Shown here one piece after another: positions 1 to 64,000 of a stretch of DNA of 64,000 nt. A program made the position numbers and the translations under genes. Each line of letters opens with the position of its first letter. The stretch's first letter is position 1. This DNA comes from a virus (taxonomy: Duplodnaviria; Caudoviricetes): positions 32,001 through 96,000 of the IMG/VR virus record IMGVR_UViG_3300021255_003058; one strand, given 5' to 3'. The notes beneath the pieces were generated by a model. The model was given only the letters and a program-made list of their open reading frames with translations, ran no database searches and was not told the origin of the DNA.

Positions 1-71
1 TGAAAAACAATAACATTGAAATTCCAGATATAATAGAACAATATGAATATAAGCATTTTAATGATAATGTT

Positions 72-344
72 GTGTATAATTTACCAGAAGAAATATATAT
101 AAAAATTGATAAATATTATACATATGATGAAATTTCTTTATTTAAAGAAAATGATATGAATATAATTGAAGAAAAAAAGAATATATTATTAAAATATTTT
201 AATAATTTGGGATTAGATTTTAAAAATATTATTTTATTTTTATTTAATAAGTATAATAGTAATATGACTATTGAGCCTATTCATTTAAGAGCAAATAAAA
301 ACGAAAAACTTTATAAAGTTTCATATAAATTTAACTTAATATAA
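72..344 (+). CDS. Hypothetical protein, probably the 3' part of a gene entering from the left edge
   Basis: ORF track; stop lies 1 nt before the next gene; no recognisable motif. Confidence 0.5.
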   Translation: MYNLPEEIYIKIDKYYTYDEISLFKENDMNIIEEKKNILLKYFNNLGLDFKNIILFLFNKYNSNMTIEPIHLRANKNEKLYKVSYKFNLI

Positions 345-345
345 A

Positions 346-3300
346 ATGATAAAAAATGTAAATTTATTACAAAATCCTGTAGAATATGATAAATATTTAG
401 AAGAATATCTTATACAAGCGTTGGCTAATCTTGGACAACGTATAGGTATTAAAGGTGATGGCATATCATATGAATATTTTACTTTTAGTGATTTATTAGG
501 AGATTCAATATCATATTATAATGCATCAAAAATAGGATTTGTTCAATATAAAAAATCAATTGATTCAGATAAATATGCTGCTAATTTTGGTATATGTGAT
601 TATGATCCTGAAACTGGTTCATTATTCAATTATAATAAATTATCTGAAAGTTTAGATATTAATGATATTTTATATTTTCCAAATGATTTGACTTTCGATA
701 TTACATTAGGTGGTATTGAAAAATATTCAAAAAATAGTATTTGTATTAATGATGGAAATGATATAACATTTATGCTTGTTGGAAAACTAATAGGTACAAA
801 TGATGATGAAGAACTTAATTCAATATTATATTATTATAAATTTGATATTAATTCTAATTTATTAAAATATGGGGCTAAAATATATCATGATAGTGATGAT
901 TGGTTTCATTTAATAACATTTGTTAATAAAACATATAAAAATAATAATTATAAGTCTAGTGCATTATCAAATGAATATGAAATGAATATACATATGTTTA
1001 ATGCGCAAAAATTAAAAGAATTAGATTTATTACTTAAAACAACACAAAGCAAATATTATAATAGTTTTATATCATTATTTAAATTTAGTAATTATAAATC
1101 AACAAATGAAATACCATTATCATTAATAAGACCAGAATTTAATGATATTAATGAATTATTAAATTATAGTGATGAAGAGTCATATCATTTTTCAACAAAT
1201 TCACCAATTGCTTTAATACTTAATTATTTACCAAATTCATTATATGATAAAAGAACTATTGATTTAATATATAATACAAGCAATAATGAATTTTTCTCTA
1301 TTGATTCAAATGAATTTGAAGATATAATATCAATGTTCAATTCTGAATATGGAATTAACTTAAATGAAGAATTAGTTCAATTAAATGAAGATTGCAATAA
1401 TTTATATTTTAATATCTTCAATTATTATAATGAAAAATATTATTTAGAAACAAAAGCTGGTTTTATTAAAAGAATATTGTCTAAATTATATGAAAAGATT
1501 TCTGATTACAACTATAATGATGAATTAATGTTATATATACCTTTAGATTATCAATTTCATTATATTTGCAATAGTAATAATAGTATGTATATATATTATT
1601 CTACTAATACATATGTTACATTTGTTAATTTAGACTCTATTAATACAAGTAATTTTTGGGATAATAATACAAATTTGATTTTTGATTATAATAGTGATGT
1701 AAGTAAAGTCAAAACATATAATTTTGAAATTAGTTATAATCGTAGTGATGATAAATTAATTAACTCTGTTGTAATCAAAGATATATTTACGATGCCTTAC
1801 ATTAATGCAAATAGTAATTGGAGTATTAATGATAAAGATACAAAAATTCAAGCAATTGGCAAAGACGCAGGTAATCCAAATATTATATTGATATATAATA
1901 AAGACAAGCAAAATCTTGGTTTAGATAATAGTTTCTATTTACTTAATGCAATATCAAACTATAAAGAAATATTAGGATCAACATTCAATAAGCAAGAGTT
2001 TAATGTTAATCCCGCATTATTTGAAAATACATATACAACAGATGTTAAATGTTGTTCTTATATTCCAGAAATTAATAAGAATAATTTTGAATACTTTAGA
2101 AATAGTATGATTATTAGTATTTCAGATTTAGATTGTTTATCTGATGAATCTATGAAAACATACTATAAAGGATCGTATATATTAACAATGTGGTGTGTTA
2201 AAGAAACATCAAATACTGATTATAAGTTTGAATGTATTAATCATATAAATACTAATTATGCATTAGCTTTAGGTTCAACAGTCAATCTAATTAATGCAAC
2301 TAGTGATTCATCTGTTGAAAACTTAAATGATCAAGATTTAATACTATTAAAAGCAATAATAACAGAATTAGCTCAAAATAGATTATCAATCAATGAAAAT
2401 AATTGGTTAATTATAAAGAATAAGCAATCAGAAGAATATTCTGCAATAAATGAAAACATTGGACAATATTTAAATGATCTTAATGCTATTATCCAATATA
2501 ATGATACTGTGAAACTAAATAATAATCATATACAACATTCACAGACAAATAAGTATATTAAATCATTAACTAATATTAAAACAACAAATTCTCTTTATCC
2601 TAAATATTATAAGACACAAACAACAATTTCTACTGTTAAACAAGATGTAATAAAAGAATTAAGAAATGTAGGAACAACAATTAATAATGTAAGAACATCT
2701 AAAGTTTATGTTGATGGATCACAAGTGCAAAATGTTGAATCATTAATACAAAATATTGAAAACAAATATGGTGAACAAAAAAGTATAATTGAACACGAAA
2801 TACAAATTGAGCAAATAGAAAAATCTAAATATAATTATAATGAATTTATATTTAATGAAAATATTCCTACATTAGATTTTGCTGAAATATTCAATAGAAA
2901 CTTTAATGTATTAAATAGATTAAATGTTGTTTCATTAGATAATAATGGAACTATTTATAATGCATATATTGGAACATCTTACGATGAACAAAATAAATCA
3001 ACATTACATATTGGTACAACAAATACTAATATTAATATTGGTAGTGAAACATTAGTTGATGAATTAGAAAAAACTAAATTTAATACGCATAATAATATTT
3101 CTATTGATTTTGAAAATATTATATTAAATGCAACTAAACAAGTAATAACAAAACAAAATATATTATATCAGGCAACTTTTAATAATATAACATATAATAT
3201 ATTATCAATTCCTTTAATTGGTATTTGTAGTGCTATGTATTCATCATCATTATTTACTACTGAAAATATTAGTTTATCAAATACATTATATATTAATGAT

Positions 3301-3648
3301 ATACCACAAATATCTAATTATAAATTATCTCTATATAATTTATTTAATACATATTTTAATGTTAACTTACCTAATAACGAAAAAAATATATCATTAAATA
3401 TATATAATATTAAAGATATTATATCATCAGTAAATCCTCAGTATAATGAAGATATGTATTTTATTTCTACGAAATATAATAACAATGATAGATTACATAT
3501 TTTATTTAGTAATAATATAATACAAAGTAATAATGTTGTTAATAGTAATGTTATATATGCTGGATATAAATTAAATATAATGTATTATGTTTCATATGAT
3601 AATAATGATAAGATAAGTAAGTATAATATTTATCTTTCTATCAGCTAA
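346..3648 (+). CDS. Large Asn/Ile-rich protein, possibly virion-associated
   Basis: 1100-aa ORF; one PYI..N.NW.IN..DT...A.G.D motif of the kind seen in phage fibre/structural proteins; function not assignable. Confidence 0.55.
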   Translation: MIKNVNLLQNPVEYDKYLEEYLIQALANLGQRIGIKGDGISYEYFTFSDLLGDSISYYNASKIGFVQYKKSIDSDKYAANFGICDYDPETGSLFNYNKLSESLDINDILYFPNDLTFDITLGGIEKYSKNSICINDGNDITFMLVGKLIGTNDDEELNSILYYYKFDINSNLLKYGAKIYHDSDDWFHLITFVNKTYKNNNYKSSALSNEYEMNIHMFNAQKLKELDLLLKTTQSKYYNSFISLFKFSNYKSTNEIPLSLIRPEFNDINELLNYSDEESYHFSTNSPIALILNYLPNSLYDKRTIDLIYNTSNNEFFSIDSNEFEDIISMFNSEYGINLNEELVQLNEDCNNLYFNIFNYYNEKYYLETKAGFIKRILSKLYEKISDYNYNDELMLYIPLDYQFHYICNSNNSMYIYYSTNTYVTFVNLDSINTSNFWDNNTNLIFDYNSDVSKVKTYNFEISYNRSDDKLINSVVIKDIFTMPYINANSNWSINDKDTKIQAIGKDAGNPNIILIYNKDKQNLGLDNSFYLLNAISNYKEILGSTFNKQEFNVNPALFENTYTTDVKCCSYIPEINKNNFEYFRNSMIISISDLDCLSDESMKTYYKGSYILTMWCVKETSNTDYKFECINHINTNYALALGSTVNLINATSDSSVENLNDQDLILLKAIITELAQNRLSINENNWLIIKNKQSEEYSAINENIGQYLNDLNAIIQYNDTVKLNNNHIQHSQTNKYIKSLTNIKTTNSLYPKYYKTQTTISTVKQDVIKELRNVGTTINNVRTSKVYVDGSQVQNVESLIQNIENKYGEQKSIIEHEIQIEQIEKSKYNYNEFIFNENIPTLDFAEIFNRNFNVLNRLNVVSLDNNGTIYNAYIGTSYDEQNKSTLHIGTTNTNINIGSETLVDELEKTKFNTHNNISIDFENIILNATKQVITKQNILYQATFNNITYNILSIPLIGICSAMYSSSLFTTENISLSNTLYINDIPQISNYKLSLYNLFNTYFNVNLPNNEKNISLNIYNIKDIISSVNPQYNEDMYFISTKYNNNDRLHILFSNNIIQSNNVVNSNVIYAGYKLNIMYYVSYDNNDKISKYNIYLSIS

Positions 3649-3669
3649 AAAAATAAATTATGCAGTAAA

Positions 3670-4203
3670 ATGAATTTAAAAACATTTATAGTATGTTTAG
3701 ATAAAAGAAAAGCATTAAATATAGCAAAAGATATCATTAAAGTAAATGATGAGTTATCAATTATTCCAAGATTTACAACAGATATTGAATATAAAAATGA
3801 AGTTAATGAAAACTATATTTATTATCTTGATGTAAACACTGTTAATTTATCATATAAAAATAATGCTCTTTTATATATAAAAACAGATAAATACATATCA
3901 ACAGGAATAACTATTGATGACTTTTATAATAATGATATATGCTATATGAATATTGAAGAATTTAATTTAATTCCTGAAATAATATTTAAGAAATATGACA
4001 TATTAATTATTTGGGTTGATACAAAGAATCATAAATACATATCAAATTCAGACTTAATAGAAATTGATTATTTTAATGCATTTATTAATACAACAAATTA
4101 TTTATATTTTTTAGAAGATGAAATTGAAATTCATAATATTATACTTGAATATATTTTTGGAAATGAAGAAAAAAGAAAGTATTTACTAGAAGAAAATAAT
4201 TAA
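3670..4203 (+). CDS. Degenerate guanylate-kinase-like protein
   Basis: RFTT..EY.NEV....YYLD segment resembles the Gmk NMP-binding region, but the N-terminal P-loop is absent (IVCLDKRK). Confidence 0.45.
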   Translation: MNLKTFIVCLDKRKALNIAKDIIKVNDELSIIPRFTTDIEYKNEVNENYIYYLDVNTVNLSYKNNALLYIKTDKYISTGITIDDFYNNDICYMNIEEFNLIPEIIFKKYDILIIWVDTKNHKYISNSDLIEIDYFNAFINTTNYLYFLEDEIEIHNIILEYIFGNEEKRKYLLEENN

Positions 4204-4294
4204 TAAAATTTAACAAAATATATAATATATTTGAATTAAAAAATAAATATTATCTATATTTTTGTATAAATAAACATATAAGATTAATATAAAG

Positions 4295-4909
4295 ATGGCA
4301 GAATATCAACCAACACCTTTTGAAGGTAAGGTACAAGGACGTGAATTTGAACCTGGATCTGATGGTAGTGGCATGGGTATTGAAGGTATATGGATGAATA
4401 GACAAACTGGTCAAAAAATTCGTATCAATCAAACCGTACAAGATGGTAATAATATGATAATTATAACAGATAAAGGTCAGCTTCCAATGGAAATCTTTTC
4501 ACGTGATTATATACAAGTTTCTGATGATATATATGATGATTCAGGAAAAGTTGTTGGAAAAGCTGAACCAACAAGTGATGATGTTACAGCAATTGCTGAA
4601 TATGAAAAGGAATTTGGAGTTGACCCTTTAGTTCCACAAGCAACATCAGCACCTATCAATAATGAACAAATAATCAAAAAGGTATTTGATAAATTAACAT
4701 CAGTACCTAAAATTGAAGTAAATGTAAAATGGGATGATTTTCCTGAAGCTCAAATTAATACATTAGTTGAATTTCTTGATGTAAAATTTGAAGACATTTC
4801 TGCTTATATCATCAAAAAATATGTAAATGTTGAAGTATTGGCTTTAGAATTAACAGATATTCTTAAAGAAAAATTACACAAAAATATTGAAGATACAATT
4901 GATGAGTAA
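4295..4909 (+). CDS. Hypothetical protein (acidic)
   Basis: 204-aa ORF with plausible composition, preceded by a promoter-like TTGAAT..CTATATT at 4231-4260. Confidence 0.7.
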   Translation: MAEYQPTPFEGKVQGREFEPGSDGSGMGIEGIWMNRQTGQKIRINQTVQDGNNMIIITDKGQLPMEIFSRDYIQVSDDIYDDSGKVVGKAEPTSDDVTAIAEYEKEFGVDPLVPQATSAPINNEQIIKKVFDKLTSVPKIEVNVKWDDFPEAQINTLVEFLDVKFEDISAYIIKKYVNVEVLALELTDILKEKLHKNIEDTIDE

Positions 4910-5147
4910 GGAAAATGAAAAAATTCTTGTAGAGACATTTTTAGGATTAAATGACAATATATCAAAGGCACAACAATATATAAAAGAAAATTATCATATT
5001 AATAGTGAATATTCTGAAGAAGATGATATATTGTATATTTGGTCTCCTAATGTAAATGAAAGCTTGAACCTTGCAGCTGCTAAGGAATATGTTCAAGAAA
5101 CAATTGGGGATGAATTTATTAATGTAATCTACGGAAAGAAGCAGTAA
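4887..5147 (+). CDS. Hypothetical protein (likely start Met at 4902)
   Basis: Coupled to the upstream gene by stop/start overlap. Confidence 0.6.
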   Translation: MKIQLMSKENEKILVETFLGLNDNISKAQQYIKENYHINSEYSEEDDILYIWSPNVNESLNLAAAKEYVQETIGDEFINVIYGKKQ

Positions 5148-5230
5148 ATCATTCCTGTATTGCGGTCTATATTCATTCATAATATAATTTAATTATTTTA
5201 ATATTTGACCGTGCTAAAGGAAAGAATAAC

Positions 5231-5259
5231 AATAGCTAGGAAGATATTTCCTAGCTATT
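5231..5259. terminator. Bidirectional intrinsic terminator
   Basis: AATAGCTAGGAA-GATAT-TTCCTAGCTATT, a perfect 12-bp stem between convergent genes. Confidence 0.8.
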
Positions 5260-5293
5260 ATTGCTTTTATTTTATTTAATAATTATTAACAGA

Positions 5294-6361
5294 TTATATT
5301 ATATCTAATATTCCATTTAATTTGTTACTTTTTGCTTGAATTTGACTTTCTGCTATTGATGTATCTTTGCATATTTTATAATCATGATATTTTTCAAAAA
5401 TATCTAAAATTTCTTGTGGATATGAATCTTTTTCTAATGCAACGAGCATTCTATTATATTTGAAATGCTTTATAATATCTGATTCTGATTTATTAATTCT
5501 TCCTATGTAATTTTTTGAATTAATAAGATTATGAATATATTTGTTTATTTCATTGTCATCATTATAGTTTAATGAATAATCAATATCTTTTGATGCAACT
5601 TTAAATAATCGTTCTGATTTTGTTTTTGACGTTCTTAATATTATTGGATATATATTATCTCCTTTATCTCCTCTTATAATTTTGTCAATAATAATATTAG
5701 ATGGATCAATTTTTGTTACTTCATTTGATTTATTAATTAAGTTATTTAATATGTCTTCATTAATATTAAATTCTGTATTAAACAAAAAATTAAATTCTTC
5801 TTCTGGAAAATCTTTTATAAATAATCCATTTTGAGAATTCCACCATGCTGTAAAACATTTATTAGAATCTATATTCACTAATTGCTTAAGATCATTATCT
5901 TTAGTCCAAATAATACAATTAGTGCCTTGTGAATTAAGATATGTTGACCAATGATAACACCAATCATCTCCTTCAACTCCTTGCTCTTGACATGCAGTAA
6001 TTCCATTACTTTGTAATGTCGTTATAAATTCATCATAAGAATTAAATAATAATTCCCAGTTTATATCTGATGATCTTACACGATTTCCCTTATATTCTAC
6101 TGATTGATCTTCTGATGTTTTTTCTTTATATAAAAAATCTGGTACTTCAATAGAATTTCTCCAAGAACCGCCATCAGCAACAAAAATAATATTATCAATA
6201 TCTACAAATGTACGAAGTACAACATTTATAGATTTAATAAGCATTAGTTTAAGTTCTTGATTTAATTCATATTCATCAATATAACGATTATTTAATACTG
6301 AAAGTCTACTCATCAAAAGCCAGTTTCCATCAACAATTAATGTTAATTTACTTTTAGGCAT
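5294..6361 (-). CDS. rnh: 5'-3' exonuclease / T4 RNase H-like (FEN/PIN family)
   Basis: Motifs LIVDGN, YKGNR, EGDD, TKDNDLKQL, RGDKGDNI. Confidence 0.9.
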   Translation of the reverse strand: MPKSKLTLIVDGNWLLMSRLSVLNNRYIDEYELNQELKLMLIKSINVVLRTFVDIDNIIFVADGGSWRNSIEVPDFLYKEKTSEDQSVEYKGNRVRSSDINWELLFNSYDEFITTLQSNGITACQEQGVEGDDWCYHWSTYLNSQGTNCIIWTKDNDLKQLVNIDSNKCFTAWWNSQNGLFIKDFPEEEFNFLFNTEFNINEDILNNLINKSNEVTKIDPSNIIIDKIIRGDKGDNIYPIILRTSKTKSERLFKVASKDIDYSLNYNDDNEINKYIHNLINSKNYIGRINKSESDIIKHFKYNRMLVALEKDSYPQEILDIFEKYHDYKICKDTSIAESQIQAKSNKLNGILDII

Positions 6362-6421
6362 ATTTATGAAAGTATATATTTATATAAAAATAGTAAACAT
6401 GCCTTATATAATAAAACATAT

Positions 6422-7513
6422 TTACTCATTATTTAATTTGTTATTTATATTACACCAGTTTGCACATTCTATGCCATTATTAAAAACAGCTAATGTTAAA
6501 AATTTATTCCCAAACAAATCATTTCCTTTGAATTCATGTAAAAATGATTTATACGAATATTCTACATTGCTTTTAAGAGGAGAATGTGTAACATATACAG
6601 GTTTCATAAACTTAATCGTATAATACTTTGTTACATTAACAATACAAGGAATATAATATATGTTATCTCTTTTTCTTGATAAAAAAACAACATTATATTC
6701 TTTATTGATTTCTAAATCTTTAAGTTCAATAAAATTCATATTAATATATTTAATCTTTCTTGAATCTCTGTGTTGTAAACCAAGGACCAAGTTTAGCAAC
6801 CCACTTCATATATTTCATAAATGCCTCATCATTTTCATCAAAAATTTTAACATAAGGATTATCAGCAAAATACTTATTAAACTCTTCAGTATCCCATGAC
6901 CAAACAGAACCGTAAACATTTCCAGTATAAGAATGACTAATTCCAATTTCTAACCATTCCTGGTCTAATATCTTAGTATTTGGTTTGTCCATGAAAAGAA
7001 AACGAACAGCATTATCGGTACTAAGCCATTCAATAAGATCTGGATTAAATTTGATTACTGCACTCTTTGGCATTACATAACCTTTACGATCAACATAACA
7101 ATTATATGGAAGCTTACTCATAATTAAAAAATATATCCTTTTTCGTTTAACATTGACTGATACTTGAGATAAATTTCTTTTGCAATATCTCCCGTTGTCT
7201 TATGAATATAATCTTCTGTTTGATAATATCCAGTTGTAACAACCTTCTTTGATTTACTTTCAATAATTTTATATTGATAAGAATGTGATTGTGGATTCCA
7301 ACAGCAATTGATTTTTATCTTCTTCATATTAAAAAATATTTGATATTATTAACGATATTTTTCTATTTCTTTCTTAACTTCTCGTTTTGAATCTGTCTCA
7401 TATAAAACTTTGCATTTAGAAGCAATTAATTCATATTCCCAATCAGTTAAAATGCAGATTTCAGTTAAACCGTTTGGTAAAGTAACTTCTCCAATACAAC
7501 ATTTATGAGTCAT
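6422..7513 (-). other. Block of four small hypothetical genes (6422-6799, 6750-7121, 7124-7327, 7349-7513)
   Basis: Tightly packed co-oriented ORFs downstream of the promoter at 7576-7603; the 54-aa ORF at 7349-7513 was read by hand. Confidence 0.65.
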
Positions 7514-7530
7514 ATTTAATATATTTATTG

Positions 7531-7603
7531 ATTACAAATATAATGAATGTTTTATGTTACCATCCATACATAAATAATATAGAACATATATTAAAAAATT
7601 AAA
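7531..7603 (-). promoter_or_regulatory. Conserved early-type promoter with type-A leader hairpin
   Basis: TTTAAT-N15-CTATATT followed by ATGGATG-GTAACATAAAA-CATTCAT; about 59 bp identical to 56233-56291. Confidence 0.75.
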
Positions 7604-7633
7604 TATTATATGAAAAATATTAAGATAAAAAAT

Positions 7634-7651
7634 GCAGGTATTTCTACCTGC
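7634..7651 (-). terminator. Intrinsic terminator
   Basis: GCAGGTA-TTTC-TACCTGC stem with a T-run on the minus strand, after 7677-7871. Confidence 0.7.
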
Positions 7652-7676
7652 CTATACTACATTTGAGTTTTCAAAT

Positions 7677-7871
7677 TTACTCAGCAACTACTGTAGTATC
7701 TACTGCAATTGTGTCTGCAACAACTGAGTCTACTGCTGTGCTATCTACAAGTACAGTATCAACTTTTGTGCTATCTGCATCTGTTGCTGTTCCAGCTCCA
7801 CATCCATTACAAGATGAAACTGAGAAACCTAACATCATTGCAAAAATTAAAGCAAAAATTGTCTTTTTCAT
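7677..7871 (-). CDS. Small lipoprotein with DS/DT-rich low-complexity tail
   Basis: MKK + hydrophobic stretch + VSSC lipobox; repeated DST/VDT/VDS motifs typical of Bacteroidota small lipoproteins. Confidence 0.75.
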   Translation of the reverse strand: MKKTIFALIFAMMLGFSVSSCNGCGAGTATDADSTKVDTVLVDSTAVDSVVADTIAVDTTVVAE

Positions 7872-7962
7872 TTTACGATTTGTTATATTTAAGTTAATAA
7901 AATAATTAAACGAATTATAAATAGTTCTTAACTATTATATATTCAATAAATAATAATATTTT

Positions 7963-8436
7963 TTATCGTCTTCCGCCAAAATTTCTATGATTATTGTGAT
8001 TTCTGTTAATATTCGAACGATTATTCCTTATTGGGGGTGTTACTCTGTTATGAAAACCTCTATTATGATGTCTATCTGGTCTATTAAATCCTCTATAATG
8101 ACCAGGTCTAAATCTATAGTCATATCTATGAGGTCTAAAATATGGTGGTCTATCAAAGTGAATAAAAGGACGTCTATATGCTCTTACATACCAATAATTA
8201 TTATAATAGAATGGATAGTAATATATATCTCTATAAATATAATATAATAATAGACCATCTCTATAATAAGGTGTTCCATATTGCATAATTACATCAAAAG
8301 ATACATTTGAACGAACAATATCTATTTCAGTTTCTGTATAAATATCGTCTTGTGTAGTTGCATATGTATATGTTTCACATGAACTTAATGAAAATATCAT
8401 CATTAAGCCAATTATTAAAATATATAATTTTTTCAT
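7963..8436 (-). CDS. Lipoprotein with Tyr-rich core and Arg/His/Asn-rich tail
   Basis: MKKLYILIIGLMMIFSLSSC lipoprotein signal; C-terminus NFGGRR. Confidence 0.7.
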   Translation of the reverse strand: MKKLYILIIGLMMIFSLSSCETYTYATTQDDIYTETEIDIVRSNVSFDVIMQYGTPYYRDGLLLYYIYRDIYYYPFYYNNYWYVRAYRRPFIHFDRPPYFRPHRYDYRFRPGHYRGFNRPDRHHNRGFHNRVTPPIRNNRSNINRNHNNHRNFGGRR

Positions 8437-8444
8437 AATAAATA

Positions 8445-11400
8445 TTAACTTAATTTTGTTGCTAATATTTTAGCTCGTTCAATTGCAGCATCTGCTAATT
8501 GTGATGCTGATTTAGATGTATGATCAAAATCTGAATTTACATATAAGCGAATAGCAATATCCTGAATCATCTTTTTTGGATCATTATTTAACGCTTTTAT
8601 AATTTGATCAAGTTTTTGATTAGTTTCAGTTAAATCTATACTAGTTCCTTCTGGTCCAGATTCAGCCATGTTTATTTAAAAATATTATATTTCTTCTGTA
8701 ATAAATTTTTCTAAAGGATTAAATTTAAGTTTAATAAAATTATTATAATATTCTTTCATTTCATTATAATCTTTAATCGTCTTTATATTTTTTAAATCAT
8801 TTTTCTTTAATGCATCATATCTACAACTAAAGTATTCCCATTTTTTATCATTTATTAAATCAATAAGATTTCTATAAATATATTGATAAAGTTTATCATC
8901 TGAATAATCTATACAATATTTATTGAATGTTTTTCCTGTTTCAGTATTATATAATACATATCCATACCATCCTGTATCTCGAGACGTTATAGAATAGTAT
9001 ATAAATAATTTATTATACTTTCCAGGATTCCATTTGTTGTAAGTAAGATCATAAATTAAACAATTAGTCTTTGCTCTATTAAAACGTTCTTGTTCTTCTA
9101 CACTTATTTTATTATTTTTTTCATTTAATGATGTAATTATAGCATATGATGAAAATTTTGCATAATCAATCATTCTGCCACTACTAAATAATCCTTGTAA
9201 AATAAGTGCTCCTTTTTGTTTGAAATTATCAAATTCCTGGTAATTAATTGCTAAATTTAATTCGTAATTCATATATTAAGTTTTATAATTTTATTCTCTT
9301 TCATTTAACAGATTTTCTAATTGGAAAATTATCCAATCACTATTTTCAATTGAAATATTATCTGTCTTTTGAAGTTCACTTCTAATATAATTGATTACGG
9401 TACTCTTAATTACACGTTTAGGATATTTCTCTTGAATTTTATCATATATATCAAGTACAGTATCATCAATCCCCATAATTGATATATCCTCTTTATATTC
9501 CTCATGATATGCACTTTTATAAAGATATAAGAAATGATTTAATAGATATTCTTTATAAAAGAGACTTTCAGAAGGTTTCATATCTTTAAGTTTCAAAAAA
9601 TCTTGAATATTTAATTTATCTTCTTGATAATGTTCTTTACCTTCACTATCAAGATAATACTTAAAAAATGAAAACCATGCATCAGTATATTTATCTTTAT
9701 TAATAACTGTATGCATCAAATAATCAATAAAGTCTGGATTGGTTTCCAAAGCTTCATATATATCTTGTTGTCCATCCCAATAAAATAATATTGGAGTACC
9801 GTTTTTATTTATAATTTTATCATTTGAAATAACATTAATTGCTACTAATGATTCACTCATAAATTCCATTAATAATTTTGTATCTGTAATATAGTTAATA
9901 TGTGTTAATTTTTAAAATTTAATTCCATCATAATTTACGAAATTATATATTGCATCTTCTACATAATATTGTCCGTATTTTTTCATTAACTCATATTTGT
10001 TTTCTGTAATTGAACTTGGTTCAGCAATAAACATAATATTATCTAATGGAACATATCTAAATCTTGCTTTACCTTCTTTATTAAAGTAAAATATTTCTAC
10101 AATTTGCATTTTTTTCCAAGGATGTCCATTATTAGTTCTTTCAATTAATGACAAAACTTTAACTTTTATTTCATCATCAACTTTAGCATTTTCAAACCAA
10201 ATTGCATTATCATTTTCAAATTTTAATTCTTGTGTACGGCAAAACTTATTATCATACCAAGCTTTGAAATTTTCTTTATTATCCCACAATTCATTTTCTT
10301 TATACCAATTACCACATATAAGATATTCAATTGTAGGACTCATATAATCACTTGGACCCATATATGTAATATGAATCTTTATTTCACTAATATGCCCATG
10401 CTTAGGTGTTTGTTTGTTTTTATGAATATACCAAACATCTTCTCCAATTTTATATAAAAAACAAACTGCGTGCTCCATAGTTAATCTAAATTAAAAAGTT
10501 GGTCTTCAGTTACATTATAACCACCATCTCTATCTACACAACAAATATTAAATGGATTTTTGCATTCTTGTATTTTTTGAATTAACTTAAGTTTTAATTC
10601 ATCAATTTTCTGTTGTGTAAAATATTTTTCTTGTACTAATTCTTCCTGTTTATCATATTCTTTATACCAATCTTCTTCAGTAGCTTCTTTTCCTAATAAT
10701 GGTAAGTCAGGAAATGGTTTTGTATAAACAGTTATATCATCTAATTCTAATTCATTTTTTAATGATATTCTAAATCTGAATACATCATTATCTACATATT
10801 CTTTATTCATCTTTAATAATTCCAAATAGTTTTAAGTTGTTTTCAATATCCTTTTCAATTTTTTCTAATCGTTCATCAATATCACCCCAAAAATGTGAGC
10901 CACAAAAATCATTAACTAAAGGATTTTTTAGAAATTCTGTCTTTTTACGAATTTCTATGATTTCATTTAATACTTCAATATCTCTAATCATTACTCAATA
11001 AGTTTAAAGTTTTTATCAAAATCTTCTTCTTGTATATAAATATAATCATCCCACCCTCCATTTTGATATACTTGATAATAGAGTGGAAAAATATCTACTT
11101 GATATTCTCTTCCTTTATGAAATATCAAATCTTCAATTTCATAGTCTTCAGTACAGACACAAGTACGTTCAAACTTCATATTCTTCCTTTTCTTTTTTAT
11201 CTGTATTAATAATTATTGTTTTCTTTGGTCCATGTATTGCTTCACCCATTGCTCCTAATATCCAGCAAAGACCACAAACCAAAAAGAATGTAGTCCAAGG
11301 ATATTCATTTACAAGTTCAAAAAATTCACGCATAATCAAAAGAATGTTTTAAATATTTTCTGTTCATTAGAATCTATAATTTCTCCTTCAAGTTTAAGAG

Positions 11401-12982
11401 TGACTTTTATTTTGCCATCATTTAAACCTATAGGAGAATTATATTCAACTTCTATTTTTAAATTATCTTTTAAGTATTTCTTAACTTCATTATCAATGTA
11501 TTCTGTATTTAATGGTTTTGCTAACATACATTGTAACAATATATTTATTACAATATAGTAAATACCAATATATTATTTATAATTTTACACCCCAATATTC
11601 TATAAGTTACTATGAATTAAATTTAATATTGTTTCCGTCCCAGTCATATTGTTTCAAAAACCAACTTAACATCTTCTTATGATTATGATTAAGAAAATCT
11701 GGAGAAGAATAAATAATATCAAATGAATCAGTATCAAAATGATACAAGCCAGTCAACTTACACTTATTATTTACAAATTTCTTATATGTATGCCGCTTGA
11801 CAATCATACAATATAGATCACCATTAGCATCATACTTCGTAGGTTGAAATACATACGGACCGCGCCTTACTGAATTTGTTGCTGATAACATATTAAAGAA
11901 TTATTTTACGATTATATTCCTGTTTAACACCGAAGCCAAAACGATAAATACCGTCTTTATAACCAATATAGAACTGACAACCAGTAGGAATATGAACAAC
12001 TTTAAATGCAATTTTGTTATCCATGAAATTTGTATTGTGATCTTTGTTTGCCTTCTCAAGAACCTTATCAAACAAATTCTTTATCTTTTTATCTCCAGTT
12101 CCTGGGCTCCATATCTCATCATACATTCCAAGTGTATATAAAACAACAGAAGGATAAGGATAAAACTCAGTTACCTTCAATTCGTCCATTCGTAAATTAA
12201 ATGTACTATACATATTAGTTATTAATATATTTATTGTAATACTTATTATAGTTCTTTATAATATCAATATAATCATGATAATTCAAACCAGTTTCAATAA
12301 GTACCTCACTCATTTGCATTATCATATTATATTTGCCTTTCATTTGACAATTGTAATACTTAAGGAACTTTTTCTTTGTCATAGTTTATATAATTAATAA
12401 TTAATATTAATCAATACGAGATTCAATTCGCATTTCAATTCCCTTTGTTCTTGCAAAATCTACAACATAACTATAATATAAATTTTGAAGATTAAACATC
12501 TGATACCAAATTGCTTCAAGCGGACATCCAATTTTCTTAAGATAATTATAATCTTTCTTTGAAAATTTTTTTACAAGCATATTCAATACTTCATTTCCTC
12601 TATATTTTCTAGCTGCTTCATCAATAGCTTTTGCTTTCTTATTATTCTTATTGTATTTTAACCAAGTAATACCGCAGCCATAGCCAACGAATGCCCATCT
12701 TTTTTTATTTCCATTTTTATTTGGAACATCATTTTCAAGAACTGATTTGAACCCAGTTTCTTTAAGAAGACCTTCGTACATTGAATCAATATTAGACTTA
12801 AGATAGTCAAGAAGCTCATCTTCAATAGTCTTCTTAGATGCCTTTTTATAATTTGGATCACCAAGCTCTTTGATCATTTTTGCAGCCTCTTCTTTAGAAA
12901 GAATTTTATTACGATAATCCTTTTTTGTAATACAGAAAAGGGCCCAACGTTGACGAGGAGTTGCAGTATTTTCTATGTTCAT
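8445..12982 (-). other. Block of about 12 small hypothetical genes (8445-8669, 8685-9272, 9291-9869, 9912-10478, 10481-10825, 10803-10991, 10991-11179, 11336-11539, 11610-11891, 11893-12213, 12407-12982)
   Basis: Co-oriented, closely abutting ORFs with no recognisable domains. Confidence 0.65.
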
Positions 12983-12996
12983 ATTTTATATATTAA

Positions 12997-13042
12997 TTAC
13001 TGAATACATAAATAAAATAGAACATTATATATAAAATTCAAA
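12997..13042 (-). promoter_or_regulatory. Conserved early-type promoter with half of a type-B leader
   Basis: TTGAAT-N15-CTATTTT then ATTTATGTATTCAGTAA. Confidence 0.7.
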
Positions 13043-13056
13043 TATTATTAAAAAAA

Positions 13057-13689
13057 TTAATCTTCATATCCATTTCTTACTCTATATTCAAGATAATTAC
13101 AAAACCATCTTGCAGCAATTTCGGCTTCATGTTTTGTAAACCAAATAGTGTTTCCTTCTTTATCTTTTACTTGTCTATTACCAATCTTTGCAGACCATTT
13201 AGATAATCCAGTATAATTGTATTTAACATCAGAAAAATGTATTAACTCTTCAGTTGGATAAACTAGCTCTTCAGAATATTTATCTTCTATTATTTCACAA
13301 TAACAATCATTTTTATTTGGCCAAACAAAAATTTGAAGACCATTTGATAGATACATATTTGTACCTTTTGAAAATGACTTAATACGATCTAAATATGTTG
13401 TATCTTTTAATTTATTTGCAATATCAAACCAATCATTTTCAAATATTTTAGTCAATATTTGTACTGATACACCCCAATTGCTATTGAAATCATTTAAAAA
13501 ATGTCTAAATACACTTCCGTCTTTTCTTGTTACTAAAAATTCATTATTGATTTTTTCATAAGTACCCATAGCAATATCTTTGCTTACAATCATATCAAAA
13601 TGTTTAATGACATCTTGTAAGTTTTCTGGCTTAAGATACCAGTAAGATTTGTTTTCTTTATTAAAATGAATTTTTACAAAATGATACAT
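13057..13689 (-). CDS. Hypothetical protein
   Basis: 210-aa ORF abutting its neighbours. Confidence 0.65.
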   Translation of the reverse strand: MYHFVKIHFNKENKSYWYLKPENLQDVIKHFDMIVSKDIAMGTYEKINNEFLVTRKDGSVFRHFLNDFNSNWGVSVQILTKIFENDWFDIANKLKDTTYLDRIKSFSKGTNMYLSNGLQIFVWPNKNDCYCEIIEDKYSEELVYPTEELIHFSDVKYNYTGLSKWSAKIGNRQVKDKEGNTIWFTKHEAEIAARWFCNYLEYRVRNGYED

Positions 13690-13690
13690 A

Positions 13691-14164
13691 TTAAAATAAA
13701 ATAAATGACATTATTGCTGGATGAAGATGCTTATTTGTTCTCAAGATAATATCTGAATGCTTTCTGGAGTCTCCGATATATACTGCATTATCTTTATATG
13801 TATATAATAGATTAGTATATGATGTTACATTGCCCTTATAAAATTTTCCAAATGAATGTGTTCCAATGATATTAAATGACATTGTAGAGTTTCCTCTATA
13901 AAGTTTATTATTATGCCATGTAGCAAGTATATCTGATCTTTTTCGTGAATTTCCTAAATAAATGTACTTTCCATCAAATGAAATTGTAATATCTCGTGTT
14001 GAACGTGAACGACCTTCATATAAGTAACCGTTGTAATAATTCCATTTTATATCAGAATATGATGATGAATTTCCAATAAATATATTTTGAGCATTTGAAT
14101 TAATTGAAAACCACAGAATAAAAAGAAATATAAACTTATGCATATTAATTAAATATTTGTACAT
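13691..14164 (-). CDS. Secreted protein built from six 20-aa beta-repeats
   Basis: Signal peptide ending SNA|Q; repeats of xhYxGxSxxxxDI. Confidence 0.65.
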   Translation of the reverse strand: MYKYLINMHKFIFLFILWFSINSNAQNIFIGNSSSYSDIKWNYYNGYLYEGRSRSTRDITISFDGKYIYLGNSRKRSDILATWHNNKLYRGNSTMSFNIIGTHSFGKFYKGNVTSYTNLLYTYKDNAVYIGDSRKHSDIILRTNKHLHPAIMSFILF

Positions 14165-14971
14165 TTATCTGAATCCATGTCTAAAATCTTGCCAGTTGAC
14201 CAGTCTGTCTTTACACAATGAGTAAAATACTCAGTATGCATTGTTAAAAGTGAAAGAATTGCAGTTGTTTCCTTAGGAGCATCATTTCCATTAGCAGTAA
14301 TCCAAGGCTCGTTAATATTGAACTTAATGTATCTGAAATTATAGTTGCCATGATATCCATCAGTTTCATAAAAATCTTTGATGAGAGCTTCAATTACTAA
14401 CCTCATATTTTTCTTTGAAGAAAATACACCAACAAAACTACCGTTTCTTCTAATTAATGCGTACATAATATTATATATTTTAACAAAAATTCAACCTCAT
14501 AGTAACATACCCAATCACTCCCCAATAGTTTTCTCTAAGATAATTTTCATCTTTGTCTGAAAGTATTTCCATGCAATTCAAAAACTCCTTAAGAACATTT
14601 ACGGGATATTCTTGTAGTTCAACAAGTACATTGTAAATATCTTCATTATTATTATACTTTGTTTTTGCTTCTGCAAACAAATCAACTAAATTCTGAATGT
14701 CTGATGATTTATACTTTAACATATTATATATAATTTAATTAGCCATTGATTTAATTACATTCATCTCTGTATTTCCAAGAATAGAATGAATTTCAGCAAG
14801 ATCACGTATATTATTTTCCATTACTTTAAGAATCTTGTCGCTTTTCAATTCACCGTTTTCAACTTTCTTTTTGTATATTTCATACTTTTCGGAAAGATTA
14901 CGCTCAGCATTATAAATAGCTTCAAATAATGCATTTAACTGAAATTGATTTGCTTCAAATATAACTTTCAT
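14149..14971 (-). other. Three small hypothetical genes (14149-14466, 14480-14722, 14735-14971)
   Basis: Co-oriented ORFs behind the promoter at 14999-15026. Confidence 0.65.
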
Positions 14972-14998
14972 ATAATATATATTTTTAATTATATATAA

Positions 14999-15062
14999 AA
15001 TATAGTATAAGATTTATAAAATTCAAATATAATTCAAATTTCACATGAAATTTTCATGTTAT
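14999..15062 (-). promoter_or_regulatory. Conserved promoter with upstream palindromic box
   Basis: TTGAAT-N15-CTATATT plus the CATGAAA-T-TTTCATG dyad; similar context at 28179-28245 and 48136-48190. Confidence 0.7.
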
Positions 15063-15077
15063 ATAATATGAATAATT

Positions 15078-17365
15078 TTATTTATTGATTAATTTCCTTA
15101 ATTCTTTATAATCATCAGTATGCATATATGCTCCACAATCATAATCTTCTTCGCGAGGATCATCATCATTGGTATCATCAAAATAATAACAGTCTTTTAC
15201 TGGGTCAAAATCTAAACAATCAGGAAATTTATTTTGACCACCATTAATACATACTTGACACCTACAAAGCAATTTCTTTGATAATTCTTCTCGTTTATAA
15301 TTCATAATACATTTTTATTTGAATTTATTTATAATTCGTTTCCATAAAGATCTATTTGCTTTAGGTCTATCTAAATGTATTTTTATATAATGTCTCCTAT
15401 GAATAGTAACATAATATCCATTTTCAATAAGTTTTTCTTTAACTGCTTTTGCTAGCATTTCTTCAGTTTCACAGTCACCCCAATTAATAGAAGTAGATGA
15501 TTCTCTTATTCCATATTCTGTTACACTTTTCTGAAAATCTTCAATTGATTTTTTATAATATTCATTAATTTTCTTGCGGAAATTTTTTGTAAATTCACTT
15601 TCTAATTCTGACATTACCTTTTCTGCTTCTAACCCACTCATTTTTCAAAAAAATAAATTATGTTATCAATTATTCTTTTTATCTTTTTTGTAATTCTATA
15701 TAATATAAACAATTTATAGTTCATATTATTTGCAATTTAAAGGTTTATCTCTATCTTCGCAAGACAACATGCATTTATAACAATTACCATCACAGAGACC
15801 TTCAAAAATATATTTCTGTGAATCTGATAAACTATCATATAATTTCTTTGTATTCATTATTTATTATAATATTCTTGTGATCTATTAATTATATTATAAA
15901 TCCTTAATTTGGATTATGTTTATTTTTCAAAAAACCAAAATATGTTATCTAAAAATTTTTGTATTTTTCTTACAATTATATATATCTTATTCATTATTTA
16001 TATTCTCCTAATTTAATTAAATTATTCATTTCTCTTTCAAAATATAATAATTGTGTATCAGTGACATTTAATATCCACATATTCATATATTCTTTTGACT
16101 TAAGATACTTTGAATGCCAATTTATTCTGCATCTCCATTCAAGATATCTTTTAATATCATTTCTCATAACTTAATGTAATTGGAATAATACTTATTTTAT
16201 ATTTTTTCTTAGGTGTATAACAAGTCTTTATAAATTCTATTAAAGACAAAATACGTTTATTTTCATCAATATTAAGACCGTAATTGAATTTCATTGCATC
16301 CCAGATATTACCTGTGTTCCTAGCAATTAAATGTCCATATTGATCTAAAGCAATATCTAACAAATAATAATGCTCTTCATACCCATTTATAGAATCTGGC
16401 ATTTTAATAATGCTTATGACATGTTTTGTTGTTTCCATTTTATTTTTTTGAATTATGTCTAAATAATGAACTTATCAAAGAAACAAGAATCATTACACCA
16501 CAAGCCTCCCAAAATGTCAAAATTGGAGCGTTTGTCCAAAATAATGGAGCAAGCCAATTCCATAGTATCATAAATATAAAACCACCAAATGCTCCAAATA
16601 AAATGCAAATCAATAATATTATTGATATTATAAAGCAATAAACAAAAATACCTGATGAATTATAAAAGCTCATAATTATTTATAAATTTATTTATTAAAA
16701 TGTATCATCAAATGTCGAATGTTCTTTAAGAAATCCATACTCAACATCATGTTTATATGTTATGTTTTTTAGTTTTTCATGTAATTTAATTAATGCATCT
16801 TCATACGATATTGAACTTTTACAATATTCTTCAAATTTTTGATCTGATTTATATCCAGCAATATACATATTTGATTGCTTAAATAATGTCAATTTACAAT
16901 ATGTTTCAAACCACTTCCATTTTTTATTGAATTTACACTCAAAATGAGAAGGTATCTTAATTCCATATATATCATTCATTAAATGAATATATATATCTTC
17001 TTTACAATGTGTCTGATGAATTGTTTTCCAATACCCAAAAATCCAAATACCTTTATAAACTTGTAACTTATATGTAATTTCATCACCATTCATAAGTGCA
17101 AATGAAAGTACTGGCAATAAAAAATAATCAAAAGTATTATCAGTTGTCTTAATCCTATATTTTTGCATAATTACTTAAGTTTGAATTCACGTCCACAGAA
17201 AGGACAAAATCTGATTGAAGCATAACAATTTTCTTCACCATGAGCAGTAATAGATCCAAGCTCCATTGTTAGCCCTATGTAATTTTCTTTATGATCTTCA
17301 ATATTTATTGATTTTCTAATACCTTTACGAAGATCGTTGTAAATACAATTTTTATAATCTAACAT
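15078..17365 (-). other. Block of small hypothetical genes including a two-TM membrane protein (16440-16673)
   Basis: ORFs 15078-15305, 15315-15641, 16157-16438, 16440-16673, 16695-17168, 17171-17365 plus ORFs under 60 aa in the gaps. Confidence 0.6.
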
Positions 17366-17391
17366 AATTAAATTTATTTATCTGTTAAAAT

Positions 17392-17420
17392 AAAATAGAA
17401 CATTATTAAATAAATTCAAA
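17392..17420 (-). promoter_or_regulatory. Conserved early-type promoter
   Basis: TTGAAT-N15-CTATTTT. Confidence 0.65.
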
Positions 17421-17535
17421 TTATATATAAAAACTAAATATGAAAATAAAAATTTAAAAAATTTAAATGAATTAAATGTATTTAACTATTTTTATTAGAT
17501 AATCTCATTAAGTAGTAAAAATATAATTATGAATA

Positions 17536-18558
17536 ATGAGAACATTAATTATAGGAGATTTGCATTTTGGTATAAAAAATAATTCACTTTCATGGTTAGA
17601 ATTACAATTAGATTTTTTTAAAAAACAAATATTTAATATTATTGAAACAAAAAATATTGATAGAATAATACAATTAGGAGATTTAAGTGATATAAGATAT
17701 TCAATTAATCAACAAATTGGCATAGAAATTAAAAAATTATTTCGTGAAATGCTTAATAAATTTAATGATAAAGAATTTATATTTATAGCTGGAAATCATG
17801 ATTATTATTCGCCTCTTGAAGAATTTGCAGAATATACATCATATGAATTAATGTTTGGTGATGAATTTTATAAATGCCATCCAAATTTTAAAGTAATTCA
17901 AAGTGATCCTTATATAACTGAAGATGGTTGTTTGATACTTCCATGGTATTGGACAGAAAATACGGATCATATAGATGAATTATTATATACATATGATTTT
18001 GGCTCAGAAGTTAAAGCAATCTTTTGTCATACAGATTTAACTTCTTGGCCAGGAGCTCGAATAGCATCATTTAAAGGTGTTCCTATTTATTCTGGCCACA
18101 TACATTTTATAGTTGAAGATAATCTTTGTAATTTACATAATATTGGAGCAGCTGTGCCATTAACATTTAATGATGTTAATCAAGATAGATATTTATATAT
18201 ATTGGAAGATTATAAAATTGTAGACAAAATTAAAAATGAAACTACACCACAATTCAAAAGAGCATATAATGAACAGATATTTGAATTAAAAGAAGAATAT
18301 TTTAATAATTCTTATGTGCAGTTATGTATATCGTCTGCAAATATAAATAAAGCAAAATATGTTGAATATCTTAAAGAGCTAAAAACTACATATATTAATG
18401 CAAATATTAGACTTCATATTATTGATGATGATACAAATATTGAAACGTTAAAAGCTGAAGGATTCAATACAAATATTGAAACTTATATTGAAAAGAATAT
18501 TCCTGAACATTTAGATGATAAGTACAATTTAATTAAACAAAAATTACAAGAGCAATAA
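17536..18558 (+). CDS. Mre11/SbcD-like recombination nuclease (T4 gp47-like)
   Basis: Metallophosphoesterase motifs GDLHFG, LGDLSD, AGNHD, SGHIH; adjacent to a Rad50-like gene. Confidence 0.92.
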   Translation: MRTLIIGDLHFGIKNNSLSWLELQLDFFKKQIFNIIETKNIDRIIQLGDLSDIRYSINQQIGIEIKKLFREMLNKFNDKEFIFIAGNHDYYSPLEEFAEYTSYELMFGDEFYKCHPNFKVIQSDPYITEDGCLILPWYWTENTDHIDELLYTYDFGSEVKAIFCHTDLTSWPGARIASFKGVPIYSGHIHFIVEDNLCNLHNIGAAVPLTFNDVNQDRYLYILEDYKIVDKIKNETTPQFKRAYNEQIFELKEEYFNNSYVQLCISSANINKAKYVEYLKELKTTYINANIRLHIIDDDTNIETLKAEGFNTNIETYIEKNIPEHLDDKYNLIKQKLQEQ

Positions 18559-18567
18559 TATTTAAAT

Positions 18568-20271
18568 ATGACTATACATAGTATACAAATAAAAGATTTT
18601 AAAAGTCTTTATGGCACTCATTATTTTGATTTTGATAAGATGAAAGGTCTTATTAAGTTATCTGGACCTATTGGATCTGGTAAAACATCAATTGGTGAAG
18701 CATTAATATGGGGACTTTATGGAAATGTAAAGGGACAAACTAATCCTGGATTAGTGGCATGGAACTGTAAAGCATGTGAAGTAGAAATCAATTTAACATC
18801 AAAAGATAAAGAAGTTCATATTGTAAGAAATATTCGTGAACCACTGATTGTTGAAATCAATGGAAAAACGTTATCTGCTTCAAACAAAAAAGATACACAA
18901 TCAATACTTGAAGAGGAAGTATTTGATATTCCTAAACTTGCAGTAACAAAAATGTGTATTATTTCATTTAATGCATTCAATAGTCTTGCTTCTATGGGTG
19001 TTGGTGAAACTAAACAATTTCTTGACGATATATTTGGATTTAAATTATTCTCTGAATATAATGATGAAGTTAAGATTGAAAGAAAAACACAAGAAAATGA
19101 AGCAATAAGATTACAGTCAGTATATGATGAAAATTTAGAACAAATTGAGCATCTTAAAGAAAAGCAGATATCACAAACAAAAGAGTTAACACAAACAATA
19201 GATGTTGAAGCTCTTAATAAAAGGAGAGCAGAATATATTGAGCAAGGTGTCGCTGAAAAGAAAAAGAAAGAAGGTTTTGAAAATAAAATCTTCACTGAAA
19301 AACAAGAAGTAGATACAAAGATTAAAGAATGCCAAGATAAGATGACTGAAACAAAGACATTAGGTCAGCAAGCAAAAAGTCATTATAATACATTTAAGAC
19401 TGGTATTTGTCCTACTTGTGGACAAAAAATTGATCAATCACATATTGATGAGTATAAACAAAAATATGATGATTATATTGAGATTTACAAAGAATGGGAT
19501 AAGAAGAAAAAAGAGTATGAATTAGATAAGATTAATATTGACAAGAAATATTATAATAGTATTGAAACTTGTAAGAACAATATGACAGATCTAAAGCAGA
19601 AGATTGTAAATATTGATGCCGAGCTTAAATCTTATAATGATTCAGTTCAATTATTGAATGATAATTATGATGTATTAATTAAAGAATTAGAAGATAAAAC
19701 TAAAAAAATCAAGGAACAACTTGATAAATGTGATTTAGAAATTGCTGAATGGAATGAAATGAATGAATTATTTAGTAAGACGTTACGTTATAATTTATTA
19801 GAAACATTGATACCTCATATTAATCGTTCAATACAATTTTTTATAAATAAACTTGAACAAAACTACAAGATTGAATATGATCAAGAATTTAAGGCTCATA
19901 TTTATGTTGATGGCTGGGATAAAGAAATTTCTTATAACAATTTAAGTACAGGACAGAGAAAATCTCTGGATCTTGCAATTATTTTTGGAATATTGCAAAA
20001 TATTATTGCTAATGTAGATCTTAATATATTATTTTTAGATGAATTATTTAGTAATATGGATGTTAATGCTAGAAACATTATGATATCTCTTTTACAAGAA
20101 AACATGGGTGACAATAAGACAATATTTATTATTAATCATGCAGAAATGGGAGACGATATGTTTAATCATAAAATACGAGTAAAACTTGAAAAGAAAAGAA
20201 TAATATCGGCTTCGCAGAAAAAAGGAGAAGATGTTGTAGTACAAGCTTCAAAATATGAACAAGAATTTTAA
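18568..20271 (+). CDS. Rad50/SbcC-like recombination ATPase (T4 gp46-like)
   Basis: Walker A GPIGSGKT, coiled coil with CPTC zinc hook, signature LSTGQ, Walker B LFLDE, IINH. Confidence 0.94.
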   Translation: MTIHSIQIKDFKSLYGTHYFDFDKMKGLIKLSGPIGSGKTSIGEALIWGLYGNVKGQTNPGLVAWNCKACEVEINLTSKDKEVHIVRNIREPLIVEINGKTLSASNKKDTQSILEEEVFDIPKLAVTKMCIISFNAFNSLASMGVGETKQFLDDIFGFKLFSEYNDEVKIERKTQENEAIRLQSVYDENLEQIEHLKEKQISQTKELTQTIDVEALNKRRAEYIEQGVAEKKKKEGFENKIFTEKQEVDTKIKECQDKMTETKTLGQQAKSHYNTFKTGICPTCGQKIDQSHIDEYKQKYDDYIEIYKEWDKKKKEYELDKINIDKKYYNSIETCKNNMTDLKQKIVNIDAELKSYNDSVQLLNDNYDVLIKELEDKTKKIKEQLDKCDLEIAEWNEMNELFSKTLRYNLLETLIPHINRSIQFFINKLEQNYKIEYDQEFKAHIYVDGWDKEISYNNLSTGQRKSLDLAIIFGILQNIIANVDLNILFLDELFSNMDVNARNIMISLLQENMGDNKTIFIINHAEMGDDMFNHKIRVKLEKKRIISASQKKGEDVVVQASKYEQEF

Positions 20272-20315
20272 ATTATTTTTAAATATATTGAACAAATTAA
20301 TTAAACTAAAAATTT

Positions 20316-21608
20316 ATGAAAAAGTTAATTTTTACATTAATCTTTGTAATGGTTATGGGATTTGGTTTTATATCATGTACTAAAGATATAGAATCATATA
20401 CTCCACAACAAGTAAAAGAAATGCAGTATGCTGCTGCATTTGAACAAACTTTCGGTGCAATTTCTCCATCACAAACTTGGGGATTTTCAAATCCGACTTC
20501 TGCTACAAAAGCAATAACACGTTCTGCACAACCTAATTCTAACCAATGGGGAACTAACGATTGGGATGGAAGATATAAAGATTACCCAAAGCCAGCAGAT
20601 ATTACTCCTGAAGAAAGAGCTAAAGTGTTAGCTGTGTTTAATGAAAAGGGTGAAGAAAGTTATACTGATTTAGTTAATTGGTCTAATTTTTTTGTACAGC
20701 AAGTTTATTGTGGACCTAATGGATGGAAAATGAATGAGCTTGCATGTTGGGACACACAAGGTTACAATAGCACAATTTATCCAGATTGGAACAATTATCA
20801 ACCAACAATTGTATTTTCAAATGATGATATTGTAAACAATTTTAATGGTGGTAAATATAGTGGAAATGCAGAACAAGGCTGTATGTTAATGTTTAATTCT
20901 TCTACTTCACAATGGAGTTTCAAGACTTCTCAAAGTGGTGGTGAGCGTATATATGACCATTGGAGAATGGAAGAAATTGATGGTAATTATTATGTAGGTC
21001 TTGACCATGAAGCATGGAAACAAGCTCCTACAAATGCAAATGAAGAAGATAAAAGAGACTATGTTTATAATGATTGGATTATAAAGATTGCTCCAGGTAA
21101 CGGGCAAACACCTCCAGATAAAGTTAAAGAAGAAGGAATGATTATTTGTGAAGATTTAGGTAATATAGGTGATTTTGATTTTAATGATGTTGTTTTTTAT
21201 GCAAAGATATTTGAAAGCGGAAGAACTGAAATTACTTTATTAGCTGCAGGTGGAACATTAGATATATCAGTTGCTGGTGTTAATGTTGGTCAAGTAATGG
21301 GTAAGATGGTTAATACTGGTCTTAAATCAGTTCAAGAATATTTCTTTGTTGCAGCAAATACTTATAATTCATTAATTGATATTCCTATTATTGTTTCACA
21401 AACTGATAATGCAGGTAATGTTACATCATATGAATTAACAGCAGTAATGGGTAAAGCTCCACAAAAAATTTGTGTACCACTTGGATTTAAATGGTGTAAA
21501 GAATACAAATCATTAGCAGATGCATATGAAGGATTCAAAACATGGACAACTGGAGCTTCATCAACATGGACAGAAGGAGCATTTAATGAAGAATTAGTAA
21601 TGCCATAA
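20316..21608 (+). CDS. Bacteroidota-type surface lipoprotein (DUF4842/LruC-like)
   Basis: Lipobox FISC; DYVYNDWI and CEDLG..GDFDFNDVV motifs; C-terminal P.KICVP..FKWCKE...AY..F..W. Confidence 0.75.
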   Translation: MKKLIFTLIFVMVMGFGFISCTKDIESYTPQQVKEMQYAAAFEQTFGAISPSQTWGFSNPTSATKAITRSAQPNSNQWGTNDWDGRYKDYPKPADITPEERAKVLAVFNEKGEESYTDLVNWSNFFVQQVYCGPNGWKMNELACWDTQGYNSTIYPDWNNYQPTIVFSNDDIVNNFNGGKYSGNAEQGCMLMFNSSTSQWSFKTSQSGGERIYDHWRMEEIDGNYYVGLDHEAWKQAPTNANEEDKRDYVYNDWIIKIAPGNGQTPPDKVKEEGMIICEDLGNIGDFDFNDVVFYAKIFESGRTEITLLAAGGTLDISVAGVNVGQVMGKMVNTGLKSVQEYFFVAANTYNSLIDIPIIVSQTDNAGNVTSYELTAVMGKAPQKICVPLGFKWCKEYKSLADAYEGFKTWTTGASSTWTEGAFNEELVMP

Positions 21609-21628
21609 CAATTATAATTATATAAATT

Positions 21629-21655
21629 AAGGAGGAACATATGTTTCTCCTTTTT
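21629..21655 (+). terminator. Intrinsic terminator
   Basis: AAGGAGGAAC-ATAT-GTTTCTCCTT followed by a T-run. Confidence 0.75.
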
Positions 21656-21693
21656 AATGTTTAATAAAAGATATGGTGTTGACAGATTCTGTC

Positions 21694-23041
21694 TTAACAT
21701 TTTTTAGCTTTTCTATACTTAATCAACCACTTTCGATAATCTTTATTATTAAAGATACCTATGTGTTCTCGTTTATTAAGTTCATTTTTAATATCCTGAA
21801 TTCTACCTTCCCAATATAATCCTTCAAATCTAAAATTCATTTCATCTCCAAATTGCCATTCATTATATCCATAATAATATCCATCCTCATCCCAGTGAGC
21901 ATCCTGTTTGCTTTTAACAGTTGTGAACTTTTTATGACATTCTTCTCCAGTTGATTTTGTGTAACCTAAACATACGTGATTATATATTACTCCATCTTTT
22001 TCAAATGGTCCATAAAAAGGAATCCAAAATTCATTCTTTTTAGAATTCCAATTATAAATTTCTTTATACTTCCCATGGTCAGTAAGACAATGTCTATTTT
22101 TGCGATAGAAATGTAATATTACCTCTGTTGGGAATTTTGATAACGGTGTTATCTTTTTACTATTATTGTTATGCATATTAGTCTAAAATTGTTAATTTAA
22201 CTCCAGGCAAACGATTATTAAATGTCCGCCAAATTTTATTATAATGATATTTTGAACACGTTTCAGATCTCATCCAATAATATATTGCAACATTATCGTG
22301 ATCTGGATTTTCATTAACACTTTTGACTAGTACTTTGTAAGCTTCATCATTTAATTGTAAATTTAATTTTGTTGTTCGTATTACGTTTGTTCTTTCTAAT
22401 GTAATGTGGTGCATATATTAGAACTTCCAAAAATTAATATCCTTATTGATTGACATTTCCATTGAGTTTACGTCCTCCTTGACTTCCTTCAAATCATATT
22501 TCAACTCAAGGAACTTCTTAATAAAATCAAGAGTGATAAACTCATTGCACTGCTCGTAATATTTCTCGCGCCATGAATAAGTTCTAAAATCAGTAATTGT
22601 ATTGAACAATTTCTCAGCGTTAGTCTCACCCTTCTCAATTTCAGCCTGCAGAAACTCGAGGAAGATTCGAACCTCTCCGAGCGACTGAAGCTTTTCCCAA
22701 GTCAAATCAGAATAAATGCGGCCGAACTTACCGAAAGCAATGATTCTAGTTGCCCAGAGGTAGTCAGAGTCATTCTTCTTGCGCCACTTATTAATGTAAC
22801 CTCCCCACTCACGAAGATTATATTTCTTTGAACCAGCTTCCCACCCGAAACGAGCATTGTAACCAACAGCAGCAATTCCCATTGTACCATCAACAATTGC
22901 GGTTTCAACATCTCCAATCCAATGCCAATGATTAAACGGACGGGAGTTCTCGTACTTGCCATCAGAAATCTGTCCTTCCATTTCCATTGAATAGAGGCAC
23001 ATTGCAGAAGCGTTCTTGAAATGAATTGTCAAATTCTTCAT
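21694..23041 (-). other. Three hypothetical genes (21694-22176, 22178-22414, 22418-23041)
   Basis: Abutting ORFs behind the promoter at 23138-23165; 22418-23041 is visibly GC-richer. Confidence 0.7.
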
Positions 23042-23091
23042 ATTGTTTATTTATTTTGATTAATGCAATTTTGGAAATTTCATATTTCAAT

Positions 23092-23165
23092 ACAATTATA
23101 ATGAATGTTTTTTTTATGTTACCATCCATACATAAATAATATAGTATCTTATTCAAAAAATTCAA
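23092..23165 (-). promoter_or_regulatory. Conserved promoter with type-A leader hairpin (longer poly-A loop)
   Basis: TTGAAT-N15-CTATATT then ATGGATG-GTAACATAAAAAAAA-CATTCAT. Confidence 0.75.
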
Positions 23166-23204
23166 ATATTATATAAATTTCATATAAAATTTATAAAACA
23201 TATA

Positions 23205-24201
23205 TTAAATATTTTTAGTTACGAATAATTCTACACCATCATATTCTTTAATAAAGTCCTCATAAGATATGATATCTACATCAACCATATCCAATATTCC
23301 ATCACCGCGGTCCTCCCATATTTCAATATCAATAGTATTATTATTACCGAGATAATATGAATTACCATACTCATCATCTAGATGATGAGTAAAACGATTA
23401 GTCATCAAATATAAAAGGGCATCCTGAGAATTTATAAAACTTTTCATATTTATTTCTTTTTATAATATTTTTGGTCTTCAATATACAATTCATTAACAAT
23501 AAACATCTTACGAATAAGATATCCATTATCCGTAAATCCTTCAACAGTCCAATATTCTTTTGAACCTATTTTATATATTGTATCGTTAATGTTAAATTTA
23601 CGCTTCATTTTCTTTCTTTTTGATAACTGCTAAAAATATATTTCTATCTGAAACTTTATATGAACGCTTCAAATCATCAATTCCTGCCCCTTTATATTTT
23701 GCAGAAGGAACAACAGTGAACTTCTGATTACCACTTTTATCATAGTCAAATTTTACAACTGTTCCGAAAATAAAGTGTCCTTTAACCTTAATGAACACAG
23801 GATCTCCGAGATGCAGTTCATGACAAAAACTATCGTAAAAATTTTCAAATAATGTACTCATACAAATGCTTTATGTGAATCTCTATAACTGTCTGAATAA
23901 CCTTGTGAATAACCTGTTTCCCAGCACTTCTGAAAATAGTTCTTTACAGCAGTTAACTGATATTCATTTAATTGGTTTTCACAAACAGTATTCTGAATGA
24001 ATTTATTGAATATTGACTCTACCTGTGCTTCGTATTTCATATTATTATGATATATAATTAAACGTAAAACTCACGGAAAAAAGAACCAGGATAACGCTTA
24101 TGTAATTCGCGCATTTCTTTACGACCGGGACTCATTGCCTGATGCCATTCACCGTTCTCAAGATAACGAACTTCGTACCACTTAATTTTTTTCTTTGCCA
24201 T
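23205..24201 (-). other. Small hypothetical genes (23205-23447, 23598-23861, 23858-24040, 24058-24201)
   Basis: Coupled ORFs; the 47-aa MAKKKIKWYEVRYLENG... at 24058-24201 was read by hand. Confidence 0.65.
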
Positions 24202-24223
24202 ATTATTATTCAATTTTATTACA

Positions 24224-24289
24224 ATATTAATTCAGTTTATTGTATTACTGAATACATAAATAATATAGAACATATTTTAAAAAATTAAA
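24224..24289 (-). promoter_or_regulatory. Conserved promoter with type-B leader hairpin
   Basis: TTTAAT-N15-CTATATT then ATTCAGT-AATACAATAA-ACTGAAT; about 48 bp identical to 32538-32585. Confidence 0.75.
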
Positions 24290-24298
24290 TATTATTAA

Positions 24299-24439
24299 AA
24301 AAATTATGCTAATTTTTTAAAATTGCATTATTAGAAAAATTATGCTAATTTTTTAAAATTGCATTATTAGAAAAATTATGCTAATTTTTTAAAATTGCAT
24401 TATTAGAAAAATTATGCTAATTTTTTAAAATTGCATTAT
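24299..24439. repeat. Perfect tandem repeat, 36 bp x about 3.9
   Basis: Unit AAAAATTATGCTAATTTTTTAAAATTGCATTATTAG with period 36 and no spacers. Confidence 0.95.
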
Positions 24440-24534
24440 ATGTAATTTTTTACATACAACATGTAATATAATACATGAAAAATATTTTAATTGTCAAAAA
24501 TTTTTTATTTTTTATTAAAATATATATATATAAT

Positions 24535-25020
24535 ATGATATCAATTAAAGATTTTATACTTGAACATAATAATAAATTTAATGTTAATATGTTAGTAAGT
24601 CAATATGATAAATCAGATTTATTAAAATTAAAAGAACATGATAAAACAACAATACATAATATTGAATTTGAAATTACATACGTTAATCCAAAATATTATA
24701 AAGAAACACAATGTTCACCTATAAAAAATAAAGAATTAAAATATGGTTTATTTCAATTATTTTTATGGGATACTTGTGAAGAGTTAACAAATATGTATCC
24801 TGTACCAACAAATGTTAATAATAATGGTATTTATCCAAATTATTTTACTGATGGCAAAAATATATATGATATTGAAAATAATTTAAAACTAGTTACAAAA
24901 AATTCAAAAGATAAATCACGAATTTTATGTCATGGCGGATATCGTTCTCCAGAAGGTAAATATTATTTATCAACAAATAATTTAATTGATAAATCATTAA
25001 AAATTAAAGAATTATTATAA
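24535..25020 (+). CDS. Hypothetical protein, possible internal head protein (start reassigned to Met21 of the ORF call)
   Basis: N-terminus MISIKDFILE resembles the T4 capsid-targeting sequence; own terminator follows. Confidence 0.6.
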   Translation: MISIKDFILEHNNKFNVNMLVSQYDKSDLLKLKEHDKTTIHNIEFEITYVNPKYYKETQCSPIKNKELKYGLFQLFLWDTCEELTNMYPVPTNVNNNGIYPNYFTDGKNIYDIENNLKLVTKNSKDKSRILCHGGYRSPEGKYYLSTNNLIDKSLKIKELL

Positions 25021-25025
25021 TAAAC

Positions 25026-25053
25026 AAAGGGTTGTTTTACGACAACCCTTTTT
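25026..25053 (+). terminator. Intrinsic terminator
   Basis: AAAGGGTTGT-TTTACG-ACAACCCTTT plus T-run. Confidence 0.8.
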
Positions 25054-25222
25054 ATAATATATTTTGTTTATAATTTAAATATTATATAAAAAATAATAAG
25101 AAATAAATATAATTTATGTATTTTTTTATTAATATTTGTTAAAAGAATCTATTTTTTCTATATATAGTTATATTTTTATATAATCAGAAACAATACAAAA
25201 ATATATATAGTTTTTTATTTAT

Positions 25223-26344
25223 ATGAGTGTTACAGATGAAGAATTAATGGAAAGAGTATTAGCAGAACAAATTCCTGAAGCTCCAGAAGATGCACATCAA
25301 GGTGAAGATCACGAATCAGAAAAAGAAGCTTCTGTTGAAGAAGCACCAAGATCTGAAGCAGCAAAATATCTTGGTACAAAATTGAATCATAAACCAGGTG
25401 ATAATCCATTTGCTGACAAAGAGGCAGATAAAGAAATGATTGAAAAAAAAGGTCTTTCCCGCATTGGTGAAAACCTTAATAAAAATATTGAATATCGTGA
25501 AGGATGGTTACCAGTTGATATTGCGCTTTTAGGCAAGAGAGCAACATATTATCCTGAAGATTGGTCGTTCCGTATTCGTCCTGCAACTGTTGAAGCAATT
25601 CGTAACTGGTCAAATATTGATGATGAAAATCCAAATTCAGTAGATGAAGTTTTCAATGAAGTTATCAAGAGTTGTGTTGCTATTGTTGGCCCAAGTGGAC
25701 AACCAATTTCTTGGGGTAACTTGTCAGACTGGGATCGTTTCTTCTTCTTATGTCTTACCCGTGAATATACATTCCGTAACGGTGAGAGAAAGATTAAGTA
25801 TACTGATTATTGTCCAGAATGTGATAATGAAATTGAATTTGAATTAAATTCACAATCATTAATGTACGACTTCCCTGATGAAGAAGTAATGAAGTATTAT
25901 GATCGTGAGAATAGATGTTGGTATATCGACCCATCAGAATTTGGTATTGAAGGAGAAGAACCAATTCAATTGTATATTCCTACACTTGAAAAGGATGCTG
26001 CAATTAAAGCATGGCTTATTGCTCGTCTTCAAGAAAATCGTAACTTCAAGATTGACCAAACATTCTTACGTTTTGTTGCATGGATGACTCCAAAACTTTC
26101 AAAGGATGCAACTATTGCAGCACGTCAAATTAGAGAGCTTAACTTAAAATACAAGAGCTGGGATGAAGAGATGTTCTCATTTATGGATGATGTTATTCGT
26201 AATATTGTTGTTACACCTTCAAATAAATTGGTAATTAATTGTCCAATATGTGGAGAGGAGGTAACATCAAATATACGATTTCCGAACTCAATCAAGGAAC
26301 TTTTCTCTTACGAATCAAAGTTCAAGAAATTCGGAAAGAAATAA
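25223..26344 (+). CDS. Baseplate hub / tail assembly chaperone, T4 gp26-like
   Basis: RIRPATVE, L..WDRFFFL..TREYTF, CPEC and CPICG motifs typical of gp26-like proteins. Confidence 0.65.
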   Translation: MSVTDEELMERVLAEQIPEAPEDAHQGEDHESEKEASVEEAPRSEAAKYLGTKLNHKPGDNPFADKEADKEMIEKKGLSRIGENLNKNIEYREGWLPVDIALLGKRATYYPEDWSFRIRPATVEAIRNWSNIDDENPNSVDEVFNEVIKSCVAIVGPSGQPISWGNLSDWDRFFFLCLTREYTFRNGERKIKYTDYCPECDNEIEFELNSQSLMYDFPDEEVMKYYDRENRCWYIDPSEFGIEGEEPIQLYIPTLEKDAAIKAWLIARLQENRNFKIDQTFLRFVAWMTPKLSKDATIAARQIRELNLKYKSWDEEMFSFMDDVIRNIVVTPSNKLVINCPICGEEVTSNIRFPNSIKELFSYESKFKKFGKK

Positions 26345-26393
26345 ATATTCTATTTTATCTAAAGCTGAACAGGATATTTATGATTCTTATTTA

Positions 26394-26690
26394 TTGTTAA
26401 TTTATGCTCCATTTAGAATTGACACGGAGCAAATGTTGAAAAACTTTTTATATATATGTAAAGATTATCATATTCAGCCTTCTGAAATTAATCAGATGCC
26501 ATATTATCAATATGAAATATATCTTGAAGAAATAAAAGCAATTCAAAAACAACAAGAAAAAGAGAACGAAAATCAAGAAAAACAACAGGCGCAAATGATG
26601 AAAGGTATGAATCCTAATTCAATGATGAATAATATTAATAGAAATATGCCTAATATGAGTATGCCTAAGATTAATGTTCCAAAATTTTAA
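26394..26690 (+). CDS. gp51-like assembly protein (possibly expressed as a frameshift fusion)
   Basis: Y.I.PSEI.QMPYYQYEIYL matches the 'SEIENMxPWERxIY' pattern of the small gene following gp26-like genes; first ATG only at 26433. Confidence 0.6.
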   Translation: MLIYAPFRIDTEQMLKNFLYICKDYHIQPSEINQMPYYQYEIYLEEIKAIQKQQEKENENQEKQQAQMMKGMNPNSMMNNINRNMPNMSMPKINVPKF

Positions 26691-26695
26691 CATAG

Positions 26696-26730
26696 AAAAA
26701 GCGAAGCTTATCAATAAGTTTCGCTTTTTT
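26696..26730. terminator. Bidirectional terminator
   Basis: AAAAAGCGAAGCTTAT-CA-ATAAGTTTCGCTTTTT between convergent genes. Confidence 0.8.
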
Positions 26731-27196
26731 GTTGTATATTACTTGCCATTATTGACAATATAATTTCTGGTTTTTTGCTTATAATATTTTTCTCATCAAT
26801 TTCACCTTCTCTTGAATTGTCCCAATTATGAATAACTGTTCTTGTATCATCAAAACAATACATTTGTTCTGCAATATCAATTCCATCTTTCATAATATCA
26901 GGCAAATCCATAATAGGATTTAAATCTGCAAGAACTAATGATGATGCTAAGAAACTACCAAATCCACAAAATTGCTCAGAAACATCAGAATAATCTGGAA
27001 AGATATAAAACATACAATGTGAACGAATATATGTTATTCTTATCTTATGCCATCCAGCCCCATGTTTTCGACCAATTGGAGTATCATAAGGCCAGTCCCG
27101 CCAGTATTCTCTTCCTACTTTAAGAGCTCTTTCATAATTATCTCTACCATATAAATCACTAATCATAGTAGAAAAACAAGTTTTTTTAATTTTCAT
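26711..27196 (-). CDS. Hypothetical protein
   Basis: 161-aa ORF. Confidence 0.6.
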   Translation of the reverse strand: MKIKKTCFSTMISDLYGRDNYERALKVGREYWRDWPYDTPIGRKHGAGWHKIRITYIRSHCMFYIFPDYSDVSEQFCGFGSFLASSLVLADLNPIMDLPDIMKDGIDIAEQMYCFDDTRTVIHNWDNSREGEIDEKNIISKKPEIILSIMASNIQQKSETY

Positions 27197-27202
27197 ATTA
27201 CA

Positions 27203-27937
27203 TTACAATGTTTTATTTTTTATGATTTCTCTTAAAATTATTTCTCCATTATCATTAATTGTTTCAATTAAATATTCTGTTGTTATACAATCAATATCAT
27301 AAAAATCTGCATTATTAACTTTAAATGTTAATACAAATTTATTGTGAGTATGACCAAAAACTTGATTCCATGTTATTCCACTATTATCAATATATGGATC
27401 ACTTTTTAATGCTTCAGGACGAACCCACATTGGAGAATTACGTTTATCATTTCCAAACCAATCAGATCCAACATGTTCAAATGCTTTATATTCTATTGTA
27501 TTGATATTTCCTAATGAAGGATAACACCATTTCATAAACCAAGTCATTGTAACACCAGCATGTGTATAAATTGTTTTATTAATTTCATCAACAAAACAAA
27601 AACTTAGTATATTATCATCTATTGCTTTTGAAACAAAATCTGAAGCAAACCACGCAGTATCTTTATTATATCCAGAATATTGACCTCTAAAACTCGTAAG
27701 ATAATGCATATCATGATTACCAATTAGCATTATGAATTTACCTTTTTTAGATTTAATATGTTGCTTACGAAGTTTAATTAAATCTAACCATGCTAATTTT
27801 TGTAGCTCAGGAGCAATTGTAAATGAATCAAAATAATCACCAACAATTATAACATCATCAGGTTGTTCAAGATCATAAATATCTTTTATAATCCCAAACA
27901 TACCATGCATATCTCCTAAAACTAATCTTTTTCTCAT
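27203..27937 (-). CDS. Calcineurin-like metallophosphoesterase
   Basis: GDMHG, VGDYFD, IGNHD, THAG, FGHTH. Confidence 0.9.
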   Translation of the reverse strand: MRKRLVLGDMHGMFGIIKDIYDLEQPDDVIIVGDYFDSFTIAPELQKLAWLDLIKLRKQHIKSKKGKFIMLIGNHDMHYLTSFRGQYSGYNKDTAWFASDFVSKAIDDNILSFCFVDEINKTIYTHAGVTMTWFMKWCYPSLGNINTIEYKAFEHVGSDWFGNDKRNSPMWVRPEALKSDPYIDNSGITWNQVFGHTHNKFVLTFKVNNADFYDIDCITTEYLIETINDNGEIILREIIKNKTL

Positions 27938-27960
27938 TTTAAATATTATCTAATCATAAA

Positions 27961-28155
27961 TTATAAAAATAAAACAATTAACAAACAAAATATTATAAAT
28001 ACCCAAAATAGACATCCTAATCCTTTAATTAAACCTTTCCATAGAAATTCAAACACATATTTAAATAATTCACATGCCCAGCCAAGAATACCTAAAAATA
28101 CAAAAATTACTACTAATGATATTAAAACTTCTAAAGCAGATATAATAGCTGTCAT
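27961..28155 (-). CDS. Small membrane protein
   Basis: Two hydrophobic segments. Confidence 0.6.
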   Translation of the reverse strand: MTAIISALEVLISLVVIFVFLGILGWACELFKYVFEFLWKGLIKGLGCLFWVFIIFCLLIVLFL

Positions 28156-28178
28156 ATTCTATAAATTTTATATAAATT

Positions 28179-28245
28179 AATATAGAATATTATATATAAA
28201 ATTCAAATATAATTCAAATTTCACATAAAATTTCATGTTATAAAT
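28179..28245 (-). promoter_or_regulatory. Conserved promoter with upstream box
   Basis: TTGAAT-N15-CTATATT; upstream sequence nearly identical to 15021-15062. Confidence 0.7.
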
Positions 28246-28262
28246 GATAAATAATATATAAA

Positions 28263-28913
28263 TTATAAATTATATTTATTTAAATATGATTCTAATTTAT
28301 TTTTTATTTCATTTGCATAAGGTTTCCATTTTTCTCTCTGAATCTCATATTCAAGAGTTTCACGAGCATCAAGTTGTGCTACTTGCTTTGACAAACCACA
28401 GCATTCCCAATCAATCATTAATGCTTCCCAGTCAATAGCATCCCAACCATGTTCTAATCCGTATTCAAGATGATGTCTATTATGTGTACGATGCCATTTT
28501 TGTACTCTTTTATAATCACCTCTCCATAACAATTTAAGCCATGGCTTTTCAGCGTCATGCAATAAATACTTAGGTTTCCAAATACCAAGATTAAGAGCTG
28601 TCAATTGAAATCCGCACCAATGAGCGAACCAATATTTGAATGAACTTCTATCTTGTTTTGTAAACATTGAAAAGTTCTTATAAAAATCTAATACATCTTC
28701 AAATGATGAATATAACCAATAATCTTTATGATATTCATCTACAGCTATCCAATATTGTTTGGCTTGAGAACATTGTTCGCAAATCCATAAATATTTATCT
28801 CCACCAAATACCTTTGTAAGATATTCTACAGCTGCGGGATCGTTAAGCATATCAATAACAGTAACCTTTCCTACTCTATCATGAACTGATAATCTTTTTC
28901 TTAATGTTATCAT
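28263..28913 (-). CDS. HD-like phosphohydrolase (DUF5662-like C-terminal domain)
   Basis: H...HDAEK, WHRTHNRHH.EY, IDW motifs. Confidence 0.6.
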   Translation of the reverse strand: MITLRKRLSVHDRVGKVTVIDMLNDPAAVEYLTKVFGGDKYLWICEQCSQAKQYWIAVDEYHKDYWLYSSFEDVLDFYKNFSMFTKQDRSSFKYWFAHWCGFQLTALNLGIWKPKYLLHDAEKPWLKLLWRGDYKRVQKWHRTHNRHHLEYGLEHGWDAIDWEALMIDWECCGLSKQVAQLDARETLEYEIQREKWKPYANEIKNKLESYLNKYNL

Positions 28914-28914
28914 A

Positions 28915-29310
28915 TTATCTTGTGTATTTGTTAAAATAAATTGGTTTTGTTATTCTTTCATAATATCCTGATGGATCTGAAACATGTTGTTCAAGTTGAT
29001 GACATAATTTGTCCCATTCCTTAAATCGTTTATATTCCTCAAGATATTCATTAGGGCAATCAGGAACATACATATAAGTTCCCCATTTATGATAATCTTC
29101 ACAATCTTTGCCTAAGACCATTGTATTATCAATATCACTAAACATACGATTATCTGAAAAATAACCCTTATTAGGCTTAGTATCAAATTCAGGATAATAT
29201 GTTATATTATATTGATGAATCTTGAAATTGGGAAAGCAACAGTAGTCACCGTCCCAAAAACAAAAATTCTCACAATTGATACAACAATCTTTATGTGTAA
29301 AATCTTTCAT
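28915..29310 (-). CDS. Cys-rich hypothetical protein
   Basis: CCINCENFCFWDGDYCC motif. Confidence 0.6.
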   Translation of the reverse strand: MKDFTHKDCCINCENFCFWDGDYCCFPNFKIHQYNITYYPEFDTKPNKGYFSDNRMFSDIDNTMVLGKDCEDYHKWGTYMYVPDCPNEYLEEYKRFKEWDKLCHQLEQHVSDPSGYYERITKPIYFNKYTR

Positions 29311-29492
29311 TACATTTCTTTAATATAATTTTTTAATTCAGCAAGAATATCTAATGATCCATTGAAATAATTTATATCGCAACTTTCAATACTTGATTTT
29401 AATTGTTTTCTTGTTGTATCAATAGAATCATTAATATAATCTATTAACTGATTTTTAAATAGTTCTTTATATTATTTAATTAAATTATCCAT
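29310..29492 (-). pseudogene. Small gene with an in-frame TAA at codon 7
   Basis: MDNLIK*YKELFKNQ...NYIKEM*; reading through fills the gap and couples to both neighbours. Confidence 0.55.
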
Positions 29493-30246
29493 AAATTTTA
29501 TCAAAATATTGTAAAAGAATTTCTTTTATTAAATATGATGAATATGAATTTGATTCTTTACGCCAATGATTTTCGGAAATACGTCCAAAATATATTTCTT
29601 TAATAGTTGTTGTATATGTTTTAAAATTTCGTTCTACTCTACAAAGTGTATAATAATGCATTTCATCCATACTTTTTGTTTTTCTAGAAGTTTCTGCGTT
29701 TTGGCAAACATGATTTTTAAAATTATTATCACCTACTGCAGATTTTACTTCCATATCATATGAAGGTGTTTCAATACATACAACATCAGTTTCAACATTT
29801 TCATTTTCGCAAGATCTGAAATGATAATTACTTTGAGCTTTATTCATTTCATCTGCAAAAAATGCGTCAAAATATTTTCCATAATGAGGCATATCTTTTT
29901 TATCAATTGGACCGAGAACACTTAAAATTTTATCATCAAATATTTTTGCAACATTATGAACAACATTAATTATTTGTTCTTTAGATAATACATTACTATA
30001 ATATTTATCTATTTTTTCTCTTGTTAAAGAATCCATAGTCAGATCTTTTAACATATATCCTCTTGGAATTTTTCTATATGACGGATCACTTTTTGTATTA
30101 ATATTTTTAATTCTCAAGCAATCATCATATTCAATTAATCTATATGTATATTTATCTTCAGATGTTGGAACATAATATACAAATATTGTTTCTAAATTTG
30201 TATTATAACTTGTATAACATTCTGATGCGTAAATAATATTTTTCAT
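29485..30246 (-). CDS. Possible PD-(D/E)xK restriction-like nuclease
   Basis: TDVV...DMEVKS (D-Xn-E-x-K) motif. Confidence 0.4.
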   Translation of the reverse strand: MKNIIYASECYTSYNTNLETIFVYYVPTSEDKYTYRLIEYDDCLRIKNINTKSDPSYRKIPRGYMLKDLTMDSLTREKIDKYYSNVLSKEQIINVVHNVAKIFDDKILSVLGPIDKKDMPHYGKYFDAFFADEMNKAQSNYHFRSCENENVETDVVCIETPSYDMEVKSAVGDNNFKNHVCQNAETSRKTKSMDEMHYYTLCRVERNFKTYTTTIKEIYFGRISENHWRKESNSYSSYLIKEILLQYFDKIYG

Positions 30247-30263
30247 TTATTCAATTTTATAAT

Positions 30264-30488
30264 TTAACTTAATTTTTCTTCAATCCACTCATTAATTGCA
30301 AGTATTCCACCAACTAAAAGAAATACACTTATAACAAATATACCTAACCATGAAAATATACCTGTCCAAAATGATCTCCAAACAATAAGTTTTTTACTTT
30401 TCCAAGATTTTTCATAATGTACAGTATATACATAATAGCATACTGACAAAATAATCCAACCTATTAAATATGCAATAAATTGTTCCAT
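30264..30488 (-). CDS. Small membrane protein
   Basis: Two hydrophobic segments. Confidence 0.6.
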   Translation of the reverse strand: MEQFIAYLIGWIILSVCYYVYTVHYEKSWKSKKLIVWRSFWTGIFSWLGIFVISVFLLVGGILAINEWIEEKLS

Positions 30489-30629
30489 TATTTGTTAATT
30501 TCAAAATTCATATAATAACAATATCCAGTAAACAATAATCCAATCATTTCAAGTTCAGAAAGATCTTTAGTATATTTATGATTGGACACAAGAGTCATTA
30601 AATTATAAATCAAACTTTCTCTCATTTTA

Positions 30630-32522
30630 TTAATATAAACGAAGTTCAATTCCCTTCTCACGGGCTTTTTTCATCTTACCAGTATTTGACTCGAGTGAAT
30701 TTGTAAATACAATTTGTACCTCCTTCCAAGAACCTGTCTGACGATACTCAGGGTGACAAGCAAGGAACTCACCCTTTGACTTATAATCATTAGGTTCACC
30801 TGTTAAAATAACAGGAATCTGATTTGAAGTAGTCTTCTTAATTGCTGCATGAACAACTTTGAAATCATCAACAGTCATTCCAATTTTGTTCAAAATTTCA
30901 TTAATCTCCTTACACTCATTTGAATTTTCATTCTTGACCCACTGATAACCTTCTGTTGCAAGGTGTTCAAAATCAGCATCTCCAGTAAGAATATAACTTG
31001 CACACTGCTCAGCAACCTTTGAACCACAAAGCTTGAATGAACAAGATTTGATAATATCAGTTAGAGTCAACTGTTTCAAAACTTCCTCAAAAGCTTTCTT
31101 TGCATTTGAACCATTCTTACCAGCTCCTGCGCCAAAATAAATCTCCTCAGGAGTACATTCCAAAATATTATATTTCAATGTTGGCTCAGCTTCATCGAAG
31201 AAATTAGCAGTTGTCGGATCTACAGAAGAAATATAATCAAAAATCTTCTTAGCAGTTTCACCTCCGATACTAGGAATATTCAAACTATTTGCTGAATAGA
31301 TAAACTTTAATTTTGCATGATCCTTTTCATTAAGTACAGCCATCAAATGAATATCATCAATAAGAGTTTCTCCTTCAGGCATTGGAATTTCTCCATCATT
31401 TGCTTGGGTAACTTTGTAAAGGAAAGGAATAATATCACCAGCAAGTGACATAATAACCTTTGAGCCAATTGTTACACCTTTTGACTTTAAATATCCATAA
31501 TTGTGACCAGAACATTTCTGAACATCTCGACCATCCATATTAACTGGATTAACCCAAATAATTGGAGTATATTCTCCAGTTTTTCCAAGATTCCATGTAA
31601 TGTTTACAACCTCAGTTTCCTCAAGCATTGGTACAAACTTAATTGCAACACAGTCAGATGGACGATGCTCAGTTGTATTATTAATTCGGAAATCTTCAGT
31701 TGGCTTAATAACGATGCCATCAAGAGCAAATGGGCAATTGTGACGGTACTCAGCAAATTCATTATAGATATTTGCAAAGTCATTTTCATTCAAGATATAA
31801 CGAGTCTTGAAGAATTGTGGAGTAACACCCGAATGATAATCAGCTTCAGACATCAGAACATTAAGTTTCGTCCACTCACGATCTTTAACAATACCTCCAC
31901 TGACTTGACGCCAATCATAAATAACAATTGACAAATCATTTCTCATTGCAAGATATTCAGGATCTTCTGAATAATCACGGTTCAGAACTCCTGATACAAA
32001 TGAACGAGGATTTGTAAACTGTTCAGCATATTTCTCTTCATAAATCTTTTTACTTACAAGAACCTCACCACGGAAAACGTTATGTCCTGTAAGTTTGATA
32101 AGTGACTCAGGAATAAAACGAACAAGAGGCAATGTTAAATCCTTACCAGTTTCACCATCACCACGAGATGAAATCTGAAGTAACTTGCCATCTTTGCACT
32201 CACATTCGAATGAACAACCGTCAAACTTAGGAGTTACAATAACTTCATGACGACCAAAATATTTAGCAGCCTCAGTAAAATATTTCTTCCAATCAATGTT
32301 GCCTTCCTTATCTTTATGAATTTGTACCTTTGAAAGTGAACCCATAATGAAAGGATGAACAATTGTATAAGAAGGATTATGACGAGCCCCGACCTGAGCC
32401 TTATTCTCAAGTCCGAGTTCCTTTTCAAGCGCATCAAACTCAAAGTCAGTCATAATTTCCTGACCATTATAGTAAGCTTCCTTTGCACGATAATAAAGCT
32501 CAAGTTTTTCTTTCTTTGTCAT
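30630..32522 (-). CDS. ligA: NAD-dependent DNA ligase
   Basis: AYY...TD.EFD domain Ia, MGSLSK, PKFDG adenylation motif, SRGDG, RGE, NPRS, DGIVIK, AIKF, OB-fold GDIIP, BRCT-like tail. Confidence 0.95.
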   Translation of the reverse strand: MTKKEKLELYYRAKEAYYNGQEIMTDFEFDALEKELGLENKAQVGARHNPSYTIVHPFIMGSLSKVQIHKDKEGNIDWKKYFTEAAKYFGRHEVIVTPKFDGCSFECECKDGKLLQISSRGDGETGKDLTLPLVRFIPESLIKLTGHNVFRGEVLVSKKIYEEKYAEQFTNPRSFVSGVLNRDYSEDPEYLAMRNDLSIVIYDWRQVSGGIVKDREWTKLNVLMSEADYHSGVTPQFFKTRYILNENDFANIYNEFAEYRHNCPFALDGIVIKPTEDFRINNTTEHRPSDCVAIKFVPMLEETEVVNITWNLGKTGEYTPIIWVNPVNMDGRDVQKCSGHNYGYLKSKGVTIGSKVIMSLAGDIIPFLYKVTQANDGEIPMPEGETLIDDIHLMAVLNEKDHAKLKFIYSANSLNIPSIGGETAKKIFDYISSVDPTTANFFDEAEPTLKYNILECTPEEIYFGAGAGKNGSNAKKAFEEVLKQLTLTDIIKSCSFKLCGSKVAEQCASYILTGDADFEHLATEGYQWVKNENSNECKEINEILNKIGMTVDDFKVVHAAIKKTTSNQIPVILTGEPNDYKSKGEFLACHPEYRQTGSWKEVQIVFTNSLESNTGKMKKAREKGIELRLY

Positions 32523-32537
32523 ATTATATTTTTTACC

Positions 32538-32603
32538 ATATTAATTCAGTTTATTGTATTACTGAATACATAAATAATATAGAACTTTTTATATAATATT
32601 CAA
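32538..32603 (-). promoter_or_regulatory. Conserved promoter with type-B leader hairpin, driving ligA
   Basis: TTGAAT-N15-CTATATT then ATTCAGT-AATACAATAA-ACTGAAT. Confidence 0.75.
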
Positions 32604-32628
32604 AAAGGTAGGAATTTAAATTCCTACC
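32602..32628 (-). terminator. Intrinsic terminator abutting the -35 element
   Basis: GGTAGGAAT-TTAA-ATTCCTACC plus T-run. Confidence 0.8.
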
Positions 32629-32631
32629 CTT

Positions 32632-33381
32632 CTAATATCTATGTCTCACGGATTCTTCATAAGTATTTTTATTGTATGTATATCTAATAGGTTCGTTATT
32701 AGAGCAATCAAAATCTAATGAAGAACTTAAATTTATTACTGTACAAGGTGAATCAGATGGAAATGCCCATTTCTTATATTTTGTTTTCTTTGAATATGAA
32801 CATTCTAATATATTCATATCTTCATTATATTCAATTTCAACATTTTCTAAAGAGCCAGCAAACTTAAATGGTGTACAATTTATAACAATAAAATGAAAAC
32901 ATGTCCACCAAATAAGATTACCGTTGAAATATCCTATGCGATAGTCATTCGTATATTTATGTGTAATCATATCTTGTGTTTTATATGAATGAACAAATCT
33001 ATGAAGTGGTGCATCAAATGCATGATTCTCTTTAAAATTCTTACCTACTTCAAAAAGCATACCATTATATTCCAAAGAACGCTCATCATTATCCCATCTT
33101 TCATTAATAATTTCATGTACATGTGGCTTGCCTTTCATTTGAATAAGCTTGCCTATATTAATTAGATTTTCAATCTGAAATCTATTCATACGACGGTCTT
33201 CTCCATCCTTCCAAGGAGTCACCTTAATAAAATGATCTTTTGACTTAATATATTTCCAAACATTATTATGCTTATCAACTACATACTCAAAGAAATCAAA
33301 TTCTTTAACTTTTGCATAACATTTATCTAAAAAAATTCCATTTGATAATTTCAAAAATAATAAAACCAACAATAAATACAA
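32632..33381 (-). CDS. Hypothetical protein; start uncertain, possible frameshift near 33310
   Basis: Long open frame with no ATG near its 5' end; an out-of-frame ATG at 33322 directly follows the upstream gene's stop. Confidence 0.55.
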   Translation of the reverse strand: MYLLLVLLFLKLSNGIFLDKCYAKVKEFDFFEYVVDKHNNVWKYIKSKDHFIKVTPWKDGEDRRMNRFQIENLINIGKLIQMKGKPHVHEIINERWDNDERSLEYNGMLFEVGKNFKENHAFDAPLHRFVHSYKTQDMITHKYTNDYRIGYFNGNLIWWTCFHFIVINCTPFKFAGSLENVEIEYNEDMNILECSYSKKTKYKKWAFPSDSPCTVINLSSSLDFDCSNNEPIRYTYNKNTYEESVRHRY

Positions 33382-33666
33382 TCAACCACCATGGTTTAGG
33401 CTTCAATCCACCATTATCAGTCATATATGCTCTATTAAGCATATCTCTAACCATTAATGCGTTTCCTGTACTCATAATAATATTTTATTATAATGTTTTC
33501 CACTTATCTCTAATGTAATATTCTCTAATCCAATCGTCATAAGATATTACATCATAAAATTTATCGTTTGATACTTCAACTTTATCTGTCTCTGGAATAA
33601 ATTTATAATTATAATAAACTCCAGGCTCATTTATTCTTGCACAAATCATTATTATAATTGTTTAGT

Positions 33667-34233
33667 TTATAAATTTTTCATTCTTTCTTTAATTTCAGAT
33701 ATTTTAATTTCATCTATTTTACGAAGTATGTGGGGAATTATTTTGTCAACAGCATCTCTCGATTCAACTTCAATAAAATTAACTTTTGCATTATTATATA
33801 CTTTTCTTATTAAATTATCTAACTCTAATGATTCTTCTAATGTATGAATTCTCCCATAAGTTTCAAAATCAATGTTTCCGCGTTTTAAGAAAAAATCTAA
33901 ATTATTAAATTTATTATATTCACTTATAACTAAATTATCAAATTCAATATTTTCACCTTGCTTATACACAATATTATTGAGAAACGACCCATCATGAACA
34001 ATTACATCAACTTTTCCAATTTTATTAGTTATTGCGTAATGTTCCATTCCAAATATTGCTATTTGATGTGTTTTTATTGTGTTGTTTTCTTCATATATAC
34101 GTTCTTTAATATATTCAGAAACTAATTCACAACTTATTCCCATCTTTTTAAGTCTAGCAAAAAGTTCTGCAGCAACTGTTGATTTTCCACTACATGGGCC
34201 ACCTATTAGATTAACAACTAAAGTTTGATTCAT
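33667..34233 (-). CDS. P-loop NTPase, NadR/AAA_28-like nucleotide kinase
   Basis: GGPCSGKST, ELVSEY, vivhDGS, YGR motifs. Confidence 0.75.
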   Translation of the reverse strand: MNQTLVVNLIGGPCSGKSTVAAELFARLKKMGISCELVSEYIKERIYEENNTIKTHQIAIFGMEHYAITNKIGKVDVIVHDGSFLNNIVYKQGENIEFDNLVISEYNKFNNLDFFLKRGNIDFETYGRIHTLEESLELDNLIRKVYNNAKVNFIEVESRDAVDKIIPHILRKIDEIKISEIKERMKNL

Positions 34234-34358
34234 AAAGTTCTATATGTATTTTTATATGCATCATTCATTTACATTCTGATGTAAATTATATTAATATAGA
34301 ACTTATATTAATTTTTGTTAAATTACTTTTTAATCCAATATAAATTTTGGATATAAAA

Positions 34359-34775
34359 TTATCTTTTAATCCAATAAGAATACACTGAAGATTTAAGACA
34401 TTCATCAGAAACATCATATATGTCGCCGTCTTGTACAATTACAAAATAATCTGCAAGATTAAGAACATATACCGCATTCTTATTAAGATCTTTGACAAAT
34501 TCTTCAACAATTGGCCTAGATTCACCTTTCTTTGGCTTACCCAAAGTTATAAATTCAAAATTATTTTTGCTTAGAATAAAATTAATTGCTTGCTTTGATA
34601 CAGGAATATCGTGTAAAAACAACCCAGCTTTGCTTAACATGTCATAAGCTGTTTCCCATGTAACATCAAAAACTTTAGCAATAGCCCGTACCGCTGAATC
34701 ATTAATATACCAATTCTTTGGCTTACCTGACTTGAAAAACTTACAAGTAGGATTAGGATTATAATATTTTACCAT
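34359..34775 (-). CDS. Conserved phage protein, papain/C39-like fold, probably catalytically inactive
   Basis: YYNPNP...DSAVRAI...QDG.IYD...VYSYW pattern, with Ser and Tyr at the usual Cys and His positions. Confidence 0.45.
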   Translation of the reverse strand: MVKYYNPNPTCKFFKSGKPKNWYINDSAVRAIAKVFDVTWETAYDMLSKAGLFLHDIPVSKQAINFILSKNNFEFITLGKPKKGESRPIVEEFVKDLNKNAVYVLNLADYFVIVQDGDIYDVSDECLKSSVYSYWIKR

Positions 34776-34874
34776 TTCTTACAAATTTAAAATATTTAAC
34801 TTATTATATATGTTATTTAATATTATCAGTTATTATATAGTATTCACAAAAAAATATTTAAATAGAATATGAAA

Positions 34875-35114
34875 TTAATCTACAATACCACCATAGAACT
34901 CATCAAATGTTGAACTACGACGTTTCATAGTATGAGGATTAATCATATAATGACCGTATTTGGTATCGTTACCCTCTCGATAGACTTTATAGAATTTACC
35001 ATCACTGTTGCCCTCTGAATAATTGTTTTTAATAAAATTATCCATCTCAGTTGAAATACAAATGAGATGGTAACGGGCAGATTCACATACATTAATTACA
35101 TCTTGATTAGTCAT
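34875..35114 (-). CDS. Hypothetical protein (start reassigned to MTNQDV...)
   Basis: ATG at 35114 lies 1 nt past the upstream stop. Confidence 0.6.
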   Translation of the reverse strand: MTNQDVINVCESARYHLICISTEMDNFIKNNYSEGNSDGKFYKVYREGNDTKYGHYMINPHTMKRRSSTFDEFYGGIVD

Positions 35115-35115
35115 A

Positions 35116-35388
35116 TTACTTAATGTGTTTTCCAAATGTTGATTTATTTTCAAATGTTGCAACCATAATGTTCTTAATATTGAATGTTCCTCTATCTCCG
35201 GCATGTGAAAAATAAGAATATCCAAGCTCCTTACAATGAAGCATATACTTACCGTTGCGACTTATTAAAATACGATTTGTCTTTGTATTACGAATGCGGC
35301 CTTTATTTGAAACCTCATAAAAATCAGCAATTACCCAATTGGGATTAACAAGTTTACCGTTAATTTTCTTCCAAATTTCCTTTTCCAT
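35116..35388 (-). CDS. NUMOD4-motif protein lacking a complete HNH domain
   Basis: EIWKKI...FYEVSNKGRIRN. Confidence 0.7.
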   Translation of the reverse strand: MEKEIWKKINGKLVNPNWVIADFYEVSNKGRIRNTKTNRILISRNGKYMLHCKELGYSYFSHAGDRGTFNIKNIMVATFENKSTFGKHIK

Positions 35389-35389
35389 A

Positions 35390-35707
35390 TTACTTGATAT
35401 AAAGATTATCAACTTCATTATTGAAATTATCACCATCACGATGATAAATTACCTTTCCATAACAGTCACCAACAAATGTCTGATAAACAGTATGGTCAAC
35501 CAAGAACTGTAATGTGCTATCATTACCATTAATTCTTTTATGATTAGTCCACATCAAACGTTTTTTATCATAAGTCTTAAATGGATGAATGAATTTACCT
35601 GTCTTTGCATTACGAATACGCCCCTTATTTGAGATTTCATAATTACCAATGTATGAACTCATGTAATACAAATCCTTAGAAATAGGTTTCCAAATTTCGT
35701 TTATCAT
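35390..35707 (-). CDS. NUMOD4 + HNH endonuclease-like protein
   Basis: EIWKPI...YEISNKGRIRN and HRDGDNFNNEVDNL. Confidence 0.75.
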   Translation of the reverse strand: MINEIWKPISKDLYYMSSYIGNYEISNKGRIRNAKTGKFIHPFKTYDKKRLMWTNHKRINGNDSTLQFLVDHTVYQTFVGDCYGKVIYHRDGDNFNNEVDNLYIK

Positions 35708-35739
35708 ATTTTTATTGTTTAATTAATAATTACAAATAT

Positions 35740-35767
35740 AATATAGTATTTAATTTTTAAATTTCAA
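35740..35767 (-). promoter_or_regulatory. Conserved early-type promoter
   Basis: TTGAAA-N15-CTATATT. Confidence 0.7.
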
Positions 35768-35782
35768 ATATATTATGAAAAT

Positions 35783-36470
35783 TTAAAGATAAGATCTCCA
35801 ACTTGGACCTTTTACTAAATCTACAGTAACCCAAAGAGATCCACTTGTATCAATATTTGAAATATAGAAACAATCTACTTCCGCAAGAAATGGCAGATAA
35901 TTGCCACGATTTATATGTTTGTCTCCATAAAACAATGTCGTAACTTCATCAAAAGCAACTCGAGCAGTTGAAAATGGCATTAAACCTTTTACATCTTTTG
36001 CTACTTTAATTGCTTCGCCATGACAATTGAAATTTGAATAAGGAACATTAATATGAACTTTAGTTTTCCCAAGTGCTTCTGCAATACCTTTAGTAATGGT
36101 ATCAAGCTGATAACCTGTTGACCACATGCCATGTGAGACATATTTCTTCTTTAACTCTTCAATAGCTTCTGTTTTCTTTTTTCCAAATCTCATATTATCT
36201 ATCGAATTTTGCATTTAACCCAAGTTCTTTCAGATATTTAATTACTTTTTTTGTATCATTTTCAGTAAGAGTTCCAATATGATATTCATAAGATTCATTT
36301 GCTTTAATATTCCTATAAGAACAGTAATCATAAACGCTAAACATAGTTCCATCAGGCATCTGTGACCACCAATTTCTTTGTGTTTTATAATCATCAGATC
36401 CATTATGATTACCAAGAACCTTATTAATCTTAACTGCTGAATTTTTTACAATTCCAAAAAAGTAACCCAT
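35783..36470 (-). other. Two hypothetical genes (35783-36193 and 36195-36470)
   Basis: Coupled ORFs between two promoters. Confidence 0.65.
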
Positions 36471-36494
36471 ATTAAATTTATATTTTACAAATAT

Positions 36495-36522
36495 AATATA
36501 GTATTTATATTTAAATTTTCAA
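36495..36522 (-). promoter_or_regulatory. Conserved early-type promoter
   Basis: TTGAAA-N15-CTATATT. Confidence 0.7.
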
Positions 36523-36628
36523 ATATAATTAAAAAAATAATATTATTTATCTTGTATTTAACATCTTTTAAATATTTTAATTTTTATTTCATAAATTCTA
36601 TATTGTATTATATTTATATGAGGTTTAT

Positions 36629-37543
36629 ATGATAGATTTTTCAAATTTAAATGTAGATAAAAGTTTAAGAAAAGTAAGTATATCAAATTTGCTTGATACA
36701 TTAGAAACACCATTTGATGCTGAAACTGTATCTGAAAAGACATCAGCAAAATATTTTGATAATCCTGAGTCAGAATATTATCATATGACAGCTGAAGAAA
36801 TACGTGAAGCATGGTCAGCAAAGGGTGCAACATCAACTCATTATGGATCATTACTTGATGATTATATTGGGTGTATATTAACAGGTAATGAAAATGATCT
36901 ACGATTATTCAAACTTGATAATGGATATGATTTTGATGAAAGACTTAAAGCTCATTGTGATGCTTTCGATAATTTCTATTCTGTATTAAGTAAATCAGGA
37001 GATACTGAATTTGTTGATAGAGAAAAATATCTTTATCTTAAGGTTAAAGATCCGATGACAAAAGAAGATATGTATGTGTATGGACGTTTTGATGCTTTGT
37101 TTAGAAACAAACGTACAGGCAAATATATATTAATTGACTGGAAATCATCAGGAACGATTGATAAAGTTGCAGATAAATGGACAAAGAAAATGTTAGGTCC
37201 TATGTTCAAATATCCTCAATTAAATTGGTATCGTTATACATTACAATTGTATTTCTATAAACAAGCATTGCTTAAGTCAGGATATGTTTCTGAAAATACA
37301 AAACCTGAAGATATAGTTGTAATGATTGTTAATTTACCGGATCATATTATTCCTGAGGTTAATATGAATTATCAAATACATCAAGGTGCAATGCCTTATG
37401 ATGAAAATATGATGAATACTTTCTATAAGTTTGCAATTGAAAAACATATGATTCTTGAATCTCAAAAGAAAGAGGAAAAGAAAGAAAAGAAAGTACAACA
37501 AGAAGTGCAAACACAGGAAGAAAATTTAGCAGATATATTTTAA
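36629..37543 (+). CDS. PD-(D/E)xK exonuclease (RecB/Cas4-like, no Fe-S cysteines)
   Basis: GRFDAL...LIDWKS...QLYFY motifs. Confidence 0.85.
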   Translation: MIDFSNLNVDKSLRKVSISNLLDTLETPFDAETVSEKTSAKYFDNPESEYYHMTAEEIREAWSAKGATSTHYGSLLDDYIGCILTGNENDLRLFKLDNGYDFDERLKAHCDAFDNFYSVLSKSGDTEFVDREKYLYLKVKDPMTKEDMYVYGRFDALFRNKRTGKYILIDWKSSGTIDKVADKWTKKMLGPMFKYPQLNWYRYTLQLYFYKQALLKSGYVSENTKPEDIVVMIVNLPDHIIPEVNMNYQIHQGAMPYDENMMNTFYKFAIEKHMILESQKKEEKKEKKVQQEVQTQEENLADIF

Positions 37544-38361
37544 TGAAACAATTTAAAGATTTACAACCTGGCGATATAATTTATTATTATGATCACTGTA
37601 CAATGAAACCACGAATTGTTGAAAGAACAGATTGGGATATTAGAGAAGAAGTACAAAAATATCGTGGGTGGGAAGATAAACACACATATAAATATTTATT
37701 AATTTATTGTGTAAATTGTAAAGAACCAGTAAAGATATATTGTTCTTTACATGATGGTGCAAGTTCACATGAAGGAGTTTATTTTTCATGTAAGGAAGCT
37801 GCTGAGCAATGCCTTAAAGTACTTAAATGTTATAGAGAACGTAGAATAGAACGAGCAAAAAATTTAATTGAAAAAGAAACAAAAATTTTAAGTAAATATA
37901 AGTTTAATGATTAAAATAATTTAATATGATTTTTCCATTAATTAATAGATATAAAGTATATAGCTTTGAAGGTAATGACGTAGTAATCAGACACCAAGAT
38001 TTATTTCGTCAAGTATATTTACAAACAATTGTAACAGAAGGTGAATCTCAGTTTATTACTGTAAATTGGTGGGATTTTGCATTTAAAGCATATTTTGCAT
38101 ATGAATTAAAACATAGTAAATGTGAAGATATATACAGAGAATCTATAGAGTATATATAATATGATTAACCCATTTAAGTTAAAAGAAAATAAACGATATA
38201 CATTATATGGTAGAACAATAATCGTTTTTAAAATTCTACCATATAATGTATTGTGGTATTATTTGGATCAATGGTGGGTTGAACAAACAAAAAAACCAAA
38301 TTTATATAATTCTAAATTATGGTGGTTTATAATAGATGCACAAAAATATAAATATTATTAA
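37543..38361 (+). other. Three small hypothetical genes (37543-37914, 37926-38159, 38161-38361)
   Basis: Translationally coupled ORFs. Confidence 0.6.
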
Positions 38362-39476
38362 TGAACATTTTAAAATCAAATTTTGAAATAATTGAACAAA
38401 AATATGATGATTTATTAATTGATATGTTTCGTCATATAGAAATATGTGGACGAACTTGTTATAAATCTGAAGATAAGATAACTGATACATCATATGAAAA
38501 GTTTGTCAAAATGCTTGAAGAAGCAGAACATGGTGCAATGCTTGAACATGGAACAGTTTATTTAACAATACCATTAGGAACACCAATAGATGATCCACAA
38601 TATATGTGGAAACATGATATTGCAAGTTTCTTTTCAAAAAATAAGTATTCAGTAGTTAAAGAAAAGACCATCAACGAAACAGTTGATGTTGAAATTAAAG
38701 GCTACGGAATGCAAACACAAGCATCTGCTCATTTCTATTTTATTACAACAAATTGGAGAGTAATTTATGAAAATAGAGATAAATTGCTTTCTAAATATTG
38801 GCTTAACAATTTTCATATTGAAAAGGAATCATTAAAAGATTCAGTTTTACAATGGATGACCGAACCATCTGAAGAACATGAAAAACGATATACTGTAAGA
38901 TTTACATATCATCTTGCTGTTGCTCGAGATATTAATAGACACCGTGTTCAATCAATAGGTGAAGAATCAACTCGTTATTGTAATTATTCAAAAGAAAAAT
39001 TTGGAGCTGAATTAAATATTATTGAACCTGTTTTCTTTTCTGATTTAGCAAAGAAACGTATCAATTCAGAGAATCAATGGTCATTAAAAACAATGTGTAG
39101 ATTAATTGCACAAGGACGAGAAAATGAAATGGATGATATTGATATGTGGAGATTTGTTAATTTAGCTTGTGAATTTGGATATAAATATAATGTTGATGTA
39201 TTCAAATGGACTCCACAACAAGCATCATTAATGTTGCCTCTTGATACAAAGACTTGTTCAGTACATACTGCATTTGCATCTGATTGGGAACATTTTTTTG
39301 CATTAAGAGCATTAGGAACAACTGGTGCGCCACGTCCATCAGCCAAAGAAGTTGCATGGCCATTGATGGAAGAATTTATTAAAAGAAATTATATACAATT
39401 AAATGATAAATTAAAAAATATATATTTAGAAATAAAAAATAAATATATAAATATAAATGATTATATTAGAAAGTAA
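38361..39476 (+). CDS. thyX: FAD-dependent thymidylate synthase
   Basis: GRTCYKS, H.AMLEH, RHRVQSIGEESTRY (RHRx7SxR) signature. Confidence 0.93.
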   Translation: MNILKSNFEIIEQKYDDLLIDMFRHIEICGRTCYKSEDKITDTSYEKFVKMLEEAEHGAMLEHGTVYLTIPLGTPIDDPQYMWKHDIASFFSKNKYSVVKEKTINETVDVEIKGYGMQTQASAHFYFITTNWRVIYENRDKLLSKYWLNNFHIEKESLKDSVLQWMTEPSEEHEKRYTVRFTYHLAVARDINRHRVQSIGEESTRYCNYSKEKFGAELNIIEPVFFSDLAKKRINSENQWSLKTMCRLIAQGRENEMDDIDMWRFVNLACEFGYKYNVDVFKWTPQQASLMLPLDTKTCSVHTAFASDWEHFFALRALGTTGAPRPSAKEVAWPLMEEFIKRNYIQLNDKLKNIYLEIKNKYININDYIRK

Positions 39477-39542
39477 TATTAAAAAAATGTTACCAATATA
39501 AATAATATTTATTATTTTAAATATAAATAATTTAATTTATAT

Positions 39543-40193
39543 ATGAAGTCATTTATTGTATATAAACATACATGTCCTAATGGTAAATGTTATATAGGAA
39601 TTACATCAAAATCAAATGCAAACCAAAGATGGAGAGATGGTCGTCCATATATTGGTGATAGAAAACATTTAACAAAATGGGGTGCAGCTATTATAAAATA
39701 TGGATGGGAAAATATTTTACATGAAATTTTACATGCAAATTTAACAAAAGAAGAAGCTTGTAATTATGAAAAACAATATATAAAATATTATAAAGATTTA
39801 AACCAATGTTATAATATGACTGAAGGTGGAGATGGAATATGGGGATATAAATTTACAGATGAGCAAAGAAAAAAAATATCTGATTCACATAAAGGATTAA
39901 AACAATCACAAGAAACAATTAATAAAAGAGTTCAAAAAAATATTGGACAACATAGATCTGATGAATCAAAAAAGAAAAAAAGTATACCAGTTTTACAATT
40001 TGATTTAAATGGAAATTTTATTAAAGAATATTTTGGGTGTAGAGAAGCAGTACGACAAACTGGTATATTTCATATTGTAGATGTTTGTAAAGGTATAAGA
40101 AAAAGTGCAGGTGGATATTTTTGGAAATTTAAAGACGAAAACCATCCAAATTTTATGAAAACTACAAAATATATTTTAAATAATAAGAAATAA
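39543..40193 (+). CDS. Free-standing GIY-YIG homing endonuclease with NUMOD3 and NUMOD1 domains
   Basis: IVY..T.PNGKCYIG, YNMTEGGDG, KKISDSHKG repeats, PVLQFDLNG.FIKEY...SAGGYFWKF. Confidence 0.9.
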   Translation: MKSFIVYKHTCPNGKCYIGITSKSNANQRWRDGRPYIGDRKHLTKWGAAIIKYGWENILHEILHANLTKEEACNYEKQYIKYYKDLNQCYNMTEGGDGIWGYKFTDEQRKKISDSHKGLKQSQETINKRVQKNIGQHRSDESKKKKSIPVLQFDLNGNFIKEYFGCREAVRQTGIFHIVDVCKGIRKSAGGYFWKFKDENHPNFMKTTKYILNNKK

Positions 40194-40278
40194 TAAAAAT
40201 AAGTTTCCAAATATTGAAAATTATATAAAGTTATGAAAACATTAAATAATCATATTGAAGAAACATTGATTAAGTCAT

Positions 40279-41115
40279 ATGATAGGAATAATTGGAGCAA
40301 TAGTAGGTGATTTGATAGGTCAAGCTTATGAATTTCATTCTACAAAAGACTATAATTTTGAATTACTTTCTGAGAAGTCTCATGTAACAGACGATAGTAC
40401 ATGTACAATAGCTGTTGCAGATTGGCTATTACATACCAATAGGACACATGAAGAACTAATAGATAAATTCAAATACTGGTGCAATAAATACAACTATGGG
40501 TTTGCACCAATGTTCAAGAGCTGGGTCAATTCAGAAAATAGAAACCCATATAATTCATTTGGTAATGGATCTGCAATGAGAGTATCACCAGTTGCTTGGG
40601 TATCTACATCATTAGAAGAATGCATTAAACTTGCTAAAATATCTGCTGAAGTAACACATAATCATCCTGAAGGTATCAAAGGAGCTATAACAATTGCTAT
40701 TGCTATCTATCTTAACAGGCAAGGAAAATCAAAGAATGAAATTATTGACTATATATTAAATGAGACAGATTATAAATTACAGTCTTATGATGAATTACAT
40801 AGAACACATAAATTCATTTGTACTTGCCAATGTTCAGTACCAGCTTGTTTGACTTGTTGGTATGAAAGTACATCATATGAAGATTGTATTCGTAAAGCTA
40901 TATCATTAGGTGGTGATGCAGATACTGAAGGATGCATAGCTGGAAGTATATGTAATGCAAATAAAGAAACAAGTATTGATGATGATTTTGTAAATAAATT
41001 ATGTTTAGATGGCTATATACCTAATGAATTTATCGATATTATAAATGAATTTCATGAAAAATATGAATTAATAGATTGTTTATTAACATTAGATGAAAAA
41101 CAAGATAACATTTAA
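40279..41115 (+). CDS. ADP-ribosylglycohydrolase (DraG/ARH family)
   Basis: GAIVGDLIG, TDDS, SFGNGSAMRVSP, THNH, GGDADT. Confidence 0.93.
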   Translation: MIGIIGAIVGDLIGQAYEFHSTKDYNFELLSEKSHVTDDSTCTIAVADWLLHTNRTHEELIDKFKYWCNKYNYGFAPMFKSWVNSENRNPYNSFGNGSAMRVSPVAWVSTSLEECIKLAKISAEVTHNHPEGIKGAITIAIAIYLNRQGKSKNEIIDYILNETDYKLQSYDELHRTHKFICTCQCSVPACLTCWYESTSYEDCIRKAISLGGDADTEGCIAGSICNANKETSIDDDFVNKLCLDGYIPNEFIDIINEFHEKYELIDCLLTLDEKQDNI

Positions 41116-41404
41116 AAATTTTTGGATATGGTTTTCTGACCAATGTCGTCGTAAGACTGTATTTAAAAATTTCTTTATAACAAGAAATACATGGGGTGCA
41201 TTCTCTATAAATTCACATATCAACCAGCATACTAATAAAGAAAAGGTAATGTACAATACCGTTGAAGGTGCTAAGAAAGCAGCTGATGCAATGAGTAAAA
41301 AACATAATACGCATTTCTCATATTATAAATGTCTATTTTGTGATGGGTATCATATAGGGAAAAATAAAGATAACAAAACTGATTATGATAAAAAAGTTAA
41401 CTGA
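41093..41404 (+). CDS. Small zinc-finger phage protein
   Basis: YKCLFCDGYHIG. Confidence 0.65.
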   Translation: MKNKITFKNFWIWFSDQCRRKTVFKNFFITRNTWGAFSINSHINQHTNKEKVMYNTVEGAKKAADAMSKKHNTHFSYYKCLFCDGYHIGKNKDNKTDYDKKVN

Positions 41405-42356
41405 ATATATAAAAGATCAACAATTTGATGATATTGACAAACTGATCATATCAGAATGCAATATTGAAACATATAAAAATTCACCAGTATTAAAATATGG
41501 TATTCTTGAAAGTTTAGGTATATTTAAAGGATGCAAAGAAATCACTGAATATATATTTAATGAGTTAAAAAAACATATTGGTGATTCAGAGATAGCAATA
41601 GATATTACAGGAATTAAGGCTGATAATAAATTTTTTAATTCATGTTTTTTACATATTAAATATGGCGATGAATATGAAGATGGTGAAGCTGGATATTATT
41701 CATCTGATGGTCATGATGATTATAATGAAATAAGATATGATATTGAAACAGAAAAATTCAAATTCATTGAAATTGAATTAAAGATTGCTAAAGATTATAT
41801 TGATAATATATATTCTTTAATTATGCATGAGTTAATACATGCTTATGATGACTATATTAATATTAAGAAATCAGGATTTAATGCTTCTCTATATCAACGT
41901 AACAAAAGAAATAAATATCAATTAGTTAGGGTGAAGGGGGATGATGATGACCTTATTACTCAAGTTTTCAAAGAATTTATGTATTTATTAGATAAGTCCG
42001 AACAAACAGCTTATATTGGACAATTGAATACAGAAATAAAAGGAACTTATTCTAATATTAAAGATGTTATTAATGATTTAAAAAATACAAATATATTTTT
42101 CAATTATAAGCAAATAAAGTTGAATTTTAATGCTATAACTAAAAATAAAAAGTATTTAAGTAAATTTTGTGACATCTATCGTCAAACATACAATAATAAA
42201 AAATCTAATGAATCAATTATCAAAGAATTGAATAACAAATATAATAAATGTTGGAAAAAATTTATAAATCATTTATATCATATTGCAGAGGATCATTTAA
42301 TTAAAGAAAATTATAATCATATTGATTCTAATAAAAAAATAATTACAATTAAATAA
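41385..42356 (+). CDS. Putative zincin metallopeptidase
   Basis: HELIHAYDD (HExxH) plus downstream SE..AY. Confidence 0.65.
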   Translation: MIKKLTEYIKDQQFDDIDKLIISECNIETYKNSPVLKYGILESLGIFKGCKEITEYIFNELKKHIGDSEIAIDITGIKADNKFFNSCFLHIKYGDEYEDGEAGYYSSDGHDDYNEIRYDIETEKFKFIEIELKIAKDYIDNIYSLIMHELIHAYDDYINIKKSGFNASLYQRNKRNKYQLVRVKGDDDDLITQVFKEFMYLLDKSEQTAYIGQLNTEIKGTYSNIKDVINDLKNTNIFFNYKQIKLNFNAITKNKKYLSKFCDIYRQTYNNKKSNESIIKELNNKYNKCWKKFINHLYHIAEDHLIKENYNHIDSNKKIITIK

Positions 42357-42551
42357 TATTAAAATAAAGATAATAAAATAGATTATGATAAATGTATATC
42401 TTGACCCATTAATAGAAGAAAAAATTCGTCAAAGAATTGGTGATAAACAAATATTTGAAATTAATGTAAATATTTACGGAATTATTGCTCTTTACAATAA
42501 AGACGGACATAGTAATTTTCAAGAGATAGAAATATATTGGGATGAAATGAG

Positions 42552-43322
42552 ATGAAATTATATACTGAAAAAGAAGTTAAAAAATTACTTATAGAAAAAT
42601 ATAAAAATAAAGATTTTAAATTTGATAAAAAATCAAATCAAAAATTTATAGAATTAATAAATGTTAATTTTGAATCTATAATTGGATATATTGTTTATCA
42701 TGATCATGATGTTACTAATGAACAATGGTATATTGATAATTATGAACCTTTATTAGGAGATCAAATAGATAATGTTGTTGAAGCAATAAAGAATGATCCA
42801 GATACAAGACAAGCATATATAGGAATGCTTAATCCTGAAAAATATCAGAATGGAGATAAAATTTGCACAATAGGAATGCAAGTTATTTATCGGAAGAATC
42901 AAAAAAGAGTTGATTATATTGTATTTATGAGATCTAATAATGTATGTGAATATACACAGGATTCTTTATGGCAATGTAAAATATTTGCAAAAATTGTAAA
43001 TAGATTAATTTCTGAAGTTGATAAAGATATTTTACCCGGTCATTTATATTGGAATGCTGGATCATTACATATTTATGAAGAAGATTTTAAATATTTATCT
43101 GATAAAACACTAATAGCGCAAGAAATTAAAAAACATATTAGATTATCTGATAAGTTATTAAAAAATATTTATGATGTCAAAAAGAAAAGATTATTAGTAT
43201 CAGATAAATATAAAGAAATAAAATCAGTATATGATAAACTAATTAATGAAAAGCATTTTGACAAAGAAACACATAATAAATATTTTAAAAATATAGAAAA
43301 ACTAAAAAATGATAACAGATAA
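42552..43322 (+). CDS. Thymidylate-synthase-fold nucleotide modifier, T4 gp42 dCMP hydroxymethylase-like
   Basis: DTRQA, catalytic CT, MRSN, D..WQ, WNAGSLHIY, collinear with T4 gp42. Confidence 0.8.
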   Translation: MKLYTEKEVKKLLIEKYKNKDFKFDKKSNQKFIELINVNFESIIGYIVYHDHDVTNEQWYIDNYEPLLGDQIDNVVEAIKNDPDTRQAYIGMLNPEKYQNGDKICTIGMQVIYRKNQKRVDYIVFMRSNNVCEYTQDSLWQCKIFAKIVNRLISEVDKDILPGHLYWNAGSLHIYEEDFKYLSDKTLIAQEIKKHIRLSDKLLKNIYDVKKKRLLVSDKYKEIKSVYDKLINEKHFDKETHNKYFKNIEKLKNDNR

Positions 43323-43529
43323 AGAATTACATAATAAAATGAGTATATTAGCTATTCAATATGATAAAGGATCAATTAATATAAAAGAATTAATCGCTAA
43401 TGCAGTAACATTAGGTATGATGTATCAAGAAGAAAAAATAAAAGAAGGTATAAATATCGTTTTTAAAGAGTTACATCATAAAGAATAATATGAAAATAAA
43501 AAATCAAAATATATAGCAAGAATATAAGT

Positions 43530-43712
43530 ATGGAAGAAAAATTTGATTGTATTGTAGATAATGGTAATATTATTGATACGGCTGGAAATACAGGTTGGGT
43601 TTGTCCTAAATGTGGAGTTGTAGTTGCACCTTCTGTTTTAGTTTGCCCAGTGTGTGGTGGTAAACGAACAAATGAAAATTTTGCACCTGGAGAATCTATG
43701 ATTTGTGGATAA
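43530..43712 (+). CDS. Small zinc-ribbon protein
   Basis: GWVCPKCG...CPVC. Confidence 0.7.
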   Translation: MEEKFDCIVDNGNIIDTAGNTGWVCPKCGVVVAPSVLVCPVCGGKRTNENFAPGESMICG

Positions 43713-43781
43713 TGAATGAAACACAAGTTACAAGAATCAATCTAGGAAATTATGTATATGAAATATATTACAAAATAAATA

Positions 43782-44228
43782 ATGAGAATATTTTTAGGAG
43801 GTACATGTGCAGATACAACATGGAGAGAAGAATTTATAAAAGAAATCGAAGGATCCAAAATTGAATATTTTAATCCTGTAGTAAAAGATTGGACGCCAGA
43901 ATGCCAAGCAATTGAAGAAGATGAAAAGAATAACAAATGTGATACACATTTATATGTTATAACAAAAGAAATGATGGGAACATATTCAATTGCAGAAATA
44001 ATTAATTCAGCATGGCAAACAATTGTATATGGAACAAAAGTTAATTACGTAATATTTGCTGTACTTGATGAAGGAACATGGCAAGAACATGAAATTAAAT
44101 CGTTTAATGCTGTCATGACAATGGTTAAACATATTGCTCCATATAATTCACTTGTATTATATGTAAAAAATATGAAAGAACTTACTGCTTATATTATGGC
44201 AAGCAGTTCTATATGGAACAAAAGTTAA
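43782..44228 (+). CDS. Nucleoside 2-deoxyribosyltransferase-like protein
   Basis: IFLGGTC..TTWR, YFNPVV.DW, YSIAE. Confidence 0.8.
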   Translation: MRIFLGGTCADTTWREEFIKEIEGSKIEYFNPVVKDWTPECQAIEEDEKNNKCDTHLYVITKEMMGTYSIAEIINSAWQTIVYGTKVNYVIFAVLDEGTWQEHEIKSFNAVMTMVKHIAPYNSLVLYVKNMKELTAYIMASSSIWNKS

Positions 44229-44379
44229 TTACGTAATATTTGCTGTACTTGATGAAGGAACATGGCAAGAACATGAAATTAAATCGTTTAATGCTGTCAT
44301 GGTAATTGTTAAACATATTGCTACCTACAATTCACTTGTATTATATGTAAAAACATGAAAGAATTTACTGTTTATATTA
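44026..44379 (+). repeat. Tandem direct duplication of about 170 bp (44026-44196 and 44210-44379)
   Basis: First 92 bp identical; remainder has about 9 substitutions and a 1-nt indel. Confidence 0.95.
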
Positions 44380-44383
44380 AAAG

Positions 44384-44411
44384 ATAGGGAAATTAATTTC
44401 CCTATTTTTTT
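44384..44411 (+). terminator. Intrinsic terminator
   Basis: ATAGGGAAAT-TA-ATTTCCCTAT plus T-run. Confidence 0.8.
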
Positions 44412-44474
44412 ATTTTTATTAAAATATATTTGAAATAAATTTATTTATTTCATTAAATGAACTATTTATAATTT

Positions 44475-44876
44475 ATGAAATCTCTTACGCAATATATTTT
44501 AGAAGTTGAAGGTAATGAAGGTGACGAACAAACAACACAACGTGGTAAAATAAAATTTGTCATCTGGGAAGAACCAGATAAAAAAGTTTCTTGGCTAGAT
44601 AATAATGAAAAGTATCAGAAAATAGAATATAAACATGAAGATCGTGATAAGAACATCTTTATAGATTTTTTATTAGGATATGTTAAAGATGAAGATACGT
44701 GGAAACTCTTCGTTGGCAAAATTGGTGCTGTGAATTATGATGATGATCCTTATTGCGATTTTAAAACTAATAAATTTGCAGAAGCAATAGTTGCAGCATT
44801 AGATAAAGTTGAAGAATATATTAAAGATGTAGAAGATGATCCACAAAATTGGATTCAATATTATAAAGATATTTAA
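44475..44876 (+). CDS. Acidic hypothetical protein, possible internal head protein
   Basis: Monocistronic; N-terminus MKSLTQYILE resembles the T4 capsid-targeting sequence. Confidence 0.65.
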   Translation: MKSLTQYILEVEGNEGDEQTTQRGKIKFVIWEEPDKKVSWLDNNEKYQKIEYKHEDRDKNIFIDFLLGYVKDEDTWKLFVGKIGAVNYDDDPYCDFKTNKFAEAIVAALDKVEEYIKDVEDDPQNWIQYYKDI

Positions 44877-44885
44877 TAATAAAGT

Positions 44886-44917
44886 AAAATGGATAGATTT
44901 GAATCTATCCATTTTTT
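44886..44917. terminator. Bidirectional terminator
   Basis: AAAATGGATAGATT-TG-AATCTATCCATTTT. Confidence 0.8.
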
Positions 44918-45210
44918 GTATATCTTAAATCCGTTTCCATTTCACGTTCTTCATATGTATATTCATAAACCCATTTACCAATAGAATATTCAAATGAATT
45001 ATCATTTTCTGTAAATTGATATTCTTCATTATTTTTGAATTCTGGATATTGATCAAGATTATCATTAAAATCTTTTTTGCATAATGATTTTAAGTTTTCA
45101 AAAAATTGCCTTGCGTTAGATTTTGCTAATGAATAATATATAGGATAAGGAAAATCATATCTTAGATCATCAAATTCATTAGCGCAATATTTTACAATAT
45201 ATATTTTCAT
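44905..45210 (-). CDS. Hypothetical protein
   Basis: 101-aa ORF. Confidence 0.6.
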   Translation of the reverse strand: MKIYIVKYCANEFDDLRYDFPYPIYYSLAKSNARQFFENLKSLCKKDFNDNLDQYPEFKNNEEYQFTENDNSFEYSIGKWVYEYTYEEREMETDLRYTKNG

Positions 45211-45228
45211 AAATAATTTATTATAATT

Positions 45229-45789
45229 TCATAATTGACAAATTGATTCATAAATAGCTTTAATTACCTTTGCATCATATAATGAATTATGTTTATCTCC
45301 TTTTATTGATATGTATCTATTTTCAAGTATTTTTTCTCTTGAAAAATCAAAAGCTTCAGCTTCAGTAAAATTATAATATCTTGCAATATCTTGGTTAATA
45401 TCGTGACAAGCAGGATTTATATTTTTAGGTAAATCAAATGCGGTGCCAAATAAATCAATCAAAAGAACCATATCATAATGACATACATCAGAAACTAATT
45501 CAATGTTATCATATTCTGAAAGCCATTCTTCTAGTTGGGTTTTAACAAATTCTTTATTACCACATATACCCCATTTATCACAGACTTTCAATTCAGTAGT
45601 TTCATTTTTATCATTACCAAATTCTAAATGTTTAATTACATTTTCTTGGATCCAATTATTACATTGAGATTTATCATAATCTGTAAATTCTGCGTAAAAA
45701 CATCTTTCATTTTCATCAATTAAACCAATTGAAATAAGAGTCGTATTTTTATGCAGACCTGTAAATTCAGTATCAAAAAATATCTTCAT
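45229..45789 (-). CDS. DEDDh 3'-5' exonuclease (RNase AS-like)
   Basis: FFDTEFTGL, HYD, HNSLYDA. Confidence 0.88.
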   Translation of the reverse strand: MKIFFDTEFTGLHKNTTLISIGLIDENERCFYAEFTDYDKSQCNNWIQENVIKHLEFGNDKNETTELKVCDKWGICGNKEFVKTQLEEWLSEYDNIELVSDVCHYDMVLLIDLFGTAFDLPKNINPACHDINQDIARYYNFTEAEAFDFSREKILENRYISIKGDKHNSLYDAKVIKAIYESICQL

Positions 45790-48038
45790 AATTTAATATG
45801 TACTATTGGGTTAATAATATTCAATTTAGTATTATCTAAAAGTTCTTCTTTTATATATGGAACACCTGCAACAGTGTTAATATATGTATCAATTATATCT
45901 TCATGAATACGTCTTGCACCTCCAGGTTTACCTGATGCATAATAACGCTCATAAAATGCATTTGCATCATAAACAACATTCCAATATATACCATCAAGTG
46001 TATCTGAACTTAATATAACAATTGTTTGTGCAGGTGTTGTATAATTAGTTTTTAGGATCATTTTCTTTCTTTTATTTTTTCTTTTTTAACCAATAAGGAC
46101 AATTGTTTGTTGGCTTCAATGTATTTATATACATTTCAAATGCTTCATCAATATTTTCACAATTATCCCATCTAACATATTTTAAACCATTAATAAATTC
46201 TCTTTTAATATATTTTTTTTGTTTATACCAAATATCAACTAATATATCAGTTTCTAAACCGTTATTCCCATATATATGAAATTTATCTGGTTCTGAATAA
46301 CCTGTGCCACAACTTCCTTTAGGAACAATATGTTCAATAAATTCAATCTTTGTTATTTTCATACATATTTAAGTATTAACATTTCCATCCTTATCAGCAA
46401 ATTTACTTGCTTCATTTAATGCTTTTTATGACGAATCTTAACATCACCAGAAAGCTTATCATTATTTACTGCCTTCAAAACATCTGTATTACCACATGCG
46501 TTTACAACTACTGAAGCCATTTCAGCTTCAATTTCCATCATTCTATTTGCATCCATAATTTATTAATTTAATCTTCCCAACATCTAATTTCACCATCATC
46601 ATCCCAATCTCCAACAGTAATATTGTGATCATCAAGCCATTGCTCCTTTTCCTTAGAAAGTTTATCAATATCTTCCCCATTAATAAATCTTACATCAAAA
46701 ATATCTGGCTTCTCATGGTTATCATATGAAATAACTTCACCATCCATATTAAGAAAATATTTTTTATCAGGATTTTTTGTCAAAGCATCCTTAATAATTT
46801 CCTTTGTAAAATTCATACCAGGAAAATTATGCTGCATATTGATTGTATGTATTTCAATAGCTTCTTCAATAGTTATATCTCTATCAAAATAACCACCCGT
46901 AAATATTCCAGCAACACCACCACAAATACCCATGTGATGCACCTGACGATGACTTGTAATTATATACATATCACCATGCTTAAAATCCTTTCTAATAGTA
47001 TTCATTTAAATAATTCTTCAAATTGTAATATTAATAATCTTTGAAATATTTATGAAATTCTTTCAATGATTCAAAAAAACCATCTGCATATTTAGACATA
47101 TGTCTACAAACCCATATATCACCTTGTTTATCTACATAGTAATAATATTCCTTACCAGGCTCAAATATAATACCATCTTCTTTATATTCTTTAATGCAAT
47201 GACAAACTATCATATTACTTCTTCTTAGGTGTAATTTTAAATGTTCGATTTCCTTGAGTAATCTCTACATTAAGTAGATTAAACATCTCAATAGGGAATG
47301 TATATCTATAGATCACATAATGCTTGTCTTTGCGATACTTTCCACGTTTGAACACCTCAATATTGTAACCATATACATATTTAGCATCATGTCCAAAAGA
47401 ATCTACATAAGCAGAACCGAATTGTGAAGAATAACAAAAGGTTCCACGAATAGACTCTCTAACTCTTGATTTAGCATTAAATGTAGTTCCCCACCCAGTG
47501 ATAATAGTTGGTTTGATTCCAAGTACAAATTTCATTTTTATATATTTTTAAGTTGTTATTAATTATTCCAGTTTACTCCAATTTTCTTCCAGTTAACATT
47601 CCAATGAGACACTGAATAAAGTCTTAAAAGCCCATATTCATTAAGAAACTCATCAATTGTATATTCACTGACCTTCTCAGGATTCTTAGGACCATTAAGT
47701 CCGTTGTAGCAAATGATCTTACCATCAGAATATAATTCGCTAAAGTCAAACAGAAGACCACGAAAATCTGTTGGACAATAGAAAATAAAGGTGTCCCAAT
47801 TATTCAGTAATGGGAAATAATGAGAATTTCCATTATATCCATATTCTTCAAGAATTTCTCCAAGACTGAAATAATCACTTCCCGTGTTCATACCATTGAA
47901 AATAAATTCACAACCCATAGCGTAATAATCTCCTGGTTTTGTAATTCCATTATTTTCAATGGTCTTCATCTGATAAATAAGTTTATCACAATCATTATTT
48001 GAAAAAAACTCGGTGCAAAATTCTGAGAAACTCTTCAT
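45786..48038 (-). other. Block of hypothetical genes (45786-46061, 46072-46362, 46568-47005, 47031-47213, 47215-47535, 47559-48038)
   Basis: Co-oriented ORFs behind the promoter at 48136-48163. Confidence 0.65.
46369..46556 (-). pseudogene. Small gene with an apparent -1 frameshift
   Basis: MDANRMM...DVKIRHKKH*; the -1 frame continues ALNEASKFADKDGNVNT* to just before the next gene. Confidence 0.4.
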
Positions 48039-48059
48039 ATTCTATATTTATTGTTTGTT

Positions 48060-48190
48060 ACATTATAATGGAGTTTTTATATTTAATTCATATGTTCATT
48101 AAAAACATGTTATATGTTAATTACCATACATAATAAATATAGTACATATAATAAAAAATTCAAATATAATTCAAATTTCATGTTATAAAT
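48060..48190 (-). promoter_or_regulatory. Conserved promoter with an expanded type-A-like leader and upstream box
   Basis: TTGAAT-N15-CTATATT; leader begins TATGTATGG and ends CCATTATA with a longer interior. Confidence 0.65.
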
Positions 48191-48257
48191 GAAATAAAAA
48201 TATTATATAAATAATTTCATTTATTTATAAATTATATTATTTATAAAATTTATAAAA

Positions 48258-49263
48258 TTATAGTTTTATTGTTAATGTTATGCATTCCCCAAATCTTGTA
48301 ATTTCCTTTTCTTGTTTTATATTATATCCAATTGACTGTAATTGATTAATTACCCATATATCATCATCAGTTAATGTATTTATTGTAGAAACAATTGTTG
48401 AATTATGATAATCACGAGCATTTAGTAAAATATCACGTATAATTTTAGAATTTGATTTTCCTAAAATATCAGTTAAAACTTTATTATTGTGTATTAACTG
48501 TTTCATTGTTTTAGCATCAAATTTTTCTAAAAATTCTTGTACTTTCTTATTAATCATAATTAATTATTTTTGAAGTTTTTAATCTAATTGGACAAGTATT
48601 TTGAATTATTTTATAATCATACACTTCGATATAGTTTGATCCTTTGTATGATGTAACTCTTATTGGTTTTAAATTTAATTTTTTGAATCTTCTAACATCT
48701 CCATTACAATATATAAAATTGACAGTATCAGAATATTGTATTGTAGAATCTGGATATATAATTTCATACTCTACATATGCAGTTCCATTTTTTGCAATAA
48801 TATCTGACGTTGCAAGACATATAATTCCAATTACAATACAAATAAAGCTAACACCAAAAAAATATTTCTTCATATTATTTCTTATTGATTAAAATATTGT
48901 ACATTCTGTTTATGCTCTCTAATTGCCCTTGTGGAATTTCTTTATTTGCTTCAATTTGGTCGCCAATATCTTTCAAAAACCAAATAAGTTCATTTACTTT
49001 TTTTATGTTTCTCATATTAAATCATCTAAATAAGCCCATTCTACAATTTCATCAGAATCTACATTAGAATCAAATCTAAGAATTTCTATATATTTATTTT
49101 CATATCTAACAACAATAATACTTCCTTCTTTTGGACATTGGAAATAGTCTCCAACATGCCAAAGGATTTTATATTTCTTTGTTTTTGGAGACATATTACT
49201 ATATGATATTGCATTTCGATATTGATCATCGAATATAATAGATGTCTTAAAATCTTTTTTCAT
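48258..49263 (-). other. Small hypothetical genes (48258-48557, 48550-48873 with N-terminal TM, 49012-49263)
   Basis: Coupled ORFs. Confidence 0.6.
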
Positions 49264-49265
49264 AA

Positions 49266-49688
49266 TTATTGTACTCCTCTTGCTGAAAGATAATATTTTG
49301 ATTGCTCTAACAAATCAAGACTTTTTGTTTTTCTTACAGTGAATGATGCAAAATATGCATAATCTATTCCATTTACGTTTGCTGGTGTTGATGACCACAA
49401 GAATGCACCCATGACTCTTACATCTTTACTATTCTTTCCTTCTCCTGCTATTGGTAAATATATACTATTTCCATTTTTTCCTGTTATGATATATCCAGCT
49501 TTCTTTTTATCAAGCTTACAATCACAATTATCTTGAAGTTCTCTCCATTGATCATAAGTAGGAATCTTGATATCTTTTAATTGGATAGCACTAATATAAT
49601 TGAAATATTTACCATATTCTTCAGGAGAATTTGCACCGACATTACAATTTGCCCACTTGACAGACAGTCCTAAATCTACATATTTCAT
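49266..49688 (-). CDS. Bacteroidota C-type-lectin-like (DUF1566/Fib_succ_major-like) domain protein
   Basis: YVDLGLSVKWA.CNVGA.SPEEYG, PT..QW.EL, NGNSIYLP.AG, WSST. Confidence 0.75.
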   Translation of the reverse strand: MKYVDLGLSVKWANCNVGANSPEEYGKYFNYISAIQLKDIKIPTYDQWRELQDNCDCKLDKKKAGYIITGKNGNSIYLPIAGEGKNSKDVRVMGAFLWSSTPANVNGIDYAYFASFTVRKTKSLDLLEQSKYYLSARGVQ

Positions 49689-49690
49689 AT

Positions 49691-49975
49691 TTATTCCCAA
49701 GTTACTTTTTTATCTAAATATCCTTTTCCTTTACATAGTTTACATGTTTCATAATTCCAATAACCGCCCATAGGACCATCCCAGTGATCATATTCAGGAA
49801 CATAATTAGTTTTCCATCTTCCTTTTCCATTACAATCCGGGCAAACCATGCGAGTTCCATCCAAAATCATTTCGTGATGTTTACATTCTTCTTCAGATGT
49901 AAATTCTTTTCCATCTTTAGCAACATAAACTTTATAAGTCTGCGTTATTTGTTTAGTTCTTATATCTGTTATCAT
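49691..49975 (-). CDS. DnaJ-type zinc finger protein
   Basis: CPDCNGKG and CKLCKGKG. Confidence 0.7.
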   Translation of the reverse strand: MITDIRTKQITQTYKVYVAKDGKEFTSEEECKHHEMILDGTRMVCPDCNGKGRWKTNYVPEYDHWDGPMGGYWNYETCKLCKGKGYLDKKVTWE

Positions 49976-49978
49976 AAT

Positions 49979-50254
49979 TTACCAAGGATTATAACATTTA
50001 AATTTATACCATGCTATCTTTTTAGGATAATATCCCCATTTCTTTTTATATTCTTCAAAAGATATATATTTACCATGTGGAATAAAAAATCCTACTAAAC
50101 TTTTATTATATTCAAATGCACTATGTTTTATATAGTACATATATTGACTTTCTAAATATCTATAAATAGGATCAATAATAGTAAAATATAATATAACCAA
50201 TAATAATATTCCTCCTACTATTAAACAAAGATTTTTTAATATTGATAAAATCAT
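49979..50254 (-). CDS. Small membrane-anchored hypothetical protein
   Basis: N-terminal hydrophobic helix. Confidence 0.55.
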   Translation of the reverse strand: MILSILKNLCLIVGGILLLVILYFTIIDPIYRYLESQYMYYIKHSAFEYNKSLVGFFIPHGKYISFEEYKKKWGYYPKKIAWYKFKCYNPW

Positions 50255-50463
50255 ATTAATTAAATTTTAATAAAATATTTTTGCCATTCTTTTCATGAAA
50301 TGTTTCAGTATTATTATCATCATTTTTAACACAAAAAAACAATATCATTCATTCTATTATATCTTAACCAATAAATTTTACATATTGTAAATTTACTTCC
50401 TTCTCTTACTTTAAAACATTCTCCATGTACTGAAAAATAATTATTCTTCATCCATAATTATAA

Positions 50464-50832
50464 TTATTTCAATACTTTAATATATTCTTGCTCTATTAGC
50501 CAACACACCATTTCAAACGCCGCATCAGTAGGGTCACAAGCCTTATCTGTAAAATGATGAGTAGTTTCTAGTCTACACTCAATTGTTCGTTTAAACATAT
50601 TAAAATTTGGCATTAATTCCAAAAGTGCTGCGAGAGACCAACAAGGCAAATCACCATTGTTATATTCAGGTAAGTTTCTTACTCCACCATCATTTTTTTG
50701 CACAGCTAAATGATATATATTTCCGGCTGGTGTTGGGTCTAAAAAATAATACATATCTGATGTGCTTGGATCCAATCCAAGACTAAACAGTTTCTCTGAC
50801 TGCTCTATTGAGGTACACATTTTGATGCTCAT
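50464..50832 (-). CDS. Hypothetical protein, paralog family 'PCWSLAALL' copy 1
   Basis: T.IEQS..L...SDM...PCWSLAALL...DAAFEM. Confidence 0.7.
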   Translation of the reverse strand: MSIKMCTSIEQSEKLFSLGLDPSTSDMYYFLDPTPAGNIYHLAVQKNDGGVRNLPEYNNGDLPCWSLAALLELMPNFNMFKRTIECRLETTHHFTDKACDPTDAAFEMVCWLIEQEYIKVLK

Positions 50833-50975
50833 AGTTCTATAACATTTACAACAGTATAATTTTCATAATGACTTTCAAAATCAATTATAGCTTGCTTTTT
50901 AGAAGTACAATTAGAATAGTGATGCATAAACTTTTGTGTCGAGTTATTAAACGCAACTACAAGATAATTCATAAT

Positions 50976-51212
50976 TCAAAGTTGCTTAAGTTGTTCTAAT
51001 AATAAATATAATTGTTTAGCAGCTCCATCATAAAGATGTATTGTTGTGGATTCATATCCTTTAATAATATATTCAATAGCAGCAATTTGTTGAACACTCG
51101 GCTTCCACTGTAATTTCTTTCCAGAATCGAAAGCAAGCTCCAAATCACAAAGGTGAAATTCTAAATCACCTTTGTAATTATTTTCTTTCAAAAAATTTTC
51201 AAACTCGTTCAT
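50976..51212 (-). CDS. Hypothetical protein (start reassigned to MNEFENF)
   Basis: ATG 1 nt after the upstream stop; shares the QWKPS motif with its neighbour. Confidence 0.6.
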   Translation of the reverse strand: MNEFENFLKENNYKGDLEFHLCDLELAFDSGKKLQWKPSVQQIAAIEYIIKGYESTTIHLYDGAAKQLYLLLEQLKQL

Positions 51213-51213
51213 A

Positions 51214-52311
51214 TCAATTATCTTTTGGTAATTTTTCAAATAATTCTTTGTAGTTAATATAATACCCTTTGTGACAAAAATAGTCACCGTTAAAACCAGT
51301 AGTATTGTCATTTGACAAAATACTTTTCTTCCAATGAGGCAAATCACTAGGTTTCCACTGTTTTTGAGGTTTGAGGGATTTGAGCCAATTAACTTGTGTT
51401 TGAAATCCTTGTCTTGTTAGAATGTTAATAATTAATTGCTTTATATTTTCATCCTCTTCACTCCAAGTAGACTTCCGCTCAGTCTTCTTCAACTCTTTAC
51501 TTTCAATATCCCACTTATACCCTACATCACGCATCTTTTGGAATAAAAGGTCACGCTGTTCTTTGGTAGCTGGAATTATTGCACTTCCTAACAAAGTAAA
51601 CGCAGCATCATTTATTGTTAAATCTTGATGAATAGTTGAATATAATGTATAATAAGAGAAAGAGTTATCATCAATTTTTTCTTTATAGATAAAAATCCAC
51701 TGACCGTCTCTATATGCAAGTACATCACCATCCTTTGCATCATTGATGGTCCATAAACGATAATCGTTGTCTACAAGTTCTGTGCAAAGTGTCCCAATGG
51801 TATCTACACCGTAGTCAAGCCTATAATTATTTTCTAATACCTCAATAACCCTTACTACATTACCGCATTCAATATTTATAAGCCAATCTCCTTCATGGAA
51901 CTTTGGTTCAATCTTATTAGCAGGTTTCTGTTCACCTTGTTTTTTAGGCCAAACAATATAATCTCTAATAATATCCTCGTCTGAGCAATAATGATCTTTT
52001 CCAAATTGAGATTGTTTAACATCTTCTTTGCCTTGTAAGCCTTCTTCTGTAGTTAGAACTTTTTGTTTTTCAAGCCAAGCAATCCATTTATCAACATCTG
52101 GTATACTTTCACTACAATATTTACCAAGATATTCTAGATGTTCAATAATTGATTTCCTTATCTTCTCATCCTCACTCTCTTTGAGTTCAGGGAAAATATC
52201 TTCAAACTCTTCAACATCAATAATACGACCTTGCTCTTTTGCTAAATCATATATCGGCCTAAACTTTTCAATAGCCTTATCATAGGCTTTAGCCTTTTGT
52301 TCTTGCGTCAT
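51214..52311 (-). CDS. Modular hypothetical phage protein
   Basis: SEDEKIRK, IAWLEKQ, PKFHEGDW, RLWTI.DAKDGDVL, PATKEQRDLLF modules. Confidence 0.7.
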   Translation of the reverse strand: MTQEQKAKAYDKAIEKFRPIYDLAKEQGRIIDVEEFEDIFPELKESEDEKIRKSIIEHLEYLGKYCSESIPDVDKWIAWLEKQKVLTTEEGLQGKEDVKQSQFGKDHYCSDEDIIRDYIVWPKKQGEQKPANKIEPKFHEGDWLINIECGNVVRVIEVLENNYRLDYGVDTIGTLCTELVDNDYRLWTINDAKDGDVLAYRDGQWIFIYKEKIDDNSFSYYTLYSTIHQDLTINDAAFTLLGSAIIPATKEQRDLLFQKMRDVGYKWDIESKELKKTERKSTWSEEDENIKQLIINILTRQGFQTQVNWLKSLKPQKQWKPSDLPHWKKSILSNDNTTGFNGDYFCHKGYYINYKELFEKLPKDN

Positions 52312-52530
52312 GTTACTTTATTTTTTAATTGTAAACTTATTATTTTATTAAAATTATGTTTTAATAACTTATATAATTCTATTAGGGTAACTTCTTTTAC
52401 CTCACTAAAATTAGCAACTCGTTCTTTACAAAATGGACAAAATATTCTTGAAGTATTGCAATCTATGATAGAACCAAATCCACTACATTCGAGATATGTT
52501 ATTTTAATTTTCATAAAAATTATATCATAA

Positions 52531-52899
52531 TTATAATACTTTAAGTTTATGTAATTTCAATATCATTTCATAGCAAGCATCAACAGGATTATCTGATTTA
52601 ACAGATTTATATATAAGATATAAAGAAGGATTTGAATATTCAATAATATTCTTTTTGATATTTAACTTGAAAGCAATTCCTTCATTACTTGTTATAGTCT
52701 CAGGTAAAATACTAAGCAATGCAGCAAGACTCCAACATGGTATGTCAGCATTTTCAGCTTTAGTCCCAGCCCACATTTGATTTCTCGCAGCATTTGGATT
52801 ACTATTATAATAAAGTCCCATATCAGCACTTTCAATTGGTAAAAACTCTGCCAACTTCCTTGACTGTTCTATATCTGTGTAACTTTTAATTGTTGTCAT
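52531..52899 (-). CDS. Paralog family 'PCWSLAALL' copy 2
   Basis: Shared motifs with 50464-50832 and 53772-54167. Confidence 0.7.
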   Translation of the reverse strand: MTTIKSYTDIEQSRKLAEFLPIESADMGLYYNSNPNAARNQMWAGTKAENADIPCWSLAALLSILPETITSNEGIAFKLNIKKNIIEYSNPSLYLIYKSVKSDNPVDACYEMILKLHKLKVL

Positions 52900-53529
52900 A
52901 GTCTTATCTTTTTTGACATTTTTTTATTTGAGGTCTTTTGTTTATCATTTTCAGTGGAGTTGTATTCTTTTCAAGAATCTCAACAATTGAGCCATACTCA
53001 TCAATAGAGACAATAGCACATTGAATACAATCTGAGAAATACTTATGTGCTACTTCTTTCGTATCAATAGGTATTGTAATAGGCTTGTCCAATTCGCCAT
53101 TTGATGTTAGAGAGTAAATTTGATAACGCAGATTACTAGTCTTATTAATTGTTACCATAATTATTCCATTTTATTACCAACAAATGCTTTCTTGATATGG
53201 ATGTGGAAAAAACAGTGAATTATCAAATTCAAATGGATAATAACCACCACAAGCGCTTCTACTCATTTGCTCTTTTTTATAGTCTATAAGATATATAATC
53301 ATTCCATAAATAGGAATATCATCTCCATCTACAAATATACGAATTTTATCTGCTCTTAATGTATTCCTATCATAAAGTTCATCAAAGGTATCTTTATGTG
53401 AAGTTTCGGCTTCTTGCAGAATCATTTTAACATCACGCTTAATTGCAAATTGACAATCATAATGATTACCTAAATATTCAAATCCATTGTTTTTTATTGG
53501 ATATTCTTCTTTCTTAATTGTTGCCATAG

Positions 53530-53769
53530 TTATTCTTTCTTTAATTGTTCAACCAACTTTTCCAATTCCTTTTGTCTGCGTTCTTTGCAGAATCGGCAGT
53601 TGCCTTTGTGAGCAAGTCCATAAGTCCAAGAAATGTATTCACAAGAATCAATTAAACATGACTTAGGAGTATCAAAGCCATCATCAAGTTTAATATGCCC
53701 GTTAGCATCAGTGTTTTTACACCCCACCATCATAAAGGTGATAAGTGTTAATAGAATAATCTTTTTCAT
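53530..53769 (-). CDS. Small lipoprotein with Cys/His motif
   Basis: MKKIILL...MVGC lipobox; IDSCEY, AHKGNCRFC. Confidence 0.65.
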   Translation of the reverse strand: MKKIILLTLITFMMVGCKNTDANGHIKLDDGFDTPKSCLIDSCEYISWTYGLAHKGNCRFCKERRQKELEKLVEQLKKE

Positions 53770-53771
53770 AA

Positions 53772-54167
53772 TTACAACAGCTTTAAATTATGTAAACGTA
53801 TAATCATTTCATAACAAGCATCAATAGGATCGTCATAAGATATTTCACATACATTACCATGCCCATATTCCACAAACTGTAATATCCACTTACCTTCACT
53901 TGGAAATAAAATTGGAGTATATACCTGGGGCTTTATTTCACTTAGGTATTTAAGCAATGCAGCAAAACTCCAACATGGAATGACATCAACTTCTTTGTTA
54001 ACTAAAAGACCTTTATACTCTTCTTTCCATTCAAAATATGGGCGAAGAACTACATCATAAGGATCTTCTTCTATACACTTAAAACACATATCTGCACTTT
54101 CAATTGGTAGAAACTCAAAAAGAATCTTTGCCTGTTTTAAGTCTGTAAATGATTTAATTGTTATCAT
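53772..54167 (-). CDS. Paralog family 'PCWSLAALL' copy 3
   Basis: EFLPIESADM, PCWSFAALL, DACYEMI. Confidence 0.7.
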   Translation of the reverse strand: MITIKSFTDLKQAKILFEFLPIESADMCFKCIEEDPYDVVLRPYFEWKEEYKGLLVNKEVDVIPCWSFAALLKYLSEIKPQVYTPILFPSEGKWILQFVEYGHGNVCEISYDDPIDACYEMIIRLHNLKLL

Positions 54168-54508
54168 AGTTATTTATATTTTTTATCTAAACAATATTTA
54201 CCTTCAGACCTATCTAGACACTTATGCCAAAGTGTACAAAATTCTGAACAAATATGTTCCATAGAACTACTTGAACAAAGTATTCTGCTATCTTTAATTT
54301 CTACAACAGTTACACAAGGTTTTATATATTTCTTAATTATTGTCATAATTATTTATTATTTAATGCGTTTTCATAACCTATTCTATAACAATCCATATAT
54401 TTTTCTAATGTTTTGCAATTATTGAGTCTATTTATGCCTTTACATTTACATCCCTCACATATATGGTTACATATTAGATTTTCAACTTCTTTCTGCATCA
54501 TAGTTAAT

Positions 54509-54880
54509 TTAAATTAAGTTTTTAAGTGAATATTTTATCGCTGCTTCACAAGCTCGTTCATAAGATTCATATACCCATCCTTGATGATAAGTTTCATTAG
54601 TTTTTGCAACAGTTATCTCAATATCCCAAAGAAACTTTTCATTATCAAGTACACTACTAATGATTGGTACAATAGCAATACCTTTTTCTTTCATTAACCA
54701 ACGCATTGTCATTTGGAGCGTTGGAGCGGAATATGTATTTGTTTGTAATGAATTTCTGCCACTTAAAGATGGGCTGAACATTAAATCGTTATTTTTATAA
54801 TAATGATGACATGGTTCGTCAAATCCTTTTTCTTTTAACAGTTTTGCTGTTTCAAAACTAACATATGCTTCTTCAATCAT
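54509..54880 (-). CDS. Conserved hypothetical phage protein
   Basis: EEAYVSFETAKLLKEKGF...APT...WL. Confidence 0.65.
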   Translation of the reverse strand: MIEEAYVSFETAKLLKEKGFDEPCHHYYKNNDLMFSPSLSGRNSLQTNTYSAPTLQMTMRWLMKEKGIAIVPIISSVLDNEKFLWDIEITVAKTNETYHQGWVYESYERACEAAIKYSLKNLI

Positions 54881-55004
54881 GCCTTTTATATAAGAATTAT
54901 TTTTTCAGTTACTTTAATTACTAAATTCATAAATATCAAACCCTAATAGTTAAAATAATTAGTATTGAGTCAATCATATATTTGACAATGCGTATAATTA
55001 CTAA

Positions 55005-55628
55005 TTAAAGCTCATTACGACACATTCCTAAACTCATCATCTGATTATTGATAATTTGATCAACTTCTTTCCAAGATACTGGAGTAAAGTCATTATTATC
55101 AACACCCACATCATATTGAGAAGTAAATAGATATTTCATACGGGCTTTATCAAGACCTTCATCAGTGTAGGGAGATGTATGCACATGGCCAAATAATTGA
55201 TATGATGCATCTACTCCACGCCATGCGCCAGAAAATGCAAGCATTGGATAATGGTTAAGAATGACGTGACGCTTACCAATCTTCATATTAATTTGCTGCG
55301 TCATCAATTCAAAACGCCACTTATGCTGATTTATAATTCTCCTCCAATCATGATTTCCGATAACAAGATAAATTGTTCCATGAAGTTGCTCAAGAATCTG
55401 GTCAACTCTATCAGGATCACCAAATGCTACATCTCCAAGATGAAATACAATACCATCTTCTGGAACTTTCTCATTCCAACGACGAATCAATTCAGAATCA
55501 TTCTCTTCTACATCTTTGAAGGGCCGCTTACAATATTTAATAATATTCTCGTGAGAAAAGTGACTATCTGAAGTGAAATAAAATTTTTCTGCTTCTTTCT
55601 CTGTATAAATAAATTGCTTATTTTTCAT
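55005..55628 (-). CDS. Calcineurin-like phosphoesterase
   Basis: FTSDSHF.H, HLGDV, IGNHD, NHYP, FGHVH, DVGVD. Confidence 0.9.
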   Translation of the reverse strand: MKNKQFIYTEKEAEKFYFTSDSHFSHENIIKYCKRPFKDVEENDSELIRRWNEKVPEDGIVFHLGDVAFGDPDRVDQILEQLHGTIYLVIGNHDWRRIINQHKWRFELMTQQINMKIGKRHVILNHYPMLAFSGAWRGVDASYQLFGHVHTSPYTDEGLDKARMKYLFTSQYDVGVDNNDFTPVSWKEVDQIINNQMMSLGMCRNEL

Positions 55629-55933
55629 TATTCCATTAATTTATTATTTATATCTTGTGATTCTAAATATTGATGTAATTCAAATCCCGCATTTGCAAAT
55701 TTATCCATTAATTCAAGTAATTTGTCTGGACACCAACCAACAGCAACATCTTGTAGCCATTTCATTTTTGTGAAATCAATACCAAAACGTGAATATCTTT
55801 CAATTTCACCCCAATTAATATAATTATCTTCTTTTTGACATTGTACTAAATCTTTTTCTTTATATGTAGCTATTAGAAAAAGACATATAATTTCAAATTT
55901 TGTAAGTTTAGTTTGATCTATAAATTCTTTCAT
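55628..55933 (-). CDS. Hypothetical protein
   Basis: Coupled to the phosphoesterase (TAATG). Confidence 0.6.
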   Translation of the reverse strand: MKEFIDQTKLTKFEIICLFLIATYKEKDLVQCQKEDNYINWGEIERYSRFGIDFTKMKWLQDVAVGWCPDKLLELMDKFANAGFELHQYLESQDINNKLME

Positions 55934-55935
55934 AA

Positions 55936-56211
55936 TTAAAATGTGTTTTCATCAATATCAACTGGAGTACCAACGGAAACCATCTGAATCTTCTAGCTTA
56001 AATCATGACCAGTACGAGTGCAATATGACATTCGCTTGGTACAATTTGCAAGTGCTTTCTTAATTCCTTTGCCTTCCTTACCAGTGTAAAACTTTGCAAA
56101 CCAAATGTTTGAATTTGCTCTGATGAAAGTATCACCACCTGAATAGTAACCATAAAACTGTTTTGTTACCTTATCAGTTGCACAAAGTACGTAAGCAATG
56201 TTATTCTCCAT
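55936..56211 (-). pseudogene. Gene with an internal TAG (55993-55995)
   Basis: ...GHDLS*KIQMVSVGTPVDIDENTF*; read-through ends 2 nt before the next ATG. Confidence 0.5.
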
Positions 56212-56232
56212 ATTAATTATTTGTTTAATTTG

Positions 56233-56305
56233 ATTACAAATATAATGAATGTTTTATGTTACCATCCATACATAAATAATATAGAACATATCTTAAAAAA
56301 TTAAA
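56233..56305 (-). promoter_or_regulatory. Conserved promoter with type-A leader hairpin
   Basis: Near-identical to 7531-7603. Confidence 0.75.
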
Positions 56306-56310
56306 TAATA

Positions 56311-56634
56311 TTAAGATTTATTTTCTTCTTTTAATTTCTTAATATCTTCTTCATATTTTTTTAATAATGTTGTAAATCTTTCAGGTCTTGTTGGATTTAC
56401 AAGTTTAGGAGCAATTGAAAATTTTAATGTTGTAATATCCCATCCTCGTCTTTCAAATTCTTTTTTTACATCATCAGTAAAAACATTTGAAAATATCCAA
56501 CTCCCATCACAACTTCCTTGACACATCATTGATCATGATACAACTAAATCATAATTATGTTTGTCATCTTGATCATGACCCCAATAAACACGAAGTTTAT
56601 CTTTGTTTTTAATCTTTAGAATCTTTTGTCGCAT
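56311..56634 (-). pseudogene. Gene with an internal TGA (56533-56535)
   Basis: MRQKILKIKNKDKLRVYWG...DLVVS*SMMCQGSCDG...TTLKFSI. Confidence 0.55.
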
Positions 56635-59166
56635 TTGATTTTTGATATTTACGTTTATCTAATAATTCATTAATATCAAAACCATCAGGAAGATGATAAT
56701 CAATAATTCTTGTCATATCTATTAAATATTCAATAGATATTTTCATAGTTTCAGATATGTTTTCTGAATTATCGTAAAGATACTTTAATACTTTTTCGTT
56801 ATTTAAATTTTTAAGCATAGTAGCCATATTGTAAATGGGCTAACCATATTTCTTACTCTTTCTTCAATTCTTTCCACCATAATTCAATTTAAGTCTTACC
56901 AAGATATAGTTGTATCATCAGCAGGATCCCACTGGACTCCAGAGAAATGTGATATCTTAAATCCCTTTTCTTTAAGAAATTCTGAAGTTGCTTTCATTAA
57001 TGTTTTGTTTGAAACTGTTATTGAATGTTTACCTTCAAATCTAGCATTATTAATCAGATTATAAATCCAATTTAATTCATTTTTCATCTTTTCTGAATTA
57101 ATTTCATCAGAAATTTGTCGAGCCTCTTCAGCTGTAAAATACTTTTGTTCGTTTTCTATTTTCATATCAATATTTTATGTTTAAATGTTCATTATAAGCA
57201 TCCCAGTTTTTATCGTCAAGACAATTTTGAATAACTGCTTCATATGTTGTACCATCAATATCTAAACTGCCACCTTGCCACCATCCAGTTGTATTAAACG
57301 AAAACCAACCACCATTATTATCTCTGGCAAAATATATATCATGTTCATCATATTTTGGAATTGAACATCGTACTATGACATCAATTTTTGGGCTAAAGAT
57401 CCACTTTTTATGTTTTTTCTCTTTAGCCCATAACTTTATTAATTCACATTTTACATGATTATCGTCAGTAATCAATATATGACTTGCAGCATCAAGTGAA
57501 ATAATCTCTTCACATTTTGCAATATAATGGCGGTTGACGCCACATTTACCGTCATCCCAGAAATGATAATATTTTCCTACTTCAGGTATCATAGTGGTTT
57601 CTTTCTCTTTGGTAATTGTGATTCTTGTTCTTCCTCTTTTTCTTTTGCTAAATTAAAATCTTGCATATACCACACAAGAGATTCTACAAGGTCTGTATCA
57701 TCAAAAATATCAAACCAAGTATTCTTATTCCAATTAATCAATTGGTTTCTCTTATAAAAGTATTCATTGAAACTTTTCTGAAGATAATTGATGCACTTTG
57801 TACGAGTGAAGAATCTTGTAACAAATCCATCAAAGCAATCTTCAGCAGATAGCACTTCAAGTATTTGACGTGCCATTGTTCTTGCAATTTGCATTTTCTT
57901 ATCTTTATTCATATAAATAGATATTAATATATTTGTAATATAGAAAAGTGCCAGTAATATATAAATTACCGGCATTTCCATTAACATTATTTAAATTATT
58001 TCTCTTCAGGTTTATCTTTCAAATACTCTCTAATTTTTCCAATATACAAATCTAATGCTTTCTTGTTAAATTCGTGGCATTTCTGCATTGAATATAACAT
58101 ATTGCACCAAGATTTATATTTATCTTCCTCATCAGAATTGAATTGGACATAACTCAAAGCAGGACCATGATATGTGACATAATTATAATCTTCAGTATAT
58201 CTTATAATATATGTCCAAAGTTTGCCATCAACTGAGTATTGTAAATTACCATCTTTGTCTAATCGATGTTGAACTGGCCAGCATTTCTCATATTTATATT
58301 TGAAATTCTTATAATTTTTGAATATTTGTACTCCTAATATTCCAAGCATTATTCCAATTACTATAAAAAGTACAATTAAATATGCATTCATCTTATATTA
58401 ATTTTATTAATTAAAAAATATTAAATTATGTTCATAACTTTTGTTTGATTTAATATTTCTCCACAACCATAACAATGATAATAATCTTTGTCATATAAAA
58501 TACAAAATTGACCAGGAGCAGCAGTTACAGGTATATCTGAAACTATCTTAACATCATAATCTGACCCATAAAAATATATCTTACCAGTGTACTTCTCAGG
58601 AGAATGACGAACCTTAAATGTTACATTACAAATAAAATTAGGTAATTATATATTTGTTGTCACAAATTTAGTTTAGATAATTAATCTGGATATTCTGTGC
58701 AACCATGCAAATCATCGCAAACAGCACCAGCATCATACAGATAACAATAACCTCTGATTATTGGTTCTTTTACTCTTTCCGGTATACCTTTTGGAAAACA
58801 TTTGACAAACGTATCATAAAGTTCTTTGTCAGTAATGTTACTTAAAAATTCTTTATCTGTCATATCTTTATTTTTGTTTATTATATTTTAATCAAAATTC
58901 ACTGAATTACCAATACTACGAACAACTTCTTTGATTGTCGGAATAAAATTACCTTCATTATAAATTCGTTTTGCAATCTGCTTAACATATTCAACGTCGG
59001 TTGAAAGAGATGCATTATTGATATCGCGAGCATAATCTGTGCAATCCCAGCCAGCGCCGTAAACAACATCTCCAATGTTCAAACCAAATGAATTATCTTC
59101 ATTAATACATTCCAACGAAATCAAATATAAGTTCTTAAACATATTTATTATTTTTATTAAATACAA
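56609..59166 (-). other. Block of hypothetical genes (56609-56827, 56896-57165, 57167-57592, 57589-57912, 57996-58391, 58681-58863, 58888-59142)
   Basis: Co-oriented coupled ORFs. Confidence 0.62.
57943..57974 (-). terminator. Intrinsic terminator (implies the next gene starts at 57912)
   Basis: Minus strand TGCCGGTAAT-TTATAT-ATTACTGGCA-CTTTTC. Confidence 0.65.
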
Positions 59167-59170
59167 TTAT

Positions 59171-59198
59171 AATATAGTAAAATATAAATAATATTCAA
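59171..59198 (-). promoter_or_regulatory. Conserved early-type promoter
   Basis: TTGAAT-N15-CTATATT. Confidence 0.7.
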
Positions 59199-59327
59199 AA
59201 ATTATTAAATAAAATCAAAATATTTTAATGTATAAGATAATATATAAATAGTAATGTAATATTAGTATGCTTAAATATTAATAGATTATTTTTAATTATA
59301 TAAAATTTATACAATACTTTATATAAT

Positions 59328-60290
59328 ATGAAATACCTTAGAAATTTAAATAATCATAATGATTATATTGCATTTATTGAGAGTACAGATTTTGCTGAAA
59401 TACATGCAGAAAAAAATGCAGTGGTTAGTTATTGTAAAACGGAAGAACATGTTCATTATAATCCTTATATTCCACCATTACCACAATTTTTAGATATTCT
59501 TTATTCAGATACAAATGGCAACTTAAGTTTTACATCAGAAGTACTTCCTGCATCAGAAGGTAAGACTCCTATTGGGCTTTGTGTTGTATCAACTGGATTC
59601 TTTGGTACTAATGAGAAAGCGCGTTGGATGTCACTTAAATATATGTACTGTGAAACTCCTGAAGCGGGCTCATTAACATTTCAAAATATGATGTGGGGTA
59701 ATCATGGTACTGATATAAATACCATAGACAACATACAGACTGCATATAATGGAGGAGATATGTGGGGTTGTTTAACTGCTGATTGGATAACAAATACATC
59801 TAGTAAGATTCCATCATTGTTTGATGCTAATGGTAACTGGAACTTAACTGAACTTGGAGATGTCAATCGATTTACTGCAACAGATATAGATGGTAAGAAC
59901 AAGACCGAAAAGATACTTGCAACTGCAACAGCACAATCTGATTGGATGACAGCTACAGCAATTACGAATAATAGTGGTGCAGGTTATGCACCAGCTGCTT
60001 GTTGTTGCGCAAGATATCATACATTAGGTACACAGTCAGGAGATTGGTATCTTGGTGCAGCAGGTGAAATGAGTATGATAATTGTACAAAAACAACAAAT
60101 TAATGCTAAGTTAACAGAGATAGCTAATGTATATGCTAATGATTGTATTCGTACGTTTGGTAATAATTACTATCAGACTTCTACTGAATATAATACGACT
60201 GACATATACAGGGCCAATGCTCAGCGTGGTAGTCTCGACAACACAGGCAAGAATGGCAATATGGGTGTTATTGCTATGCTTAGATATTAA
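59328..60290 (+). CDS. C-type-lectin-fold (DUF1566-like) protein, possible adhesin or virion decoration protein
   Basis: PIGLCVV, DGK..T..I, APAA.CC, GDWYL...GE, Y.TSTEY, G.....K....V.AM. Confidence 0.65.
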   Translation: MKYLRNLNNHNDYIAFIESTDFAEIHAEKNAVVSYCKTEEHVHYNPYIPPLPQFLDILYSDTNGNLSFTSEVLPASEGKTPIGLCVVSTGFFGTNEKARWMSLKYMYCETPEAGSLTFQNMMWGNHGTDINTIDNIQTAYNGGDMWGCLTADWITNTSSKIPSLFDANGNWNLTELGDVNRFTATDIDGKNKTEKILATATAQSDWMTATAITNNSGAGYAPAACCCARYHTLGTQSGDWYLGAAGEMSMIIVQKQQINAKLTEIANVYANDCIRTFGNNYYQTSTEYNTTDIYRANAQRGSLDNTGKNGNMGVIAMLRY

Positions 60291-60325
60291 TAGATTAAAA
60301 ATACTTTATAAACTTTTAAACTTTA

Positions 60326-60360
60326 ATGTTCTACCTCTTGTTAATATAGAGGTAGAACAT
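60326..60360. terminator. Perfect 13-bp hairpin between convergent genes
   Basis: ATGTTCTACCTCT-TGTTAATAT-AGAGGTAGAACAT. Confidence 0.7.
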
Positions 60361-60385
60361 ATAGTATATAAAGATAAAGTTAATT

Positions 60386-61597
60386 TTATCCTATTTGATT
60401 TTTAACATATTCTAAATCAACTGTTAACTCTTTAATATTTTGAGATGGTGCATCAAACATTGCTTTTGTCATTATATTTTCCATTGTTCCTCTAAGACCA
60501 CGAGCACCAAGTTTGTTTTCTATTGTCTTATCAACAATATAATCTAAAGCTTCATCAGTAAAATTAAGTTCAACATTGTCCAATTCAAATATTCTCTTAT
60601 ATTGTTTTATTAAAGCATTCTTTGGTTCTTTTAATATTTTCAATAATGCTTCCTTGTCTAATTCATCTGTATATGTTATGATTGGAAGACGTCCAATAAT
60701 TTCTGGTATCAAGCCAAATGCTTTTAAGTCAAGTGGAGTCAGTTTTGACATAAATTCTTCATCTTTTGTATTTCCTTCAACTTGTCTTTTTTCTACTGCA
60801 TTAAATCCTACTGTATGCTGATTGCATCTTTGCGCTATTTTTTTCTCAATACCAACAAATGCTCCACCACATATAAATAATATGTTCTTTGTATCAATTT
60901 TTACTAATGGTGTATCTGGATGTTTTCGGCCACCTTTTGGTGGAATTGACACAATTGAGCCTTCAAGCAACTTTAAAAGACCTTGTTGTACACCTTCACC
61001 ACTTACGTCTCTTGTGATTGATGCGTTATCTCCTTTACGAGCAATCTTATCTATTTCATCAATAAATACAATTCCGCGTTCAGTCTTTTCAACATCATAG
61101 TCTGCAGCTTGATAAAGATTAACCAACACAGATTCTACATCTTCTCCAACATAGCCTGCCTGAGTCAATACTGTAGCATCTGCTATTGTACATGGAACAT
61201 TAAGAAGCTTTGCAACAGTCTTTGCAATTAATGTATTATGTGATAATATATCATTTGTATAATATCTATGATTCGAATTTTCACTTAATTCAAAATCATA
61301 CATATTTTCATAATCATCAAATATAACAATATCAACTACTTTTTCAACGCCATTAATTGTTTGTATAAAATTAGGTTTATCTTTAACAAATACTTCATTC
61401 ATGTTTTCATCAAATACAATGTGAGTATCTGCACATTCTAACGTTAAACCTGATTCTGTTTCAATTTTATATTTATTATATGGAATTGTTTCGTTCAATG
61501 AAACAATATCTACCCACCCAGTATCTGTTTCTATTTCAAAATTTTCAATATTCCAAGTATTAATAAATTTTCTATTTACTTGTTCTGATTTATTCAT
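60386..61597 (-). CDS. clpX: IntC-ClpX(C): C-intein fused to the C-terminal part of the ClpX ATPase
   Basis: ...[10 protein letters not shown]|[41 protein letters not shown] loop, LGARGL. Confidence 0.95.
61235..61597 (-). mobile_element. Split intein, C-fragment (121 aa)
   Basis: Own ATG; block B-like ECADTH, block F YDFEL, block G SHN followed by Thr. Confidence 0.92.
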
Positions 61598-61613
61598 AAT
61601 TTAAATAAACATT

Positions 61614-62084
61614 TTAATCTTTGGTTGAACTGGTAATTAACATATTTTTTAAATTATTTATTGTATCATAATAGATTTCACCAGTTTTCTTATTACGGAC
61701 TTTTACTTTTGTATCACCAGATATGCATTTTCCTGTACCTGTTGGACCAACTATACATATATTAGATTTTTCAATTTCAACATCATTAACGATAGGAGTT
61801 GATATTCTCTTATAGTGATTATATACTGCAACAGCAACACGTTCTTTAACTCTATCTTGTCCAATAATATATTGGTCAAGGAACTCTTTTATTTCATGAG
61901 GCTTAGGAATTCCTGACATCAAATTCTTATTTACTTTCTCATTTTGCTCTTTTATTATATTATACGCATGATTTACACAATCTGAGCATATCCATCCAAA
62001 ATTTCCTTCCATTAATAATGGAACCATACTTTGTGGTCTTCCACAGCACATACAAATTTTTTCTTGGTTATTATTTTCTTCCAT
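61614..62084 (-). CDS. clpX: ClpX(N)-IntN: ClpX zinc-binding domain and Walker A fused to an N-intein (start reassigned to 62084)
   Basis: CMCC..CSDC zinc finger, P.EIKEFLDQYIIGQ, AVYNHYKR, EKSNI, GPTGTGK|CISGDT. Confidence 0.95.
   Translation of the reverse strand: MEENNNQEKICMCCGRPQSMVPLLMEGNFGWICSDCVNHAYNIIKEQNEKVNKNLMSGIPKPHEIKEFLDQYIIGQDRVKERVAVAVYNHYKRISTPIVNDVEIEKSNICIVGPTGTGKCISGDTKVKVRNKKTGEIYYDTINNLKNMLITSSTKD
61617..61727 (-). mobile_element. Split intein, N-fragment (37 aa)
   Basis: Block A CISGDTKVKV directly after the Walker A Lys, then a stop. Confidence 0.92.
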
Positions 62085-62138
62085 TGATTTATTATTTTTG
62101 AAATATAATATAATATAGTTTAAACACATTAAAATTTT

Positions 62139-62366
62139 ATGGAATACATTAAAGAATATTCGTTAGATAAATTATATCAAAAAATATTTGGAAAGAATGT
62201 TCATTTTATATCTGACTGTGAATTCTTTCCAAATTTTAATGTAGTCATAAAAATAAATGATATATCAATTAATCATAATGAGATATTAATTAAAGGGTAT
62301 ACAAAAAATAAAAAGAACTTGACTATTGGTAGTAATATGAAAAATTTACAGTTTGAAGTTCTTTAA
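62139..62366 (+). CDS. Hypothetical protein
   Basis: 75-aa ORF filling the gap. Confidence 0.55.
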   Translation: MEYIKEYSLDKLYQKIFGKNVHFISDCEFFPNFNVVIKINDISINHNEILIKGYTKNKKNLTIGSNMKNLQFEVL

Positions 62367-62836
62367 GATTTGTTTTTCCAAAAATCTATTACATTCATAA
62401 ATGATTTTTTGTTTTCTTCATTTAATGCACAATATTTTGCAACAACATTTGATATGATAGTCATAATCAAATTTGCATACCCATTTTCATCTTTTCCAAT
62501 GCAAGCATTATCCATAAGATTAATCAATCTAGAAATTCTTTCATTATTATCTGTTTTTTCTGTTGGATTTGAATAATAAATAATCTCCTTTGTTTTTGGA
62601 TCACATGCAATTGTTATAAAATCAATATTATCTTTTATGATATCATTATTATAAGTCAAATAAATTTCAGTCATAAAAGCTTTTAACTCATCTGACTCTG
62701 TATCTTTAGTAATTTCTTTACATTTATTAACTAATTCAGTATCTACTGGACGCATCAAATTAGTTACTGTATCAATAATCTTATGTGTTTCTTTGTCAAC
62801 ATATATTGGCCAAAGAGCTGTTTTACTGTTCTCCAT
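62363..62836 (-). CDS. Hypothetical protein
   Basis: 157-aa ORF. Confidence 0.65.
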   Translation of the reverse strand: MENSKTALWPIYVDKETHKIIDTVTNLMRPVDTELVNKCKEITKDTESDELKAFMTEIYLTYNNDIIKDNIDFITIACDPKTKEIIYYSNPTEKTDNNERISRLINLMDNACIGKDENGYANLIMTIISNVVAKYCALNEENKKSFMNVIDFWKNKS

Positions 62837-63125
62837 TTATCTTTTTATATATATAATCAATTATTTTTCCTAAAGTTATATTAGAATCAATTATAGTGTC
62901 ATCTATTTGAAAATTATGTCCTATATAAGAAGATATTTTATATTCAACATTTAATATAAATTCCATCATATCAAGAGAATCCATTTTAAATTCTTGATAA
63001 ATTAGCTGGTTCTCTCCATCAAAAGACTTATCAAGAATTAATTTATTGAAATCTTCATCAGTATAAAACTGATTTCTAATGCAATCATATACAATATTTT
63101 TAATATTATTACGACTTATATTCAT
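62823..63125 (-). CDS. Acyl carrier protein-like (start probably 63125; ORF call extends to 63218)
   Basis: MDSLDMMEFIL.VE...I.D.....TLG.IIDYI, the phosphopantetheine-site DSL motif. Confidence 0.7.
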   Translation of the reverse strand: MNISRNNIKNIVYDCIRNQFYTDEDFNKLILDKSFDGENQLIYQEFKMDSLDMMEFILNVEYKISSYIGHNFQIDDTIIDSNITLGKIIDYIYKKINGEQ

Positions 63126-63338
63126 ATTAAAATTTATTAAATTATTATACTTGGAATAAATATAGATTAAATCTCTTCTAATATAGTAAATCTTTCCTCT
63201 ATCATCATTACTAATCATTTTAATATAAATTATTTATAATGAAATATACATAGTGCTAGAGGAAAGATTTTAACATGTAATAATATGATTGAACATACTG
63301 TTAATACACAAGTATTATTATAAATGTGTATTTTATAA

Positions 63339-64000
63339 TTAAAAACCTATTTTCTTATTTTGTTTCTTTGAAAAATCATTTTCATCTTCAATATTATATA
63401 TCTCTGCTAATGACATATCTTTATCGACATTATATCCTAATATATTTGTTGCTTTTTGTTTTGAAAGTTTTTTGAATTCATATTTTAATGAAAGCCTTCC
63501 TTTACGTAATAATGCATTATCAATTGTATTTAATGAAGTATTAAATGTGCATATTAATTTTATTCCTAAAACATCTGCTATTACTCCATCTGTAATATTT
63601 AATAATACTGGCATAACTGGATTATATCCTTGGTTTCTATCTTGTAATGCTTTCTCACAGTCTTCCAATATAAATACTGTATTTTGATTATCAAGAAAAT
63701 AAGACATCAATTTATCTTGAGCAGCATTTGCTAATATTGTACCATCCATAAATACAAATGATACTGTTTTAAATTTTGATATAAGATGTTTAATCAATGA
63801 TGTCTTACCTGTACCTGGTTCTCCATAGAAGAATAATAATTCTGCCTTGTCTTCAGATTCCATTAACTTACAAATTTTTTCATAAGGGAAGTCATCATTA
63901 TAATTCTTTTCGACATCAATTTTTTTATCTTCATAATCATACCAAGATGTATAAATATTATTTGATGCATCAATTGCTGCAATGCCAAATTCTATTTTGT
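63339..64000 (-). CDS. AAA+ ATPase, 5' end outside the window
   Basis: GEPGTGKT, ILEDCE, LLNITDG, TFN, LLRKGRL; frame is open to the window edge. Confidence 0.85.
   Translation of the reverse strand, partial: KIEFGIAAIDASNNIYTSWYDYEDKKIDVEKNYNDDFPYEKICKLMESEDKAELLFFYGEPGTGKTSLIKHLISKFKTVSFVFMDGTILANAAQDKLMSYFLDNQNTVFILEDCEKALQDRNQGYNPVMPVLLNITDGVIADVLGIKLICTFNTSLNTIDNALLRKGRLSLKYEFKKLSKQKATNILGYNVDKDMSLAEIYNIEDENDFSKKQNKKIGF

Follow-up and report, generated by a model that had tools for sequence, protein, structure and literature searches.

The window analysed here (64,000 nucleotides, positions 32,001 to 96,000 of the IMG/VR virus record IMGVR_UViG_3300021255_003058) belongs to a viral record fragment of 116 kb, with about 26% G+C and an estimated completeness of 44%; the relatives of its ClpX are found on contigs of 245-555 kb and in the Prevotella Lak phages. 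Its minus strand carries clpX as two adjacent genes, each of which encodes one part of the unfoldase and one part of an intein (Table 1). The first gene likely starts at the ATG at 62084 (MEENNN...), which is also the start used by a closely related intein-less ClpX (P0270). The layout announced by the original prediction was borne out base for base in this gene (ClpX up to GPTGTGK, a 37-aa IntN and a stop) and also holds for what follows: a gap of 16 bp, a change of frame, an in-frame TAA two codons ahead of the second ATG and a 121-aa IntC continuing into TLIAK.

Table 1. Features of the split clpX locus (positions in the window).
Feature	Coordinates	Strand	Basis or remark
N-half gene	CDS 61617-62084	minus	156 aa; within ORF 61614-62129
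N-extein, ClpX residues 1-119, ends in Walker A GPTGTGK	61728..62084	minus	zf-C4_ClpX and PRK05342 matches
C4 zinc finger within the N-extein	about 61947-62057	minus	Pfam zf-C4_ClpX
IntN, 37 aa, catalytic Cys1 first (CISGDTKVKVRNKKTGEIYY...; CISGDTKVKV...TSSTKD)	61617..61727	minus	Cys1 conservation, family alignment, complex model
TAA stop of the N-half gene	61614..61616	minus	Sequence reading
Intergenic scar, 16 bp (AATGTTTATTTAAATT)	61598..61613	minus	Alignment to the ends of the relatives' endonuclease ORF
C-half gene, 403 aa, frame different from the N-half	60386-61597	minus	Sequence reading
IntC, 121 aa, with block B (CADTH), block F and block G (ILSHN)	61235..61597	minus	phmmer, AF2, Foldseek, conservation
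C-extein, ClpX from Thr+1 (TLIAK...) to the end	60389..61234	minus	PRK05342 match, collinear alignment
Stop codon of the C-half	60386..60388	minus	Sequence reading

The host protein is readily recognised in both genes. The N-half matches the Pfam family zf-C4_ClpX (E=3.8e-10) and positions 2-128 of the NCBIfam ClpX model PRK05342 (E=5.7e-36), and the C-half taken alone reaches 425 bits against PRK05342 over positions 121-401, the cut-off being 359; the Pfam domains AAA_2 and ClpB_D2-small are further found in the proteins of the pair. The C-extein contains the GYVG pore loop, Walker B, the RKH loop, a VGF (IGF-type) ClpP-docking loop and the sensor-2 motif GARGLR. A C4 zinc finger followed by an AAA+ module with GYVG, RKH and IGF-type loops identifies the pair as ClpX, in which Walker A becomes whole only after splicing. 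When K119 was joined to T122 in silico, a ClpX of 401 aa was obtained with the P-loop GPTGTGKT and with the zinc finger, Walker A and B, GYVG, RKH, VGF loop and sensor-2 all intact. This product aligns without gap at the junction to the ClpX of phage Lak-B2 (57% identity) and to Bacteroidales ClpX (59%). The intein-less clpX alleles that the original prediction proposed to look for in related phages do exist (e.g. P0275, P0270 and that of Lak-B2). Some natural intein-less alleles have C-exteins 89-92% identical to that of the window; P0275 reads exactly the predicted junction (...GPTGTGKTLIAK...) and P0270 is also 401 aa long. The restoration of GPTGTGKT by a K-to-T join, as originally proposed, is thus borne out in silico and is collinear with intein-less ClpX. 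Judging from its sequence and models, the ClpX pair is probably functional. No ClpP gene was found on the 116-kb fragment, itself of an estimated 44% completeness, and the ClpP partner is therefore assumed to be that of the host.

The split is confirmed as real. Independent assemblies (JGI 3300002641 and Logan SRR873452) share the 16-bp junction without any difference; in a sister lineage a 23-bp junction is spanned in three independent assemblies, and a fourth contig of that lineage has the same sequence upstream of the C-half. The split is therefore not an assembly artefact. In the window as in its relatives the two halves are separate genes and are conserved as such: in most relatives a further gene intervenes and 1.2-1.4 kb separate them, which implies that they must act in trans there, and metagenomes yielded 708 split C-halves, many of which sit on contigs some 545 kb long. 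It could be argued that, in the window itself, both ORFs are nonetheless read as one cis-splicing mini-intein, by virtue of a sequencing error, a programmed frameshift or a recoded stop, given that only 16 bp separate them, that Lak-type phages recode TAG and that contiguous versions of the same intein family occur in TerL. However, the stop is a TAA, the codon that ends 66 of the 74 long ORFs on this contig, and it is followed by the second in-frame TAA before the ATG; since TAA is the usual stop here, recoding has no power to join the frames. The identical junction in independent assemblies and the gene lying between the relatives' halves also speak against a single reading frame, as does, weakly, a search for longer proteins containing the window's IntN (that is, for a contiguous ClpX intein), which returned none. 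We regard a cis-splicing intein at this locus as extremely improbable.

The intervening sequences have the features of a class-1 intein, namely Cys1, a block B His, a block F Asp, a His-Asn end, a +1 nucleophile and a HINT fold. Pfam and NCBIfam scans of both proteins at their own thresholds found no intein family, and a search of the 116-kb contig with PF14890 gave E=0.2-0.5 at this locus only, with no second such intein. The HMM check suggested by the original prediction has therefore a mixed outcome: Pfam finds no intein in the window protein, but IntC matches known inteins by phmmer against PDB sequences (the gp41-1 intein at 1e-4, VidaL at 7.5e-3, and also CatC), and 21 of 95 representatives of its family reach Pfam Intein_splicing at E<=1e-5. 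The AF2 model of IntC (pLDDT 88.7) has VidaL as its best PDB match in Foldseek (6vgv, E=5.5e-6, TM 0.71, rmsd 1.6), followed by Cat (6dsl, 1.1e-5); among the matches listed, all ranks down to 28 are inteins, and a few intein-like BIL domains come lower. As modelled, IntC is a HINT domain. Cys1 comes directly after GPTGTGK, where 8 of 8 N-halves have it, D57, H59, D101, H120 and N121 of IntC are invariant in 14 ClpX relatives, and T122 (Thr+1, the C-extein nucleophile) is likewise invariant among ClpX relatives. Block B departs from the canonical T-x-x-H by the replacement of its Thr (A-D-T-H), H59 being kept, and the same Ala is seen in VidaL in the phmmer alignment.

The small fragment is less conspicuous by itself: IntN alone gave no meaningful match to PDB sequences, and CatN was not retrieved. 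IntN much resembles, however, the N part of the contiguous TerL inteins of the same family. Among relatives, IntN measures 32-40 aa and IntC 116-124 aa. Natural atypical IntN fragments span 15-37 aa (PMC13014065), a range that includes the 37 aa of the window, where IntC makes up most of the fold. A length at the upper end of this range makes IntN a not especially attractive labelling tag, contrary to what had been expected of it. Judging from the alignment to the TerL members and from the contacts in a complex model, the split would lie after helix alpha-1, at the S2 position.

The two fragments are predicted to associate. In a complex prediction of IntC (residues 1-135) with the N-half (residues 106-156), ipSAE was 0.73 versus 0.01 for the best of three controls, with a partner pLDDT of at least 67 and a contact agreement between runs of at least 67%. 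The mark used was reached by 58 of 80 solved complexes versus 2 of 110 mismatched pairs in calibration; split-intein complexes have already been solved, and the pass of this model may thus partly reflect likeness to them. In the predicted interface, Cys1 and its strand face block B (53-60), block F (97-102) and block G (119-122), and residues 117-133 of the N-half pack against IntC. The charges of the fragments are opposite, +3 for IntN and -15 for IntC, exactly as counted by hand in the original prediction, against a contig background of -1.3 per 121 aa. This opposition is also conserved in relatives (+1 to +6 for IntN, -8 to -17 for IntC).

The window's intein is one member of a large family. 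An exhaustive HMMER search with IntC collected 758 cluster representatives at E<=1e-3, 484 of them at E<=1e-10. Most representatives start with IntC, which indicates that they are also atypically split. Of 149 representatives looked at, 97 allowed the splice junction to be placed; after ...SHN, 62 of these have T, 34 have S and one has C, and the block G His and Asn are invariant in 95 representatives. Thr+1, which had been called unusual, is in fact what this family usually has, since its insertion point is the GK-T/S bond of P-loops. Its hosts are diverse: among 95 representatives scanned with Pfam, 49 interrupt TerL, 11 DnaB-like helicases and six AAA_2 proteins, the other hosts including ABC, AAA_5, SMC and clamp-loader ATPases. 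By clustering, TerL is the host in 71 of 108, and the ClpX-type C-exteins are set apart from ClpA/B-like ones. In the intein tree, built on 108 rows and 124 columns, resolution is poor; the ClpX-hosted copies mostly cluster, nine of them in one clade (SH-aLRT 90).

Comparison with the sister lineage (L023) bears on how the intein moves. The intein DNA of the two is 95-96% identical, while the flanking clpX sequences are about 53-87% identical; dS is about 0.15 for the intein and 0.95-3.1 for the exteins. These values suggest that the intein has recently spread horizontally among clpX alleles that are themselves diverged, although strong local gene conversion would look alike.

The original prediction had stated that no homing endonuclease lies inside or between the halves. 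This is correct for the window's allele, and the rest of the 116-kb contig yielded none either, but it does not extend to close relatives, in which a Vsr-like gene is predicted between the halves. An intervening gene is present in L005-L007, L009, L012-L015 and L017. In seven of these (L007, L009, L012-L015 and L017) it is an ORF of 386-459 aa belonging to PHROG 22677, the start of which overlaps the stop of the N-half while its stop overlaps the ATG of the C-half; the two Lak-A-like relatives (L005 and L006) have a different ORF, of 390 aa, which needs TAG to be read as Gln. The 386-459-aa ORF begins with a long N-terminal region containing 'GYTEEEAK' repeats. Its C-terminal 140 aa were modelled by AF2 with a mean pLDDT of 63 (71-87 over residues 61-140). 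VIA-align with this model gave Vsr (1cw0, Z 9.1, rmsd 3.3, 105 aligned; 1vsr, Z 7.8) and the homing endonuclease I-Bth0305I (3r3p, Z 7.8, rmsd 3.2, 88 of 97 residues), the row after these being at Z 5.6; Foldseek with the same model gave no significant match, and a sequence search of the endonuclease against the PDB gave none. [quoted passage not shown]

How the window lost this gene can be followed among relatives with near-identical C-halves, in which the sequence between the halves goes from the full gene of 1.38 kb (L012, positions 1129-2505) to 281 nt (L011), and then to 23 nt (L023) or 16 nt (window). The 281-nt piece comes from the 3' end of the gene and has kept the coding sequence of the catalytic motif, and the window's 16 bp align with the first ~5 nt and the last ~11 nt of the 1.38-kb endonuclease ORF (L012/L014). 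By this alignment, the 16 bp are the scar of an endonuclease gene deletion.

With the endonuclease gone, the locus could be a relic in which the broken clpX and its intein no longer function and are drifting to loss. Intein-less alleles in close relatives imply that this phage group can do without the intein, and ClpX itself is probably accessory in phages. We nonetheless consider a relic very unlikely because: (i), both reading frames are intact and the catalytic residues invariant; (ii), pairwise dN/dS (Nei-Gojobori) is 0.07-0.49 over N-extein, IntN, IntC and C-extein (0.10-0.49 for IntN), a range that includes pairs between two endonuclease-less lineages; and (iii), the same allele was recovered from several samples, with all ClpX motifs intact. 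From these substitution rates, all four parts of the gene pair are under purifying selection.

By every criterion that could be tested on sequences and models, the window's intein belongs to the atypically split TerL-type family. As in AceL-TerL, GOS-TerL, Cat (6DSL) and VidaL (6VGV), a short IntN beginning with Cys1 is paired with a long IntC, the C-terminal signature ...HRYYTNGILSHN is common to that group and to the window's IntC, and VidaL and Cat are the best structural matches to this IntC, being also matched by sequence. The AceL and GOS TerL inteins are described as split at S2, as would be that of the window. The differences are that the host is the ClpX unfoldase and not a terminase, that the +1 residue is Thr, that identity of IntC to the solved atypically split examples is only 20-28%, and that the window's allele, known from sequence and models, has lost the intervening endonuclease gene. 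Members of the same family, about 37-41% identical to IntC, are also found in cultured phages (Salmonella phages Maynard and Marshall, Campylobacter phages CP220/CPt10 and several Vibrio phages). They differ by their host gene: these copies lie within annotated terminase large-subunit genes, some records annotating an intein-containing TerL precursor.

The arrangement seen in the relatives recalls the 'fractured genes', in which a split intein is combined with a free-standing homing endonuclease of the Vsr-like or GIY-YIG type (Dassa et al. 2009, PMC2677866). The relatives of the window have the same layout, including the start/stop overlaps which that paper describes, and their endonuclease domain is likewise predicted to be Vsr/I-Bth0305I-like. 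The window, which is without the free-standing endonuclease, is not itself a fractured gene but would be a derivative of one, corresponding to step III, the loss of the endonuclease, in the gene-breaking model that Dassa et al. put forward, as in their locus gp41-7 (PMC2677866). The loci of that study encode DNA synthesis and repair enzymes and mostly have canonically split inteins with a long IntN, whereas ClpX is a protease-associated unfoldase, the endonuclease would have entered at the atypical S2 site, and the endonuclease of the window's relatives has the 'GYTEEEAK'-repeat N-terminal region.

ClpX of the Lak phages has been visited by more than one intein. Intein-less in Lak-B2, it carries in Prevotella phage Lak-A2 (MK250019), which belongs to the same phage group, a different intein at Walker B (VFLDE/C...N/CDKIARK). 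This cis-intein is contiguous, about 330 aa long and with an internal insert of endonuclease size, a layout unrelated to that of the window; it indicates that inteins have repeatedly targeted the ClpX of Lak phages. The literature that we searched mentions no ClpX intein, split or not, an earlier description elsewhere being possible. The original view that a split intein in ClpX is unusual therefore stands for the host, apparently unreported in that literature, but not for Thr+1, which is common.

The data are best explained by a genuine, naturally and atypically split class-1 intein at the Walker A Lys-Thr bond of a Lak-like gut megaphage clpX, with a history of endonuclease loss, a reading to which we give a probability of roughly 85%. 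The core of the original prediction, an atypically split intein at Walker A of ClpX that would require trans-splicing, is supported by all available computational tests on sequences and models. We infer the following mechanism. The two adjacent genes would be translated separately, and the basic IntN and the acidic IntC would associate into a HINT fold. Trans-splicing would then proceed by Cys1, the block B His, the block F Asp, the terminal His-Asn and Thr+1, and release of the intein would leave the 401-aa ClpX with its P-loop GPTGTGKT restored; before splicing, neither half should be able to bind ATP. The relatives, when compared, lead us to propose the following history. A free-standing Vsr-like endonuclease gene would have broken up a contiguous mini-intein of the TerL-type P-loop family of phages, which thereby became a 'fractured gene', and a later near-precise deletion of the endonuclease gene in the window's lineage would have left the 16-bp scar and an endonuclease-less split intein. 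The intein would now be kept only because ClpX function depends on it.

It is tempting to speculate that the split was instead retained as a means to regulate ClpX. Delayed or condition-dependent trans-splicing could act as a timing or condition gate, or the zinc-finger half, when free before ligation, could serve as a decoy for the adaptors or substrates of the host ClpX. The split has persisted after endonuclease loss in at least two lineages, and the N-half contains a complete zinc-binding domain. Cys1-dependent inteins can also in principle be redox-sensitive, a property that such a switch might exploit. However, no regulation-specific feature was found, and the split would be expected to persist in any case, since intein DNA is seldom excised precisely when there is no intein-less template. 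Moreover, TerL, DnaB and other hosts have this arrangement too, a distribution that speaks for a selfish element and not for a ClpX-specific device. A regulatory role, whether as gate or as decoy, seems very unlikely to us, and we favour an intein maintained solely through the dependence of ClpX on splicing.

To our knowledge, very few atypically split inteins from nature have so far been characterised (AceL-TerL, GOS-TerL, VidaL and PolB16). These inteins are valued for protein semisynthesis. The ClpX split intein is a well-preserved example rather than a new mechanism or a new kind of system, and it adds a host protein outside DNA metabolism. The hundreds of natural variants of both fragments should be useful for consensus design and orthogonality screening. 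At a wider scale, a single intein family occupies the Walker A Lys-Ser/Thr bond of many unrelated phage ATPases. For the annotation of gut megaphage genomes, the locus is a warning that 'truncated' ClpX genes are probably functional. Last, closely related phages provide an unusually complete series at one site (the empty site, the split intein with its endonuclease, the remnant and the scar), which supports the published model for the origin of split inteins.

The split intein of the phage clpX at 60386-62084 (minus strand) is 95-96% identical in DNA to that of the sister lineage L023, against 53-87% identity in the host gene, a pattern typical of a mobile element that has moved recently. The intein-less ClpX alleles of two close relatives (P0270 and P0275) differ from one another exactly around the insertion site, NILICGVTGSGKT vs NICIVGPTGTGKT, which could reflect variation of an endonuclease target site or a co-conversion tract.

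The Lak-A2 clpX gene (Prevotella phage, MK250019; L002 2575-4821) carries a different intein, contiguous and of ~330 aa, located at the Walker B motif (VFLDE/CFDGN...VTGN/CDKIARK, slashes at the insertion points) with a +1 Cys where Ile/Leu is usual. Lak-B2 ClpX has no intein, and two Lak-A-like contigs (L005 and L006) harbour the Walker A split intein instead of the Walker B intein of Lak-A2. A 390-aa ORF lies between their ClpX halves (see table); without translation of six TAG codons as Gln its frame would be interrupted, and the flanking halves contain zero TAG codons. The predicted protein contains 'KYG..N' repeats and a C-terminus resembling PD-(D/E)xK nucleases (DFYLP...IEYQGTWTHG), and represents a second, unrelated-looking type of intervening ORF.

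Neighbouring genes in the window and the intervening ORF of the Lak-A-like contigs
Feature	Coordinates	Strand	Remark
Small AAA ATPase	63339-63863	-	directly upstream of clpX
NAD-dependent DNA ligase	30630-32522	-	
SbcC/SMC-like ATPase	18568-20271	+	
5'-3' exonuclease	5294-6361	-	
Intervening ORF, 390 aa	L005 1836-3008		between ClpX halves; also in L006 (contigs of 533-538 kb)

Most large ORFs of the window had no Pfam match and ARAGORN found no tRNA genes in it.

Two short GenBank records labelled 'Bacteriophage sp.' (MT840002 and MT839408) look like Bacteroidales chromosomal fragments: their clpX immediately follows a putative ClpP ORF, recognised by sequence resemblance, the surrounding genes are housekeeping-looking and G+C is higher. 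Among cellular ClpX proteins, theirs is most similar to the phage one (59% identity across the whole spliced protein; 62-65% over the C-extein in tblastn matches), suggesting that the phage clpX derives from the host lineage.
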